From a bacterium (GTDB taxonomy: Bacteria > Bacillota_I > Bacilli_A > RF39 > UBA660), in the NCBI GenBank assembly GCA_030524925.1, contig JAUNFS010000003.1, positions 2,146 to 66,145 on the forward strand: 64,000 nucleotides of DNA, in the 5' to 3' direction. Positions within the stretch are counted from its first letter, which is position 1, and each line of letters starts with the position of its first letter. The notes under the pieces were generated by a model that saw only the letters and a program-made list of their open reading frames with translations, was not told where the DNA came from and made no database searches. The translations under genes were made by a program, and so were the position numbers. Positions 1 through 64,000 of the stretch are shown here, piece by piece.

Positions 1-955
1 CAATGGTATCTATTATTTTGATAAATGATGTGAAGTTTACTCTTGCATAATAGTTTACTTCGGTATCTAAAAGGTTACCTACAGTCTTAGCACTTTCTAA
101 GACACCATAAATACCGGCATGGGTTAACTTGTCTTTAGCGTTTTTACTATTTAAAGTTACATAATAGTCTCTTGGAATACTAATTATTAAGATTTTGCCA
201 CTTTTAGGATTTACAACAGCTGCTAGGTTAACATCACTTCTTGCTGATTTATTTACTTTACCACTTGTATCAATTCCACTTAAGTAAACTACAAAAGGCT
301 TCTTTGTCACATTTACTTCATTTAATTCACTTTCAGTTTTAATTTTTAAATCTATGCTTTCAAGATTTCTTATTTGATTTTCAATGTGATGATCTTCTAG
401 ATAAATATCCATTAAGCTGGAGTTGATATAAAGCCCTTCAGTTTCTTCATTTAGTAAAGAATTTACGGCATCATCTATATTAGTGTATTTTTTTTCTTTA
501 AAAGTTAGTTTCCTTTCAAGTTCCTTGATGGAAGAAGCAAATTCTTCTTCACCATTATCATATAGTGCTATTTTTTGATTTTTTAGCTCACTGATTTTTG
601 AATAGTCACTATTATTTAGGACATAAAGCTCGTAAGTTTCTGTTCTTTGCCCGTTATCAAAAATGTTGTTAAAAAAGGAAATTGTACCAAAAGCGTAGTT
701 AATTCCAATAATCATGATAATTATTAATATTATGCTAAAAAAGGAACTAACTAATTTAGTAAATAAACAAGTCTTGCGACATAATTTCTTAACAAGAAAG
801 AATATAATAATACTAAGTAATACGGTTCCAGGTATAAAATATTTAAGTGGTATAATATTAAAATAGATTAAGACAGAAAGTGCTAAAACAGTTACGATTA
901 CTAAGATAAGTGCTAGCACATGATAAAATTTGTCTTTTTTCTTTTTTTGTTTCAT
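1..955 (-). CDS. LCP (LytR/CpsA/Psr) family cell-envelope protein, 3' end outside window
   Basis: Own translation of the minus strand. ATG at 955 follows a GAGGT Shine-Dalgarno (SD). MKQKKKKDKFYHVLALILV... gives N-terminal TM segments, then ...SDVNLAAVVNPKSGKILIISIPRDYYV...LTHAGIYG, the LCP core. Absent from the ORF track because it runs off the window. Confidence 0.75.
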   Translation of the reverse strand, partial: MKQKKKKDKFYHVLALILVIVTVLALSVLIYFNIIPLKYFIPGTVLLSIIIFFLVKKLCRKTCLFTKLVSSFFSIILIIIMIIGINYAFGTISFFNNIFDNGQRTETYELYVLNNSDYSKISELKNQKIALYDNGEEEFASSIKELERKLTFKEKKYTNIDDAVNSLLNEETEGLYINSSLMDIYLEDHHIENQIRNLESIDLKIKTESELNEVNVTKKPFVVYLSGIDTSGKVNKSARSDVNLAAVVNPKSGKILIISIPRDYYVTLNSKNAKDKLTHAGIYGVLESAKTVGNLLDTEVNYYARVNFTSFIKIIDTI

Positions 956-1037
956 ATAAACAACCTCAAAGAAATCATATCATATTATAAAAAAAATAGG
1001 TTATTTTTGTAAATAAAACCTATTTTATTTGACATAA

Positions 1038-2369
1038 CTATTTTGATATAGTTTTTGTTTGCGGAGCACCATAAGTTACTCCAAGAGTAATTTCTGTTAG
1101 TTCTAACATTTGATTATATAGACCATCTATTTCGTTAATTTTTTTATTAACGCTATCATAAAATTTGTCTCCGTAAGCTACTCGTTGATCTATTATTTTC
1201 TTTAAGTCTTCTCTTTCCCAAGCCGCTCTAGAATATAAGCCACCATCCATATCTTTACGATAGCTTGTAAACATTTTTTCTTTATTACTTTTATAAAGTT
1301 CATTTTCGCTTGAAACGTTTGCATTGCGCCAAGTATCAAGAATAAAATATTCTTTACTAATCCAATCATCTTGGATACAGTCTATGTCAGCTATATCAGT
1401 GACAGTTGTCTTGTTGTTATTTTCTTGGTAAGCCTCAAAATTTACTCCAAGAGTAGTTTCCGTCAATTCTACCATCTTATTATATAGCCCATCTATCTCA
1501 TCAACCATATTTTGAATCTTATCATCGTCATATAAAGCTGGAATATCTAGCATATTTCTAAGTTTTTCTCTTTTAGCACTTACTCTTACACGCATGCCAC
1601 TATTTATTTCGCTTTCACCAATATTAAATAAAGCTTCTTTAGTGCTTTTATAAGGTTCATTTTCAACCGAAACTTTTGTCCTGTCCCATTCATCAAAGAC
1701 AAAAAAATCTTTTTTATCCCATTCTTCTTGTTTTGCGTCTATTGTACGTTCTAATTCAGTTTTTTCTGCATCTTTTGGTTCATTTACCTCGTCTTTGTTT
1801 TCATTATTTGATAATGGAGTTTGTTCATTTTGAGGAATAATTCCAAAGACATGTAGTTTTGATAGTGGTACCCAAAGAGAAATTTCCATTCCTGGATATA
1901 TTTTATTTGGATTATCTATATCATTATTTTTGCAAATACTTTTTACTTCTTCTTGGATTTTAGCATTTGAATCACAGTAAAGTGATGCGATTGCTGATAA
2001 ATTATCCCCATTTTCAACCGTATACACTACTCTTTGTTTTTCTTCTTCTACTACATTTACAATACCAGTTGGGTCATCTACTATCTTTTTATCTTTTCCT
2101 TGGGATAATGAACAGCCAGTCATACTAGTAAGCATAATAGTGCCAGCTAGAATTCCTGCTGTAACTCTTTTTAATTTTTGTTTGTTATAAATTGCTACGG
2201 TACCAAACTTTGCTACAAACTGTTTAAAGTTATCTCTGTACCCTGCGATAATTGATTTTTTAGGAATTTTGTTTAAAGTTTCGTTATAAACTGTTATTTT
2301 GCCGCTGGCATTAATTCCTTCAATTGTTCCGTTTACTTTAAAATTTTCTGATGTTTTCATACGACTCAC
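1038..2369 (-). CDS. LysM-domain envelope protein with an internal ~100-aa tandem duplication
   Basis: TM segment ending ...MLTSMTGC. LysM-like block YTVENGDNLSAIASLY...IYPGMEISLWVP. Two paralogous C-terminal repeats, each ending EIDGLYN(K/Q)M(V/L)ELTE.TLGV. Confidence 0.7.
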   Translation of the reverse strand: MSRMKTSENFKVNGTIEGINASGKITVYNETLNKIPKKSIIAGYRDNFKQFVAKFGTVAIYNKQKLKRVTAGILAGTIMLTSMTGCSLSQGKDKKIVDDPTGIVNVVEEEKQRVVYTVENGDNLSAIASLYCDSNAKIQEEVKSICKNNDIDNPNKIYPGMEISLWVPLSKLHVFGIIPQNEQTPLSNNENKDEVNEPKDAEKTELERTIDAKQEEWDKKDFFVFDEWDRTKVSVENEPYKSTKEALFNIGESEINSGMRVRVSAKREKLRNMLDIPALYDDDKIQNMVDEIDGLYNKMVELTETTLGVNFEAYQENNNKTTVTDIADIDCIQDDWISKEYFILDTWRNANVSSENELYKSNKEKMFTSYRKDMDGGLYSRAAWEREDLKKIIDQRVAYGDKFYDSVNKKINEIDGLYNQMLELTEITLGVTYGAPQTKTISK

Positions 2370-2422
2370 CTATTATAAGTATATAATATTATTTTTTAAT
2401 TGGCAAATAAAACTGTAAAGCA

Positions 2423-3694
2423 CTATTTACCGAGAATACTTGCTGTTAGCACTAGATTATCAAGACCAGTTATTTTAACTTCTACAAGCTTATTATGTGG
2501 CATACTTTGATCTACTTTTACTCTTAGATAATTTGTGGTGTATCCATAAGTATAGCCGTCTTTTTCTTCTTCGGTTAAGATTTCCATAGTTTTACCAATA
2601 AACTTTTTTAAATATTCTTTTTCACACTCATCTGATAGCGCTAGTAATTTATGTGCTCTATTTTTTTTATCTTCTTCGGTTACAACATTTTTCATTTTGG
2701 CTGCAGCAGTGCCATCTCTTTTAGAGTATGGAAATACATGAATTTTACCAAATTTGATTTTACGAGCAATTTCTAAACTTTCTTCAAAGTCTTCTTTGGT
2801 TTCAGTTGGGAAACCTACGATAAAGTCAGTTGTAATATTGATACTAGGACGCACTTTTTTGATGTTATTAATTATTTCCATATATGTTTCAATATCATAT
2901 TTACGGTTCATCATTTTTAAAGTACGATTGCAAGTATTTTGAACTGGAATATGCATGTGGTCACAAAGCTTAGGATTAGTTTTTAGTTCTTCTAGAAATT
3001 CAGGTGTATTTATCTCAGTTATTTCAATACTGCTGATGCGAATTCTTTTGATAGTATCTATTTTACTAATTTCTTTAATTAATTTTACTAAATTTGGATA
3101 ACGTCCTGTATGAATACCGGTTAAAACAATTTCTTTAAAACCTTTTTGAGCTAAGGCTTTAATTTCATTTAGAGCTGTATCAAATTCTTTAAATCTAACA
3201 TTACCACGAACATAAGGAATAATACAGTATGAACAGTAATTATCACAACCATCTTCTATTTTAATAAAAGCTCTAGTTCTATCATAAGTACTATCAACTG
3301 TCATGTCTTCAAATTGTACATCAGTTAAATCATATATTTTTTGAATTTTTTCTTGGGTTTTTAAATATTCTTCTACTAATGATACAATCTTAGTTTTATC
3401 TTTATTTCCAAGCATTATATCTATTTCTAAATCTTTTAAGTCTTCTTTAGCATGCTGAGTATAACAGCCACAAACTACGATAATTGCATCTTTGTTCATT
3501 CTTTTGGCTTTTCTGATTATTTTACGGTCTTTAGCATCGCTTTGATTAGTTACACTACATGTATTAATAACAACAATGTCTGGACTTTCTTCTAGTGAAA
3601 CTATTTGATAATTACTATTTAAAAATAAGCTTTTTATTACTTCTGATTCGTAATAATTTACTTTACAACCTAATGTTTCTATTGCTACTTTCAT
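2423..3694 (-). CDS. mtaB: tRNA methylthiotransferase (MiaB-like, MtaB type), radical SAM
   Basis: MKVAIETLGCKVNYYESE N-terminal MTTase domain. CDNYCSYC radical-SAM CxxxCxxC. Size ~423 aa. ATG at 3694 follows AAGGGTGG; the track start at 3703 is a GTG inside the SD. Confidence 0.8.
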   Translation of the reverse strand: MKVAIETLGCKVNYYESEVIKSLFLNSNYQIVSLEESPDIVVINTCSVTNQSDAKDRKIIRKAKRMNKDAIIVVCGCYTQHAKEDLKDLEIDIMLGNKDKTKIVSLVEEYLKTQEKIQKIYDLTDVQFEDMTVDSTYDRTRAFIKIEDGCDNYCSYCIIPYVRGNVRFKEFDTALNEIKALAQKGFKEIVLTGIHTGRYPNLVKLIKEISKIDTIKRIRISSIEITEINTPEFLEELKTNPKLCDHMHIPVQNTCNRTLKMMNRKYDIETYMEIINNIKKVRPSINITTDFIVGFPTETKEDFEESLEIARKIKFGKIHVFPYSKRDGTAAAKMKNVVTEEDKKNRAHKLLALSDECEKEYLKKFIGKTMEILTEEEKDGYTYGYTTNYLRVKVDQSMPHNKLVEVKITGLDNLVLTASILGK

Positions 3695-3719
3695 TTGTAC
3701 CACCCTTTAAAAAAAGCCA

Positions 3720-4208
3720 TTAATGGCTTAAATCTTTTTGTAATTGTTTTAATGCCTTTAGAAAATCTTCTTCTTCTTCATATTCAAACATTTTAACATC
3801 TAGTTTTGGCATTTCTAAAGTATTTTCAGTTTTTTCAGAGTTTAAATCTATTTTCTTAACACTAATTTCAGTTATTGGACTACTATATTCATCATCATAG
3901 TTAATGAACATTTTGTCTTTGTTTTTAATTAGTTCGTCATAACTAATAATTGCATTATTTTCTTGTTCTTCTTCATATGATGTTAATTTGATAGTTTCAG
4001 GTTTGTAATTTTTTTCAATATTTTTACAAACTGCTTCAATATCAAAGCCATCTTTTTTTTGAGGGACTTCTTCTGTGTCATCACATTTAATTAAATAAAT
4101 AATATAAATAAATAAGACAATAAGTAGGAATGTTCCAATAAAGAAGAAATAATCTCCCATACTTAATGAATATATAAATCCTAATAAATTTTCTAAAACT
4201 TCTTTCAC
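3720..4208 (-). CDS. hypothetical single-pass membrane protein with acidic C-terminal region
   Basis: One N-terminal TM (FFFIGTFLLIVLFIYIIYLI). No recognisable motif. Tightly linked to mtaB. Confidence 0.45.
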   Translation of the reverse strand: MKEVLENLLGFIYSLSMGDYFFFIGTFLLIVLFIYIIYLIKCDDTEEVPQKKDGFDIEAVCKNIEKNYKPETIKLTSYEEEQENNAIISYDELIKNKDKMFINYDDEYSSPITEISVKKIDLNSEKTENTLEMPKLDVKMFEYEEEEDFLKALKQLQKDLSH

Positions 4209-4256
4209 TTTAAATCACCAAAATTTCTTTCTATTATACAATATTTTTTATTTTTT

Positions 4257-4952
4257 TCAACTTATAATAAGTATTAAACTTACAAAGTTATTTATTCCAT
4301 GAATTATCATTGGATAGTAGATGTTTTCTTCACTTGCATAGATGTATGCTAGAGTGCAGCCAATTGCTACATAAGGAATGCTTGTAACTAGTGCATACGT
4401 TAAGTCTAAATCAGTTGGAAAAATATGAAGAAAGCCAAATATAAGACCACTTAGTACTATAAATGCTATCTTATTATTAATTACTTTTTTTAATCCTAAT
4501 CTAAAGATGCCCTCTTCTACAACTGGTGTTGTAATACTGGTTGTAAAGAGCATAAGTAGTGGTGCTGCCTCAATATAGCTATTGATTACTTTTTGATTTT
4601 CGCTAACATCTAGTTCAAACCCTAGAAGTAAGCACAGTACACTTGAAATAATGCCACTTCCGATTTTTACGATTATAAAGATTACTAAATATTTAAATAT
4701 TTTATTAATAAATGTTTTTCCCTTTAGTTCAGATAAATTTTTTGTAAATGTCTTTTGATATACAATGAATATAACTGATGCCATAATAATCTCAGCTGTA
4801 GTTGATAAAACTACTAAATCTTTATAATTATTTATTGTAAAACCTAAATATTTAATAGCGGTTACTAGTAAGGTAGATAAGTAAAAAAACATTATTACAA
4901 CACCAATTAGTTTTATGATATTAATTATTTTTTCTTTCATTTTAAACCTCAC
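4257..4952 (-). CDS. CPBP family (CAAX-type) intramembrane glutamic endopeptidase
   Basis: Polytopic protein with the three CPBP motifs EEGIFRLG, FGFLHIF and HGINNF. Confidence 0.8.
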   Translation of the reverse strand: MRFKMKEKIINIIKLIGVVIMFFYLSTLLVTAIKYLGFTINNYKDLVVLSTTAEIIMASVIFIVYQKTFTKNLSELKGKTFINKIFKYLVIFIIVKIGSGIISSVLCLLLGFELDVSENQKVINSYIEAAPLLMLFTTSITTPVVEEGIFRLGLKKVINNKIAFIVLSGLIFGFLHIFPTDLDLTYALVTSIPYVAIGCTLAYIYASEENIYYPMIIHGINNFVSLILIIS

Positions 4953-5629
4953 ATTATATTACTATATAAGATGCCAGCTAGAAGCATGTATAAACTATAA
5001 GTTGTAACACTAACTATAATATTATTATTTTTACGATATATTAGTGCTAGTAATAAGAATAAGACAAATGATGGAATGCTGTTTATTATCATGTTTGGTA
5101 AGGTTCCACCAATTAGATATGCATGATAAACTGCTGCTGATAGACCTGAGATAATAATACTTGCATTGTAGTCAAATAATTTGTTTACTCCAAGAGCAAA
5201 TACGGTTACTTTTAGATAAGGTATTAAGATAATACTTTTAATAAATAATAAGATTAATGCTAAGTTGAATGGTCTATTAAATATATTAAAGAAGCTTACA
5301 GGTGTATAGTTTAAGTAAAAACTTTTACCGATAACTTTACATAGGTAATTAGTTATTAAAATAACGATAAATATAACTAAGAAAGCTACAAATGAGTAAA
5401 TAAAGTTACTTAAGAGTTTTCTTTTATATTTTTTTATGCCACTTTTTAGTTCGTCTTTATAAATTATATAAAAGCATATTGATATGATTAAATATACGAT
5501 AAATTCAGTAAATGTCTTACTTAGATGAATATTTAAAGTACCTAATAGTTTATTAAAATATTCTTCAGCAAAAAGTAAAACTACAAAACTTATTAATAAT
5601 TTAATTAAATTTACTAAAAAATCTTTCAT
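4949..5629 (-). CDS. polytopic membrane protein, possibly a degenerate CPBP paralogue
   Basis: ~6 TM segments. ATGA overlap with the downstream CPBP gene. No intact EExxxR/HxxxN motifs seen. Confidence 0.45.
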   Translation of the reverse strand: MKDFLVNLIKLLISFVVLLFAEEYFNKLLGTLNIHLSKTFTEFIVYLIISICFYIIYKDELKSGIKKYKRKLLSNFIYSFVAFLVIFIVILITNYLCKVIGKSFYLNYTPVSFFNIFNRPFNLALILLFIKSIILIPYLKVTVFALGVNKLFDYNASIIISGLSAAVYHAYLIGGTLPNMIINSIPSFVLFLLLALIYRKNNNIIVSVTTYSLYMLLAGILYSNIM

Positions 5630-5710
5630 ACTGCTCTCCTATTATTATTGTAATAAATAAATGTAAACTATTCAATTTTATTTTGTAAACTTTCAATCAA
5701 GTTGACGCAA

Positions 5711-6364
5711 TTAGACATTTACTAAATCGCTGTTCTTAATAATGTAAATTTTTTTATTTTTATAAAATGCATAGAAGACATTACTTAAATCTATGTCTTG
5801 TTTTCTTAGGTAGTTAGTTAGCCAAAATTTACTGTGTTTAATTTCTTTTAAAGTTTTATCTTGAATGACCCCATCTATTATGAGAGCTAATGGATAAGTA
5901 CTATTAGTTTTAAATATATTATATTTAAAGATACTTAATTTGCCGTTAGTTTCTAAGAAAGCATATTCTACGTCTTCTATGGATTTAATGTTATTTTGAC
6001 GCAAGCTTAGTAAGAGATCGTCAAGAGAATATCTTTGTTTAATCATTTCTTTATAGTTGATAATTCCTTTATTTATGATGATACTTGGTTTACCATCTAA
6101 AAGATTTCTAAACTTTCTTGATTTGACACTGATAAAAGCAAAGAGGATTTCTACCACAACTAAAATGGTTATGGGCGCTACAGTTAGTACTAGGGGTTCA
6201 TCTATATTTTCAATACTTATTGCTACTAATTCAGCTATTAAGATTGATACTATAAGGTCAATAACTCCTAACTGCCCTATTTCTCTTTTGCCCATTAGAC
6301 GATAACTAATCATGATGAAGAAATAAAAAAATAGTGTTCTATATACTGCAATAAATAGTTTCAT
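5711..6364 (-). CDS. DUF421 (YetF-like) membrane protein
   Basis: YRLMGKREIGQLGVIDLIVSILIAE is the signature N-terminal block of DUF421/YetF proteins. ATG at 6364 follows GGTGA; the track start is 6376. Confidence 0.7.
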   Translation of the reverse strand: MKLFIAVYRTLFFYFFIMISYRLMGKREIGQLGVIDLIVSILIAELVAISIENIDEPLVLTVAPITILVVVEILFAFISVKSRKFRNLLDGKPSIIINKGIINYKEMIKQRYSLDDLLLSLRQNNIKSIEDVEYAFLETNGKLSIFKYNIFKTNSTYPLALIIDGVIQDKTLKEIKHSKFWLTNYLRKQDIDLSNVFYAFYKNKKIYIIKNSDLVNV

Positions 6365-6430
6365 ATGGTTCACCAATTATATAATGGAGTATTTATTAAA
6401 AATTTATTCAAAAAAACTTTAAAAAAAGAT

Positions 6431-7243
6431 TTAGTTGTCTTTCTTTAAAGTTTTCTTAGGATTATAATTAATTATTAATATTTGATCTGGTGAAATATTT
6501 TCTTTAACTGTAAGATGTTTACTTGCTAGAGTATTTTTTACTCTTTTTAAATAGCCTAGATCTGTTTCCTTAGAATTTCTTTTGGGAATTTCATCATCTA
6601 AAAAGCTTGCCCTAGGAACTAATAATACAGAGGAATTTTCATTTTTAAATACTTGATAATATTTTTCAAAGAAGTCTAGTACTTTTTGGGCTTCTAAAAC
6701 ATCAAGGTGGTTATCTTTTATTAATTTTTCAACGTTGTGAAGGCATGCTTCGTAGTCTCTATTTCTAAATGCTTCTTTATCATAATGATTTCTTTCCATA
6801 CCACCAGTTGTAAAGTGTAAAAACCATGATGGTGATGATACAGCATAATAAGCAGAAGACGCGATGGTTTCTGATAAATAAATTGGCGTTTTTTGTTCTC
6901 CTTGATATAAGCCAAAAATATTTTGCTTGCCATGATTACTAAATATCGTGCGAATTTCTTCTAGTTCGGTTAAAGACCAGGGTTTATTTTCTAGTATTAA
7001 ACCATTTTCACTTATTGAGGTTTCAAAAGCCCCATTAAAGGTATGAAATAAGTAGCCTTCTAAAAAATAGTTTTGAATAATCTCATTTACTTTAACGCCT
7101 TTTTGCAAAGCAAAGTTTGCTACACATTCAAAATAGTCATCATCGTGATATCTAAACTGTTCATCTTTTTCTAACTTTTCTTTTAAAATATTAGTTAGTT
7201 CTTCAAGATGCTCTTCACTTCTAGTCATTAAATAATACATCAA
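6431..7243 (-). CDS. hypothetical cytoplasmic protein; true start probably further upstream
   Basis: Long ORF with coding-like composition and no known motif. The frame stays open upstream to a TAAGGAGGG SD at 7337-7345 (see finding). Confidence 0.5.
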   Translation of the reverse strand: MMYYLMTRSEEHLEELTNILKEKLEKDEQFRYHDDDYFECVANFALQKGVKVNEIIQNYFLEGYLFHTFNGAFETSISENGLILENKPWSLTELEEIRTIFSNHGKQNIFGLYQGEQKTPIYLSETIASSAYYAVSSPSWFLHFTTGGMERNHYDKEAFRNRDYEACLHNVEKLIKDNHLDVLEAQKVLDFFEKYYQVFKNENSSVLLVPRASFLDDEIPKRNSKETDLGYLKRVKNTLASKHLTVKENISPDQILIINYNPKKTLKKDN

Positions 7244-7431
7244 TACTAAAGATTTTAATTTTAGTTCTTTTTCTAATTTTAGATTGCATTTTACTTTACT
7301 TAAAATGTGATTAATATTTTCTTTAATAAAAATCAGCCCTCCTTAGTACTACTTCTTTAATTTATCATTTTTGGTTCTTAAAATCAATCATACATCTTTT
7401 TATTATAAGTAAATTATGGTATGATATTTGT

Positions 7432-9051
7432 ATGAATAAGATAATGTTTAAGATAAGTTCAAATGTATTATTTGCTCAAATTTTAAATAAAGATATGCCA
7501 AAAGAGGATTTAAATAAAACTAATATCATTGATACTAGAGAGTTAGTTTTCAGTGAATATTATATTAAACAAAACCTTGATTTAGTATCTTCTTTTTTGA
7601 ATGTAATAATTATTAAAAGAAAACTTAGTAAGGTTATTGTTAAGGATTTTGAAATAATTGGACCAGTTTTAGATATTATCAGAAGTATTCCAAATATTAA
7701 AGAGCTTTCAGTAGTTCCTGATGTTTTAATTAATTATGATACTTTTTTAAAACTTTTAGAAAATAATTATTTAGAAAAAATAGATTGTTATGATTTTCCA
7801 AAGATACTTTTAGATAGATTAGATGTTAATAAAAATATTGAGGTAAAAACAAGAACGGAAATTCTTTTTGTTAGTAATTTCATGAAAATAAATAATTTAA
7901 ATACCTACTCCGATATTTACTATAAGAAAAGTATTGTTATAACTAACCCATTTAAAAAAGAAGATCTAGATGATTATATAACTTTTATCAAAATTAATAA
8001 TCATTTAAAGGAGATTGATTTTAAGGATTTTGATCAAGATGCGTTTTTTAATATAATGAATATTTTACTTTTAAATAGTAAAAAGAATATTAAAGTTATT
8101 CTTCATGATTTTAATAATTTAAATGAGGTAATTAATAATGTATCTAAGTTTAAAAAAGAAAATGAAAAGAAACTTATTGAAAATAATATTAACTTTAAAA
8201 TTAATTACAGTGATGAATATAAAAAGAATAATTTCTTAAAGCAGTTGAATCTTAATTTTTTAAAAATTTCTTTAGGCGGGGTTATTATTGTTTTACTAAT
8301 AATGATTGGCATTAATTACTATAAAAATTATGTAGATGAGCAAAATTATCTAGGCATTGAAAATAACTTAAAGGAGATTATTAAGAATAATCAAGCTGAG
8401 AAGGAAGAAGTTCCAGATATTGATATTATTGAGCCTGATGAAAATGATACAACTACTACTAGTAAAACAACAACGGTGTATGATATTCAGTATGAGAAAG
8501 TATTTTCTTCTTTACTTGAAATAAATAAAGATACAACTGGCTGGATCACAGTAAACAATACAAAGATTGATTATCCAGTTGTTCAAGCTAAAGATAATGA
8601 TTATTATTTAAAGAGAGATTATAATGGTGTTAAAAATAGACACGGATGGATTTTTATGGATTATCGTAATAATATTGATGAACTTGATGAAAACACGATT
8701 ATTTACGGACATAATCTAGCAAATCAAACAATGTTTGGAACTTTAAGATATGCTTTAAATCAAGGTTGGTATACAAAAAGTAAAAATCAAGTGATTACAT
8801 TTAATACATTAAAAAGTAATATGAAATGGCAGATATTTTCAGTATATACAATACCAGTAACAAATGATTATTTAGATGTTACTTTTGCTACTGCTGAACA
8901 ATATCAAAGCTTTATTGATATGATTACTGCTAGAAGTATTTATGACTTTCAGCAAACTGTTACTACTAATGATAAGATTTTAACTTTATCTACATGTGCT
9001 AATGGTCATGATAATAGATTAGTAGTTCATGCTAAATTAATCCAAGAATAA
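7432..9051 (+). CDS. srtB: class B sortase with a ~270-aa N-terminal cytoplasmic extension
   Basis: C-terminal 240 aa: TTGWITVNNTKIDYPVVQ, IIYGHN (His), LTLSTC (Cys), NRLVVHAKL (Arg). TM at LGGVIIVLLIMIGINYY. The N-terminal domain is repeat-like and of unknown function. Confidence 0.8.
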   Translation: MNKIMFKISSNVLFAQILNKDMPKEDLNKTNIIDTRELVFSEYYIKQNLDLVSSFLNVIIIKRKLSKVIVKDFEIIGPVLDIIRSIPNIKELSVVPDVLINYDTFLKLLENNYLEKIDCYDFPKILLDRLDVNKNIEVKTRTEILFVSNFMKINNLNTYSDIYYKKSIVITNPFKKEDLDDYITFIKINNHLKEIDFKDFDQDAFFNIMNILLLNSKKNIKVILHDFNNLNEVINNVSKFKKENEKKLIENNINFKINYSDEYKKNNFLKQLNLNFLKISLGGVIIVLLIMIGINYYKNYVDEQNYLGIENNLKEIIKNNQAEKEEVPDIDIIEPDENDTTTTSKTTTVYDIQYEKVFSSLLEINKDTTGWITVNNTKIDYPVVQAKDNDYYLKRDYNGVKNRHGWIFMDYRNNIDELDENTIIYGHNLANQTMFGTLRYALNQGWYTKSKNQVITFNTLKSNMKWQIFSVYTIPVTNDYLDVTFATAEQYQSFIDMITARSIYDFQQTVTTNDKILTLSTCANGHDNRLVVHAKLIQE

Positions 9052-9058
9052 AGGAGCC

Positions 9059-9859
9059 CTAAGCTCCTTTTTGATTTTCTTTGATTACTTCCAAGATTGC
9101 ACGCATTTGTCGATACTCTTCTAAAGTAAACATATCATTATCATTTTTCTTTTCAACCACAACGTATTCTATTTTTGGTTCTGGTTTTGGTTCTTCTTTA
9201 ATAATTGGCATTTCAATTGTTTCTTCTTTAGGTATTACGATTTTTTTCGGCATTTCAATTTCTTCTACTACTTCTTTAACTTTTGTTTTGTCATTTTTAT
9301 TTAAGAAGTAATTAATTATTTTAATTAATATTAGTGATATAATCCATAAAGCAAAGATACCAACACTTACTTCAAATAAAATCATTAAATGATCATTTGA
9401 ATAAATACTTATTTTACTTGCTAAATCAACTTCATTATTATCAATTTCATCTAATATTAAGAAGAATAAATACATATTAGCAGTAAAAACAATAGAATTA
9501 TAAACTCTTATATTACTTTTAATTTTTTTATTTGCTAAGCTATAAATTAGGATACCTAAACTAATTACAAGCATTATTATGTAATTTAGTACTGAAGGAA
9601 AATAAATCATTGTAACAATATTTTTTGATATTGTATTAAATATTTCTAAAATTGAGTCATAGTACATGTATATTAGTATTCCAATAATTATGATACTGAT
9701 AAATGTATATAACCATTTGGTAGTTTTATCTTTTTTATATATAAACTTAATATCTATGATGATTAGTATTAAACCAAATAATAGCACTAAAAAAAGAGGT
9801 GATGAAAAAATCAAACTAAAAATAGTTTTAACTTTTTCTAGTAAAGTAAACTCTACCAT
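9059..9859 (-). CDS. polytopic membrane protein with Glu/Lys/Pro-rich C-terminal tail
   Basis: 5-6 TM segments followed by EEIEMPKKIVIPKEETIEMPIIKEEPKPEPK. No known motif. Confidence 0.45.
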   Translation of the reverse strand: MVEFTLLEKVKTIFSLIFSSPLFLVLLFGLILIIIDIKFIYKKDKTTKWLYTFISIIIIGILIYMYYDSILEIFNTISKNIVTMIYFPSVLNYIIMLVISLGILIYSLANKKIKSNIRVYNSIVFTANMYLFFLILDEIDNNEVDLASKISIYSNDHLMILFEVSVGIFALWIISLILIKIINYFLNKNDKTKVKEVVEEIEMPKKIVIPKEETIEMPIIKEEPKPEPKIEYVVVEKKNDNDMFTLEEYRQMRAILEVIKENQKGA

Positions 9860-9885
9860 TTTATCACCTCTTCCCCTTTTTATTC

Positions 9886-10578
9886 TTAAATTAACTCACA
9901 AATATAAATTGTTTGTGTTTCTTTATCTCCTTTTGTACATGTTATTAATGTTAGTGTATTTTTATTTTTGTTTCTTTTAATAGCAACATCGCCATCTTTA
10001 ATATCTGTATAAATATTACTTATTTTATAGTGATATTCCTTATTATTGTAGGTGATATCGACCAAATCCCCAATTTCTAATTTATACAAATTTTTAAAGA
10101 ATGAAATTGAACTTGTTCCTGAATGGGCTGCTAATATAAAGTTCCCATTTTCAACATCCGGATAATCAGATACTGGAACAATATAGATGTTACGATTTAC
10201 GTTATTATATTTTGAGTCTTTACTAACAAAGCCTCTTTTTAAATCTATTTTAGGAATAGAAATATCACCAATATAGTATTTTGAATAATCAATAGTTTTA
10301 ATAACTGGCGCCTTTTTAGTTGTTGTAGGCACAGTCTCTTTTTCAGGTTCATTTTCACTTGGTGTTTCAGATGGAGTAGTATCTTCTTCTGAATTTACTT
10401 CCTCTTCTTCACTATCGCTTTCTTCAATACTTGCCATAATTTCTTCTAAATATTTTTCATTCATCTCATTAAAGACTTCATATTTTTGACTATTATAGTA
10501 AGTACTTAAAAGTAAGCAAATACCAACAAATGATATTACTACTCCAGATATAATTTTTATTTTAGTTTTCTTTGCCAT
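9886..10578 (-). CDS. sortase family transpeptidase (class uncertain)
   Basis: N-terminal TM, acidic linker, ISIPKIDL, LAAHSG (His), LTLITC (Cys). Start overlaps the adhesin stop by 17 nt. No Arg in the 16 residues after the Cys. Confidence 0.7.
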   Translation of the reverse strand: MAKKTKIKIISGVVISFVGICLLLSTYYNSQKYEVFNEMNEKYLEEIMASIEESDSEEEEVNSEEDTTPSETPSENEPEKETVPTTTKKAPVIKTIDYSKYYIGDISIPKIDLKRGFVSKDSKYNNVNRNIYIVPVSDYPDVENGNFILAAHSGTSSISFFKNLYKLEIGDLVDITYNNKEYHYKISNIYTDIKDGDVAIKRNKNKNTLTLITCTKGDKETQTIYICELI

Positions 10579-12406
10579 TTTTAATTAATACAGCAGCACC
10601 GCCAGCAAGGATTATTCCACCAGCTATATATGTTAATGTACTAGTTAATCCTGTTTTAGGAACTACGATAATTTCAGGTTCTTCCTTTTTGTTATATACA
10701 GTTAAGCTTACTGCATCAACATACTCGCCATTATTTTTAATTTTAATATTGCCTTCATCATCTACACTAAAGTAAATTTTTTCAGTTGTTAATTCATAAC
10801 CACTTGGAGCAGCTTCTTCTGATAAAACATACTCTCCTGCTTCTAATACAATATAACTAGCTGAATTAGTTGTAGTAATTGTAGCTACTGTTTCCCCTTT
10901 GCTATTCTTAATCATTAAGATTGCGCCACTAACATATTCTTTAGTTTCACTATCTAATTTATTAATTTTAATAGACTTTTTATCTTTTAATTCATTAACC
11001 ATTTTAATGTAATCAACTTTGATGAATGTTCCATTTACTTTTTCGTAAACGTTGTTGTTTTCATCAACTTTGAATGTTATAACTGTTTCACTTAATTTAT
11101 AACCTTTTGGTGCAATTGTTTCAGTTAAAGTATATTCTCCTGGTTTTAAATCTACATAATGAGCTGTTGTAGTAGAAACCCATTTATCAATTTCTTTACC
11201 AGTAGAATCTTTTAATACTAATGTTGCACCAGCAATTTCATTTGTACCAGTAATGTCAGTTTTGCTAATTCTAACTTTAGCAATTTTCTTATCTACCATA
11301 GTTACTTTATAAGTACCATCTTGAGCTGTAATATTTACTTTTTGTTTATTAGCAATTAAGTATCCTACTGGAGCACTTTCTTCTACTAAAGTATAAGTGC
11401 CTACTGGAACATCATCAAAATATTTATAATTTGCATCAGTTGTCCAACTTTTATATAGATTAGTTGATGCACAAGTTGTATTTGTACAATCGCCTTTATA
11501 TAAAGCTAGTTTAGCATTTTTTACATAGTTACCACTTTCGTCAACCTTATAAATTGTTAACTTATTATGTTTTTCTTCTTCTTTAGTAATACTAAATGAA
11601 ATATCATCGTCTACTGAATGAGACTCACTATATAATTCACCTAATAATACATACTGATGTGATGAATCATAAAAGTATTCATAAGCATGGTAAGTATAAT
11701 ATACTCCGCTTGCTTCAACTTTAAAGTTTACTGTTGAACCAGCAGCTACTGAACTAACTGGAACAGAAACTTGGAATGAATTACTAGTTTTATTAATAAT
11801 TTGAGCACCACTTGGAGCACCTACTAATTTTAAATTAACTGATTTTACATTTCTTTTAGAAATTGTTATTTCTCCTGAAACATAATTCCCATTGGAAATT
11901 GTAAATTTAGTGTTGCCACTTAAACTTATGCTTCCACTTGTTTGAGAAAATGCTTTTGCACCACTTACTAAATCATAAATTGCTTTTGAAACACTGTTGC
12001 TATTATATGAATTGATGATATTATTTTTAGCAGATGAACTTAAGTTACTAGTTCCACCTACTAAATCTTTAAACCACCAAACTGCAGTTTGCATAATGTA
12101 ATAGTCTACTGTACTATTTCCAGTATTTGGTTCATTATCAATGATGTAAACAAATCCTTGATGAGCTTCACGACTTAATGTCATTGTTGAATTTCTTGGG
12201 AATTTCTTATTTGCTTCTTCACAATAAATTGAAATTCCATCAGCAGTATTCTTAACATATACAGTTGGAACACCACTTACATATGATTTTACTTGTGTAA
12301 TTCCTGTAGTTTTAATAGTGCTTGGAGCACTTGCTGCGGTAACATTTTGAGCTAAGCCAAACATACCTAATACAAAAATTAAAATAGATAAAAATTTCTT
12401 TTTCAT
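10562..12406 (-). CDS. cell-wall-anchored adhesin: N-terminal thioester (TQxA-type) domain, CnaB/SpaA-like repeats, VPKTG sorting signal
   Basis: Signal peptide. IYCEE...DYYIMQTAVWWF (Cys62/Gln106 thioester pair pattern). Three repeats with (E)xAPxGY(x)L. C-terminus is VPKTG, then a hydrophobic stretch, then KNGKEN. Confidence 0.8.
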   Translation of the reverse strand: MKKKFLSILIFVLGMFGLAQNVTAASAPSTIKTTGITQVKSYVSGVPTVYVKNTADGISIYCEEANKKFPRNSTMTLSREAHQGFVYIIDNEPNTGNSTVDYYIMQTAVWWFKDLVGGTSNLSSSAKNNIINSYNSNSVSKAIYDLVSGAKAFSQTSGSISLSGNTKFTISNGNYVSGEITISKRNVKSVNLKLVGAPSGAQIINKTSNSFQVSVPVSSVAAGSTVNFKVEASGVYYTYHAYEYFYDSSHQYVLLGELYSESHSVDDDISFSITKEEEKHNKLTIYKVDESGNYVKNAKLALYKGDCTNTTCASTNLYKSWTTDANYKYFDDVPVGTYTLVEESAPVGYLIANKQKVNITAQDGTYKVTMVDKKIAKVRISKTDITGTNEIAGATLVLKDSTGKEIDKWVSTTTAHYVDLKPGEYTLTETIAPKGYKLSETVITFKVDENNNVYEKVNGTFIKVDYIKMVNELKDKKSIKINKLDSETKEYVSGAILMIKNSKGETVATITTTNSASYIVLEAGEYVLSEEAAPSGYELTTEKIYFSVDDEGNIKIKNNGEYVDAVSLTVYNKKEEPEIIVVPKTGLTSTLTYIAGGIILAGGAAVLIKNGKEN

Positions 12407-12516
12407 ACCAATTTACCCTCTTTCCTAACTCCTTTTTCTTTTTGCGCCATTTATACTACCACAAAACCAGAAAAAAATCAAGTTTTATGGTGCCTACAAG
12501 CGCCTATATGATAGTT

Positions 12517-13404
12517 TTATCTAAAAATATTACTTCTTATAGCACTGTCCATGATAGCTTCATATTCTCCATTAGAAATTGTAAGCCCATAATAAAGTCT
12601 TTTATCAAGAGACATAGCAGAGATTGCTGTAAAAAACTCCCTAAAATCTTTAATAGTATATCCAGCAATGCTAAGCCTATTTAGACTACCAAAATAATAA
12701 AGATTATTCAAAGTTGGTGCATTTGGAAATATGTCTGTACTTTCCTTATATCCATCTAATAATGTATATGCAAGTTCACTGTTTTGATGTCTTCTTACTT
12801 GTGGAATAGGCTTATTTATCATATTAAGTATGCTATTTGTAGTTTTATATGAGTCAATTTCGGCCATTCTTTCAGATGGATCGCTTTTGTAAAACTTTAA
12901 ATATTGATCTTTAAGTGGTTCTACTATGCTTTCAGCTTCTTCTCTACTTAGCCCCCTATTTAACAAATCTAAAGTACTTTTTAAATTTATATAGATTGGA
13001 CTTAATTCTAAAATGCAGGCATCTAAACCATTTTGACCAGTTGCTACCTTCTTAATTTGATTAGCATGTTCTAACTCATGAAGTAATGTTCTAGCAATTA
13101 TAATGTTTCTTATTAAATATACTTCTAATTCATTAAATTTAGGATCAACAAGTTTTAAATAATTTAGCTTGCTTTCTATATTGTCAAAGTCTACTACAAT
13201 ACTTCTATCAACGCTCATATAATAAGCAGCTGTTTTATCAGTTTTAGTTCCTTCTTCACCACGAATGTAATATGCATCTTTGACAAAATCATGTAATTCA
13301 CGATGATTTAAAACGATTTCTAATAATCTATCGCAAAAAGCGTTATCAGCTATCTTACGATTAATAGAATAATCAAATATTAAGGATAATAATTCTTCTT
13401 CCAT
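12517..13404 (-). CDS. hypothetical protein with HExxH zinc-metallopeptidase motif
   Basis: ARTLLHELEHANQ. No signal peptide. No further family recognised. Confidence 0.45.
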   Translation of the reverse strand: MEEELLSLIFDYSINRKIADNAFCDRLLEIVLNHRELHDFVKDAYYIRGEEGTKTDKTAAYYMSVDRSIVVDFDNIESKLNYLKLVDPKFNELEVYLIRNIIIARTLLHELEHANQIKKVATGQNGLDACILELSPIYINLKSTLDLLNRGLSREEAESIVEPLKDQYLKFYKSDPSERMAEIDSYKTTNSILNMINKPIPQVRRHQNSELAYTLLDGYKESTDIFPNAPTLNNLYYFGSLNRLSIAGYTIKDFREFFTAISAMSLDKRLYYGLTISNGEYEAIMDSAIRSNIFR

Positions 13405-13461
13405 ATAAAAACCCCCTTTTTTATGAGGGTTATCATACTATAAAATAAGAAAAAAAGCAAG

Positions 13462-14673
13462 TTATCTTGCACTACGGTAAGATTCACCTGCTACTAATGT
13501 TTTGTTTTTTAAGGTAAATAATTCGGATACAGAGACTACAGCATAGCCTTGCTCAGTTAAAATTGGCATTAATTCTTCTACGGCATTTTTGGTAGTTTCG
13601 TATAAATCATGAAATAGAATAATGTCTCCATCTTGTATGTTTTCTAAAACCATATTTTTAATTTTTTCGGTGTCTCTGCTTTCCCAATCTCTAGTATCTA
13701 AGCTCCAAAGAATAAGTGGAACACTTACTGAGGATTTAATATCCGCATTATAGGAACCATATGGAGGTCTTAAATAAGGCATGTCTGTGCCAGTTATTCC
13801 TTTATATAATTCGTTGTTATCATTTACTTTTCCGAGCATTTTATCAATAGTTAATTTAGTTAATTTTGAGTGATCTATAGTATGATTAGCTATTTCAAAA
13901 CCTCTATTATAGACTTCTTTAACTATGTCCTCATGATTTCTAATATTATAACCTACTTCAAAAAATGTAGCTTTAGCATTATATTTTTCTAAAGTACTAA
14001 TAATATCTAATGTATATTTACTAGGTCCATCGTCAAAAGTAAACGCTACTAACTTTTTATTTTCCAAATCTCTAACTACTTTAGTGGTTGTATAAGGGAC
14101 ATAATCTTTATTTAAATTAAATTTTAAACTAGAATAGTCTTTTACCTCATTATAATCTAGTTTTAAAAAAGTAATATCCCTTTGGTCATTATATTCACTT
14201 AAGTAAATGCTCATATCTTTATCGTTAAACAAGCAATCTATTTCGGCTTTACCTATTTGTTCGTCGGTAATATTTAAATCTAAATTTGCTTTAGCAATAA
14301 TAATTTTATTTCTTAAATCTTCTTCTTTAATAAGATCGTTTAAGTTAACTAAAGAGCCTTCTTTATCAAGCAAAAGTGTATGAACTTTAACTATTTTATC
14401 TTCACTATTAAAAAACTTGAATAAGACTGAGGTATATTTATCAGCAGTTCCTAGTGAATAATTTATTTTATAATTTTCATTTTGATAATCAGTAATATAA
14501 TTTTGAATTATTTCATCTTTCTTATCTTTAAAGTAAGGATAAACAATATCTTTTCCTATTTTCTTTTCACTATATGAATAACTTGAATTATCAAGTCTTA
14601 AAACTATTAAGTTAAGTAAAACTAATACTATTAAAAACGTTCCATATATGATTACACTTTTTTTATTTTTCAT
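13462..14673 (-). CDS. polysaccharide (peptidoglycan) deacetylase, NodB family, membrane anchored
   Basis: N-terminal TM. NodB motifs FTFDDGP, NHTIDH, LRPPYGSYN, ILFHD. Confidence 0.85.
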   Translation of the reverse strand: MKNKKSVIIYGTFLIVLVLLNLIVLRLDNSSYSYSEKKIGKDIVYPYFKDKKDEIIQNYITDYQNENYKINYSLGTADKYTSVLFKFFNSEDKIVKVHTLLLDKEGSLVNLNDLIKEEDLRNKIIIAKANLDLNITDEQIGKAEIDCLFNDKDMSIYLSEYNDQRDITFLKLDYNEVKDYSSLKFNLNKDYVPYTTTKVVRDLENKKLVAFTFDDGPSKYTLDIISTLEKYNAKATFFEVGYNIRNHEDIVKEVYNRGFEIANHTIDHSKLTKLTIDKMLGKVNDNNELYKGITGTDMPYLRPPYGSYNADIKSSVSVPLILWSLDTRDWESRDTEKIKNMVLENIQDGDIILFHDLYETTKNAVEELMPILTEQGYAVVSVSELFTLKNKTLVAGESYRSAR

Positions 14674-14752
14674 GCTACTACTCCATACTTCATCATTATT
14701 ATACCTCTTTTATAAAAAAATAATAGCACTTTTCTTAAAATTTAGTGCTAAT

Positions 14753-14893
14753 TTACTGTTCTTTATAATTTTCAAAAATGGTAGTTACAAGCTGAGCACG
14801 ATTACTAACTATTTTATTTAAAAAGTAAAATAAACCTAAAAAGAAGATAATTAATGATATAAAAATATAACTAAAGATTTTTCTTTTTTTCAT
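14753..14893 (-). CDS. possible 46-aa small membrane protein
   Basis: Own translation: MKKRKIFSYIFISLIIFFLGLFYFLNKIVSNRAQLVTTIFENYKEQ. One TM. Below the track size cut-off. Confidence 0.3.
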   Translation of the reverse strand: MKKRKIFSYIFISLIIFFLGLFYFLNKIVSNRAQLVTTIFENYKEQ

Positions 14894-14982
14894 ACAATCA
14901 CTTACTTTACTTTTTCTTATACTTTAATTATAAACTATATTCATTAAAATTACTATTTTTTTTAATTTTATTTAAAATATTC

Positions 14983-15011
14983 TTGCACAAATATATATGA
15001 TATGGTATATT
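14983..15011 (+). promoter_or_regulatory. candidate sigma-A promoter for the tRNA pair
   Basis: TTGCAC-N17-TATATT ending 12 nt before the first tRNA. Confidence 0.45.
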
Positions 15012-15023
15012 ATTAATTGTCAT

Positions 15024-15100
15024 GGATCTTTAGCTCAGTTGGTTAGAGCATCCGGCTCATAACCGGGCGGTCGTAGGTTCGAGTCCTACAAGATCCACCA
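15024..15100 (+). tRNA. tRNA with CAT anticodon (Met, or Ile2 if lysidine-modified), CCA encoded
   Basis: GGATCTTTAGCTCAGTTGGTTAGAGCATCCGGCTCATAACCGGGCGGTCGTAGGTTCGAGTCCTACAAGATCCACCA. Cloverleaf pairs by eye (acceptor GGATCTT/AAGATCC, anticodon stem CCGG..CCGG, T-arm GTAGG/CCTAC). The body resembles Bacillus tRNA-Ile2(CAU). Confidence 0.9.
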
Positions 15101-15109
15101 TTTTTATTT

Positions 15110-15194
15110 GCGGGTGTGGCGGAACTGGCAGACGCGCTAGACTTAGGATCTAGTGGATTAATCCGTGCAGGTTCAAGTCCTGTCACCCGCACCA
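15110..15194 (+). tRNA. tRNA-Leu (TAG anticodon), long variable arm, CCA encoded
   Basis: GCGGGTGTGGCGGAACTGGCAGACGCGCTAGACTTAGGATCTAGTGGATTAATCCGTGCAGGTTCAAGTCCTGTCACCCGCACCA. 85 nt class II tRNA. Confidence 0.9.
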
Positions 15195-15303
15195 ATTTGT
15201 TTATATACGAACATTACTTATTATTTAGGTGGGTTCGCTACTTATAAATCATTAAAATAGTGTTCGTTAGAACATTATTTTTTTGTTTCTGGGAGGTTTT
15301 GTT

Positions 15304-15969
15304 ATGAAAAGAAGTAAAATTATTATTGAGTTAATTAAGAATGAAATAAGTGTCGTACAAGCAATGGATATTTTAAATTTGTTATTACAAGATATAACGG
15401 ATAAAAAAATAAAGAAATGGCTCTATTGTGAAATTAATGGCTATAATGTTAAAGATAAAGTACCAGAATATAGAATTGTTAAGACTAATTTAAAAGGAAA
15501 TTTTGTTGCTGGCAATTATAAGTGCACAAGCCAAGATATTCCTTTAAAGCCACAATACATTAAAGATTATGCTACTACTAAAATCACTGCTAGCATATAT
15601 GAAATATCACAATTTGCAATAGCCGAGAAAGAAAATAAAAGTCATTCTCTAATAATACCTTTACACGCAGTTATAGCACAAGAGATATCAATGATAAATG
15701 GCGAAGTTATTAGTGCATATAGAGAATTACCACTATATTCACATACGAATATATTAAACAAAATAAAATCAAAATTATTACAAATATTTATTGAGTTAGA
15801 AAAAAAATACGGCAATTTAGATGGTTATTATATTGAATTTGCTAATGATAAAAAAGGAAAAGAAGTGGTTAAAGATATTACAAACATAATATATACGGAT
15901 AATTCGGTACACATAGGCGATGATAACAAGATAGAAAAATCAAATGTAGGTGTTGCAAATGAAAATTAA
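15304..15969 (+). CDS. AbiTii-like abortive-infection protein
   Basis: From ATG 15304, preceded by GGGAGG. N-terminal ...VVQAMDILNLLL...KIKKWLYCEINGYNVKDKVPEYRIVK matches the (W..ELNGY..VPxYR) AbiTii pattern. Asn-rich repeat tail. Confidence 0.55.
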   Translation: MKRSKIIIELIKNEISVVQAMDILNLLLQDITDKKIKKWLYCEINGYNVKDKVPEYRIVKTNLKGNFVAGNYKCTSQDIPLKPQYIKDYATTKITASIYEISQFAIAEKENKSHSLIIPLHAVIAQEISMINGEVISAYRELPLYSHTNILNKIKSKLLQIFIELEKKYGNLDGYYIEFANDKKGKEVVKDITNIIYTDNSVHIGDDNKIEKSNVGVANEN

Positions 15970-16123
15970 AATTGGAAATGGAAATAAAATCAAAAATTCT
16001 AATGTAGGCAAAAATAACAAAATTGAAAGCGAACAAACACCAAATAAAATTTTAATAGATATTTTAGTTGGTCTATTCATAACAATAGTTGGTGGGATAA
16101 TTCTATATTTCATAACAAATTAA
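15959..16123 (+). CDS. 54-aa ORF: repeat continuation plus TM helix, probably the frameshifted C-terminus of the AbiTii-like gene
   Basis: Own translation: MKIKIGNGNKIKNSNVGKNNKIESEQTPNKILIDILVGLFITIVGGIILYFITN. Repeats the IGxxNKIxxSNVG unit of the upstream ORF in the next frame. Confidence 0.4.
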   Translation: MKIKIGNGNKIKNSNVGKNNKIESEQTPNKILIDILVGLFITIVGGIILYFITN

Positions 16124-16140
16124 AACGATTAGTTTGTTTT

Positions 16141-16383
16141 CTAATCGTTTTCTTTTTTTATTAAATCATCTAATGTAACACCTAAAGCAACAGATATTCT
16201 ATAAAAGGTATCAACAGAAAAGTTATAACCGGCTTTATCACTTTGAATTTGTCTTATAAAATCGTGAGATAAATCTACCATTTCAGCAAGTTGCATTGAT
16301 GTTATGTTTTTTTCTTTTCTATATTTTCTAATGTTCTTTCTAATGGTATCGTAGATGTTGGCATCAAAAATTAATTTTTCCAT
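16141..16383 (-). CDS. XRE-family helix-turn-helix transcriptional regulator
   Basis: KNITSMQLAEMVDLSHDFIRQIQS HTH. 80 aa. AGGAGG SD. Confidence 0.8.
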   Translation of the reverse strand: MEKLIFDANIYDTIRKNIRKYRKEKNITSMQLAEMVDLSHDFIRQIQSDKAGYNFSVDTFYRISVALGVTLDDLIKKEND

Positions 16384-16397
16384 AATGTTATCTACCT

Positions 16398-16440
16398 CCT
16401 AACATAATTTTAAAGAAATATATCCAAAAAATATGTTAGG
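16398..16440. promoter_or_regulatory. 9-bp inverted repeat (CCTAACATA / TATGTTAGG), candidate operator
   Basis: Left arm overlaps the SD of the XRE gene. Right arm abuts the -35 of the rightward promoter. Confidence 0.35.
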
Positions 16441-16442
16441 TA

Positions 16443-16471
16443 TTGACTAACAACGATGTATGTGATAAAAT
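16443..16471 (+). promoter_or_regulatory. candidate promoter for the 200-aa membrane protein gene
   Basis: TTGACT-N17-TAAAAT. Confidence 0.45.
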
Positions 16472-16506
16472 TAAGTTATCATTAATAATATGATTTTATA
16501 TATGTT

Positions 16507-17109
16507 GTGAGGTGTTTAAAGGTGAAAAAATTCGGTAATATACTAATTGATATTGTATTGGTACTAGCATTTATAATAACTTGTGCTGGTACATTTGCAG
16601 AAAAAAGTGTTGGTTTTGGTGTTGCCACGATAATTATTATTGTATTGTTTATTTTAAATCTTAAAAAAGGTAATCAAGTTGTAGATAGTAAAGAAGTAAA
16701 AGATTTAGATGCTAAATATACAAATAGCAGTTGGCAAAAAATTGGAAGTTATGAAAATGCTTATCTATATATCAACGAAAATGATAAGAAAGTATTAATT
16801 AACAATCACGAATACAATTTTAAAGATATAATTTCTGCCGAAATAATGGAAAATGAAAAAGAACAAACATATACTGCAACAACTCAAAATGCTATATTCA
16901 CAAGGTCTTATAGTAGTGGTTCAAGAACTTATCATTATTGCAGTAAATTACAAGTAAAAATCGTTCTAAATTCAATAACTAGTCCACAAGAATATATTAC
17001 TTTTATAAGTAAAAAGACAAATAAAAATAGTAATAAATATAAAAGTGCTTATGATATGGCACAAAAATTCATATCAACTTTGCAAGTTATTATTAAGAAT
17101 AACCAATAA
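16507..17109 (+). CDS. two-TM membrane protein with C-terminal globular domain (element cargo)
   Basis: Two TM helices, then a ~130-aa soluble domain. Alternative GTG start at 16522 after GAGGTG. No family recognised. Confidence 0.5.
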   Translation: MRCLKVKKFGNILIDIVLVLAFIITCAGTFAEKSVGFGVATIIIIVLFILNLKKGNQVVDSKEVKDLDAKYTNSSWQKIGSYENAYLYINENDKKVLINNHEYNFKDIISAEIMENEKEQTYTATTQNAIFTRSYSSGSRTYHYCSKLQVKIVLNSITSPQEYITFISKKTNKNSNKYKSAYDMAQKFISTLQVIIKNNQ

Positions 17110-17140
17110 ATTAAGTCGTAAAGGCTTAATTTTTTAATTC

Positions 17141-17350
17141 TTATATATAAATGAAAATATATTTATCACTATTGTATTTATTAAAAATATAATCTTGAAG
17201 ATTTGCAATATTATTAAACTTTTTCCCTTTTTCTTCATAATTACTTATTATATACAAATTATTATTTCTAATTATAATGAATACTCCGGGATGCTTTTTA
17301 TCTAAAACTTTACTTTCTATTTTTGATATTCTTCTTTCTAGTGTATTCAT
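17141..17350 (-). CDS. hypothetical small protein (element)
   Basis: 69 aa. ATGA overlap with the upstream HTH gene. Confidence 0.4.
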   Translation of the reverse strand: MNTLERRISKIESKVLDKKHPGVFIIIRNNNLYIISNYEEKGKKFNNIANLQDYIFNKYNSDKYIFIYI

Positions 17351-17730
17351 TTTATATCAAGCCTTTCTTCTATATTATCAATTCTTTTTAATAATTCTAA
17401 TTGTTGATACTGCAAAATTCTATCTAATATAAAAGTAGATGCCTTTAATTGATTATTTTCATTTTCTGCATTATCAAGTATTGATAACAAATTATTTAGA
17501 GCCTTATCGCCTAAAGTATGCAATTTTATTTCTATACTTTGCAAGGCTTGTATTCTTAAATCAATTAATAGTTGTTTGAATACTGGGTCAGTTCGCCATC
17601 TATAAATTGTGTTTTCATCAACTCCAATTTTAGAGGCAACTACTTTGTTATTATCGCCAATTAAAAGTAAAGATAAAGCAGTTTGCTGTTTATCATTTAA
17701 TTTTTTAAAATTCTCTACAAAATTAGTCAT
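17347..17730 (-). CDS. small HTH protein (terminase-small-subunit-like / phBC6A51-type)
   Basis: LLLIGDNNKVVASKIGVDENTIYRWRTDPVFKQLL, an HTH followed by a coiled-coil tail. Confidence 0.5.
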   Translation of the reverse strand: MTNFVENFKKLNDKQQTALSLLLIGDNNKVVASKIGVDENTIYRWRTDPVFKQLLIDLRIQALQSIEIKLHTLGDKALNNLLSILDNAENENNQLKASTFILDRILQYQQLELLKRIDNIEERLDIK

Positions 17731-17784
17731 TTTCTATCATATCCTTTCATTAGTGTATTATTTGTAGAAAATGTAGTTATTGTA

Positions 17785-19521
17785 TTACTTTGTAATAATT
17801 ACATTATCTACACTTTCTACATTTACTACATTCTTTTTAATAGGTATTTTGTAAAAGACTTTTTGTCTTTCACTTTTTCCAGTTAGTTCGTTTTTAACTG
17901 GGTTTGGTGTTGTATAATAACCGATGCCATCATATTTCTTCAATAATGGTTTTATGGGGTCTAACATTGAATTTTTAACTTTATTATCTGCGAGGTTAGA
18001 ATATAATTTTTGCAGTTCTATTCCTAACTCTTTTAAACTACCAGCCCATTTTCCATTATTCTTGTTTACTAAAGTTTTTATAGTATCAACTAAAGGGTTA
18101 TTATTATATTCTTCTAATTCATTTCGCATCACTTTTTCTTCATAAGATGAAATCATCTGCCATTTACAACTTTCTTTATTGAAGTTTAAAATATATTGAT
18201 TTTGGTCTACATCTCTACCAGTAATAGATAAAATAGTTTCTTTATCGTATCTATTTTGTTTATCTAAAACTATTGTTGTATCAGCAGTACCAGTTATACC
18301 ATTTGTTCCGGATACTTTTCCAAAAACATCATTGTCATTGCCTTTTTTAAGATGATGTATTAAAATAATTGCCAAGCCATTTTCATCAGCAAAATCTTTA
18401 ATAGTTCCAACTTCTTTATAATCATTTGCATAATTGTTTTTTCCATTATAATCACTTCTAATTTTTTGAAGTGTATCTATTACTATAACCTTAATATAAG
18501 GTTCTTTTTTTATAATGCTTTTAATCTCATTAATTAAGCCATTTTCTATATCATCACACCTAGTTGCATAAATAAAATTATCTGGTGCTATTTTGCCATC
18601 TAATACCTTATTTAATCTGCTTTTAAGCCTATGTTCGCTATCTTCTAGTGCTAGATATAAGCATCCAGTTTTAAGTGTCTTAAAGCCTAAGAATGGCATA
18701 CCTTTACTAATACTTAAACATAAATCTAAAGCCATCCAACTTTTTCCTATTTTAGGTAAACTGCAAATTAAAGTAAGTCCTTGAGGTATTAAACTATCTA
18801 CATAAAATGTTATTGGTGGTAAATCTTTATCTTGTAATGATTTGGCAGTTGCATATTGAATATTATTTATCTTATCTTTATTTTTAATTTTATTAGTTTC
18901 TTTTTTTAGAGCACTTTTAACAATATTATTTAATTCTGCTTTTTTTAGTTTATCTTCAAAAACAATATTATTAATTATATTTGCTACATCTTTAATATTC
19001 ATTTCCGGATATGTTTCTTTTATTAATAATAGATGCTTATATAAATGGTTGTTTCTAGCATCACCATCAAGCATTCCAGTTAAATTATTTTTTGCTTTAT
19101 ATAATGGATAAAATTGCAATGGTAGTTCTGGTAAATTATCAATATTTAATTCTCTATTCATTTCTCTAGTTTTGCCATTTAATTTAATGACTGCATAGGC
19201 ATTTTTCCCGGTTAAATAATCACATTGAAAGCCTAAAACAGATATTACATCTGTGTTTCTTTTAAAACTATATCCAGTAGGCATTTTATAGTAGTAATGC
19301 TTTCCTTTAGTTGTTTTAACTCTTAAGGTGGGATAGTTTGCATCTATATAATCACATATTATATTTTCATTTATATTGTCATTGTCAAAATCTAAAACAA
19401 TTACATCATCACCAATAATAAGACCAGCATTTTCTAAATTATCAAAAGTAGTTTGATAGTATTGTTGGTTCATTGATTTAATATTAGGTGATTTATCATT
19501 TTTTAGTGGTATAAATTGCAT
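17785..19521 (-). CDS. replication protein: N-terminal Prim-Pol domain fused to RepA/AAA_25-type P-loop ATPase
   Basis: VLDFDND (DxD) and TTKGKHYYYK in the N-domain. Walker A SLPKIGKS. CLYLALEDS. Walker B VIVIDTLQKI. Confidence 0.75.
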   Translation of the reverse strand: MQFIPLKNDKSPNIKSMNQQYYQTTFDNLENAGLIIGDDVIVLDFDNDNINENIICDYIDANYPTLRVKTTKGKHYYYKMPTGYSFKRNTDVISVLGFQCDYLTGKNAYAVIKLNGKTREMNRELNIDNLPELPLQFYPLYKAKNNLTGMLDGDARNNHLYKHLLLIKETYPEMNIKDVANIINNIVFEDKLKKAELNNIVKSALKKETNKIKNKDKINNIQYATAKSLQDKDLPPITFYVDSLIPQGLTLICSLPKIGKSWMALDLCLSISKGMPFLGFKTLKTGCLYLALEDSEHRLKSRLNKVLDGKIAPDNFIYATRCDDIENGLINEIKSIIKKEPYIKVIVIDTLQKIRSDYNGKNNYANDYKEVGTIKDFADENGLAIILIHHLKKGNDNDVFGKVSGTNGITGTADTTIVLDKQNRYDKETILSITGRDVDQNQYILNFNKESCKWQMISSYEEKVMRNELEEYNNNPLVDTIKTLVNKNNGKWAGSLKELGIELQKLYSNLADNKVKNSMLDPIKPLLKKYDGIGYYTTPNPVKNELTGKSERQKVFYKIPIKKNVVNVESVDNVIITK

Positions 19522-19687
19522 CTTTTTTTATCCTTTCTTCATTATTGATTTTTTTCTTCTTTTCATCCTTGCTGGAAAGCCATTTTTTATATTCTTCTTT
19601 GTGATTATCAATATAGGTTGTTACATCATCAACTAAAATGCCAGAGGCAAATTCTTTTATTAGTTCATCACTAATCATAATTTTCAC
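19496..19687 (-). CDS. hypothetical small protein (element)
   Basis: 63 aa, overlaps neighbours on both sides in an operon-like way. Confidence 0.35.
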   Translation of the reverse strand: MKIMISDELIKEFASGILVDDVTTYIDNHKEEYKKWLSSKDEKKKKINNEERIKKDAIYTTKK

Positions 19688-19868
19688 CTGCTTTAATTAA
19701 CTCTTTGGCTTTCTTTTCCCAGAAAGTGGCATTGTGTTTTTTTACTTTATCTGGGTTATTCTTTCGCCAGTTTTTAAAATATAATTTTCTGGCATCATCA
19801 ATTTGCTTAGTTGAATATTTGTTAATAGCATTACTAAATTGTTTTTCATCATTTTTATTATTATTCAT
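19671..19868 (-). CDS. hypothetical small basic protein (element)
   Basis: ATG at 19868 follows AAAGGAGG; the track start 19886 lies upstream of the SD. Confidence 0.4.
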   Translation of the reverse strand: MNNNKNDEKQFSNAINKYSTKQIDDARKLYFKNWRKNNPDKVKKHNATFWEKKAKELIKAGENYD

Positions 19869-19905
19869 ACAAGAGCCTCCTTTCAAATTTTTTTCTTTTA
19901 TTTTC

Positions 19906-19934
19906 TTGCATTTTTTTGAAAAATGATATATTAT
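19906..19934 (+). promoter_or_regulatory. candidate rightward promoter of the element switch region
   Basis: TTGCAT-N17-TATTAT. Confidence 0.4.
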
Positions 19935-19938
19935 ATAA

Positions 19939-19968
19939 ATGTAAAAGTTATTTCCTTTTCTTTTACAT
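19939..19968. promoter_or_regulatory. 9-bp inverted repeat ATGTAAAAG-N12-CTTTTACAT, candidate operator
   Basis: Perfect arms, located between the two face-to-face candidate promoters. Confidence 0.35.
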
Positions 19969-19988
19969 AAGTGAAGTTTAACACAGAA

Positions 19989-20016
19989 ATTATAGAAAAG
20001 GGATAAAAATATACAA
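19989..20016 (-). promoter_or_regulatory. candidate leftward promoter for the replication operon
   Basis: Minus strand TTGTAT-N16-TATAAT. Confidence 0.4.
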
Positions 20017-20070
20017 AAAAAAATATTTGTTAATTTTGATAAATAAATTTCACAAAAAGGAAGGATAATT

Positions 20071-20658
20071 ATGGAAAGAAAAGAGAGAGAAAAAAATCAT
20101 ATTGACCCAGAAGTTATTAAAGAAAATGTTAATAATACAAAATATACAAATGACATTAAGCAAATGTTATTGTGCTTTTCATTAGAACTTAATAGGTTGC
20201 TATATAAAAAAGAAATAAGTCAAGAAGATTTTTCTAAAATAACAAAAATAGGTCAAACAAGTATTTCTAAATATAGAAATGGTACTGCACTACCAAAACA
20301 AGAAAATATTGATATTATTGCAAAGGCTCTTGGAGTATCAAGTGAATATTTAGTTGGTAAAAGCAAAACAAAAGACTATTCATATAATCAATTAAATAAA
20401 TTATTTGGCTTTAATGATGAAACAATTAATAATCTTTCAAGTTGTTTTAACAAAGACTATCTAAATAATATGTTTGGTGGTGAATTAGATAGTATTAATT
20501 ACTTTCTTGAAAGACTAAAAAATTATGTTGATGCCAAAAATGAATATAAAAAAGAAAAAAAGGAATTAAACAAGGCTTGGGATAAAAATAAAATTGATGA
20601 GGCTAAATATTATTTAACAAATTCACTAATTGATTTAATAGATGAAAATTTAAAATAG
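20071..20658 (+). CDS. XRE-family HTH regulator (repressor-like) with C-terminal extension
   Basis: ISQEDFSKITKIGQTSISKYRNGTALPKQENIDIIAKALGVSSEYLVG. AGGAAGGA SD. Confidence 0.75.
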   Translation: MERKEREKNHIDPEVIKENVNNTKYTNDIKQMLLCFSLELNRLLYKKEISQEDFSKITKIGQTSISKYRNGTALPKQENIDIIAKALGVSSEYLVGKSKTKDYSYNQLNKLFGFNDETINNLSSCFNKDYLNNMFGGELDSINYFLERLKNYVDAKNEYKKEKKELNKAWDKNKIDEAKYYLTNSLIDLIDENLK

Positions 20659-20673
20659 AAAGGAGTTTATATT

Positions 20674-22218
20674 ATGAATATTGCACTTTATTTAAGATAT
20701 AGTTCACAAAATCAAACAGAGGCATCTATTGAGGGACAAAGAGAGGTTTGCCAAGAATATGCCAGAGTAAAAAAATATAATATTATATGCGAATATATTG
20801 ACAGAGCCCACTCGGCTACAACAGATAATCGCCCAGAATTCAAAAGAATGATTAAAGATAGTTCTAAAGGTTTATTTGATGCAGTAGTAGTTTATCAATT
20901 TGATAGATTTGCAAGAAATAGATTAGATAGTCAAAAATATAAACAACTTTTAAAGAAAAATAATGTAATGGTTTTATCTGCTCGTGAGGAAATACCAGAA
21001 GATGCTTCTGGTATACTTATGGAAAGTGTTTTAGAGGGGATGGCAGAATATTATAGTGTTGAGTTAGGACAAAAGGTTTCTCGTGGAATGAAAACAAATG
21101 CCAGTAAATGCTATTATAATGGTGGTTCAGTTCCTTTAGGTTTAAAACTAGAGGTTGTAGAAAAAATACAAACATCTGGTAAAATAAAAGAAAAAAAGAA
21201 ATTTGTTATTGATGAAGAAAAAGCCTCTATTATAAAAACTATATTTGAAAAATTTAACAAAGGCGAAAGTATGATTAAAATTATAAATTATCTAAATAAA
21301 TTAGGCATTAAAACAAGCAAAAATAAGCCATTTAATAAAAATAGTATGAGAAGAATATTAGAAAATAAAAAGTATATTGGTATCTATTCTTATGATGGTG
21401 TAGATACTCCAGATGCTATTCCAAGAATAATTAGTGATGATTTATTTTATAAAGTACAAGATAAACTTGGCAAATATAGATGTGCTCCCGGTAGACAAAA
21501 AGCCAGAACGGAATATCTTTTAACAACTAAATTATTCTGTGGTTATTGTGAAAATATGATGGTTGGTGTTGCCGGTACTTCTAAAAATGGTACATTGCAT
21601 AATTACTATACTTGTAAGGGCAGAAAAACTTGTGGATGCAAAAAAGCCAATATCAAGAAAATATACATTGAGGATATAGTTGTAGATATGGCAAGAGAGG
21701 TCTTGACAGATAAAGAAATACCTATTATTGCTAAAAATGTGGTTGAATATGCAGAAAGCCACGATAACAGCGATTTAAAATATTTGCAAGATAAATTAAA
21801 AAATTTAAACAAACAAAATGAAAGTTTAACTAATAGTTTGAAATATTGTGAAGTTGATGCTGTAAGAAAAACAATTATTGATGAAATGACAAAAATTGAA
21901 AATGAAAAAATAAATACTCTTGAGGCAATTAAAGAAGAAGAAAAAAATCATACTTATATTGAATATGACAAAGTAGTATATTTTCTAGAACAAATGAGAA
22001 AAGGCGATATAAACGATATGAGGTATAGACAAAGACTTATAAATTGCTTTATTAATAAGGTGTTCTTATGGGATGATAAAATTATTACTACTTTTAATAT
22101 TAAAAAAAGTGATATTTCTACTAAATTGCCTAATTTAAAAGACTTGGAGTGTTCGTTTGAAGTTTCAAATGGTGCACCATTGATAAATTTGTTCGGACTA
22201 TTCGGACTTTATATATAG
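20674..22218 (+). CDS. large serine recombinase (resolvase/invertase N-domain, recombinase domain, zinc ribbon, coiled coil)
   Basis: IALYLRYSSQNQ...IEGQ catalytic Ser region. VVVYQFDRFARN. CGYC...YYTCKGRKTCGC zinc ribbon. 514 aa. Confidence 0.9.
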   Translation: MNIALYLRYSSQNQTEASIEGQREVCQEYARVKKYNIICEYIDRAHSATTDNRPEFKRMIKDSSKGLFDAVVVYQFDRFARNRLDSQKYKQLLKKNNVMVLSAREEIPEDASGILMESVLEGMAEYYSVELGQKVSRGMKTNASKCYYNGGSVPLGLKLEVVEKIQTSGKIKEKKKFVIDEEKASIIKTIFEKFNKGESMIKIINYLNKLGIKTSKNKPFNKNSMRRILENKKYIGIYSYDGVDTPDAIPRIISDDLFYKVQDKLGKYRCAPGRQKARTEYLLTTKLFCGYCENMMVGVAGTSKNGTLHNYYTCKGRKTCGCKKANIKKIYIEDIVVDMAREVLTDKEIPIIAKNVVEYAESHDNSDLKYLQDKLKNLNKQNESLTNSLKYCEVDAVRKTIIDEMTKIENEKINTLEAIKEEEKNHTYIEYDKVVYFLEQMRKGDINDMRYRQRLINCFINKVFLWDDKIITTFNIKKSDISTKLPNLKDLECSFEVSNGAPLINLFGLFGLYI

Positions 22219-22245
22219 AATCAATCGCATGATTGATTTTTTTTT
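22219..22245 (+). terminator. rho-independent terminator after the recombinase gene
   Basis: AATCAATC-GCAT-GATTGATT followed by T7. Confidence 0.6.
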
Positions 22246-22266
22246 ATAAAACGAAAAAATCATGAA

Positions 22267-22479
22267 ATGGTTGAATTATATTATAATATAAGACAGACAA
22301 TAAATGAGCTTATTGATGAGTATAATTTAGAAAAATCACAAAACGAAATAATTAAATCTTTTTCTAATAAACTTACAAAACAATTTGGGCAAGGTTTTAG
22401 TGTTCCAAGTTTAAAGAAGATGAAAAAATTTTATCAAGTATTTAACGGTGGTTCCACACTGTGGAACCACTTGAAATAA
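22267..22479 (+). pseudogene. internal fragment of a DUF1016 (YhcG-like PDDEXK nuclease) gene
   Basis: ELYYNIRQTI...IIKSFSNKLTKQFGQGFSVPSLKKMKKFYQVF resembles the LYWEIG...LSKDL..EFG.GFS..NL..MR.FY N-domain. The nuclease domain is missing. Confidence 0.4.
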
Positions 22480-22722
22480 AAATCACAAATTCGGGAAAAT
22501 ATGAATAATTAAGTAGCATTAAATTATTGCTACTTTTTCTATTCTTTGGTAAAAAATGTATAGTGATTGATTTTTTTGTTTATGATAATTTATAATAACA
22601 AGTGCAACACCAGCTGATGTAATTGAAATTTAACTTAGAAATAAAGTGATTTTTTCTTTTTTATTTGTACTTTGATTTACTCAGCATTTAATATATGTTA
22701 TATTATAATCAAGGGAGGTCAA

Positions 22723-22998
22723 ATGGATAATCGTTTAATTGAAAAACTAAAGTGCTTAGATGAATCAATGGCAAGAACACATTTAAAAATTACCAGAGAT
22801 AATTTAAATGAACTACAAGCAGATCAAGCTTTAAATTTATTACATAGCCAGTATAAAGATTGTCTAACAATATTGTCACTTTTAGGTGAAGAATTTGTTT
22901 ATCGTTTTAGATACGCTATATTAAGTGATATAGAAGCACTATTAGTTAAGACTAACTACTTTAAAAAAACAACTGGACAAGCTGGGATTATGAAATGA
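22723..22998 (+). CDS. hypothetical 91-aa protein
   Basis: ATG 22723 follows AAGGGAGG; the track start 22672 is upstream of the SD. Followed by a terminator. Confidence 0.4.
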   Translation: MDNRLIEKLKCLDESMARTHLKITRDNLNELQADQALNLLHSQYKDCLTILSLLGEEFVYRFRYAILSDIEALLVKTNYFKKTTGQAGIMK

Positions 22999-23022
22999 CA
23001 CTTTAAATAGTGTCTTTTTTTT
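22997..23022 (+). terminator. rho-independent terminator
   Basis: GACACT-TTAAAT-AGTGTC followed by T8. Confidence 0.6.
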
Positions 23023-23023
23023 G

Positions 23024-23052
23024 CAAAAGAAAAAATCTCCGAAGAGATTTTG
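23024..23052 (-). terminator. rho-independent terminator closing the seven-gene operon
   Basis: Minus strand AAATCTC-TTCG-GAGATTT followed by a T-rich tract, 10 nt after the stop at 23062. Confidence 0.55.
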
Positions 23053-23061
23053 ATTTGTTTG

Positions 23062-23394
23062 TTAATTACAGTTCCAAGGTTCTAAGACACAATCTTGGCA
23101 TTTTTGGAAATTACTTGCTGGCATTTCACGATAACCATTAATTGTACTAAATAACCACATAACGATTGTTGGTACAAAGAAAATTAATACACCGGCAATA
23201 GCACGATACATTAAACTCTTACTAGCCTTCTTAATGTCATCTTCTTTACCACCTACTACGGCTTTTCCTAAATCAAACATTCCATATCCAATAATTAATA
23301 ATGGAATAGCTATTTTAAATACTGTTAGTATCCAACCTACAAATCCTAAAACGTCTGCTGCTTGATCACAAAAACCAGTTATATTCATACTCAC
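23062..23394 (-). CDS. 110-aa two-TM protein, VirB2/TrbC-pilin-like topology, Cys-rich tail
   Basis: TM1 VLGFVGWILTVFKIAIPLLIIGYGMF. Basic loop DLGKAVVGGKEDDIKKASKSLMYR. TM2 AIAGVLIFFVPTIVMWLF. Tail FQKCQDCVLEPWNCN. Confidence 0.5.
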   Translation of the reverse strand: MSMNITGFCDQAADVLGFVGWILTVFKIAIPLLIIGYGMFDLGKAVVGGKEDDIKKASKSLMYRAIAGVLIFFVPTIVMWLFSTINGYREMPASNFQKCQDCVLEPWNCN

Positions 23395-23446
23395 ATCTCC
23401 CTTACATACTTAAATTCTATATGAATTTATGGTAATTGTCAACAAA

Positions 23447-24562
23447 TTATTTAAATATACCAAAAATTCTACTGCCTTCTTGTCTACTAAAACCTAGTTT
23501 TACAAGAAGTCTATCTACTGCTAACAATCTATCTGCCCTGTCGTTAATGACTGGCATGTTATAGAAGACTTTAAATTTTGTTTCATATTCAAAATTTGTT
23601 AGTTCTTCATCTTTGATAGCGCTTTGATTTAATATTATTTTTCCATCTTTGACTTTTTCACGTAAATTGTTATCTTTTTTTAAAGCTTTATTTAAACTAA
23701 TGATACCTGGATTAACTAAGTATAGTATATCCGTACATAGTTGTTTTTCTGGTAAATCATTTAAATCTATTAATACAATATCAATATTTCTAAGTGCATT
23801 TATTTTGAATCTTAATTCTTCTACTGATGTACAAAAAGAAATATCTTGATCATTAAAGTAGATAGAATCTTGTTTAAACATTTCAAAAGCAATTACTTTA
23901 TAATTGGCTTTCAATTGTTTTAACATCATGTGCATTAGAGTTGTTGCACCAGCATGGTCTGTGACATTTTGAAGACCAATGATTCTAGCTCTAACTTTAA
24001 TTTGTTCTTCTTCTCTAACATAGTCTACATTACTAAATACGTTAGGATTAGTAAATGCAGGTCTATATTCATCATTATTAAGATTTACATTACTATTTGG
24101 ATTAGCAATGTATGATTGATTACCAAAAGAATTTGGTGAAGCACTTACAGTTTGATTCATCATATTTTGATTTTGATAAGATGATTCACTTAAATACTTT
24201 TTAACATTATCTAATGTATTTGGATGATTTAATAAATAATTTATTCCAGCAGCATTTCTAGTAAAGTTATAATAACCGTTTTCAACTAAATATCTTAGAT
24301 AATTATTACTACTGACAAGTTCACTATCATTAAGAAGTATAATTACTTTTGATGCTGGAAAGAAACTTAAAAAGTTTAAAACCTCTTTAATATCAAAATA
24401 ATTCTTAATTGCTGTTATATCAATTATTGCTTTACTATATATAAAGTTAGATAACTGACTTTCTAGCATATCTCTAGTAAACTCACCACTTAAAGTTTTA
24501 ATGGTATCTAAATTAGCACTATCAATGATAATTCCATTAAGATTTTTTATTGCAATATACAT
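23447..24562 (-). CDS. TadZ/CpaE-like protein: receiver-like N-domain, Asn/Gln-rich linker, MinD/ParA-like domain with degenerate P-loop
   Basis: N-domain IIDITAIKN...KVIILLND...LVENGYYNF. Linker SYQNQNMMNQTVSASPNSFGNQSYIANPNSNVNLNN. IIGLQNVTDHAGATT replaces xKGGxGKT. VLIDLN is Walker-B-like. Confidence 0.5.
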   Translation of the reverse strand: MYIAIKNLNGIIIDSANLDTIKTLSGEFTRDMLESQLSNFIYSKAIIDITAIKNYFDIKEVLNFLSFFPASKVIILLNDSELVSSNNYLRYLVENGYYNFTRNAAGINYLLNHPNTLDNVKKYLSESSYQNQNMMNQTVSASPNSFGNQSYIANPNSNVNLNNDEYRPAFTNPNVFSNVDYVREEEQIKVRARIIGLQNVTDHAGATTLMHMMLKQLKANYKVIAFEMFKQDSIYFNDQDISFCTSVEELRFKINALRNIDIVLIDLNDLPEKQLCTDILYLVNPGIISLNKALKKDNNLREKVKDGKIILNQSAIKDEELTNFEYETKFKVFYNMPVINDRADRLLAVDRLLVKLGFSRQEGSRIFGIFK

Positions 24563-24570
24563 TTAATCAC

Positions 24571-25047
24571 CTAATTCCATCCTGGTACTTCATCTTTGGC
24601 AAAGTATATAGGTTTAGTTTCACCTGATATAGGAAATGTAAATATTTCACCTAATATTGGTAGATCTACTCTAAAAAAGACGGTTACTTTGTAATAACTT
24701 TTTTTGATATTACCACTATCGTCAACGGTTTTAGCAACGCAATATCTATATTTGGTTGCATCTGCGGCATAGGGATCAAACCCGCTTACAAGAGTGCCGT
24801 CACCTTGTTCAGTTAGATTTTTAGGACATTTGCTATATACTAAATAACCAACTGTTGATAAATAATCTTTAATTTCTTGTTGACTATCATCACTAAGTCC
24901 CTCTTTTTTTTCAATGATATTTACGATACCATTTTTAACCTTAAATGCCTTAGAGTAATTAATTGAAAGCGCTAAAAAGCTTGAAAATAAAACTATAAAA
25001 ACTAAAACAATTGTTAAAAGCCAAGTTCCACCAATTGCTTCTCTCAT
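24571..25047 (-). CDS. TadE-like pseudopilin candidate (158 aa)
   Basis: MREAIGG, hydrophobic TWLLTIVLVFIVLFSSFLAL, then SINYSKAFKVKNGIVN, which resembles the post-TM block of TadE-family proteins. Confidence 0.5.
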   Translation of the reverse strand: MREAIGGTWLLTIVLVFIVLFSSFLALSINYSKAFKVKNGIVNIIEKKEGLSDDSQQEIKDYLSTVGYLVYSKCPKNLTEQGDGTLVSGFDPYAADATKYRYCVAKTVDDSGNIKKSYYKVTVFFRVDLPILGEIFTFPISGETKPIYFAKDEVPGWN

Positions 25048-25062
25048 TTATATTATTGCTTT

Positions 25063-25311
25063 CTAATTAGTGTCCTTATTTGGGCATTGAACAGATTGTG
25101 GATTAGTGCAATTGTCATCTTGACAATAAAGGCAACTACACATTTTTGCTCCTGACGTACAATTACAACTAAAGGCTTGTGTACACTTTGTACTCCTTGT
25201 GATATTTGACTTAATTGATGGCCATATTAATGTAGTAAATACTACTCCTATTGCGGCGATTGCTACTACTGCTACTGCAGTCATACTTAATTCGCCTGAT
25301 GCTTCTTTCAT
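25063..25311 (-). CDS. 82-aa Flp/pilin-like protein with Cys-rich C-terminal module
   Basis: MKEASGE, then LSMTAVAVVAIAAIGVVFTTLIW, then 8 Cys in the last 40 residues. Strong SD TAGGAGGA. Own promoter. Confidence 0.55.
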   Translation of the reverse strand: MKEASGELSMTAVAVVAIAAIGVVFTTLIWPSIKSNITRSTKCTQAFSCNCTSGAKMCSCLYCQDDNCTNPQSVQCPNKDTN

Positions 25312-25336
25312 TTTTTATTCCTCCTATCTTAAAATA

Positions 25337-25365
25337 ATTATAATATAGTTTAACTTCTAAATCAA
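25337..25365 (-). promoter_or_regulatory. consensus-like sigma-A promoter for the 82-aa pilin candidate
   Basis: Minus strand TTGATT-N17-TATAAT, about 25 nt upstream of the SD. Confidence 0.55.
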
Positions 25366-25372
25366 TATTTAT

Positions 25373-25404
25373 GTAAAAAAAAGATAACAATTTCTTGTTA
25401 TCTT
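25373..25404 (-). terminator. rho-independent terminator/attenuator after the 153-aa gene
   Basis: Perfect 10-bp stem AAGATAACAA/TTGTTATCTT with a 4-nt loop, followed on the minus strand by T8. The stop codon lies in the stem. Confidence 0.6.
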
Positions 25405-25859
25405 GAACTAATACCTGTACGATCTGGGAAGTATGTACTTGGCTTATTCTTACTATTATGGGCATCTTCTAAAATGCCATCAATTTTGTTTACTACAGCA
25501 TAATTTTCTTGGGTACTCTCAACGTTGAATGAGCCAGTCACGGTTGCTACTTTAACACTTACTTTTGGTGGTGCTTCATATATATCATAGAAAGATATTT
25601 TGTAGTTTTTATTAATATTTATGGTTTCTGAAAATCTTCTAATAAAGTTTTCTACAAATTTTTCTTTAATAATTCTTATTTCCCCGTACTTACGATAATG
25701 AGCTAAATCTAATGAATCTCCTAGAGCTGCATCTGTTATTTCTTTAATTAAATATACGTCTTGTTCGTTAGTGGTTGAATAGTTTTGTAAGATTAGCATT
25801 ATTCCTAGAATACCTAGTCCAAAAACTATAATCCAATATCCCCATACACTTTCTTTCAT
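25398..25859 (-). CDS. pseudopilin-like protein (153 aa)
   Basis: MKESVWG, hydrophobic YWIIVFGLGILGIMLIL, then a soluble domain. AGGAGGTG SD. Confidence 0.5.
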   Translation of the reverse strand: MKESVWGYWIIVFGLGILGIMLILQNYSTTNEQDVYLIKEITDAALGDSLDLAHYRKYGEIRIIKEKFVENFIRRFSETININKNYKISFYDIYEAPPKVSVKVATVTGSFNVESTQENYAVVNKIDGILEDAHNSKNKPSTYFPDRTGISSR

Positions 25860-25874
25860 TTACTTTTGCACCTC

Positions 25875-28800
25875 CTATGGATAGATAATACTATCATCGT
25901 CAATATTTACGTCTGGATAGCCGTCTGGCAATAACTGTCTCATTGTACCTACTTTAAATTGATTATCGCTAGCAAAATAGTATTTGTACTTTTGTCTACC
26001 AGATGTATTACTTGCATATCTTGTAACAAAGCTACTTATACATTCTTTGCCATCACTGTTACAGCTAAATAAGCCGCCTGAATAGCCACTGCTCCAGTCA
26101 TAGTAGTTACTATTCTTATTATATTTCTTGATTTCTTGCATTGTTTTAGTATCTAAATTAAATACATATTCAAGAGTTTCGGAATCTGGTGTATCGTCAA
26201 ACATTCCGTCTTTTAAACCAATTTGCTTGATTCGGCTTTCAGCTGCCTCGCCTTTGGCATTTGACCAGTTATCACCTAAATCTCCACTATCTTTACGATT
26301 ATTTGGATCCATGTTGCTAGGATTTATAGTTCTATAAATGTATTCTGGATAGAAATCTTCGCTTTCTCTTCCATCGCAATCAGGTCCTTGACAGCACTCC
26401 GCTCCAAAACAACAAGTAGGACAATCACGGTCGTATAGCACCTCTCTATTACAATATACACATAAACTTTCAAATACGTTTCCTTCTGCTAATTTTTGAT
26501 TTATACGATATTGTACATTAGATTCATTTTTACTTTTACCCTTAGGCTCTATTTCTAAGTGGCCATTATTTTCAATTGTAAACCAAGTTCTATATTTACC
26601 TTGATAATTTGTTATTTGTACATTAAATACATAACCTATTTCTAAAACATCAGGATAACTATAACTTTGCTGGTCAGTAATATATAAACCGCTTGGTACT
26701 AAGCTATAGTAGCCAACTGTTGGTTTATAGTATAGGTCAGCTTTACCAGTTTTTTCACTGTCAGCTTCTCCTCTATCTGTTTCCTCAACATTTTCATAAG
26801 CTGTGTTATAACCTTTTGAATAATCATTTGCTCCTAATTTTCCATAAAGAGGGCCTTCATGCTTACCGCTTGTATCTTTGTAATTTACATTTGTACTATT
26901 TGTTGTTGCTCCAGATGTATTTGGAAGTGTACTTACATGTGTCCAATATTTGCCATCTGATTCTACAGATTTAACAAACTCTACTTCTTGCTCTACAACT
27001 TTAGTATTACCACTTACTGAATCGTAGTATTGTTGCGTATATGTAAATGATAGATCAGGATCTAAAATATATTTCCATGAATTTTTAAAATTACTATTAG
27101 CTTTTTGACAAGAAGTCTTTTTTTCTTCTAGGCCTTGACGTTTTTCGTATGCTTTAACATATGCGTTATGAGCACCTACAACATTTGTTGATGGTTTTGG
27201 TGACACGGCGCAAATTTGTGATGTTGTCCATGAAACAGTTTCTTTTCCTCTTACTCCACTATTGTAAACACCATAATAATAATCATCTTGGGTTCTACCT
27301 GTATATGTAATATATTTTTCTTGTGACCAGCCTAAGCAATGATTATCTTCAGGGTCACGACCACCAGAACAATACCAACAACTGGAATTCATTGGGTGAC
27401 TTGCAGAATCATCTATTGCATCTTGCAGATTAGCTTCTTTTTGCCATGCATCAAATTTTGCCTTTTCATCTCTTACAGCAGCAAGATAATCTCTTTGCCA
27501 TACGTCGTAAGCTGTATAGAAGAAGGCAGTGATTTCACCTTTAACTTCTGGCTGAGAATATTGTCCATCGGAGTCTTTAGTAAATACGAAGAATCTACCA
27601 CTTGTAGATGCAGTTGTCATTGGGTAAATCATGTGATTATTCTCTGTTGTATAAAGTTTGCAATATTCGTTTGTTTCAATATTATTATTGTTATTGAATG
27701 TTTTATCACGCCAGTATTGCATTGCATTTTTTGTATAGTTTTGAAAGCTATCTAAAGTTGCTTGATTATTCATAACTTTATCTTCATATTTTTTTAATTT
27801 GCTCAATAATCCATCACGATTTACTTGTTCTACAGATGAATCTGATGGCATTTGGTTTACTGTTGAGCCATCTGACGCACATTCGCCTTGACAATCCATT
27901 ATTAAATTAACATGGTCTTGATCTTTGCATTGTTCATTATAAATTTCTTCTTGAGATTTTGAAAGATTGAAATTTTCAAGTCCTTCACAACATCCTGCGT
28001 TAATGTATTCTTCTATAGTTGCGTTTTTATTCCCTAATTTTAATTGGCCATTTTCATATTTACATACATTTGGTAGAGTGATGTCTAAGTCAAATGTTAG
28101 TTTGTGATGCATGCTGTCTAAGTAGCCAACCATTCTTTGGTTTGATTCATTTGGGCTTTCTACTAATAAGCCTACGCCTGATGCTCCAAATGGGAAGAAA
28201 TATTTATAGTCAATTTCAACTGTTATTTTAGGATTTGAAGCTATTTCTTCATAACTTCCGTATACTTCTAGTTCAAATGTATCATCGCCATTTAACAAGT
28301 CTGTTCCTTCAGAAATGTTTGCTTTGCACTCACCTTTTGAACAGCTTACTTTTTCAAAGGTTATTTCTGGGTTTAGATATGCAAGGCCATAACTTGAGAT
28401 TGCATTTTTAATATCCTCAATACCTTCAACTTTTACTTTTACTTTTTTATGGTAGCCGTATGATGAACCAGGAACATCTTCTGGAGTTCCGTCTACGACA
28501 AATTCTATATTATAATCTTTGGTTTCTGCTGTATAAATTCCTCCGTAGCCACTTAAAAATGTTCTACAGAAAGCACTTGAGCCACCTGCTAGTTTACCAG
28601 CACAGTAGATTGCTTGAGATGCTTGGTAGTTTTGGTCAGTCTTAAGTGTTGGAAATTTAGGATATTTAGGTTCTAAACCTTCAAAAGCGTTAGCTCCATT
28701 AATATATTTTTCAATGCTTTCCCATTCAGCTCCACCACTTTTGCCATAACCTAGGCCGGCATTAAAAAATCTTACTGCGGTATTGATATCAATATAATCT

Positions 28801-29156
28801 ACAGAATTTTTTTCTGCCAAATAGATTTGATGCATCTTTATAAGTCCAGCATCATAACCACCATTATCAACTGATAACTCTTTACCATAATATAATGTTT
28901 TAGGAGTGTTTCTGTTTGGGTCAATACAATATAAGTCAACTTCAGTGCCTTCAATTGTTGTTTTGTGATGCCAGCTAGTTGTTGTATATCCATCAGTAAA
29001 TACATAACCAGTAGTTTCTGTTGGGTTATCTGTAAGAGGAGTTTCTAATAAACAGTAGCCATTAGCTGCTGAAGGTCTGCCATCACATATACCATTTGAG
29101 GCATCAACATTTATAGTTACAAATAAAAGAGATATTAATAATAGATACTTCTTCAT
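25875..29156 (-). CDS. 1093-aa secreted Cys-rich protein, N-terminal thioester-domain-like region, no cell-wall sorting signal
   Basis: Signal peptide MKKYLLLISLLFVTINVDAS. LYCIDPNRNTP...NSVDYIDINTAVRFF parallels the adhesin motif at 12089-12223. About 29 Cys, including CPTCCFGAECCQGPDC. C-terminus lacks LPxTG and a TM. Confidence 0.6.
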   Translation of the reverse strand: MKKYLLLISLLFVTINVDASNGICDGRPSAANGYCLLETPLTDNPTETTGYVFTDGYTTTSWHHKTTIEGTEVDLYCIDPNRNTPKTLYYGKELSVDNGGYDAGLIKMHQIYLAEKNSVDYIDINTAVRFFNAGLGYGKSGGAEWESIEKYINGANAFEGLEPKYPKFPTLKTDQNYQASQAIYCAGKLAGGSSAFCRTFLSGYGGIYTAETKDYNIEFVVDGTPEDVPGSSYGYHKKVKVKVEGIEDIKNAISSYGLAYLNPEITFEKVSCSKGECKANISEGTDLLNGDDTFELEVYGSYEEIASNPKITVEIDYKYFFPFGASGVGLLVESPNESNQRMVGYLDSMHHKLTFDLDITLPNVCKYENGQLKLGNKNATIEEYINAGCCEGLENFNLSKSQEEIYNEQCKDQDHVNLIMDCQGECASDGSTVNQMPSDSSVEQVNRDGLLSKLKKYEDKVMNNQATLDSFQNYTKNAMQYWRDKTFNNNNNIETNEYCKLYTTENNHMIYPMTTASTSGRFFVFTKDSDGQYSQPEVKGEITAFFYTAYDVWQRDYLAAVRDEKAKFDAWQKEANLQDAIDDSASHPMNSSCWYCSGGRDPEDNHCLGWSQEKYITYTGRTQDDYYYGVYNSGVRGKETVSWTTSQICAVSPKPSTNVVGAHNAYVKAYEKRQGLEEKKTSCQKANSNFKNSWKYILDPDLSFTYTQQYYDSVSGNTKVVEQEVEFVKSVESDGKYWTHVSTLPNTSGATTNSTNVNYKDTSGKHEGPLYGKLGANDYSKGYNTAYENVEETDRGEADSEKTGKADLYYKPTVGYYSLVPSGLYITDQQSYSYPDVLEIGYVFNVQITNYQGKYRTWFTIENNGHLEIEPKGKSKNESNVQYRINQKLAEGNVFESLCVYCNREVLYDRDCPTCCFGAECCQGPDCDGRESEDFYPEYIYRTINPSNMDPNNRKDSGDLGDNWSNAKGEAAESRIKQIGLKDGMFDDTPDSETLEYVFNLDTKTMQEIKKYNKNSNYYDWSSGYSGGLFSCNSDGKECISSFVTRYASNTSGRQKYKYYFASDNQFKVGTMRQLLPDGYPDVNIDDDSIIYP

Positions 29157-29854
29157 TATAATACACGCTTCTTTCTATAAATTATCACACCTACTACACC
29201 ACCAGCTATTAAAACTGTTCCCCCAATTATGTATAGATAATTTTCTTTTAAGAACTTTAAAAACTTATTTTCTTTAGTTGGATCAGCATCGCCGTCTTTG
29301 CCATTTTCTATCTCTGTTATTTTATTTACTATTTGAGTAATATCCATGTCTACTTCTTTAGTAACAAAAGTTTGACAGTATGGTAAGTCTTCATGCCCTT
29401 TACATACTAAATATTCTGAATAAGGATTATATTTTGGTTTAGTAAATGAAAAACTTCTTAATCTTTTTCTACCGCAATTTTCAGTGCTTGAATATACAAT
29501 AATGTCATAAGATATGATATTATCTTGATCTTCTGATGTTATTGTATATTTACCATTTTCAGTATCACTGTAATATATTGATTTTTTTTCTTTGGTTTTA
29601 GAGTCAGTTACTTCTAATGATAAATTTTCAGTTATATTATAAAAAGATATAATAAAGTTATAACTTATTTGCTCGTACTCGCCACCGCCTTCACTAGTAA
29701 CTTTATTTTTGATTTCTTTTAATTCATAATTTGCTTGTACTAGTGCTGCTTCTTTATTTAGATTTGCTTGTTCTTTGTATGAACATTCAGCGGCATAAAC
29801 GTTAACATAAAAAAACAATAAAGGTATTAATATTTTAAAATATTTCACATCCAT
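29156..29854 (-). CDS. signal-peptide protein with C-terminal TM anchor (about 230 aa)
   Basis: KYFKILIPLLFFYVNVYA-AEC signal. C-terminal YIIGGTVLIAGGVVGVIIYRKKRVL. Start is ambiguous (ATG 29854 or GTG 29848 after AGGTGA). Stop overlaps the next start (ATGA). Confidence 0.55.
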   Translation of the reverse strand: MDVKYFKILIPLLFFYVNVYAAECSYKEQANLNKEAALVQANYELKEIKNKVTSEGGGEYEQISYNFIISFYNITENLSLEVTDSKTKEKKSIYYSDTENGKYTITSEDQDNIISYDIIVYSSTENCGRKRLRSFSFTKPKYNPYSEYLVCKGHEDLPYCQTFVTKEVDMDITQIVNKITEIENGKDGDADPTKENKFLKFLKENYLYIIGGTVLIAGGVVGVIIYRKKRVL

Positions 29855-29870
29855 CACCTATCCTATGACA

Positions 29871-29899
29871 AGTATAGCATAACTAAGTGTCATTTTCAA
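29871..29899 (-). promoter_or_regulatory. candidate promoter of the seven-gene operon
   Basis: Minus strand TTGAAA-N17-TATACT. Confidence 0.5.
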
Positions 29900-29955
29900 A
29901 CTATTTTAAGGTGTTAAACGATGAATTTTTATGGTATATTAGTGTTGGTGAAATA

Positions 29956-30510
29956 ATGAAAAAGTATAAAACTATTAAAATCTTATTTATATTTTTAGTT
30001 GCTTCTAGTATTTCAAATAAATATCCTTTATTTGGTGGATTATTTGGAGTATTATTAATTTACTTTTTAAATTTTAAAGATGTTAATAAAAAACTTAGTT
30101 TTAGTAAGAGAAATTTAAAGTATTTACTTTTTGGATCACTTGTTTGTTTGTTATTTTTTATTAAGTATTTTATAGGAAATAGTGAGCATGATAGTTTTTT
30201 AATTTCATTAATAAATGCGAGAGCTTGGTATTATTTTATATATTTGGTAATACTTTCCCCTATTTTGGAAGAGCTTACTTTTAGATATGGGTTTGATACT
30301 ATTAAAAATGAGTATTTGTATTTAATAATTAGTTCTTTATTATTTAGTGTTATTAGAGTTAATAGTTTATCTGAATATTTATATTTTATTATTGCTTTTA
30401 TATTTAGTTTACTTTTAGGTTATGTTTATAGGAAAAGTGATGATATTAAGTTACCAATATGTTTTCATATGTTATATAATTTGTTATTTTATTTAATGGT
30501 GGTGTTCTAA
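29956..30510 (+). CDS. CPBP family intramembrane protease
   Basis: LEELTFRYGF and CFHMLYNL motifs, polytopic. ATG 29956 follows GGTGAA; the track start 29887 is unlikely. Confidence 0.7.
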   Translation: MKKYKTIKILFIFLVASSISNKYPLFGGLFGVLLIYFLNFKDVNKKLSFSKRNLKYLLFGSLVCLLFFIKYFIGNSEHDSFLISLINARAWYYFIYLVILSPILEELTFRYGFDTIKNEYLYLIISSLLFSVIRVNSLSEYLYFIIAFIFSLLLGYVYRKSDDIKLPICFHMLYNLLFYLMVVF

Positions 30511-31349
30511 TGAAGAAAGAAAATAAAAAGGGATTGTTATATAGGATTATTATTTTTTTAGTTATCTTAGTGTTTTTAACCTATTTAGATGCTAGATATA
30601 TTGGTACTAAGGGTTTAGTTATTAGAGAAGAAGCTATTACTAGTGAGAATTTACCAGAAGCTTTTAATGGGTTTAAGATAGTTCACTTTTCTGATTTACA
30701 TTATGGGACAACAGTGTTTTTAGAAGAACTTGAAAATTTAGTTGAGAAGATCAATTTATTAAATCCGGATATTGTGGTTTTTACTGGTGATTTAATAGAT
30801 AAGAATTATAAGTTAACTGATGAAGAAAAGAATGATGTTATTAATGTACTTAAAAAAATAAATCCTAAAGAGGAAGTTTATGCAGTTAGAGGTAATCATG
30901 ATAGTAATGATTATTTTGAAAGTATTATGTCACTTTCTAATATTATTTTACTTAATAATAGTAATGTTAATATTTATAATGGTTCTTTAGATTATATTAG
31001 TTTGATTGGTTTAGATGATTATTTAGAAGGTAATTTAGATTTAAGTAAGGCTTATGAAGGAATATCTGATGATAGTTATAAGATTATGCTTACGCATGCT
31101 CCGGATGTTATTGATAAGTTAGAGGTATTACCAGATTTAATACTTGCTGGTCACTCTCATAATGGTCAAGTTAGAATTCCGTTTATACCACCTTTATTTA
31201 AGGTTAATGGTGCTAGAACTTATAATGATGAGAAGTATGTACTTGATAATTCTTTACTTTATATTAGTGGTGGTGTTGGTACTAGTAGATATCCACTTAG
31301 GTTATTTAATAAGCCTTCTATTAATTTATATCGCTTTTATAGTAAATAA
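30510..31349 (+). CDS. membrane-anchored metallophosphoesterase (YkuE/calcineurin-like)
   Basis: HFSDLHYG, TGDLID, RGNHD, AGHSHNGQ. Confidence 0.8.
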   Translation: MKKENKKGLLYRIIIFLVILVFLTYLDARYIGTKGLVIREEAITSENLPEAFNGFKIVHFSDLHYGTTVFLEELENLVEKINLLNPDIVVFTGDLIDKNYKLTDEEKNDVINVLKKINPKEEVYAVRGNHDSNDYFESIMSLSNIILLNNSNVNIYNGSLDYISLIGLDDYLEGNLDLSKAYEGISDDSYKIMLTHAPDVIDKLEVLPDLILAGHSHNGQVRIPFIPPLFKVNGARTYNDEKYVLDNSLLYISGGVGTSRYPLRLFNKPSINLYRFYSK

Positions 31350-31376
31350 CATATAATACTCTGAGAGGAGTTTATT

Positions 31377-31607
31377 ATGTATTACAATTATCAAAATTAT
31401 CCTAATATGAGTGGTGAAAGACAATTTTGGTTTCCTTTTTTACTTGGAGGACTTGGTGGAGCTGCTGTAGTATCTGCTTCTAGACCAAGACCAGTGTATG
31501 CTGTAAATAATATGCCATACCAAGGTAATTATCAAATGCCACCTACTATGCCACCTTATGGATATAATTACTATGGAGGATATAATTATTATCCACCTTA
31601 TAGATAA
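31377..31607 (+). CDS. 76-aa Tyr/Pro/Asn/Gly-rich protein with one central hydrophobic segment
   Basis: GAGAGGAG SD. MYYNYQNYPN...FWFPFLLGGLGGAAVV...PPYGYNYYGGYNYYPPYR. Confidence 0.45.
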   Translation: MYYNYQNYPNMSGERQFWFPFLLGGLGGAAVVSASRPRPVYAVNNMPYQGNYQMPPTMPPYGYNYYGGYNYYPPYR

Positions 31608-32680
31608 GTATCATCTGATACTTTTTTTAGTGTTAGAGTAAGTAAGATCATATTAGATAATAAGCTAGAGCCACCATATGATAGAAATGGTAGTGTGATG
31701 CCGATTATTGGAAATAAACCGATGTTCATAAGGACGTTGATAGTTAACTGAATTGTCACAACTGATAAAAGAGATATTTTTAGGTATTTATCAGTTTTTA
31801 ATTTGGTTATTAGGATGAGCATTGCTAGGTAAATTATTAAAAAGATGCTTGCTCCCATGATACCACATGATGCTAGTAAAAGTGTAAAAGCAAAGTCAGT
31901 AGTGCTTTCTGGAAAGTATAAATAGTCTTTGATACCAAAAATAGATGATGATTTAATGCTGTCTAGTGCAGTGTTTATTTGGTACCCTTCTCCTTTGGTA
32001 AATGAAGTTATGCGGTCCATACGGTAGAAAAATGAGGTTCCAAAGATATTTATGAATAAGTCTTGTTTTTGATAGTATAAATATAGGAATAGCCCACCAA
32101 ATATTAGGATGATGGATGCTAGAATAAAGTATATTTTTTTAGGATATTTATAGAGAAATAAAAATGATAAATAGATGATTAAATAGATGATAACGGCACC
32201 CGTGTCTGGCTCTAAGAAGGTTAAAAGACTCGGTATTAAAGTAAGCATTGTACTATAAATAAAAAATTTTAATTTACTATATCTTTTTAGAGAAATGGTT
32301 CTAAGTGATAGAATAAGAGCAATTTTCATAAACTCGCTTGTTTGAAAACTGATACTACCTATTTGAAGCCAGCACCTACTGCCACCAACATTGACACCAA
32401 ATATAAGAGTTACTAGTAGTAAAATGTTTCCTAGAATATAAAAATATTTGGAATTATTTAAGATAAAGTTAGAGTTTATTTTTGATGATAAGTAAATTAG
32501 AGCAAATGAAAAAATATACCAAATAAGCTGTTTTAAGTAGAGATTTTGGTATGATAGTGAAATAAATTTTGCACAGTATAAATTATAAATGCTTATTATA
32601 GATATTAAAAAGATAGTAATTAAAATATAATATTTCTTTTTCATGTTATTATTGTGGCAAATTATGTATTTTTTAATCAT
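31598..32680 (-). CDS. SEDS family glycosyltransferase (FtsW/RodA/SpoVE)
   Basis: 10 TM, SEFMK, LPFLSYGGSS C-terminal motif. Start ambiguous (32680 or 32644). Confidence 0.8.
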   Translation of the reverse strand: MIKKYIICHNNNMKKKYYILITIFLISIISIYNLYCAKFISLSYQNLYLKQLIWYIFSFALIYLSSKINSNFILNNSKYFYILGNILLLVTLIFGVNVGGSRCWLQIGSISFQTSEFMKIALILSLRTISLKRYSKLKFFIYSTMLTLIPSLLTFLEPDTGAVIIYLIIYLSFLFLYKYPKKIYFILASIILIFGGLFLYLYYQKQDLFINIFGTSFFYRMDRITSFTKGEGYQINTALDSIKSSSIFGIKDYLYFPESTTDFAFTLLLASCGIMGASIFLIIYLAMLILITKLKTDKYLKISLLSVVTIQLTINVLMNIGLFPIIGITLPFLSYGGSSLLSNMILLTLTLKKVSDDTYL

Positions 32681-32694
32681 ATATTTTATTAAAG

Positions 32695-32931
32695 GTGATT
32701 AATGTGAGTAATTTATATAAAAATGAGTTTGATGAAGATATCGTGAAGTATACATTTCCAATAAATGAGAGAAGTAAGGATCCTTTTGAGGTGCTTCCTG
32801 CTAGAATTAAGTTTAAGGTTAATGGCAAAGTATCAGAGAGAATTATAATTGGTGCTACGGATAATTATATTGTGACAAGTTTTAAGGAAGTAATTGATAA
32901 AAAAAATGTTTCAGATATTGAAACATTATGA
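32695..32931 (+). CDS. hypothetical 78-aa protein
   Basis: GTG start after AAAGGTGA. No motif recognised. Confidence 0.35.
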   Translation: MINVSNLYKNEFDEDIVKYTFPINERSKDPFEVLPARIKFKVNGKVSERIIIGATDNYIVTSFKEVIDKKNVSDIETL

Positions 32932-33687
32932 GATTTTACTGTATTTAAGTATGTAATAGTCAATTGTTGGGATAGTATTTATTAGAAATTCGTAGTTATT
33001 AAAATACATAAATATTTCAGATGGATTTCCTAGCGAATAGTATCCTCTTGGGGCATCATAAGCTTGTTCTAGGGTGTCGTCAAAATATTTTATGAAGTAT
33101 TTATTAGCTTTATTTATTTTATTTAGATATGATTTAGCTTTTTTATCATTACCCATTTTATAGTATAGAGCAAATAATGGAAATAACATTTCTAGAGATT
33201 CTTCGGGATACTTTTTGTAAAATTTTAGCATTTCGCTTTCTTCTTCTAAACAAGCAAGTAAGGCCATTTTTAAATATCTAGTACCAGTATTGTCATTTTC
33301 ATTTAATCTTAGTATTTCATCGCATACACTAAGGGCTTGTTTTATTTTGCCATCATTTGCTAGGTAAGATGCTTTTAAATAAAGGGCTCTAATGTAGGGT
33401 CTTGTTTCAAAAACACCGTAAAATATTCCTATATAATCTTTTTCAAAGTACCCTTCTTTTGTTAATTTGTTTTTTTCTTTTTCTATTGAATCATTTAGGA
33501 GTTTATCTCTTTTTAAGGGATTTTCTTCCATACGAATTTGAAAAAGTGTAGCATCTAAGAAATCCGGGCAAATTTTAAGGGCCTCTTTTGATAATCTTAG
33601 AGCTTCTTTCTTGGTTTTAGCATATTCTGCTGTTTCTAATAAGTCAAATGCTTGAGCTTTAGGACTTATTTCATAGTCTGTTTTCAT
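32926..33687 (-). CDS. TPR-like helical repeat protein
   Basis: Helical repeats with A/L/Y spacing (ALRLSKEALKICPDF, ALYLKASYLANDGKIKQALSVCDEILRLN). Confidence 0.5.
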   Translation of the reverse strand: MKTDYEISPKAQAFDLLETAEYAKTKKEALRLSKEALKICPDFLDATLFQIRMEENPLKRDKLLNDSIEKEKNKLTKEGYFEKDYIGIFYGVFETRPYIRALYLKASYLANDGKIKQALSVCDEILRLNENDNTGTRYLKMALLACLEEESEMLKFYKKYPEESLEMLFPLFALYYKMGNDKKAKSYLNKINKANKYFIKYFDDTLEQAYDAPRGYYSLGNPSEIFMYFNNYEFLINTIPTIDYYILKYSKIS

Positions 33688-33738
33688 TATAATACCTCTT
33701 TTCTACTTATTTAATAACCAATCAATTTTTTGAATTTA

Positions 33739-34698
33739 TTATTCGTAAACTTTATTAAAATATTCTTTAATCTTGTTAGTATTAATTGTTTTTTTATTTT
33801 CAGTATTAGTCCATGGTTCTTCGTCATGAGTTAAATTAATCAAGGTTCCAGCTTCCATCTGTCCATAGCTTGATACAACTAATTCTATTATTTTTTTTAG
33901 ACCATCACATATAATACAACTTGCTTTTGGCGTAGAAATTGGGTTACGTCCTTTGTATTTTTGATAAATGGCTTCTATTACTGGGCCATACTGCCACGCA
34001 ACTATATTATCGGAATATGCTGGTTTATCATAAATCCTTAGGGTTAATCCCTGTATATAATATAATAATTTTTGAAGTTTTAATGGCGTAATGTATTCTG
34101 CTTTAGCACAGTTATCTTCTATTCCATATTTTTTGCTAACGTTATCTATTTGTGTGTTATATTCAATAATTAACCAATTAGCAACATTGTCAACTGTTTC
34201 TGTTTTGAAATCCAAATTAATATAGTCATTAATATTAAAATTCGCAATTTTATGATGTTTTAATTTTTTTAAGGCAATAACTTTATTTAGAAATTTATTA
34301 AAGTCATTATTTGATAAATTATTTTGATTTTTAATAAGTAAATTATACATTATATCAGGATCTTCACTTAATTTAATAATTGAATCAACTGATTCGGTTT
34401 GAATAGAACCATTTTCAAAACGATGAATGGTAATTTCTCCAACGCCAATTGCTAAAGCAAATTCTTTTTGATTCATATCATATTTTTTTCTTATATCTTT
34501 TATTTCTGATGATGTTAATAAATTCACTTGCTTTTTATAGAGATCATATAACCTCGTATCATTTTCAATTTCAATATTTCTATCAAATATTTCTTCACCT
34601 GTTACTGGGTCAATTTTGTAATATTCTTCAAATTCTATATTGATACCCTTAACATTTGCTTCTACTTTTCTTATTTTAACATTTTCTCTTTTATCCAT
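33739..34698 (-). CDS. antitoxin: MqsA-like N-terminal/HTH region fused to a Panacea (DUF4065/SocA) domain
   Basis: IRKKYDMNQKEFALAIGVGEITIHRFENGSIQTESVDSIIKL aligns by eye to the MqsA HTH. LKLQKLLYYIQG...AWQYGPVIEAIYQKYKG is the DUF4065 core. Confidence 0.65.
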   Translation of the reverse strand: MDKRENVKIRKVEANVKGINIEFEEYYKIDPVTGEEIFDRNIEIENDTRLYDLYKKQVNLLTSSEIKDIRKKYDMNQKEFALAIGVGEITIHRFENGSIQTESVDSIIKLSEDPDIMYNLLIKNQNNLSNNDFNKFLNKVIALKKLKHHKIANFNINDYINLDFKTETVDNVANWLIIEYNTQIDNVSKKYGIEDNCAKAEYITPLKLQKLLYYIQGLTLRIYDKPAYSDNIVAWQYGPVIEAIYQKYKGRNPISTPKASCIICDGLKKIIELVVSSYGQMEAGTLINLTHDEEPWTNTENKKTINTNKIKEYFNKVYE

Positions 34699-34709
34699 AA
34701 CTATTCCTC

Positions 34710-35018
34710 CTAAGTTTCATCCTCGTGACAAGATAAAATTTTAATTTGATTATTTTTATATTTTAACTTAATATAAAAAATAACATCTGGTTTTATCTCC
34801 TTTTTAAAGATGAATAATTCCTCCCCTGGGTAATCACGATCTGGTTCTGGACCTTTAAATAAATCTTCTACTTCTAAACTTGCAATATAATCTTCAATAT
34901 CATATTGTGATAGTCCGTATTTTCGCTTAGAATTTTTATTTTTTTCTGTTGGAACCAAATCATAATTCTTAAATTCTATGGATGATTTTATTTTTGCTAT
35001 TATTTCTGATACATCCAA
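34710..35018 (-). CDS. MqsR-like toxin (102 aa)
   Basis: YGLSQYDIEDYIASLEVEDLFKG...VIFYIKLKYKNNQIKILSCHEDE parallels E. coli MqsR LGLDFDGMCNVIIGLSESDFYKS...QVYLKITVIHDVLIVSFKEK. The toxin gene comes first, as in mqsRA. Confidence 0.6.
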   Translation of the reverse strand: MDVSEIIAKIKSSIEFKNYDLVPTEKNKNSKRKYGLSQYDIEDYIASLEVEDLFKGPEPDRDYPGEELFIFKKEIKPDVIFYIKLKYKNNQIKILSCHEDET

Positions 35019-35150
35019 TTTTAATCACCAATAATATTATACATTGTTTTTGCTAAATTATCAATTGATAATTTAAAATTTATATTACATTCTATTTTAT
35101 GCTTTGTCAAGCTATTAATATACACTTTTTCCATATAATAAAAAAGAGGC

Positions 35151-35768
35151 CTAACCTCTTAATATTTCTATGCTTTTTTCATAGTCGTTAGATTCACAGA
35201 TGAATGAGCCACTGATGGCCATATCAGCTTTTTTTACTAGTTTGATTGTTTCAGCATTGATTCCACCATCTACTGCTAGAATGTAATCGCCAAGGTTATT
35301 TAGCTTATCTATTTTCTTGGTCATTTCTTCTATAAAGGTTTGGCCACCTTTTCCTGGATGGACAGTCATTATTAGAACTTCATCTATTCTATCTAAATAT
35401 GGTTTTATTTTTTCTACACTGGTTTCAGGATTAAGACTGATACCAGCTTTGATTCCATAAGAATGAATTAAGTCAATAATTTCATTTACTTTATCGGTTG
35501 CTTCTACATGGAATGTAATGCATTTAACATTTAAGTGAGCTAGGCCTTCAATATAACTTTCAGGATTTAGCACCATTAAATGAATATCTAAAAGTTTACT
35601 TGTATGTTTTGCTAGGTTTACAATGTCTTCCACACTGTAATTTTTTTGACCAGCAAATTTTCCATCCATGATATCTACGTGCAAGTAGTCAGCACTTGTT
35701 TCATCTATTTTTTGAATTGTTGTGATATCGTCATATTTACTTTTAATAAAAGAAACTGCTATTTTCAT
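35151..35768 (-). CDS. rpe: ribulose-phosphate 3-epimerase
   Basis: LHVDIMDGKF, HLMV, HVE, MTVHPGKGGQ, DGGIN. Confidence 0.85.
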   Translation of the reverse strand: MKIAVSFIKSKYDDITTIQKIDETSADYLHVDIMDGKFAGQKNYSVEDIVNLAKHTSKLLDIHLMVLNPESYIEGLAHLNVKCITFHVEATDKVNEIIDLIHSYGIKAGISLNPETSVEKIKPYLDRIDEVLIMTVHPGKGGQTFIEEMTKKIDKLNNLGDYILAVDGGINAETIKLVKKADMAISGSFICESNDYEKSIEILRG

Positions 35769-36607
35769 AATTCCCCCATAAATTTTAAATAATTTTCGTA
35801 TCTTGATTTTAATATTTTACCTGAGTTAACCATTTTCTTTACCTCACAGTTTTTCTCATTTTGATGATTACAGTCTTTGTATTCACAGTTTAAGTTAAAC
35901 TCTATAAAAGTATTTTTTAGTTCTTTTTTAGGTATTTTATTTAGTTCTAGAGCACTAAATCCTGGAGTATCAGCAATTAGTGAGGTTTTATATTTAAATA
36001 GTTCTACGTGCCTTGTTGTATGTTTTCCTCGGCCTAGAGCTTTGCTAATTTCATTGGTTTCAAGATTTAAATTAGGATTTAGTTTGTTAAGTAGTGTACT
36101 TTTTCCTGCTCCTGTTTGCCCAGTTAGAACGACAATTTTATGGGCTATCATTTTAGTTAACTTTGATAATTTTTTATTGGTTGTTACTTTTATACCAATT
36201 TTTTCGTAGTATTTCATTATTTTCTTTAGTTCTCTTTTTTCTTTAAATGATAAAAGATCGGTTTTAGTAAAGCAAATTATTGGCTCTATTTTTTCATAGA
36301 TAACATTTGATAACATTTTATCTAGTAAGTTAAGTGAAAGGTCTGGTTTTTTTACACTTGTTACAATGATGCAACTATCAACATTACTAATTAGAGGCCT
36401 AGCAAGTTCGTTTTTTCTAGGCTTAATTTTAAGAATATATTTATTTTCAGGGTCTATCTCTACAATATCCCCAACGATTGGGGATATTTTTTCGTGATAG
36501 AACTTACCTCTTGGTTTACAATCATATAGATTGCCATTTGCTTCTACTGTAACTAAGTTACTAATTATTTTAACTATTGTTCCTTCCATATTACTCATCC
36601 ACAGCAT
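35765..36607 (-). CDS. rsgA: ribosome small-subunit-dependent GTPase A
   Basis: NVDSCIIV, FTKTDL, GQTGAGKSTLLN, zinc knuckle C..CNHQNEKNCEV. The start is probably one of the internal Met at 36598/36589. Confidence 0.85.
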   Translation of the reverse strand: MLWMSNMEGTIVKIISNLVTVEANGNLYDCKPRGKFYHEKISPIVGDIVEIDPENKYILKIKPRKNELARPLISNVDSCIIVTSVKKPDLSLNLLDKMLSNVIYEKIEPIICFTKTDLLSFKEKRELKKIMKYYEKIGIKVTTNKKLSKLTKMIAHKIVVLTGQTGAGKSTLLNKLNPNLNLETNEISKALGRGKHTTRHVELFKYKTSLIADTPGFSALELNKIPKKELKNTFIEFNLNCEYKDCNHQNEKNCEVKKMVNSGKILKSRYENYLKFMGEL

Positions 36608-38318
36608 CTGGATCTAGAGCTTCAGCAATAATTATTTTTAAAGTCATATTACTAATTATTGAGGAACCTGCTAGTCTTGATTGACTGATAATTGCTCCTT
36701 GTTCATATTCATCAGTTGATTTATATTCTACTTGTAGTTCTAATTTATATTTTTCACAGAAGGCTTCAATATCTTTTAAACTGTAGCTTCCATTAGTAAA
36801 GTCTGGGTATGTATCGGTAATATCTGGAACGTATAATGTTATAGTATCTCCTTCTTTTACCTCACTGCCAGCAGCAGGTTCTTGACGAATTATTTCATCT
36901 TTTTCGTAGTTGTCACCATTTTTAACTTCTTCAGTCTTTTGGATAACAAATAGTTTATGAACTTGTTCTAAGATTGTTTTAGTTTCAATATAGTTTTTAC
37001 CTGTATAATCTTCTAAGGTAATTGTACCACTACCGATTGATTCATATAATACTACCTCAGAACCTTTTTTTACAGTTCTTCCTTTACTTGGACTTGTTTT
37101 AACTATTTTACCTTTTTCTACAGTATCACTTGTTGTTGTTTTGTTTTCAGCACTAATTCTTAGTCCTAATTTTGTTAGCTCGTCTATTGCTTCATCTACA
37201 GTCATATTGGTTACATCTGGAACTACTAAATCTTTTGATGATGTAAGTTTAGGAATTAGTAAGACTACAGATGTAGTGATAACTACTAGAGCTGCAAATA
37301 TAAATGCTAGGACTACTAGAGTTTTATTTTCTTTTTTATGAGAATCTATATCTTTTTCAGTTATTTTTTTCACATCAACAACTTCTTTCTTTACAGTTTT
37401 TTCTTCAGGTAAAGATTTGGTTATAACTTTTTCTTTCTTTTCTTTTTCATCATATTCAGGATAGTTATATACGTATTTTGGTTCATTTGCTCTTGATTTA
37501 TCCAAGCAAGTTTTTAGGTCTTCGTGCATTTCTCTGGCATCGGCATATCTATTCTTAGGATTTTTAGCACAAGCTTTTAAAATGATATTTTCTACTGGCA
37601 CTGGTATATTTGGTAATTCTTCTCTAATGCTTGGTAGTGGATCTTTTAAGTGTTTAAGTGCTATTTCTACGGCATTATCTCCTTTATATGGAAGAGTACC
37701 AGTAAGTAGTTCGTAAAATAAGATACCCATTGAGTATACATCACTTTGGATGGTTGAGCCTTTTCCTGATGCTTGCTCTGGTGGCAGATAGTGAACACTA
37801 CCCATAACGCTATTTGTTTGCGTAAGCTGGGTACTATTTAAAGCCATTGCAATACCAAAGTCAGTTATTTTTACTAAACCATTTTCTAAAATCATAATGT
37901 TTTGAGGTTTAATATCTCTATGAATAATGTAAGAGTCATGAGCACAAGCCATTCCATCAGTTACTTGAAGCATGATATCTACAGCTTCTTCAGTTGTTAG
38001 TTTACCTCTTCTTTTTAGAAGCTGTTTAAGATGTTTGCCTTCAATATATTCCATTACGATGTAGTAAATTCCATTGTCTTCACCGACGTCATAAACTTCA
38101 ACGATATTTGGATGAGATAGTGAGCTTGCACTTAGAGCTTCTCTTTGAAAACGTCTTACAAATTTTTCATCGTTTGCTAGGTCTCCTCTTAATACTTTTA
38201 CTGCAACATTTCTTTCTAAAATTGTATCAAACGCTAAGTATACGTTAGCCATTCCACCTTCACCAATAGATTTAATTATTTGGTAACGGCCGTTTATTTT
38301 TTGCCCCTTTTGTATCAT
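36591..38318 (-). CDS. prkC: Ser/Thr protein kinase with PASTA repeats
   Basis: GEGGMANVY, HRDIKPQN, DFGIA, TM, then three PASTA-like repeats. Confidence 0.9.
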   Translation of the reverse strand: MIQKGQKINGRYQIIKSIGEGGMANVYLAFDTILERNVAVKVLRGDLANDEKFVRRFQREALSASSLSHPNIVEVYDVGEDNGIYYIVMEYIEGKHLKQLLKRRGKLTTEEAVDIMLQVTDGMACAHDSYIIHRDIKPQNIMILENGLVKITDFGIAMALNSTQLTQTNSVMGSVHYLPPEQASGKGSTIQSDVYSMGILFYELLTGTLPYKGDNAVEIALKHLKDPLPSIREELPNIPVPVENIILKACAKNPKNRYADAREMHEDLKTCLDKSRANEPKYVYNYPEYDEKEKKEKVITKSLPEEKTVKKEVVDVKKITEKDIDSHKKENKTLVVLAFIFAALVVITTSVVLLIPKLTSSKDLVVPDVTNMTVDEAIDELTKLGLRISAENKTTTSDTVEKGKIVKTSPSKGRTVKKGSEVVLYESIGSGTITLEDYTGKNYIETKTILEQVHKLFVIQKTEEVKNGDNYEKDEIIRQEPAAGSEVKEGDTITLYVPDITDTYPDFTNGSYSLKDIEAFCEKYKLELQVEYKSTDEYEQGAIISQSRLAGSSIISNMTLKIIIAEALDPDAVDE

Positions 38319-39058
38319 TCTATACCACCTTCTTTAACAAGATACGCTATTGATATATTGTCTGTTCCCCCTCTTACGTTACATTTTTTGATTAGTTTAA
38401 TTAATTTTGTTTCTTCATTAAGTTCTGGATCTATTAATACTTTCTCTATTTGATCTTTTGTTAGCATGTTAGTTAGGCCATCGCTACATAATAAGACGGC
38501 ATCAACGTTTGGATCTACGTCAAAGATGTCTAGGTCTTGTTTGTCTGCGGCACCCAAAGCACGCATAAGGACATTTTTCTTTGGATGATTTTCAGCCTCA
38601 GCTGCTGATAACTCACCGCTTTCTACTAAAAGATTAACTAGAGTGTGGTCCTTAGTGATTTTATGAAGTTTATTATTTTTTAGAACGAAACCACTTGAAT
38701 CGCCAATGTTGCCAAAGATTAGAAAGTCTTTTGTTAAAAGTGCCATAACAACGGTTGTTCCAAGACCCATTGAGTCAGGATTTTCTTCGGCATATTTAAT
38801 AATATTAGTATTTATTTCGTTAATGTTTTCATTTAGCCAAGCCGCGGCGTCTAATTTTGAACCAATACTTGATAGTTCACTAAAGCGAGAGCCAATATGA
38901 GTTACGACCATTGAGGAAGCAACTTCACCAGCACGGTGTCCGCCCATGCCATCAGCGACAATCATTAAGTGCTCGCCACTAGCGTTTTTTACAATTGTTA
39001 CGGAGTCTTCATTGTGACTTCTTACTTTTCCTGTGTCTGTTAAATAAAATGATTTCAT
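38315..39058 (-). CDS. stp: PP2C-family Ser/Thr phosphatase
   Basis: RSHNEDS, ADGMGGHRAGEVAS, GGTDNIS. Overlaps prkC by 4 nt. Confidence 0.9.
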   Translation of the reverse strand: MKSFYLTDTGKVRSHNEDSVTIVKNASGEHLMIVADGMGGHRAGEVASSMVVTHIGSRFSELSSIGSKLDAAAWLNENINEINTNIIKYAEENPDSMGLGTTVVMALLTKDFLIFGNIGDSSGFVLKNNKLHKITKDHTLVNLLVESGELSAAEAENHPKKNVLMRALGAADKQDLDIFDVDPNVDAVLLCSDGLTNMLTKDQIEKVLIDPELNEETKLIKLIKKCNVRGGTDNISIAYLVKEGGIE

Positions 39059-40072
39059 CTACTTCACCTCTTTTGCTCTTAATTGTCCACATGCTGCGTC
39101 TATGTTTCCACCAAATTCTCTTCTAACAGTTACATTTATTCCGCATTTTTTTAATGTATCATAAAAATTATTTATATTATCACTTCTTTTAAATTCTAAA
39201 TGACTAGTTTCATTATATGGAATTAGATTAACATAAACATTCATTCCTTTAAGTAGGTGTGCTAGTTCTAATGCATTTTTATTACTATCATTTACATTAT
39301 TAAGCATAACATACTCTATGGTTACTCGTCTATTAGTTTTTGCAATATATTCTTTTAAAACGTTAACTAAATCGTCAAGTGGATAGGCATTACTTATAGG
39401 CATTATTTGTTTTCTAAGTTCGTTATTTGTTGCATGCAAGCTAATTGCCAGATTGACTTGTAGTGGCAATATCATAAACTCTTTGATTTTAGGGATGATT
39501 CCGCAAGTACTAATGGTTATGTGTCTTGCGCCAATTGCTAAGCCATAAGAGTTATTGATGATTTTAACAAACTTGATAATGTTATCGTAGTTATCAAACG
39601 GCTCACCAATTCCCATGATGACAACGCTTGAAATTCTTTCGTTTATATCATTTGAGACTAGAATAATTTGACTAATGATTTCGCCAGCTTCTAGGTTTCT
39701 TACTTTTTTAAGTCTACCACTTTCACAAAAGGCACAGCCCATATTACAACCAACTTGACTAGATACACATATTGAAAGGCCATAGTCGTGTCTCATTAGA
39801 ACGGCTTCTATGAAGTTGCCGTCAAACAGTTCAAATAAGTATTTGTTTGTTAGTTTACTTTCTTGTTTTTTTAATATTTTAATATTTGGAAATGTAAAGT
39901 TTTCTTCTAGTTTTGATATTAAATCTTTACCTAAGTTAGTCATCTCCTTAAATGATGAGACTTTTTTTTGGTATAGCCACTCCCATATTTGGCGAGTACG
40001 ATATTTTTTTTCGCCTAATTCTATTAATTTATTTTCTAATTCTTGATAATCATAATTATATATATTTTGCAT
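39059..40072 (-). CDS. rlmN: 23S rRNA/tRNA m2A methyltransferase RlmN (radical SAM)
   Basis: KYRTRQIWEWLY, GCNMGCAFC, MGIGEP, C-terminal AACGQL. Confidence 0.9.
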   Translation of the reverse strand: MQNIYNYDYQELENKLIELGEKKYRTRQIWEWLYQKKVSSFKEMTNLGKDLISKLEENFTFPNIKILKKQESKLTNKYLFELFDGNFIEAVLMRHDYGLSICVSSQVGCNMGCAFCESGRLKKVRNLEAGEIISQIILVSNDINERISSVVIMGIGEPFDNYDNIIKFVKIINNSYGLAIGARHITISTCGIIPKIKEFMILPLQVNLAISLHATNNELRKQIMPISNAYPLDDLVNVLKEYIAKTNRRVTIEYVMLNNVNDSNKNALELAHLLKGMNVYVNLIPYNETSHLEFKRSDNINNFYDTLKKCGINVTVRREFGGNIDAACGQLRAKEVK

Positions 40073-40119
40073 TAATGCACCCCACTTAATTATATAGCAA
40101 AAAAGACTTATTTAAAAGT

Positions 40120-41364
40120 CTATTTCTTTGTTACTACTTTATTTGTTTCGGAATTTATTCTTTCAATAGTGCCGTATTCTTCGTTTTCAGTTGGCAACTT
40201 TTTATTTCTTAGTCTATTGATGATTTTGTTATCTAAATAGCCGTAGATAAGAGCAAATACTGGTACTGCTACTAACATGCCTACGATACCAAAGGCGTTA
40301 CCGAATAGTAAGATTGATGCTAGGACCCAGAAACTTTTTAGACCAGTTCTTGAGCCACATAGTCTTGGTTCAATTAGGTAACTATCTACTTGTTGTAAGG
40401 CAATGATAAATAGAACAAATACTAAACACTTAGCTGGACTATCCATAAGAATTAATAAGGCACTTGGAATGGTACCAATGTATGGACCAAAGTATGGAAT
40501 CATATTAGTTACACCAATTAAGACACCAATTAATAATGAGTATGGATAACCAAAGATTGTTAAGAAAACAAAGGTTATAAAACCGATTACAGCGCCATCA
40601 AGAAGTTTACCAATGATAAAGTTACCGAAGATATAGTCTGTATGTCTAGCATTTTCAATTACTTTATTAGCACTTTTTACTGGTAAAACTGCATAGGTTA
40701 ATCTCTTAGTTCCATTAATAAAGCATTCTTTATCAGCAAGATAATAGATAGAAATTACAAAGCCCATAACAATATTAAAGATAACTTTAACAGCGCCAAA
40801 GACACCGTCAGAAAGTACTACTAACCACTCTTCTACTTGTGGTAAAAGTTTAGTATTTAAAATGTTAGTTAGATAGTTATTGATTGCATCATAGTTATTT
40901 AGTACGATTTTTTGAATTTCTTCATGGTCTTTTAATCTAGCAAGTAAATAATTTTTAGCTTCATTAATATAGCTTGGCATATTAAGACCAATTTTTTCAA
41001 TACTCTTTAATAGTTCTGGTAAGATAAAACTAAATAGTAAAATAATTATTCCTAAGAAAATTATGATTGTTACAAAGATACTTATGTTATTCACTAATTT
41101 GTTTTTCTTATCTTCTTTTAGTTTAGAGTTTTTAAAACATTTAGATATTACTTTTTTATTAAAGAAGTTAACTATTGGATTTAAGAGATATGCAAAGATG
41201 AAGCCAATAATAAATGGTGTAAAGAAACCAATAAAGGCTTTTAAGTATGCATAGATAAGTCCTAGTTTAAATATTAAAAAATAGAATACGATAGCTGCAG
41301 CTATAACGATAAAAGCAGTTAAACCAATTTGAAAGTATTTATTTTCTTTTAGATTTTTTCTCAT
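40120..41364 (-). CDS. AI-2E family (PerM/UPF0118) transporter
   Basis: 8 TM. NMIPYFGPYIGTIP and QQVDSYLIEPRL motifs. Confidence 0.75.
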   Translation of the reverse strand: MRKNLKENKYFQIGLTAFIVIAAAIVFYFLIFKLGLIYAYLKAFIGFFTPFIIGFIFAYLLNPIVNFFNKKVISKCFKNSKLKEDKKNKLVNNISIFVTIIIFLGIIILLFSFILPELLKSIEKIGLNMPSYINEAKNYLLARLKDHEEIQKIVLNNYDAINNYLTNILNTKLLPQVEEWLVVLSDGVFGAVKVIFNIVMGFVISIYYLADKECFINGTKRLTYAVLPVKSANKVIENARHTDYIFGNFIIGKLLDGAVIGFITFVFLTIFGYPYSLLIGVLIGVTNMIPYFGPYIGTIPSALLILMDSPAKCLVFVLFIIALQQVDSYLIEPRLCGSRTGLKSFWVLASILLFGNAFGIVGMLVAVPVFALIYGYLDNKIINRLRNKKLPTENEEYGTIERINSETNKVVTKK

Positions 41365-42103
41365 TTTTCTTTTCCTCTCCTAACCTTTGTAATAGTGGTT
41401 CTTTTTTAGTTTTTTGATAATATTCGGTGTCAAATAAAGCAAAGAGTAAATCATCTTTTTTCTTAAGTTGGTACTCTTTGGCTTTTAGGCCTTGCTCTTT
41501 GGCTTTTTTGATTTCACTTTTGTTTCTTGAACGGTAATCTGCTGCTACCATGATATCACAGCCAGCACAAACTGATGCAAGAATAGAAATAACTGCTTCT
41601 TTATGTTTTATTATATATGTAAAAAGATTAATTAATTCATTACCTATTTTAGTTGTTTCATTAAATAGTAAAATAATGTCTTCTGAATACAGTGTGAAGA
41701 AACCAAAGACGATTGCAATGCCAAAAATCCAGGTTTTGAATTTTCCTAAGAATGAACTTTCGGTTGAGCCACCATTTGCAGCTCCATTAGTATTTATTAA
41801 ACAAATAAGGGTTTCGGTTATAATTGGCAAAAACATTATTGGATAACTAAAAGCTAGAACTGCTAGAGTTGCTATACCTAAAAGTTTATCGGCAACTGCA
41901 TCTAGAAGAGCGCCAAATGTTGTGCAAGCATTTAATCTTCTAGCCATAATGCCGTCTATGCTGTCTGTTAATAGTAAAATGATAATATAAAATATAACTT
42001 CACTAGGAGTCATTATCATACTTACAAATGGCATAATTAATGTACCAATAACTCTAACCATTGTTATAGAATTAACAAAGATCTTAGCTTTCATATTCTT
42101 CAT
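41339..42103 (-). CDS. CDP-alcohol phosphatidyltransferase family protein
   Basis: DSIDGIMARRLNACTTFGALLDAVADK = D(x2)DG(x2)AR(x8)G(x3)D(x3)D. Confidence 0.75.
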   Translation of the reverse strand: MKNMKAKIFVNSITMVRVIGTLIMPFVSMIMTPSEVIFYIIILLLTDSIDGIMARRLNACTTFGALLDAVADKLLGIATLAVLAFSYPIMFLPIITETLICLINTNGAANGGSTESSFLGKFKTWIFGIAIVFGFFTLYSEDIILLFNETTKIGNELINLFTYIIKHKEAVISILASVCAGCDIMVAADYRSRNKSEIKKAKEQGLKAKEYQLKKKDDLLFALFDTEYYQKTKKEPLLQRLGEEKKNEKKSKRK

Positions 42104-42181
42104 AGTTTACCTCACGATATAATTGTACTAAAAAAAAAGAAAAAAGTCTACGATGTATGGTAGACTTTGTAATTAATTTGA

Positions 42182-44197
42182 TTAGACAGCGATTTTGTAT
42201 GGGTCGGTTGCTGTACCGGTACCTGATGATATTTTGATATTTGAAACAAGTGAGATTGATGGTCTAATATATGCTTGGTCTAACTCATCATGTGTTCCAA
42301 AATCATATAATCCATCTGATTCTATTAGCCATGTTCTGGCAACTCCATAAGCATATGAATGTGGAGATAATAACCACCAATCTTTTAATGCATTTTGATA
42401 TAAATAATATGAACTATTTGGTCTACGCGCTGCACCTCCAGCAAATGTAATTTCGTCTATAGTTAAAAGTCCAATTTTTTTAGACAAATCTCCATTACCG
42501 TTAATGGTATCGCTTACGGTAAATTTTGACAAATTTCCTCCTAGATTATCATTTGGACAGATTAAACTTGGTTCACCGGCTGATATTCTTATAGCTGGTG
42601 CATATGATGTCGTGTTTTCTCCATATCCTAACGAAATCGTATTTTCGGTTTTTTTATCATTACACCATATGGTATCAGCCAATTGGTCATCATTAAAGCC
42701 GCTTTGTTTAGAAAGTACATTATCGTACCATTCTTCTAAATTTATTAATATTGTACTTTTGTTAATATTGGCGTGCGCTTCTAAATATGATGAAGAATTC
42801 TTCCAAGTGCCGCCCGCTTCTAAGCAAGCTTTTTCACGCAAAGAAATTCCATCTGAACATCCAATATTACCATACATCAACCCTTCGTGTGCATTGTCCG
42901 CTCCGAATCTGTTAAAGTATACACTATTATATGTTTGATTATAACTTACAAAACTTAATTCAGCACCTGTCTCATTGCATGGTGTTTTACTTGCTACATT
43001 AAAACCGTTTTCAGTTAATCCATTATAATTATATAAGACTAATTTTATGGAACCGTCGCCAGTTACTCTTACTATTCGCCAACACATATTTGCATACTCA
43101 ACGTAATTATTTTCTACTGCGCCTCTAAAATAATAACTCGTGCCATAATCGTCTTGCGTGCTAGAAAGAATTTTTTCTGTAACATTTTTAGTTGAAGACA
43201 ATACCTTATATGTAAATTCATTTGCTGTAGCACTTACTATATAATATATTTTGTTTAAATTAGTAGTATTTTTCAATACGGTAGAGGTACTAGATCCAGA
43301 GTAGTTTATTGAATTAGAATTAATATATTTTCCAACTAGGGTAGCATAAGAGTTTGTGTAAGTACTTGGTGTTACTGTTACTCCTGTTAAATTAAAATTT
43401 GTGCCGTTTGATTCCCAACCAGTACCATAAGTAACATAATAGGATCTTGCTGTTGAATATACACCGCTAGTGAAAGTTCTGACACTCTCTAAAGTGTGAG
43501 CATTAACTTCTTTTCCTGGAATCGTTAAAGTATCGTTTACAGTGTTATTACTTTTGATAGCCGCAAGTAATGTCCCGTCTTCAGGGTTATCCCAGGTTGG
43601 TAACTTAGTTTCCGCTACTGCACTTACTACTACGCTACCTTTCCAGGTTTTATTTAAACCTTGTTCTACGGTTACGCTTTCATCCATCCATAGTCTTAAG
43701 TCATATTCTTTTTCTTCATTAGCTTCTAGCCAAGTTTCTTTTATTACATAACCTTGATTGCCATTATCTATTTCTTTTAAGGTTTGTTCTGTTAATATTA
43801 CTGAAGGTGCGGTTGTTTCTCCTTTTAGATTTATATTTTCTCTTATATAACTATCGCTTAAATATGATGAACTAGTACTAGTTCTGTATGTACTATCTAT
43901 TGTAACGTAGACTTTTACTGGCTTATCACAGTTATTTGTTAATTTGAAAGTAAAAGGTGTTGTTTCTAAGCCTTTTTCGTGAGTTAAAGGATAAGCTTTG
44001 TCCAAAGTTATCTTGCTTGTTTCTTCTGTTAAAGATGTACTGAAACAAGTTCTTGTTGCTAGACTATTATTTTCTGTTTGTTTTAAAAATATTGTAAATA
44101 GTGCGTATGTAAGCCCAATAAGGCAGATTACAGTCACTAATAGTGATATATATATTTTTCTTCTATTTTCTTTAGATTTGACTATATTTTCATTCAT
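42182..44197 (-). CDS. large extracellular protein with TasA/SipW-type-like N-terminal signal-anchor
   Basis: ATG 44197 follows AGGTGA. RRKIYISLLVTVICLIGLTYALFT. C-terminal ...DWWLLSP...IRPSISL...GTGTATDPYKI block. Confidence 0.55.
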   Translation of the reverse strand: MNENIVKSKENRRKIYISLLVTVICLIGLTYALFTIFLKQTENNSLATRTCFSTSLTEETSKITLDKAYPLTHEKGLETTPFTFKLTNNCDKPVKVYVTIDSTYRTSTSSSYLSDSYIRENINLKGETTAPSVILTEQTLKEIDNGNQGYVIKETWLEANEEKEYDLRLWMDESVTVEQGLNKTWKGSVVVSAVAETKLPTWDNPEDGTLLAAIKSNNTVNDTLTIPGKEVNAHTLESVRTFTSGVYSTARSYYVTYGTGWESNGTNFNLTGVTVTPSTYTNSYATLVGKYINSNSINYSGSSTSTVLKNTTNLNKIYYIVSATANEFTYKVLSSTKNVTEKILSSTQDDYGTSYYFRGAVENNYVEYANMCWRIVRVTGDGSIKLVLYNYNGLTENGFNVASKTPCNETGAELSFVSYNQTYNSVYFNRFGADNAHEGLMYGNIGCSDGISLREKACLEAGGTWKNSSSYLEAHANINKSTILINLEEWYDNVLSKQSGFNDDQLADTIWCNDKKTENTISLGYGENTTSYAPAIRISAGEPSLICPNDNLGGNLSKFTVSDTINGNGDLSKKIGLLTIDEITFAGGAARRPNSSYYLYQNALKDWWLLSPHSYAYGVARTWLIESDGLYDFGTHDELDQAYIRPSISLVSNIKISSGTGTATDPYKIAV

Positions 44198-44252
44198 AAT
44201 TCTCACCTATTTTTTCTAATAATATTCTATAATATTTTTAGATGTTGGTCAA

Positions 44253-44985
44253 TTATTTATTGCACTCGATGTTTGTTATTATGAATCTATCAGGTATATA
44301 ATCTACTACAGCGTTACAATATTCACATCTACCATTTTCATGAACTACGATTTTTTCACCACAATTTGGGCAGATTACTAATGGGTCATTACTAGAATCT
44401 TTAGCAAAAGTTACCATGTATTCTTTGTCTACTTTACTGGAAGAACTTCCCTTTATCACTTTATTAGTGTTTGTATCAATTATGTAATCGTATAATATGA
44501 CATGAATGTAAGTCATTATAACTGTTACATCATTATCTTCTTCTGCTGTGAGAATTTTAATTTCGATTTTTTCAAAGTCTTTTAAGATATTTTGTTCATT
44601 TCTTTGTTTTAGTGTTTCAAGTTCGTTTAGATAGTTAAAGTATGTTTGACCTGTAACATTTTGTTTTAGGGTTTCTTCATCAAAATTCATATATGCGGTT
44701 AAAGTCTCGGTAAATATTTTGAAGGCTTGCTCTTTAAATTCACTTGTTGTTAGTCCCATTAGTTCCAGCTTATCTTCACAATCTTGATTTTTTAAGTTTT
44801 CAAAATCAATGTTTGGATTTTTTCTTTTAGTACCAACATAAAATACGATTATTGCGATACCTATAAAAAGTACAATGTCAGTTATTATGCTTTTAATGTT
44901 AAAGCCAGTTATTTTATTGTTTATTAAAATGAATATTATACCTACTATTATTATTTTAATTATTTGAATTTTTTTTATTTTTCAT
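44253..44985 (-). pseudogene. membrane-anchored Tim44-like/zinc-ribbon protein interrupted by a frameshift in an A8 tract
   Basis: GAGGT SD then ATG 44985: MKNKKNSNN-stop. Removing one A of the A8 run (44969-44976) joins it to the TM segment and the 168-aa ORF (44253-44759), which ends CPNCGEKIV...CEYCNAVV. Confidence 0.55.
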
Positions 44986-44994
44986 ATTACCTCT

Positions 44995-45480
44995 TTATTC
45001 ATATTTATAAGTTATATTATACGTGTCAGTAGCGCCTGTAATTGTTACTTTGGTTATTTTATCTTCTTTGGTTGTTACTTCTATTTTGGTTTCGTTGATG
45101 TCGTAGATATAGACATTTTCTTCATCTTTTACTTTTAGGATGTATTCGTTTGCATCTAATAAATTTATTAATTTAGATGGGTTTAAGTATTCTTCGTTTA
45201 GGTTACTAGTTTGTGATGAATAAAGGGTATTATCTTGGTAGATTAGTTTACCTTCTTCTTCGTTTACTTGATATTCTATTTCTAGTTTAGATGAGACAAA
45301 TTTATTTTTTATTTCTTTGTAGGTTATCTTTGGAGTTTCTACTTCTTTTTTTGAGCCGTCATCTAATTTTGGTGATAAGCGCATTAGTAAAATTAGTATT
45401 ATAAAAAAGATTGCCCATAAGAGTAGTTTTATTAATGCTTGATATTGAGGATTTTGCCATAGATTTTTTAATTCTTTCAT
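44995..45480 (-). CDS. hypothetical membrane-anchored protein (161 aa)
   Basis: N-terminal TM ALIKLLLWAIFFIILILLM. No motif. Confidence 0.45.
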   Translation of the reverse strand: MKELKNLWQNPQYQALIKLLLWAIFFIILILLMRLSPKLDDGSKKEVETPKITYKEIKNKFVSSKLEIEYQVNEEEGKLIYQDNTLYSSQTSNLNEEYLNPSKLINLLDANEYILKVKDEENVYIYDINETKIEVTTKEDKITKVTITGATDTYNITYKYE

Positions 45481-45481
45481 A

Positions 45482-46408
45482 TTAGTTTACTTTCTTTCCT
45501 AGGAGTTTTTCTTTATAACCGTTTTTAAATTCTTTAATTGTCATGATGTTTTTACCTACTGGTTTTATTTTAGTTATTTTAAGACTATTTTCTTGGCATG
45601 CGATGGTTATACTATCTTTTTCTTCTTTGATGATACTATTTGGCGTTCCTGTTTCACTAGTGACTTCACACTCTGCTACTTTATATTCTTTTTCATCTAA
45701 AATAAAGTATGGAAGCGGACTTGGTGATAGCGCTCTAAATCTATTAAAGTTTGCGGTGGCACTTTCTAAGAAGTTAAGTTGTTCATCTGATCTTTTAATT
45801 ATTTTAGCAAAGGTTACTTTACTTTCATCTTGCTTTTCGCCTTTTATTTTACCTGTGATGATATCTTCTAGGTATTTGATAATCATGTTTGCTCCTAGAT
45901 TAGATAGTTTTAGTGATAGAGTTTCTATGTTATCATTTTTAGTTATTTCTACTTTTTCTTGTACTAAAGCATCTCCACTATCCATCTTTTCATCCATGTA
46001 CATTAAAGTAATGCCAGTTTCGGTTTCACCGTCCATGATTGCTCTATGGATTGGTGCTCCACCACGATATTTTGGTAATAGTGATGCATGGATATTAATA
46101 CATTTATATTTTGGGATATCTAAGACAGCTTTTGGGATTATTTGACCATAAGCACATGTTATAATAACATCAGGATTTAAGTCTTTAATTATTTGATAGT
46201 CTTCTTTAATGTTTGCTGGACTAAAGACATTGATGTTGTGCTCTAAGGCACATTTTTTTACTTCACATGGAGTTAAAATTTTTTTTCTGCCAACAGGGGC
46301 ATCTTTTTGAGTTACTACTAATACAACATTGGTATTTTTTATTAGGTTTTCTAGGATTGGGACACTGAAAAATGGCGTACCCATAAATATTACTTTTAAG
46401 TCTTTCAT
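45482..46408 (-). CDS. fmt: methionyl-tRNA formyltransferase
   Basis: VIFMGTPFFSVPIL, HASLLPKYRGGAPI. Confidence 0.9.
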   Translation of the reverse strand: MKDLKVIFMGTPFFSVPILENLIKNTNVVLVVTQKDAPVGRKKILTPCEVKKCALEHNINVFSPANIKEDYQIIKDLNPDVIITCAYGQIIPKAVLDIPKYKCINIHASLLPKYRGGAPIHRAIMDGETETGITLMYMDEKMDSGDALVQEKVEITKNDNIETLSLKLSNLGANMIIKYLEDIITGKIKGEKQDESKVTFAKIIKRSDEQLNFLESATANFNRFRALSPSPLPYFILDEKEYKVAECEVTSETGTPNSIIKEEKDSITIACQENSLKITKIKPVGKNIMTIKEFKNGYKEKLLGKKVN

Positions 46409-46472
46409 TTGTATATCACCTTCTAGTTATATTTTATCAAAGTATATTAAATATTTAAAGAAAAAAAGAAGA

Positions 46473-47429
46473 CTATGCGTTAGTCTCCTTATAAGTCTTA
46501 CAAGCTTCGTCTAGTTCTTTAAATAGTTTGTTTATGTCATCTTCATTTTTTATTCTTGCACCTGAGGCAAATTTATGACCACCACCGTTAAAGTGTGAAG
46601 CTATTTCATTGATAACTGGGCCTCTTGAACGAATATTTACTTTGTATAGTTCTTGTTTTTCATCGTATGAGACAAATGACCAAGCAATAACTTCTTTGAT
46701 GTAATTAAAGTTATTTACCATATTAGAGGCACTTCCAGCATCAACACCGAATTCTTTAATCATTTCATTAGTTATTTTCATGTAAGCAAAACCATTTTCA
46801 GTTACAGTCATATTAATTGCTAGATAGCCTTGAAAACGAAATTCATTTAGGGGTCTATCGTATAGATGTTTATAGCTTTCTTTTAGATCTATATTATAAT
46901 TTTTTACTAAGTATGAGGCAACATCTAAAGTTCTTGAGGTTGTCGTAGATAGTAAGAATCTATCTGAGTCAGCAACCATTCCTAAATATAGGTTTTCAGC
47001 TATTTTGTCATTCATTTTTAGTTTAGTTTTATTTATTAGTAATGAAACTAATTCACAGGTAGAAGATGATGTTGTATCTACAATTTCTATTTTGCCCATT
47101 TTATCTTCGTATGGATGATGGTCTATTTTAATTACTTCTGCGTAATTTTTGATATTTGCACCATCTATGCGAGCAATATTAGGAACGTCTAGTACGATTA
47201 AAAGTGCGTTTTCTAGAGTACTATCATCTATGTGATCTAGGGTACCAAAATATTTAAATCTTGATACACTTAAACCTACTGCATAAACATTTTTATTAGG
47301 AAAAGTTAATTTAATAGATTCTTTTAAGGCTAGCTGACTACATACCGCATCTGGGTCAGGTCCTATATGCCTTGCTAATACTATATTATCGTATTTACTA
47401 ATTTTTTTATATATACTTTTTTCTTTCAA
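46473..47429 (-). CDS. nrnA: DHH/DHHA1 phosphoesterase (NrnA-type oligoribonuclease/pAp phosphatase)
   Basis: HIGPDPDAVCS, KIDHHP, GGGHKFASG. Confidence 0.85.
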   Translation of the reverse strand: MKEKSIYKKISKYDNIVLARHIGPDPDAVCSQLALKESIKLTFPNKNVYAVGLSVSRFKYFGTLDHIDDSTLENALLIVLDVPNIARIDGANIKNYAEVIKIDHHPYEDKMGKIEIVDTTSSSTCELVSLLINKTKLKMNDKIAENLYLGMVADSDRFLLSTTTSRTLDVASYLVKNYNIDLKESYKHLYDRPLNEFRFQGYLAINMTVTENGFAYMKITNEMIKEFGVDAGSASNMVNNFNYIKEVIAWSFVSYDEKQELYKVNIRSRGPVINEIASHFNGGGHKFASGARIKNEDDINKLFKELDEACKTYKETNA

Positions 47430-47448
47430 TTAACTTCCCTCCTTATTT

Positions 47449-48627
47449 CTATTTTACTAAGTTGTATGTATCTTTTGCTATCATTAGTTCTTCGTTAGTT
47501 GGTACTATGTAGCATGGTATTTTAGATTCTTCTTTAGTAATTAATGTGAATTTGCCACGAGTGTTATTAGCTTCTTCGTCTAAGACAATTCCTAGTTTAG
47601 ATAGTTTATTAATTATATCTTTTCTTGTCATGCTTGAGTTTTCACCAATTCCACCAGTAAAGCAGATTGCATCTATTTTGTCCATGAAGATTGCTAGTTT
47701 GCCAATGTAGCCAACTATTCTATTTGTAAATAGTTCTTGAGCTAGAATGCATCTTTCATTTCCTGATTCTACGCCTTCTTCAATGTCTCTTGAGTCATTA
47801 CTGATTCCTGATACACCAAGAAGTCCACCTTTTTTATTTAAGCTATCAAGTACTTCTTCCATAGTCATTCCTGATTCTTTCATAACGTATGGAACGATAA
47901 ATGCATCAATGTCTCCTGAACGAGTTCCCATGATTAGTCCTGAGTTAGTTGAGAAGCTCATTGATGTATCAAAGCATTTTCCATCTTTAATACTATACAT
48001 TGAGCAGCCACCACCTAAGTGACAAGTAATTAGATTTACATCTTTCTTGCCTAGATAGTTTTGCATGTACTCAGTAATATATTGATGACTAATTCCATGG
48101 TATGCATATCTTCTTACACCATATTTTTCATACCATTCGTAAGGAGCTGCATACATGTAATTTTCTTTTGGCATTGTTTGATGGAAGCCAGTATCAAATA
48201 CAGCTACTTCTTTAGCATCTGGAATAAATTCTTGGAATGCTTCAATTCCCATTAGATTTGATGGATTATGTAATGGTGCTAGATGGAATAAGTTACGGAT
48301 TGTGTTTGTTACATCTTCAGTAATTATTACACTGTCAGCATATTTATCGCCACCATGAACTACTCTATGTCCTACTCCACCAATTTCATGTAAGTCTTTT
48401 ACTACATTATAATTGATTAATTCTTCTGTTAAAATTTTTACTGCTTCTTCATGATTTTTTAAAACGCAGTCTTTTTTAATTTTTTCACCATTCATTTTAA
48501 TTGAATATAAAGATGTTTCTTCTCCTATTCTTTCAAAAACCCCACTTATTATTTCTTTTTCTTCTGGCATTTCAAATAAAGTAAACTTTAATGAAGATGA
48601 TCCAGCATTTACACTTAAAATTTTCAT
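47449..48627 (-). CDS. ackA: acetate kinase
   Basis: MKILSVNAGSSSLKF, VGHRVVHGG, HLGGGCS, TGGIGENS. ATG 48627 is preferred over the track start 48654. Confidence 0.9.
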   Translation of the reverse strand: MKILSVNAGSSSLKFTLFEMPEEKEIISGVFERIGEETSLYSIKMNGEKIKKDCVLKNHEEAVKILTEELINYNVVKDLHEIGGVGHRVVHGGDKYADSVIITEDVTNTIRNLFHLAPLHNPSNLMGIEAFQEFIPDAKEVAVFDTGFHQTMPKENYMYAAPYEWYEKYGVRRYAYHGISHQYITEYMQNYLGKKDVNLITCHLGGGCSMYSIKDGKCFDTSMSFSTNSGLIMGTRSGDIDAFIVPYVMKESGMTMEEVLDSLNKKGGLLGVSGISNDSRDIEEGVESGNERCILAQELFTNRIVGYIGKLAIFMDKIDAICFTGGIGENSSMTRKDIINKLSKLGIVLDEEANNTRGKFTLITKEESKIPCYIVPTNEELMIAKDTYNLVK

Positions 48628-48820
48628 TTCTTTCACCCGTTTTAATTTTATCAAAAAAAAAAGAGTTTTACCACTTTTATTAAACTAATATGTCATTTTT
48701 TGATTTTTTAGCAAAAAAATAGGACTCCATCATTTGACAGTGTCCATGCAAAAATGATTAAACATTTTTTTCTCACATAGATAATATATCATCCTTAGTT
48801 GCGTGTGTCAATAACTTAAA

Positions 48821-48852
48821 CAAGAAAAAATATGACGTGTGATTGTCATATT
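48821..48852 (-). terminator. rho-independent terminator
   Basis: Minus strand AATATGAC-loop-GTCATATT followed by TTTTTTCTT. Confidence 0.5.
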
Positions 48853-48997
48853 ATTTTCTTTTGATATTAGTAAAGTTTTGATTATGGGGTTTAAAATATT
48901 CTTTGAATATATCTGGTTCTATTTCTTTAAAGTTGTAGCCATAATCGTTAGTGTAGTCTTTTAATCTTTCTTTTTTTAATGCACTATAATCTTTCAC
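48851..48997 (-). CDS. possible 48-aa protein downstream of thiI
   Basis: Own translation: GTG after GGGTGG, VKDYSALKKERLKDYTNDYGYNFKEIEPDIFKEYFKPHNQNFTNIKRK. Ends in the terminator. Confidence 0.3.
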   Translation of the reverse strand: MKDYSALKKERLKDYTNDYGYNFKEIEPDIFKEYFKPHNQNFTNIKRK

Positions 48998-49029
48998 TTT
49001 TAACCACCCATTATATTATGGGTAGATTT

Positions 49030-50211
49030 TTATAAAATATTAGAAAACTCAGATTTTTCTTCAGGTAATTTAATAGTATTTTTATTTTTTACTGATTGTA
49101 AGTTTAGAGTTCTAAAGTCAAAGGCTTCTTCATATGTTCTTGCTAGTTTTCTTTCAGGGTTAATTACAGGATGTTCAGGAACAAAGATAGTACAACAGTC
49201 TTCGTATGGTAAAATGCTGGTTTCATAGGTATCTATCTTTTTCGCAATATCTATAATTTCTAGTTTATCTAGGCAGCATACTGGTCTTATTACTGGAGTT
49301 GTTATAACTTCATTAATAGTACTAATGCTGGTTAGGGTTTGACTTGCTACTTGACCAATACTTTCCCCGTTAATTATACATTTACAGTTTTCTCTTCTTG
49401 CTAGTAGTTCAGCGATGCGGTACATTTGTCTTCTCATGATTGTGATCATATATTCTTTTGGACAATTTTTATAGATTTGTTCTTGAATTTCGGTAAAGTG
49501 AATGATGTGAAGTTTAATATCATTTTGGTAAGTAGATAAGATACTTGCTAGCTCTTTTACTTTGTTTAGGGCTTCTTTACTAGTATGAGGGGGACTATCA
49601 AAGTAGATGCATTCTAATTTGATTCCTCTTTTCATGGCAAGGTAGCCAGCTACTGGGGAGTCAATTCCGCCACTTAACATCAGCATGCCTTTTCCTAGGG
49701 TACCAACTGGGTAGCCACCGATTCCTTTGATTTTTTCAAAATAGATGTAGGCTTCATTTTTTCTAATTTCAATATTTATTTCTAAATTTGGATTATGAAC
49801 GTCTACTTCTATGTTTGGAATATTCTTTAAAATAGTACCTCCTACTTTTTTACTTATTTCCATACTATTTATTGGGTATGATTTATCACTTCTTTTAGTA
49901 GTTACTTTGAAAGTTTTAAATTCTTTGTCTTTAAGTAGGTTTAGTAATTCAGCATTTATTTCTTCTAAGCTGTTAGTTTTTAGTTTATAACCGATATTTA
50001 TTTCATGTATACCGAATGTTTTTTTTAAGATGTTTAAAACGTTTTCGTAGTCGCTTGTTTCAATAAACATTCTACCGTGGTCATAGATAATTTTGTTATC
50101 GATATCTTTTAGAGATTTTTTTATATTATCTCTTAAGGCATTTATAAAATAGTTAATATTATCTTTTTTGGTAGTTAGTTCACCGTATTTAATTATTATT
50201 ATTTTTTCCAT
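49030..50211 (-). CDS. thiI: tRNA 4-thiouridine synthase
   Basis: THUMP-like N-domain. PP-loop LSGGIDSPVA. Confidence 0.9.
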   Translation of the reverse strand: MEKIIIIKYGELTTKKDNINYFINALRDNIKKSLKDIDNKIIYDHGRMFIETSDYENVLNILKKTFGIHEINIGYKLKTNSLEEINAELLNLLKDKEFKTFKVTTKRSDKSYPINSMEISKKVGGTILKNIPNIEVDVHNPNLEINIEIRKNEAYIYFEKIKGIGGYPVGTLGKGMLMLSGGIDSPVAGYLAMKRGIKLECIYFDSPPHTSKEALNKVKELASILSTYQNDIKLHIIHFTEIQEQIYKNCPKEYMITIMRRQMYRIAELLARRENCKCIINGESIGQVASQTLTSISTINEVITTPVIRPVCCLDKLEIIDIAKKIDTYETSILPYEDCCTIFVPEHPVINPERKLARTYEEAFDFRTLNLQSVKNKNTIKLPEEKSEFSNIL

Positions 50212-50271
50212 GGTAACTCCTTTGCAAACGTTACTTATTATAACACGGATTTTTTGGTAGTAAATAATTTT

Positions 50272-51405
50272 TTATTGGGCTTTGTCTGCTAGCTCGCTTA
50301 GTTTGGTATAGACGTTATTAAAGATTGTTAAAAATTCGTCTATTTCTTCGGTGGTTGTTAAGTAAGATAGACTAATTCTAATTGTAGTAAGGGCTCTTAC
50401 TTTATCGCGATATAAATTAAATACAGTTGGGCTCATTTTACCACTTGCACAGGCAGTGTTGCTACCAACATAAACTTCATGTTTTTCTAGGGCATGAATA
50501 AAAGTTTCAGGTTTAATGTCCATCAGACTTATATTTAATACATAAGGAATAGTATTTTTATTTTTATTAATTAATATTTTTGGATATTCTTTTAATTTAT
50601 TGCATATTTTTTCGTTTAGTTTAGTTACTTTTTCGTTTTTAGCTGGTATGTCTTCTAAAGCAATTCTTAGAGCTTTAGAGAATGATGCGATTAAGGGAAC
50701 TATTGGAGTTCCTGGTCTTAGTTCATTTTTTGAGCCGTAGAATAATGGTTTTATTTTGACTTTGGTATTTTTGTATAGCATGCCTATTCCTTTGACTCCA
50801 TAGATTTTTTGACTGTCAAATGATGCCATGTCTACGTCGGCTAGATTGATTGGTATTTTGCCGACGGCAGCTGTCATATCACTGTGGAATATACAGTTAG
50901 GATTTTCTTTATTAATTACTTGTTTGATTATTTTTAGTGGTTGTCTGATTCCCATTTCACTATTTACAGCGCTTATTGTAACTAAAATTGTATCATTCGT
51001 TACTTTCTTTTTTAAGTCTTCAAAGTCAATTAGGCCATTTTCATCGTTGTTAACGTAGTCAATGATAAAGCCGTTTTTTTCTAGGTAAGAACAAATTTCA
51101 TAGATGCTTTCATGTTCTAGTTTGCTTGTTAGAATGTGCGATCCTCTTTTACCTTTTTCTAGAGCTAGGCCAATGATTGCCATGTTGTTACTTTCTGTTG
51201 AACCACTTGTATAGATTACTTCGTTTTCTTTGATTTTTAGTAAGCTACTTATTTGTTTTGTGGCATTTAAAAGAAGTTCATGGGATTTGATTCCAAGTGA
51301 ATGAAGACTATTTGGATTGGCAAAATAGTCAGTACTTACTTTGTTAAAGCTTTCTAGGATTTCTTTAAGTACTGGGGTTGTACTACTATAATCTAAATAT
51401 ATCAT
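50272..51405 (-). CDS. class V aminotransferase / cysteine desulfurase (NifS/IscS-like)
   Basis: IYLDYSSTTP, TSGSTESNN, SFDSQKIYGVKGIG (PLP-Lys region), TACASG. Paired with thiI as in Bacillus nifZ-thiI. Confidence 0.8.
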   Translation of the reverse strand: MIYLDYSSTTPVLKEILESFNKVSTDYFANPNSLHSLGIKSHELLLNATKQISSLLKIKENEVIYTSGSTESNNMAIIGLALEKGKRGSHILTSKLEHESIYEICSYLEKNGFIIDYVNNDENGLIDFEDLKKKVTNDTILVTISAVNSEMGIRQPLKIIKQVINKENPNCIFHSDMTAAVGKIPINLADVDMASFDSQKIYGVKGIGMLYKNTKVKIKPLFYGSKNELRPGTPIVPLIASFSKALRIALEDIPAKNEKVTKLNEKICNKLKEYPKILINKNKNTIPYVLNISLMDIKPETFIHALEKHEVYVGSNTACASGKMSPTVFNLYRDKVRALTTIRISLSYLTTTEEIDEFLTIFNNVYTKLSELADKAQ

Positions 51406-51454
51406 TTTTAATTACTCCTTTATTTGTTGACATGAGCAAAAATAAGCTTAACGC

Positions 51455-53173
51455 TTATTTATTACTTACTTTTAATATTTTACTGTGGATGTCTGGATCT
51501 GCTTCGCTTACAGCGTTTATTGCTAGTTCTAGACTATTTTTATAATTTCCTTTATAGAATTCTTTTTCAGCTTTGGCAAGGCCAGCATCTACTTTGATGC
51601 TTTCGCTTCTAAATCTGTTTCCGTAGACAATAGTATTTTCGCTTAGTCTTGCGGCTTTAATATAGTCTGTTGTTGTTTTATATAGTTTTAACACTAGGTC
51701 CCTTGCGGTATCTACACGAATATTTAATACTTTAATAGATATTGGTTTTTTGTTTAGTTCATTTATCATATTATCTAGGGCATCAGATGCTTCTAGGGTT
51801 TCAGTATAGTATTCTTTAGGTATTACTGGTAGTTTGTACGATAATAAAGCATTTTCACATTTTTTAAAGATTTCTCTAATTTCATCTAACTGCTCTCTTG
51901 CACGAATTTCATCTTCTTTTAGACTACTTAGATTTCTAAGAGTTAGTTCTAGTTTGTCTTCTTCTTTAACTAAGCGAAAGTTTAAATTAACTAGTTCATC
52001 ATTTAGTTTTGAGTATGCAAAAGATTTATTGCGGTAGTTTTCTACAACAACTTCATAGTCGCTTTGAATGGATTTGATATTTAAATTTAGTTCATCTATG
52101 ATTTTTACTTCATCGTCGTTTAGGTCGTAGCTGTATTTGATGTCTTCTATTTTTGATGTTAAGTTTTTGATGATTGCTAGTAGTTTTTTACATTTAACTC
52201 CCATTTTACGAGCATTTTCTTCATAAGCTTTTTTGCTGTCTTTTTCTTTTTCAAAATCATTATATAGTTCGTCAAAGTAGTTTACGATGGTTTCTAGTTC
52301 CATTACACTGTCAGTTAGGTTTAGGACGTTTAGTCTATCAAAAACATCAGCAATTTTTTTCTCGGCTTCTGAGATATTATAGTCTATATTTAGATAATCT
52401 AAGTTATAGCCTTCACTAATTAGTTTATTACTGATTCTTTCAATGTCGGCAATTTTTTCAGGGATTAATTTTTTACCCATAACGATGACGCTTGGAGACT
52501 CGTCTATAACAACTTTTAAGTTACCTACGGCATCATCTAGGGCTTTTACTATTTTAGGTGCTTCGGCATAGGCGTTATTTTCCATTGTTAATTCAAAGGA
52601 TGCAAATAGTTTATCTACGTTTTCAAATTGGAGTTCAATAGCTTTTTTTATTAGTTCGTAGTCATCTATATTGTGATGATATTTTAGGTATATTTCGCGG
52701 TAGTCTTTTTTTAGTCTTGTGATTATTTCTCTGTTTTTGGTTTCACTTAAAGTTATTTCTTTGATATCTCTAAGCAAGAATTCACTTTTAGATTTTACAT
52801 AGTAAAGTTCTAGTTCTAGTTTGGCGATAGCTTCATTTATTTTGCGAAACTTACGTGTTTTAAAAAGATTTTCTAATTCATTTAGTTTATCATCTAAGTC
52901 AGGAATATCTTCTTCTTTAATCTTTTTGTAACGATTTTGCCAAATTATATAACTTTTTTCTAGATCTTTGTTATTGATTAAAGTTGATAGTTTGTTTAGT
53001 TCTGTAAGAATTGAGCCAGATAATATAAGATTTTTGTTACGTTCTAGTTCTCTTAATATTTCTTCGTATTTCTTTTTGTTGTGTTTATCAACAAGCACTA
53101 AACATAAGACAATTAAAATAATTGCCACAATAATATAGATAATTCCTAAAACCATACTTGTTTTATCACTCAT
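51455..53173 (-). CDS. ezrA: septation ring formation regulator EzrA
   Basis: Single N-terminal TM then ~540 aa of coiled coil. Size and position upstream of the desulfurase/thiI pair match Bacillus. Confidence 0.7.
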   Translation of the reverse strand: MSDKTSMVLGIIYIIVAIILIVLCLVLVDKHNKKKYEEILRELERNKNLILSGSILTELNKLSTLINNKDLEKSYIIWQNRYKKIKEEDIPDLDDKLNELENLFKTRKFRKINEAIAKLELELYYVKSKSEFLLRDIKEITLSETKNREIITRLKKDYREIYLKYHHNIDDYELIKKAIELQFENVDKLFASFELTMENNAYAEAPKIVKALDDAVGNLKVVIDESPSVIVMGKKLIPEKIADIERISNKLISEGYNLDYLNIDYNISEAEKKIADVFDRLNVLNLTDSVMELETIVNYFDELYNDFEKEKDSKKAYEENARKMGVKCKKLLAIIKNLTSKIEDIKYSYDLNDDEVKIIDELNLNIKSIQSDYEVVVENYRNKSFAYSKLNDELVNLNFRLVKEEDKLELTLRNLSSLKEDEIRAREQLDEIREIFKKCENALLSYKLPVIPKEYYTETLEASDALDNMINELNKKPISIKVLNIRVDTARDLVLKLYKTTTDYIKAARLSENTIVYGNRFRSESIKVDAGLAKAEKEFYKGNYKNSLELAINAVSEADPDIHSKILKVSNK

Positions 53174-53251
53174 AACTATACCTCTATTATCATTTTATCA
53201 TATTTATTTTATTATTTATACTAAAAGTTTTAGTCCTACTTTGTAATCTTT

Positions 53252-54055
53252 TTATTTTTGACAGTTTTCACAGTAGTAAGTACTGCGTCCACCTAACTTG
53301 GTCCTTTTAATGATAGTGCCGCATTTACAGGCTTGGCCTTCTTTTTTATGGACCTTTAGAAAATTTTGATAGTTGCCAATTACGCCTAGAGATGATGTAT
53401 AACTTTTGATGGTTGTTCCGCCTTCTTCTATTGCTTTGGTTAAAATTTCTTTGGCACTGGTTATGATGTTTTCACACTCTTCTAAAGTGATTGTGCTTCC
53501 TAGTCTAAATGGACTAATTTTTGATTGATATAGAACTTCATCAGCATAGATGTTTCCTAGGCCGGCAATGATATCTTGTTCTAAAAGTAAGCTTTTGATG
53601 GGTTTATTTTTGGTGTGAACGTGAGAATAAAGTTTTTCTTTGTCCATCGTAAATGGCTCATCAGCTAGTTTTTTTAGAGCGGGATAATTCATTACATCTT
53701 CCTTGTTTACGATGCACATTCTACCAAATTTTCTAGTGTCGTGATATCTTAGAGAAACGTTATCAAAGTTAATTATAATATGCTCGTGTTTTTCTATAGC
53801 GTCATCTTTTTCTTTAATGAAGTATTTACCTTCCATTCTTAAATGGCTTATTAAGGTAAGCGCTTCAAAGTTAAATAGTAAGTATTTGCCTTTAGTTTCT
53901 ATGTCTTTTAGTGTGCTACCTATTAAACTATTTAGGGGCATGCTTTCTGGTTCAATGATTTTAGGATAAATTATGATGGTTTCCGTAACGGTTTTACCAA
54001 TAAGTTTTCTTTTTAGGGTGCTTGCTACGGTTCTTACTTCTGCTAATTCTGGCAT
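53252..54055 (-). CDS. mutM: formamidopyrimidine-DNA glycosylase
   Basis: MPELAEV N-terminus, GNIYADE, C-terminal zinc finger CKCG...YYCENCQ. Confidence 0.9.
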   Translation of the reverse strand: MPELAEVRTVASTLKRKLIGKTVTETIIIYPKIIEPESMPLNSLIGSTLKDIETKGKYLLFNFEALTLISHLRMEGKYFIKEKDDAIEKHEHIIINFDNVSLRYHDTRKFGRMCIVNKEDVMNYPALKKLADEPFTMDKEKLYSHVHTKNKPIKSLLLEQDIIAGLGNIYADEVLYQSKISPFRLGSTITLEECENIITSAKEILTKAIEEGGTTIKSYTSSLGVIGNYQNFLKVHKKEGQACKCGTIIKRTKLGGRSTYYCENCQK

Positions 54056-54064
54056 AATTATCTC

Positions 54065-56620
54065 CTACTTTGCTTCGTAAAGGTCAGTTCCTGAGTCAAT
54101 ACTTACTTTTAGTGGAACTTTTAAGCTGACAATATTTTCCATTTCCGATTTAATTAAGTTAACTAGTTTTTCTTTTTCGCTATTTACTACGTCAAATACA
54201 AGTTCGTCATGAATTTGTAAAAGCATTTTACTTTGAAAGTTTTCTTCAGTCATTTTTTCGTCTATTTTAATCATCGCCATTTTAATAATGTCGGCAGCAG
54301 TTCCTTGGATTGGCGTATTAAGGGCGATTCTTTCACCAGCCATTTTAATCATGTAGTTTTTATTGTTTAGTTCTTCTATGGTTCTTTTGCGGTTAAATAG
54401 AGTTCTTACGGAGCCATAGATATGAGCTTCTTCTTTGATTTCGTCCATATATTTTTTAACGCCTGGATATTTTTCTAGATATTTATCAATGAACTTTTTA
54501 GCGTCTGCTGGTTTGATGTTTAAGTTTTCACCTAGGCCAAAACCACTGATACCATAAACGATTCCGAAAATTACGGCTTTAGCAGTTCTTCTCATTGATT
54601 TTGTTACTTCTTCTTTAGGAACATCAAAGATATCACTTGCAACAGTTTTATGAATGTCTTCATCGTTTTTAAAGGCATTAATCATTTCTTCAGAGTTACT
54701 GATGTGTGATAAGACTCTTAGTTCTATTTGGGAATAGTCTGCACTTATAAAGATGTCTTTTTCAGGAATGAATGCTTTACGAACTTTGCGGTCAGTTTCA
54801 TCTCTAGTTGGAATATTTTGAAGGTTTGGCTCAGCACTTGATAGTCTACCGGTTCTTGTTAGAGTTTGTTTATAGATTGTATGAATTTTACCATCTGCTA
54901 AAATATAGTTGTTTAAACCTTCTAGGTAAGTACTTTTTAATTTTGCTAAATTACGGTATTCAAGAATTAATTCAATGATTGGATGAACACCAATTAGTTT
55001 TTCTAAGATGCTGGCATCAGTACTGTATGATTTATTTTTAACCAGCTTTTTAGGGTATGGTAGCCCCATTTTGTCAAAGAGAATTACACCTAATTGTTTA
55101 GGACTAGATACATTAAATTCTTCTTTAGCGTAAGAATATATTTCATTTTGGATGTTTTCTATTTTTTTGCCTACTTCATCGTTCATGTTTTTTAGAATGG
55201 CTTTATCGCATTTAATTCCATTAAATTCCATTTTTGCTAGGACTTTAACTAAAGGCATTTCTACATTGTTAAATAAATCAAACATTTCTTCCATTTTTAG
55301 TTTTTTGATAAGGTCATCTCTTGTATCATAGATGTATTTAGCTTTTAAAGTTACAGCTATTTTTAAGTCTTCTTCATTTTTTAGAGCGTCACTGTAAAAA
55401 GGAACGTCAATACCTTCATTGTTCATTAGGTAAGCTAAGTCTTCTTTGATTTGATAGTTTAAAAGGTAAGTTGCTATCATGTTATCAAAGATAGTATTTA
55501 GGTTAAAGTCTTTTAGTAGTATCATGTTCTTTTTTAGATCGTATGTGTATTTTATACTGTTTCTTATATAATCAATAACTTCTTTAACTTTTTCTTTTTC
55601 TACGTAAAATAAGTTTTCGCCATCGTATACGCCTGCACCTAAAATGTTTGCTAGGTGATAGTTTTCTTTATCACATTCTATATAATAAGAAATGATTTTG
55701 TCTTTGTTTATTTCATTTACATCTTTTAAAATTTTGTATTCTTTTTGATAGTTTTTTTCTTTTTGAGGAATCTTTTTTAGTAGTGAATAAAATTCTAGTT
55801 CTGCAAATAGTTCATCTAGCATTGGTGTACTTCCCGTATATACCATGTCTTTTAATTCATCTTTTAGAGGTACTTCTTTATAAATAGTACAGATGTCTTT
55901 ACTAAAGAAAGCACTGTCACGGTCGTTTACTAGTTTGTCATGGACACTTCCTTTAATCATGTCTATGTTAGCATAGATGTTTTCTAGGGAGCCATATTCT
56001 TTTAAAAGTTTTAGGGCAGTTTTTTCACCAATTCCTTTAACGCCAGGAACGTTATCAGATGCATCACCACTTAAGGCTTTTAGGTCTATTATTCTTATTG
56101 GTTCAATGCCATAGTCTTCTTTAAATGTCTTCGGATTATATCTAACGTAGCCTTTTTGTTTTAGAAGTTTTACGTCTACTACATCGCTTATTAACTGCAA
56201 TAGGTCACGGTCTGACGAGACAATTGTCGCATCAAATTCAGGGTCTTTATCAGCATAGGCAGCGATAGTACCAATGATATCATCTGCTTCAAAGTTTTCT
56301 ACTTCATAGTGTTTAATGCCCATAGCGTCTAATATTTTGTGAGCAATTACCATTTGAGATTTTAAATCTTCAGGTGTTTCTCTTCTTCCTTCTTTGTAAT
56401 GATCATATTTTTCGTGTCTAAAATTTTTACCGATATCAAACGCTACGGCCATATATTTGGGTTTTTCTTCTTCAATTATTTTATTAATCATGGTTGTAAA
56501 ACCGTATAAGGCATTAGTTACAACGCCTTTGCTATTTTTCATAATAGAGCCACTATAAAGGGTCGCATAGTAGCTTCTAAACATTAGATTATTTCCGTCA
56601 ATTAGGATAACTTTTTTCAT
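54065..56620 (-). CDS. polA: DNA polymerase I
   Basis: 5' nuclease LIDGNNLMFRSYYA. Pol motifs DYSQIELR, RRTAKAVIFGIVYG, QIHDELVF. Confidence 0.95.
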   Translation of the reverse strand: MKKVILIDGNNLMFRSYYATLYSGSIMKNSKGVVTNALYGFTTMINKIIEEEKPKYMAVAFDIGKNFRHEKYDHYKEGRRETPEDLKSQMVIAHKILDAMGIKHYEVENFEADDIIGTIAAYADKDPEFDATIVSSDRDLLQLISDVVDVKLLKQKGYVRYNPKTFKEDYGIEPIRIIDLKALSGDASDNVPGVKGIGEKTALKLLKEYGSLENIYANIDMIKGSVHDKLVNDRDSAFFSKDICTIYKEVPLKDELKDMVYTGSTPMLDELFAELEFYSLLKKIPQKEKNYQKEYKILKDVNEINKDKIISYYIECDKENYHLANILGAGVYDGENLFYVEKEKVKEVIDYIRNSIKYTYDLKKNMILLKDFNLNTIFDNMIATYLLNYQIKEDLAYLMNNEGIDVPFYSDALKNEEDLKIAVTLKAKYIYDTRDDLIKKLKMEEMFDLFNNVEMPLVKVLAKMEFNGIKCDKAILKNMNDEVGKKIENIQNEIYSYAKEEFNVSSPKQLGVILFDKMGLPYPKKLVKNKSYSTDASILEKLIGVHPIIELILEYRNLAKLKSTYLEGLNNYILADGKIHTIYKQTLTRTGRLSSAEPNLQNIPTRDETDRKVRKAFIPEKDIFISADYSQIELRVLSHISNSEEMINAFKNDEDIHKTVASDIFDVPKEEVTKSMRRTAKAVIFGIVYGISGFGLGENLNIKPADAKKFIDKYLEKYPGVKKYMDEIKEEAHIYGSVRTLFNRKRTIEELNNKNYMIKMAGERIALNTPIQGTAADIIKMAMIKIDEKMTEENFQSKMLLQIHDELVFDVVNSEKEKLVNLIKSEMENIVSLKVPLKVSIDSGTDLYEAK

Positions 56621-56686
56621 ATATTTCACCTACATTTATTATAGTATAATTTAGTTTTTTTATAAAGAAAAAATAGGTTTATTTCC

Positions 56687-56881
56687 CTATTTTATCTTGA
56701 TTAGTCCTGCATCTATCTCTTCTAGTGCTCTACCTAGTTCTTTTTTGTTTTTGTATTCGTTTTCTTTCATTTGTAGCCAGCCAGTTTCTTGGATTTGTTT
56801 AGCACGAGTTGCTATTACATGAACTAATTTGTACTTACTGTCAATTTGATTTAAGATTTTATCAACTGATGGATATAACAT
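56687..56881 (-). CDS. rpoZ: DNA-directed RNA polymerase subunit omega
   Basis: From ATG 56881 after GGAGAG: MLYPSVDKILNQIDSKYKLVHVIATRAKQIQ matches Bacillus RpoZ [31 protein letters not shown]. The upstream part of the track ORF is not coding. Confidence 0.8.
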   Translation of the reverse strand: MLYPSVDKILNQIDSKYKLVHVIATRAKQIQETGWLQMKENEYKNKKELGRALEEIDAGLIKIK

Positions 56882-56968
56882 TTTAATCACTCTCCTATTA
56901 ATACTAATATAATATAATTTTTTTAATAAAACATCGTTATGGACTAATTTTAGACATTTTATTGACAA

Positions 56969-57652
56969 CTATTTTAATTTACTATCTCCGTTTAGGTAAT
57001 TTATTTCTATTCCGTCTTGGACATTGTAGACGTAGACATTAAATTTTAAGCCGGCTCCGTTATCTTCAACACTTAGTGCTTCCATATGAATTCCACTTGC
57101 TAGAAGGTTATCGTTTTCAAAGATTGGGGTAACACGGTACATAACATGATTGCTTGTTTCTTTAATGTAGTCTGCTACTTTATTTTCAAATTCTAGCATA
57201 GTTTGACTGTTAGTTTGTCTTGTACAGGTTATTAAATTGTTTTTGTTAGCATTTTGGCCAGTTAATTGAAAGCCAATTAGATGACATCTATTATATAGGT
57301 ATTTACCATCTACTATGTCATATTTTACTGTGTGCCAGCCACTTGGTTTGATCATGCCGATACCAGTACGTTTTTCAGTTGGCATGAGGTCTTTTCCTAG
57401 GGATGCATAAGCAACAGTGCACCTACCAAGATCATCTAAGTCTCCATAAAGTTCAAAAGATTCAGTTGTTAGACTATTAAAACTTGGCTCATTATTATTT
57501 ATTTCTATATAGGCTTTATCAGCGTATGCTGGAATATTTTCCATGGTTATATTTGTAGCACTTAAAGTATCGGGTACTTTATTATTTTCATTGATATATG
57601 TGTATAGGCTAAATACACTAATTAGGATTATTAAACTTAAAAACTTCTTCAT
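56969..57652 (-). CDS. secreted/membrane DNA-RNA non-specific endonuclease (NucA/EndA-like)
   Basis: Signal anchor. YNRCHLIGFQLTGQNANKNNL catalytic region. Confidence 0.75.
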   Translation of the reverse strand: MKKFLSLIILISVFSLYTYINENNKVPDTLSATNITMENIPAYADKAYIEINNNEPSFNSLTTESFELYGDLDDLGRCTVAYASLGKDLMPTEKRTGIGMIKPSGWHTVKYDIVDGKYLYNRCHLIGFQLTGQNANKNNLITCTRQTNSQTMLEFENKVADYIKETSNHVMYRVTPIFENDNLLASGIHMEALSVEDNGAGLKFNVYVYNVQDGIEINYLNGDSKLK

Positions 57653-57727
57653 TTTTTACCTCACAAAAGAATTATACTTTATTTAGTGAAAAAGAAAAAG
57701 TCTATTATGTAAGACTTTTGTAAAGAT

Positions 57728-58153
57728 TTATTTCTTTTTTAGTAAATCTCTTATTTCTTCTAAAAGAATAGTTTTATCATCCTTTTTAGGTGGTGCTGGT
57801 GGTGTTTCTTTTTTACGATTAAATTTATTAATTATTTTTACAAATATAAAGATGCATAGTGCTACTATTAAAAAGTCAAGAATGTTTTGTAAAAATACAC
57901 CATAGTTTACCGTAGCATCTCCTAGTTTTAGAGTAAGATTTGTTAAGTTAATGCCACCAATTACGATACCGATTAAAGGCATAATGATGTCGTTTACTAG
58001 TGATGAGACAATTTTACTAAAAGCACCACCAATGATTACACCTACTGCTAAGTCTATTACGTTACCTTTAGAGATAAATTCTTTAAATTCTTTGATAGTT
58101 TTACCACTTTTGGTTTTAATTTCTTTTCTGATTTCTTTATTATTTTTTTTCAT
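57728..58153 (-). CDS. mscL: large-conductance mechanosensitive channel
   Basis: [40 protein letters not shown]. Confidence 0.9.
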
Positions 58154-58164
58154 GTTACTTCCTC

Positions 58165-59802
58165 TTATATTTCTTGAATTACAGCGATTATCATTGGTTT
58201 ACATTCAGTTTCTACGTAGAAGTATTTACCTAGTTTTTCTCTTATTTCAGCTTTGATGTTATTATAATCAACATAACCATTATTTGTATTATTGATAATT
58301 ACTTCTAGGGATATTCTTTTAATTTCTTCAATCATTTCTTTACTGTCTTTTACATAGATGAAACCTCTTGTTGTTACTTCGGGCCCAACGATAACATGTT
58401 TATCTTTTTTAGATAGAGTTGCACTTACTAGGACAATGCCGTTTTCTGATAGCATTTCTCTGTCTTTGATTACTAGGTCGCCTACGTCATCAGAGCTAGT
58501 TCCATCAATTAAAACGTCATCTATAAACATGTGCTCAAAGTTATCTTCTAGTTTTTTATTAGTAATAGTTACAATGTCACCATTTTGTTTTAGTAAGATA
58601 TTTTCTTTTTTGTAGCCTAGGTCACTCGCTAGGTTTGCGGCTCCGACCATATAACGATACTCGCCTTTTACTGGCATAAAGTATTTTGGTTTTAGAAGAT
58701 TTATCATTAACATTAAGTCTTCAGATGAAGCATGAAGGGAAATACCTTTATCTTTAGGAATGCTAATTGTGTTAATACCTTTATATGCTAGTTCATTTTC
58801 TAGTTTTACGATAATTTTTTCGTTTTCGTCATATTTTGGTTCAGCAAAACAGAAAGTGTCACTGCTTCTTAGTTTGATAAATTTATCATTGCCAGCTACT
58901 ATTTTTTCTATGGCATTATATGGATGAGAGCGATCATCACAAACTAATAAGATAGCGTTTTCATCTTCAATGTTTGATAGATCACCAATTAGGTTTTCGC
59001 CGACTATCATATATTTTTCTTTAATAGCCATATTAATAATGTTTTGTAGTTTCTTACCCATAATGACAATTTTACGATGAGTGTTTCTAGCAGCATTAAA
59101 GATGCCTTCAATAGTATAAAGATGGATATGGAGAACACTAAAAATTACTCTACCATTTGCTTTATTGATAACGTTTTTAAAGAATGAACTCATGTGATGA
59201 CTTGGACTAGTATGGCCAATGTTTTCCGAAAAAGATGATTCACATAATAGTGCTAGAACTCCTTGTTTACCAACATAAGCGATTTTCCCTAAGTCCATAT
59301 TATATGCTCCCATCATTGATGGATCTATAATAAAGTCACCAGTATAGGCGATAGCACCATCTTTCGTATTTAGAACGTACATAACAGCATCTGGTACTGA
59401 ATGATTAACATTTATTGGAAATACGCTTAAGTCTTTATCAAAAACAATCTTTTTGTGGGCTTCTATTAGATTTAAGTTTTTATCATTAATTCCTTCTAGT
59501 TTCATTTGATTGATAGTGTATTTAGTTGCATAAATTTTAATGTCAGGAATGTCTTTAATTAAGTCTGATACTCCGCCATAACTTTCTGGATGCGCATGAG
59601 TGATAAAGACTCCAACTATTTTTTTACTATTTTTTTCTAGATATGAATAGTCTGGCAAAATATAATCTACTCCGTACATACTGTCGTTTGCAAATTTTAA
59701 ACCAGCGTCAAATACAAATATTTTATTATCTACTTCTATGATATAAGTGTTTTTACCATTTTCGTTAAGTCCACCCATACCAAAAATTTTTATTTTACTC
59801 AT
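58165..59802 (-). CDS. rnj: RNase J family protein with degenerate metallo-beta-lactamase motifs
   Basis: Colinear with B. subtilis RNase J1 ([39 protein letters not shown]). HGHEDH is replaced by HAHPES. Confidence 0.8.
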
Positions 59803-59920
59803 AAAATTCCTCTTTCTATATTTTAAATTAAATTACAAGTTTGGTAATTGCTTAATAAGTATAGCAAATTTTAGTTACTTTTTCAAATTTTTCTCTTTAA
59901 ACTTAGGAAATGAAAAAAAC

Positions 59921-60352
59921 TTAGTTTAGCTGTCCTAAGTTTATTACAGGGTCATTGGCTTCTTCTTCAGTCATTTGATCATACTTTTGAACAAAGTCTT
60001 CAATTAGTTTAATAAATGTTATATCGTTGTTTGTAAAAGAGATTTCTTTAACGTATTTTTTTAAGCTTTTGGGCAAGTTATTATTTAATGAAAAGAATAG
60101 TTTTGGTTTTTCTACTTGACTTAGCCATTTAAGTTCTAGTTTTAGACCAAAAGATGGAGTTGATACTTCAGCTACTACTAGGTCTGCTTTATTGATTAAG
60201 TCTTTCGCGTATTTTTCTTTATATGTTTTTGTTAGTGGCAGCATTAGTTCATGTTTATTTAGAATTGGACTACTTAAAATGTCTTTATATAGTAAGTTAT
60301 TATAGTCGTATCTTGATGAGTGAATAAAGTATATTTTTAGTCTTCTTTTCAT
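59921..60352 (-). CDS. hypothetical protein (nucleoside 2-deoxyribosyltransferase-like fold suspected)
   Basis: 143 aa, IYFIHSS...ADLVVAEVS pattern. Weak. Confidence 0.35.
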   Translation of the reverse strand: MKRRLKIYFIHSSRYDYNNLLYKDILSSPILNKHELMLPLTKTYKEKYAKDLINKADLVVAEVSTPSFGLKLELKWLSQVEKPKLFFSLNNNLPKSLKKYVKEISFTNNDITFIKLIEDFVQKYDQMTEEEANDPVINLGQLN

Positions 60353-60421
60353 ATTATCACCAAAATAATAATATCATAAGTTTTAAAGTTTTGCTATAAT
60401 TAAAGACGGAGGGATAGCTTT

Positions 60422-61519
60422 ATGGATGTTATTGGAATAGTTGCTGAGTATAATCCTTTTCATAATGGGCATATTTATCAAATTAAAAAAGTTAGAGAGC
60501 TTTATAAGGATGCAATCATCATCGTGGTTGTAAATGGCTATTTTTTAGAACGCGGTGAGATAAGTATTTTATCTAAGGATGAAAAAACGCGAATTTGTTT
60601 AGAGTACGGCGTAGATTTAGTGGTAGAACTTCCTTTTGTATTTGGTAGTAATTCCGCAGATATATTTGCTGAAAGTGCGGTTACTATTTTAAATAAGCTT
60701 GGCGTAAATAAACTAATTTTTGGCAGTGAAAGCAATAATTTAGATTTACTTTATGAAAGTGCTAGAAAGCAGTTAGATAGTTCTTTTGATGATTTAGTTA
60801 GTAAGCAGATGAAAAGTGGTGTTAACTACCCTACTACTATTAATAATTTGGTGGGCATTTCTATTTCTACGCCTAATGATTTACTTGGAGTATCTTATAT
60901 TAAAGCAATTCTTAAAAATGATTTTAAAATTCAGCCAGTAGCTATTCAAAGGACGAATGATTTTCATGATGTATGTTTAGATGAGCAAGTTGTTAGTGCT
61001 TCAAATGTAAGAAATAGACTATTAAATGGTGAGGATGTTTCTAAGTATACGCCTTGCACTAAATTTAATAAAGTAGATAAAGATTTACTATTTAAACTTT
61101 TAAGGTATAAGATTATTACATGTAAGGATTTGAGCATTTATCTAACTGTTGATGAAGGAATAGAATATAAGATAAAAAAAGAGATTGGTAAAGCTAATAG
61201 TTTAGATGATTTAATTTTAAGAGTTAAGTCTAAGCGTTATACTTATAATAGAATACAAAGAATGTTTATGCATATTTTAGTGGGATTTACTAAGGAAGAT
61301 AAAGAAAAATTAAAATTAGAATATATTAAAGTTTTGGGATTTAACGAGACAGGAAAGAAATATTTAAAGGGTATTAAATCAGATATTCTAGTTAGTAGAA
61401 AGATTAGTGAAGAGTTTCTTGCACAAAGATATGAACTTACTGCTTCGTTACTATATGATTTGGTTACTTTAGATAATACTTATAATTTTGAGGTTAATAA
61501 TAAACCTGTTATTAAATAA
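60422..61519 (+). CDS. tmcAL: tRNA(Met) cytidine acetate ligase (YlbM/UPF0348)
   Basis: GIVAEYNPFHNGHIYQI, VVNGYFLERGE. Confidence 0.85.
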   Translation: MDVIGIVAEYNPFHNGHIYQIKKVRELYKDAIIIVVVNGYFLERGEISILSKDEKTRICLEYGVDLVVELPFVFGSNSADIFAESAVTILNKLGVNKLIFGSESNNLDLLYESARKQLDSSFDDLVSKQMKSGVNYPTTINNLVGISISTPNDLLGVSYIKAILKNDFKIQPVAIQRTNDFHDVCLDEQVVSASNVRNRLLNGEDVSKYTPCTKFNKVDKDLLFKLLRYKIITCKDLSIYLTVDEGIEYKIKKEIGKANSLDDLILRVKSKRYTYNRIQRMFMHILVGFTKEDKEKLKLEYIKVLGFNETGKKYLKGIKSDILVSRKISEEFLAQRYELTASLLYDLVTLDNTYNFEVNNKPVIK

Positions 61520-61531
61520 AAAAATATCGGC

Positions 61532-61783
61532 TTAAAATGAGTCGATATTTATTTTGACACGATTTAGTTCATGGATATAAGCATAGGCTTGAACTAGAGT
61601 TCTAATACTATTAGCCATTTTACCATTTCTACCAATTACAGCACCCATATCACTTTCATGAACAATGATTTCTAACATTATTTCAGCATCATCGCCACTA
61701 AATTCTTGAACACTTACCATGTCTGGTTCTTTACAAATGTTTTTTACTAAGTCTAAAGTAAAATCAATTAAATCTTGATGCAT
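61532..61783 (-). CDS. KH-domain RNA-binding protein (YlqC-like)
   Basis: DMGAVIGRNGKMANSIRTLV. Immediately downstream of rpsP, as in Bacillus. Confidence 0.8.
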   Translation of the reverse strand: MHQDLIDFTLDLVKNICKEPDMVSVQEFSGDDAEIMLEIIVHESDMGAVIGRNGKMANSIRTLVQAYAYIHELNRVKINIDSF

Positions 61784-61785
61784 AA

Positions 61786-62061
61786 TTATTTACCACTTTT
61801 CTTAGTTTCTTTGAATTTTGACCATACGCCTGATTTTTGAAAGATATTTTTTACTGTATCAGTTGGGATAGCGCCATTGTTTAGCCATTTCATAGCTTTT
61901 TCTTCATCTACAGTAATATTGTTTTCTTTATAGATTGGTGCATAAGTTCCGACAACTTCAATGAATCTTCCATCTCTTGGACTTCTTGAATCAGCAGCTA
62001 CAATACGATAAAATGGTCTAGCTTTTGATCCCATTCTTTTTAATCTTAATTTTACAGCCAT
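61786..62061 (-). CDS. rpsP: 30S ribosomal protein S16
   Basis: [35 protein letters not shown]. Confidence 0.95.
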
Positions 62062-62096
62062 TATAATATGCCTCCTTTTTCTAACAATATGTTAGC

Positions 62097-62137
62097 AAAA
62101 AAAAAACATGATGTCAACTATTTTTGGTTGACATCAT
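62097..62137 (-). terminator. rho-independent terminator after cotE
   Basis: 11-bp stem ATGATGTCAAC/GTTGACATCAT followed by T10 on the minus strand. Confidence 0.65.
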
Positions 62138-62630
62138 TTAGGTAGTCTTCTTTAATATCAATATCTTCGTCTTCGATCTCTTCATAGTCATCTGCTTCAT
62201 CATAAGCATTTACTTTAACTTTAGTTTCGCCAATAACTTCAATACCTAGTTCTTTTTCAACACTTAAAGTTACTACATTTTCGTTAATATCTGCCTTAGA
62301 TACATTTGGTGCGGTTAAGGCTTTAACAGTTACATCAGTAGCTTCGTTTGGATTTTTTAGTTTCATTTCAAATTTTTCTTCATAGTTAATTGTTTTTACT
62401 AGGACACTAGTTTTAGTATTATTATCATAAGAGTACCAAAGATTTAAATCATAACTACCTCTTACTAAGTACCCGCTTTCGTTTTTCTCGCCTTTAAATG
62501 AATGATTTATGATCCAACAACCAAGCACCTTATCTATTTTTATTTCAGTAATGATTTTGATATCTTCAGTGTTTTTCTTTTTACTTTTACCGATAACTGC
62601 TTTAGTTACTATTTCTTTAAGATTAGCCAT
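62118..62630 (-). CDS. cotE: outer spore coat morphogenetic protein CotE
   Basis: LKEIVTKAVIGKSKK...VLGCWIINHSF...YDLNLWYSYDNNTKT...VIGETKV, then an acidic tail. Colinear with B. subtilis CotE. Confidence 0.8.
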   Translation of the reverse strand: MANLKEIVTKAVIGKSKKKNTEDIKIITEIKIDKVLGCWIINHSFKGEKNESGYLVRGSYDLNLWYSYDNNTKTSVLVKTINYEEKFEMKLKNPNEATDVTVKALTAPNVSKADINENVVTLSVEKELGIEVIGETKVKVNAYDEADDYEEIEDEDIDIKEDYLNDVNQK

Positions 62631-62718
62631 TTATATTCCCCCTCAATTTAATTTATGCTTTTGCCTAAGAAAAGTGTACTATTTTATAATTAAAAAAACC
62701 CTTTTGTAAGGGTTAATT

Positions 62719-64000
62719 TTAAAGCACTGAGAATAATACTAATACTAAGATATTAACAAGTGCTATTGTTAAAACTACTTTAAATGCCCATTTAAACCAT
62801 GTAGAGTATTCTACTTTAGCTAGTGCTAAACCTCCCATGATAGCTCCGCAAGTTGGGGTAATTAAGTTTACTAAACCATTTGCAGATACGATGGTCATTA
62901 TTGATACTTCAGTACTATAACCTAGATTAGCAGTAAGTGGTGCAATAATTGGTGTTGATAGGGTTGCTAATCCTGATGATGATGGTACTAAAATAGATAA
63001 TACTATATGTAATACATAATTTAGTGGTACAAATAGTATTTCTGGTAATTTTGATAGGAAGTCACTTGCATTATAGATAATAAAGTTATCTAAGAATGTT
63101 TGACTCATTAAAACGCTTGCTCCTCTAGCAACAGCAATTACTAGAATTACACCGATCATATCATCTGCGCCGTCAACAAATGTGTCAACAAAGTCTTTTT
63201 CTCCATAGCCATTTATAAATGAAATTATTAATGACATAATGAAGAACCATAATGCAGCTTCATAGAACCACCAATCTCCTAGAGCTTCACCTGTTAACCA
63301 GCCAGTAAAACTACTAAAGAATGAGATATTAAATTCTCCCCATGGAATAAATCCGATAATCATTATTACAAATGTTAATGCGAATAACCATAGTGTTACT
63401 TTTTGTTTTCCAGTTAGATGAGCTTTTTCTTTAGAAGCTTCTACAAATTTTCCGAATGCTTTTTCGGCTTTTTGTTGTTCTCTTAGTGAAAGAATTGTTG
63501 ATCCTTTGTCTTTCTTTACTTTTTTAGCATATGCTAAGACGAATAGTGTAGATATCGCATATGTTGTTAGCCATAGTACAACTGCAATAAATATTACTAA
63601 ACCTTGATTTGCTGCTACTCCACTAGGTAATGAACTTAAGGCAACGCCTGTTGCAAATGGGTTGATTGTAGAGCCTAAAACTCCTGAACCAGCTCCTAAT
63701 AGAATAACTGCTGAACCAACTAATGGGTCCATACCTGCGGCAAACATGGTTGCTGCTAGTAAAACGTAAAAGCCAACTGTTTCTTCTAACATTCCGTATG
63801 TAGTTCCACAAATTGAGAAGATAAACATTAAGATTGGTATTAACCATAGTTCTCTTCCATGTAATTTTTGAACTAATACTTTGATTCCTGTCTCTAAGGC
63901 TTTTGTTTTATCCATTATTTTTAGGAATCCACCTAGTATCATGATGAATATTGCAACATCTATTGCGTTTTCAAAACCTAAAATTGGGGCTTTTAATACT
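62719..64000 (-). CDS. YfcC/C4-dicarboxylate-anaerobic-carrier-type membrane transporter, 5' end outside window
   Basis: Polytopic. The frame stays open upstream of the track Met to the window edge (VLKAPILGFENAIDVAIFIMILGGFLKIM). Confidence 0.65.
   Translation of the reverse strand, partial: VLKAPILGFENAIDVAIFIMILGGFLKIMDKTKALETGIKVLVQKLHGRELWLIPILMFIFSICGTTYGMLEETVGFYVLLAATMFAAGMDPLVGSAVILLGAGSGVLGSTINPFATGVALSSLPSGVAANQGLVIFIAVVLWLTTYAISTLFVLAYAKKVKKDKGSTILSLREQQKAEKAFGKFVEASKEKAHLTGKQKVTLWLFALTFVIMIIGFIPWGEFNISFFSSFTGWLTGEALGDWWFYEAALWFFIMSLIISFINGYGEKDFVDTFVDGADDMIGVILVIAVARGASVLMSQTFLDNFIIYNASDFLSKLPEILFVPLNYVLHIVLSILVPSSSGLATLSTPIIAPLTANLGYSTEVSIMTIVSANGLVNLITPTCGAIMGGLALAKVEYSTWFKWAFKVVLTIALVNILVLVLFSVL

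Follow-up and report, generated by a model that had tools for sequence, protein, structure and literature searches.

Kurata 2022 concluded that pairs of a toxin and a Panacea antitoxin (PanAT) are complex-forming type II toxin-antitoxin (TA) systems. In that survey MqsR-like was the most frequent recognisable toxin domain beside Panacea antitoxins (n = 90), and 343 PanAs had helix-turn-helix (HTH) N-terminal regions (PMC8832971). A ZBD-HTH-Panacea antitoxin and its MqsR toxin from Bacillus fungorum were dissected by Ernits 2023. The ZBD alone neutralised MqsR, Panacea alone and HTH-Panacea failed to do so, the HTH mediated dimerisation and the Panacea domain was dispensable; in some PanAT pairs neutralisation by Panacea was direct (PMC10440598). 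The catalytic residue of the B. fungorum toxin is Y97. For the E. coli MqsR/MqsA system, the four zinc cysteines of MqsA have been described as perfectly conserved and the zinc site as structural (Brown 2009). Degradation of E. coli MqsA by ClpXP is gated by zinc occupancy, and residues K56, Q68, Y81 and K96 of MqsR are needed for toxicity.

Here we describe a locus in a 64,000-nt stretch of contig JAUNFS010000003.1 from a bacterium of the GTDB lineage UBA660 (hereafter the window). The module is a zinc-less variant of this known and validated kind of TA system, and we give a probability of roughly 0.8 to the reading that the cassette is a chromosomal type II system of the MqsR:PanA kind.

Locus layout and cassette boundaries

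The toxin ORF was found upstream of the antitoxin ORF on the same strand, with a gap of 11 nt between them (Table 1). Both ORFs are exactly as given in a first-pass annotation of this DNA, which had noted the toxin-first order and quoted the antitoxin motifs LKLQKLLYYIQG and AWQYGPV, and both motifs were located in the protein. The sigma-70-like promoter upstream of the toxin matched 11 of 12 consensus positions. Its layout, with the -35 box within a palindrome, the spacer and the -10 box, recurs in related loci, where the ribosome-binding site of the toxin is also kept. This single promoter would serve the toxin and then the antitoxin, and an excess of antitoxin is probably favoured because the toxin start is a weak TTG and the antitoxin has a strong AGGAGG site over the toxin stop.

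The module is a sharply bounded cassette of about 1.4 kb that occurs in varied genomic contexts, which is new here. The blastn end points fell at 35140-35074 on the left and at 33739-33708 on the right, and the genes flanking the cassette varied between genomes. An inserted module had been proposed before, and these sharp end points and differing flanks bear the proposal out. On the left side rpe ends at 35151. On the right side the remnant of the DUF4143-type ATPase gene reads ...IDWLLNK and stop in frame. This gene is intact in close relatives, as seen in the gene maps of two related loci (L176 and L177), and positions 407-620 of L177 matched window positions 33726-33512 at 92.6%. In the close relatives it is the DUF4143 ATPase gene, not the TA module, that precedes the neighbouring TPR gene.

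It was also considered whether the module always follows rpe, and this was rejected, the position after rpe being common to one other locus (L029) only. Truncation of the downstream TPR gene by the insertion (253 aa compared to 291 aa in most homologues) was rejected because the closest relatives without a TA module at the site also carry the 253-aa form. As for terminal repeats or a target-site duplication at the cassette edges, the search gave only a weak 15-nt inverted match of 80% (33735-33749 and 35128-35142), which is within chance for AT-rich DNA and was therefore rejected as a terminal repeat.

Table 1. Features of the TA locus, in window coordinates.
Feature	Position	Strand	Remarks
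Cassette of ~1.4 kb	33734..35140	-	Common at the DNA level to TA loci of other genomes (blastn)
Terminator-like hairpin of rpe	35144..35160	-	Left boundary of the cassette
Candidate operator	35054..35075		Perfect 22-bp palindrome; 16-bp core at 35057-35072; for the antitoxin HTH dimer
Sigma-70-like promoter	35036..35064	-	-35 TTGATA (35064..35059), 17-nt spacer, -10 TATAAT (35041..35036)
Putative toxin ribosome-binding site, GGTGAT	35024..35029	-	5 nt before the TTG start; read from sequence
Toxin gene	34710..35018	-	102-aa ORF, TTG start; MqsR-family (RelE-superfamily) putative mRNA endoribonuclease
Putative antitoxin ribosome-binding site, AGGAGG	34706..34711	-	Overlaps the toxin stop TAG (34710-34712); read from sequence
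Antitoxin gene	33739..34698	-	319-aa ORF, ATG start; pseudo-ZBD, HTH, helical linker and Panacea
Zinc-less MqsA-N-like domain	34525..34698	-	Codons 1-58; two long beta strands and a long helix
XRE/MqsA-type HTH DNA-binding domain	34324..34524	-	Codons 59-125; HTH_3 29 bits, residues 66-112
Panacea (DUF4065/SocA-like) domain	33742..34098	-	Codons 201-319; PF13274
Remnant of ~24 nt, 3' end of a DUF4143-type ATPase gene	33703..33726	-	Right breakpoint, 12 nt past the antitoxin stop

Toxin family and predicted fold

The Pfam model MqsR_toxin (PF15723) matched the toxin over profile positions 8-95 of 95 with E = 8.8e-5 and 23.3 bits, which is below the gathering cutoff of 26.2, and 42 of the 51 toxin-family members matched the same model (E <= 0.01). 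The toxin had no match in the NCBIfam search. PADLOC assigned no defence-system model to it and gave generic HTH matches only for the antitoxin. Searches of the PDB by sequence only, done with the single toxin sequence and with a profile of 51 sequences, did not return MqsR and gave spurious matches such as DeoD, SmpB and ITPR2, and a comparison of folds was therefore needed. The AF2 model of the toxin (pLDDT 95.1) had E. coli MqsR (3hi2_D, PDB 3HI2) as its top Foldseek match, with TM 0.67/0.74 and an rmsd of 2.4 A over 92 columns; other RelE-like toxins reached a TM of only ~0.4. The predicted fold of the 102-aa toxin is that of MqsR, and the MqsR-like toxin of the first-pass annotation agrees with both this fold match and the profile match.

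With a narrow toxin profile, hhalign aligned only 27 columns to E. coli MqsR, and when the toxins of Cys-containing relatives were added the alignment was co-linear over 86 columns (E = 0.004). It placed K56, Y81, K83 and K96 of E. coli MqsR at K55, Y82, K84 and H98 of the toxin, and Q68 fell in a gap with no clear counterpart. The equivalents of Tyr81 and Lys83 are conserved, Y82, K84 and H98 being among the residues invariant in the family, whereas K55 varies within the clade. The position of Lys96 in E. coli is thus occupied by an invariant His. The toxin ORF in the window is intact and every family-invariant residue is kept. As a putative RelE-superfamily endoribonuclease with the MqsR fold, the free toxin would be expected to cut mRNA and thereby stop translation.

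Antitoxin domains and loss of the zinc site

Two models scored above their cutoffs on the antitoxin, NCBIfam TIGR03830 ('CxxCG_CxxCG_HTH') at residues 7-118 (76.2 bits, E = 1.8e-21, cutoff 61.8) and PF13274 (SocA_Panacea) at residues 208-296 (66.9 bits, E = 3.9e-18, cutoff 25.7). The second result supports the C-terminal Panacea domain that had been proposed. These two matches, and that of MqsR_toxin to the toxin, lie far outside what chance would give. Pfam MqsA_antitoxin reached 28.8, just under its cutoff of 30. The AF2 model (pLDDT 92.8, pTM 0.83) had full-length E. coli MqsA (3gn5_A) as its top Foldseek match, with 119 columns and a probability of 1.00; the rmsd was large because the domain orientation differs. 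The HTH domain resembles the C-domains of HigA2 and MqsA in structure (Foldseek), and the Panacea domain was modelled with a confident fold.

Residues 1-70 contain no Cys at all. Together with TIGR03830 and the 3gn5 fold match, this upholds the previous description of an MqsA-type N-domain and HTH from which all zinc cysteines have been lost. In the alignment with Cys-containing relatives, CxxC knuckle 1 is deleted and knuckle 2 is changed to D30..T33. The AF2 model has strands at residues 7-16 and 19-29 and a helix at 40-57, and the block of residues 11-50 has a pLDDT of ~89-92 with the MqsA-N topology kept. Among the 120 closest relatives, residues 1-70 were free of Cys in 116 and had a single Cys in four, and CxxC was found in none. 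A zinc-free N-domain was also present in 27 of 88 full-length cluster representatives. The loss of the four zinc cysteines is a feature of the whole conserved clade, beyond the copy in the window.

Purifying selection is evident, with a dN/dS of 0.09-0.29 across both genes and of 0.09-0.17 for the toxin. Among the antitoxin domains the HTH shows the highest conservation, the Panacea domain is under purifying selection, and the pseudo-ZBD is conserved to the same degree as Panacea in the clade down to ~30% identity. Searches of viral contigs (IMG/VR) and phage records returned no close-clade member, and the matches were mostly Panacea alone or distant relatives. An 'MqsA family' match on a C. 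estertheticum plasmid carried the two CxxC motifs, lacked a toxin gene upstream and was set aside as uninformative.

Candidate operator

The toxin promoter contains a perfect palindrome (TAAATTATCAA followed by TTGATAATTTA), the 16-bp core of which, ATTATCAATTGATAAT, overlaps the -35 box. In each of the 35 related loci checked, a copy of the core with at most two mismatches precedes the toxin, and in a scan of 1.3 Mb of fetched loci the majority of the matches lay directly upstream of the module. Toxin-less homologues have two copies upstream, and the palindrome therefore travels with the HTH. It does not match the E. coli MqsA motif AACCT-N3-AGGTT, so that the candidate operator differs from the E. 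coli one. The candidate operator and its conservation are new here, and it is almost unchanged across distant bacteria. This constancy and the lost zinc site of the N-domain are the only unusual traits of the module. The HTH of the antitoxin may bind this palindrome as a dimer and repress the operon. As the candidate operator is clear and strongly conserved, autoregulation of the PanA type is directly testable.

Discussion

The domain architecture had been called unusual in the first-pass annotation. This view has to be given up, as MqsR-like is the commonest recognisable partner of Panacea (PMC8832971) and a ZBD-HTH-Panacea antitoxin has already been tested (PMC10440598). With the B. fungorum MqsR:PanA pair (PMC10440598) the locus shares the toxin-first two-gene module, the MqsR fold of the toxin and the order of MqsA-N-like, HTH and C-terminal Panacea domains in the antitoxin. 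Both CxxC zinc knuckles are still present in the Bacillus-type antitoxin, whereas the window antitoxin has no zinc Cys, and the Bacillus-type toxin has ~140 aa, whereas the window toxin is a compact protein with a KGPEPDRD motif; these Bacillus-type features were checked on a B. thuringiensis plasmid homologue that is ~28% identical. The HTH-PanA and MqsR-family pairs of Kurata 2022, including the validated L. rossiae MqsR:PanA, have the same N-terminal HTH and toxin-then-antitoxin order. The entries of their Dataset S1 were drawn from RefSeq genomes, and the clade of gut Bacilli MAGs was not found in the portion of it covered here (PMC8832971).

E. coli MqsR/MqsA (3HI2, 3GN5) is also toxin-first and provides the best structural matches of both window proteins. 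By analogy, the two antitoxins would have in common an N-terminal toxin-binding domain and a C-terminal HTH that acts on a promoter palindrome. E. coli MqsA has a four-Cys zinc site and no Panacea domain, whereas the window antitoxin has Panacea and lacks the zinc cysteines. A zinc-finger-like neutralising fold without canonical zinc cysteines, linked to Panacea, is known from PAD1 and the pseudo-ZBD of CapRel and toxSAS antitoxins. These may be comparable to the N-domain studied here, but they neutralise toxSAS toxins rather than MqsR.

From the B. fungorum truncations, we infer that codons 1-58 are the toxin-binding and neutralising element, so that a homologue of MqsA-N/ZBD would bind and neutralise the toxin after the loss of its four zinc cysteines. 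The homologue from which this role is taken contains zinc and is only ~28% identical. Panacea had been named as the neutralising part in the first-pass annotation, and the same truncations, with neutralisation by the ZBD alone and none by Panacea alone or HTH-Panacea, speak against this (PMC10440598). Panacea would more probably be a regulatory or sensor module that times the release of the toxin. It is unlikely, in our view, that the N-domain of the zinc-less clade is a degenerate remnant and that it is Panacea which binds the toxin and neutralises it, in the way known from PanATs free of accessory domains. Such a role would fit the direct neutralisation by Panacea in some pairs (PMC10440598), the purifying selection on this domain and the disappearance of a zinc site that was perfectly conserved and structural according to Brown 2009. 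It fits less well with an N-domain that is confidently predicted, has kept its topology and is as conserved as Panacea, and with the failure of Panacea alone and HTH-Panacea in the tested homologue (PMC10440598).

For the window copy it is very unlikely that TA function has been lost, so that the antitoxin would serve chiefly as a transcription factor at an operator of its own and the small ORF would be a harmless passenger. The toxin gene is broken and the antitoxin intact in three related loci (L015, L019 and L012), and the toxin is therefore dispensable at least there; Erysipelotrichia also conserve toxin-less homologues with two operator copies. Against this stand the intact toxin ORF with all its invariant residues, the low dN/dS of the toxin and the fact that almost every close-clade locus has the toxin immediately ahead of the antitoxin. 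The Panacea/DUF4065 domain is also common to SocA of the type VI system SocA/SocB of Caulobacter, and NCBIfam SocA_antitoxin (NF047745) matched residues 200-303 of the window antitoxin (65.2 bits, E = 5.6e-18). A SocAB-like system, in which the Panacea protein would not inhibit the toxin by stable binding but act as a proteolytic adaptor and pass it to ClpXP, is nonetheless extremely improbable: the score is far below the equivalog cutoff of 190 bits, the toxin is MqsR-like and unlike SocB, SocA lacks both an HTH and an MqsA-N part, and PanAT pairs are complex-forming type II systems according to Kurata 2022 (PMC8832971).

Within the favoured reading of an MqsR:PanA type II system, a further idea, tentative and rather doubtful, is that the zinc-less branch of MqsA-type antitoxins is functionally distinct and has shed the zinc- and oxidation-gated ClpXP switch of E. 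coli MqsA, that Panacea senses a trigger for toxin release (e.g. a phage product) and that the operator is a shared HTH-DNA code. The operator in question is near-invariant across Bacilli, Erysipelotrichia, Clostridia and Fusobacteria. If this idea were true, copies could regulate one another through the shared code, which would also have let toxin-less ones turn into host repressors.

To our knowledge, TA biology is essentially unstudied in the hosts of this module, which are uncultured gut Bacilli with small genomes. The fusion of MqsA and Panacea with MqsR as partner is already published and validated, and the locus therefore adds little in this respect. A zinc-free MqsA neutralising domain in a large natural clade would be a test of the need for zinc in the neutralisation of MqsR, and also of its need in the regulated turnover of the antitoxin. 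The natural toxin-less copies that have kept the operator may represent domestication of the antitoxin.

Gene organization and comparison with known systems

Both ORFs that the first-pass annotation had proposed are present, on the minus strand (Table). They are separated by 11 nt, and the toxin stop codon is overlapped by the antitoxin SD AGGAGG (34706-34711). The rpe gene ends at 35151, within a terminator-like hairpin (35144-35160). Antitoxin residues 7-118 matched the MqsA family model NCBIfam TIGR03830 (76.2 bits, cutoff 61.8), with an HTH_3 match at residues 66-112, and residues 208-296 matched Pfam SocA_Panacea (66.9 bits, cutoff 25.7). The AF2 model of the antitoxin, made from 116 sequences, reached pLDDT 92.8 and pTM 0.83. 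Its top PDB match was full-length E. coli MqsA (3gn5_A; 119 columns, probability 1.00), and no solved Panacea structure was found among the matches.

Features of the toxin-antitoxin module (window positions, or antitoxin residues where stated)
Feature	Position	Strand	Remarks
Toxin ORF, 102 aa	34710..35018	-	TTG start, SD GGTGAT 5 nt before
Antitoxin ORF, 319 aa	33739..34698	-	ATG start, downstream of toxin ORF
Promoter	-35 TTGATA 35064..35059; -10 TATAAT 35041..35036		11/12 consensus match, spacer 17 nt
Perfect 22-bp palindrome	35054-35075		halves TAAATTATCAA and TTGATAATTTA; encloses -35 box
Two long strands	antitoxin residues 7-16, 19-29		AF2 model
Long helix	antitoxin residues 40-57		AF2 model
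HTH bundle	antitoxin residues 63-123		AF2 model; followed by two long helices
Panacea domain	antitoxin residues 205-318		AF2 model
ATPase gene 3' remnant, ~24 nt	33703-33726		reads ...IDWLLNK, then stop; 12 nt past antitoxin stop

The fusion of an MqsA-type HTH with a Panacea domain had been regarded as unusual, but this architecture has been both catalogued and tested. MqsR-like is the commonest recognisable toxin domain neighbouring Panacea antitoxins (n = 90), 343 PanAs have HTH N-terminal regions, and PanATs were concluded to be type II systems (Kurata 2022, PMC8832971). Dataset S1 of the same study includes HTH-PanA and MqsR-family pairs in toxin-then-antitoxin order. The MqsR:PanA pair of B. 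fungorum, with a ZBD-HTH-Panacea antitoxin, has been dissected: the toxin was neutralised by ZBD or ZBD-HTH, not by Panacea or HTH-Panacea, and the Panacea domain was proposed as a sensor (Ernits 2023, PMC10440598).

The window module is a real type II TA cassette and almost certainly functional, and we assign a probability of about 0.8 to its being a variant, lacking the zinc site, of the MqsR:PanA systems already published. It differs from these in its zinc-less N-domain, its compact toxin and its different, highly conserved operator. The N-domain is the somewhat favoured candidate for neutralising the toxin; a sensor role of the Panacea domain appears doubtful. For the toxin gene dN/dS was 0.09-0.17, and for the antitoxin gene 0.10-0.29.

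The toxin has an MqsR fold

At the sequence level the evidence for MqsR identity was weak but consistent. The toxin matched Pfam MqsR_toxin over model positions 8-95 of 95 (E = 8.8e-5) with a score of 23.3 bits, below the gathering cutoff of 26.2; NCBIfam gave no match to it, and sequence searches of the PDB did not recover MqsR. Its homologues formed 103 clusters, and the same Pfam model was matched by 42 of 51 aligned family members. The predicted structure (AF2; pLDDT 95.1, pTM 0.85) clearly supports the MqsR fold: the top PDB match was E. coli MqsR 3hi2_D (TM 0.67/0.74, rmsd 2.4 A, 92 columns), with RelE, YafQ, BrnT and YoeB ranking next at TM ~0.4.

A toxin profile widened with toxins of more distant loci aligned co-linearly with E. 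coli MqsR (86 columns, E = 0.004), the sequence of which was checked against 3hi2_B. In this partial mapping K56, Y81, K83, S94 and K96 of E. coli correspond to K55, Y82, K84, S96 and H98, the last four of which are invariant across the clade. The toxicity residues of E. coli MqsR are K56, Q68, Y81 and K96 (Brown 2009, PMC2791442). We conclude that the window toxin has the MqsR fold, an active site that is altered in part, and putative RNase activity. Across the loci compared, toxin size follows antitoxin type: Cys-less antitoxins are partnered by compact toxins of ~100-113 aa with a GPExDRD motif, and Cys-containing relatives by toxins of ~130-143 aa.

Loss of the zinc site

There is no Cys in residues 1-70 of the window antitoxin. 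Among its 120 closest relatives (57-99% identity) the same region was Cys-less in 116, held a single Cys in four and had CxxC in none. In a search of the whole library, the best 150 cluster representatives included 88 full-length proteins, with two CxxC motifs in 53, one in 8 and none in 27. In the alignment the window protein has a deletion at the first zinc knuckle, and D30..T33 takes the place of the second CxxC. In a crude NJ tree, made with the N-domain columns left out, 50 of the 57 Cys-less sequences formed a single pure clade, which suggests that the zinc-site Cys were lost mostly once, with additional losses possible. Mean column identity was 0.63 for the zinc-less N-domain, equal to that of Panacea (0.63) and lower than that of the HTH (0.72). 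In MqsA the four Cys have been described as perfectly conserved and structural (Brown 2009, PMC2791442), and ClpXP degradation is gated by zinc occupancy (Vos 2021, PMC8808172). We infer that such control cannot work in the same way in the window antitoxin.

Promoter and candidate operator

The 16-bp core of the palindrome has one exact match in the window, where ~0.29 chance matches would be expected at ≤2 mismatches. With up to 2 mismatches it was found upstream of the toxin gene in 35/35 related loci, extending to ~43% antitoxin identity, with an identical promoter layout. A search of all fetched loci (1.3 Mb) gave 72 matches, most of them directly upstream of the module. This comparison strongly supports the palindrome as a candidate operator; in E. 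coli the MqsA operator is a different one, AACCT-N3-AGGTT. Toxin-less Erysipelotrichia homologues have two copies, 25 bp apart, before the antitoxin-like gene, so the palindrome goes with the HTH and not with the toxin; the HTH is likely to bind it.

Another operator-like site in the window, ATTATCAACTGATAAC (28863-28878), has 2 mismatches to the core. It could be a chance match, as 4/100 shuffles reach two matches, or an additional antitoxin target. Two other loci (L006:10002-10703, L007:5975-6676) encode, 3 kb downstream of the module, a distinct HTH_19/HTH_3 protein of 233 aa that faintly matches MqsA, and the operator-like TTTGTCAATTGATAAT (2 mismatches) lies inside this gene (L006 10565, L007 6538).

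Distribution and cassette limits

The closest genomes were uncultured gut Bacilli, namely 'Mycoplasma sp. CAG:877' (80%), Hadza, rabbit and chicken MAGs and Candidatus Onthousia, and more distant relatives were found in Erysipelotrichia, Clostridia and Fusobacteria. Some distant relatives are plasmid-borne (Cys-less on Fusobacteria pZRK30-1, Cys-containing on B. thuringiensis megaplasmids) or prophage-borne (e.g. Lactococcus bIL311). A phage-associated IMG/VR viral contig (L124:949-2231) has a partial MqsR-like ORF, then an antitoxin of 348 aa that contains one CxxC and ends in a divergent Panacea-like part; operator-like ACTATCAATTGATAGT lies upstream, at position 696.

Flanking genes vary from genome to genome, and the position after rsgA-rpe was shared only with one other locus, L029. 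DNA homology to other loci starts at 35140-35074 and ends at 33739-33708, and the shared unit is therefore a ~1.4-kb cassette of only operator/promoter, toxin and antitoxin. Insertion after rpe, as initially suggested, is backed by the ATPase-gene remnant: in two close relatives (L176 and L177, TPR protein 93% identical) an intact DUF4143/AAA_14-type ATPase gene lies directly upstream of the TPR gene. Compared in this way, the sequences indicate a replacement, more exactly than an insertion. No convincing terminal repeats were found at the cassette edges; a weak inverted match (33735-33749/35128-35142; 15 nt, 80% complementary) in DNA of 25-30% GC is probably due to chance.

In L003-L005 the module is immediately preceded by a gene of the same ATPase family. 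On the downstream side of the cassette, the TPR gene (32926-33687, minus strand) encodes a protein of 253 aa; most homologues (~60% identity) have 291 aa, with 37 additional N-terminal residues, and follow rpsP-khpA, not rpe. In L177 the TPR gene is frameshifted. A 76-aa ORF very rich in Tyr/Asn/Pro/Gly (31377-31607, plus strand; MYYNYQNYPNMSG...YGYNYYGGYNYYPPYR) overlaps the end of an opposite-strand FtsW-like gene; the gene calls of the related contigs L089, L176 and L177 include it.

Toxin-less and decayed copies

Erysipelotrichia carry a Cys-less ZBD-HTH-Panacea homologue (L042:2906-3900, also L040, L043-L048, L050 and L052; ~33% identity) with a degraded Panacea motif (TSAQGPY), and no MqsR-like gene was found upstream of it in these loci. 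In six genomes (L042-L047) it lies downstream of a gene for a ~685-aa sulfatase-like membrane protein, and in L042 a metallophosphatase gene follows. This homologue may be a domesticated repressor. In three other related genomes a frameshift or truncation has broken the toxin ORF beside an intact antitoxin gene (L015:2583-2985, L019:2669-2875, L012:2740-2988), which is how TA modules usually decay.

The MqsR:PanA architecture is not new; concrete leads that can be tested are offered by the zinc-less clade, by the candidate operator and by the copies without a toxin.
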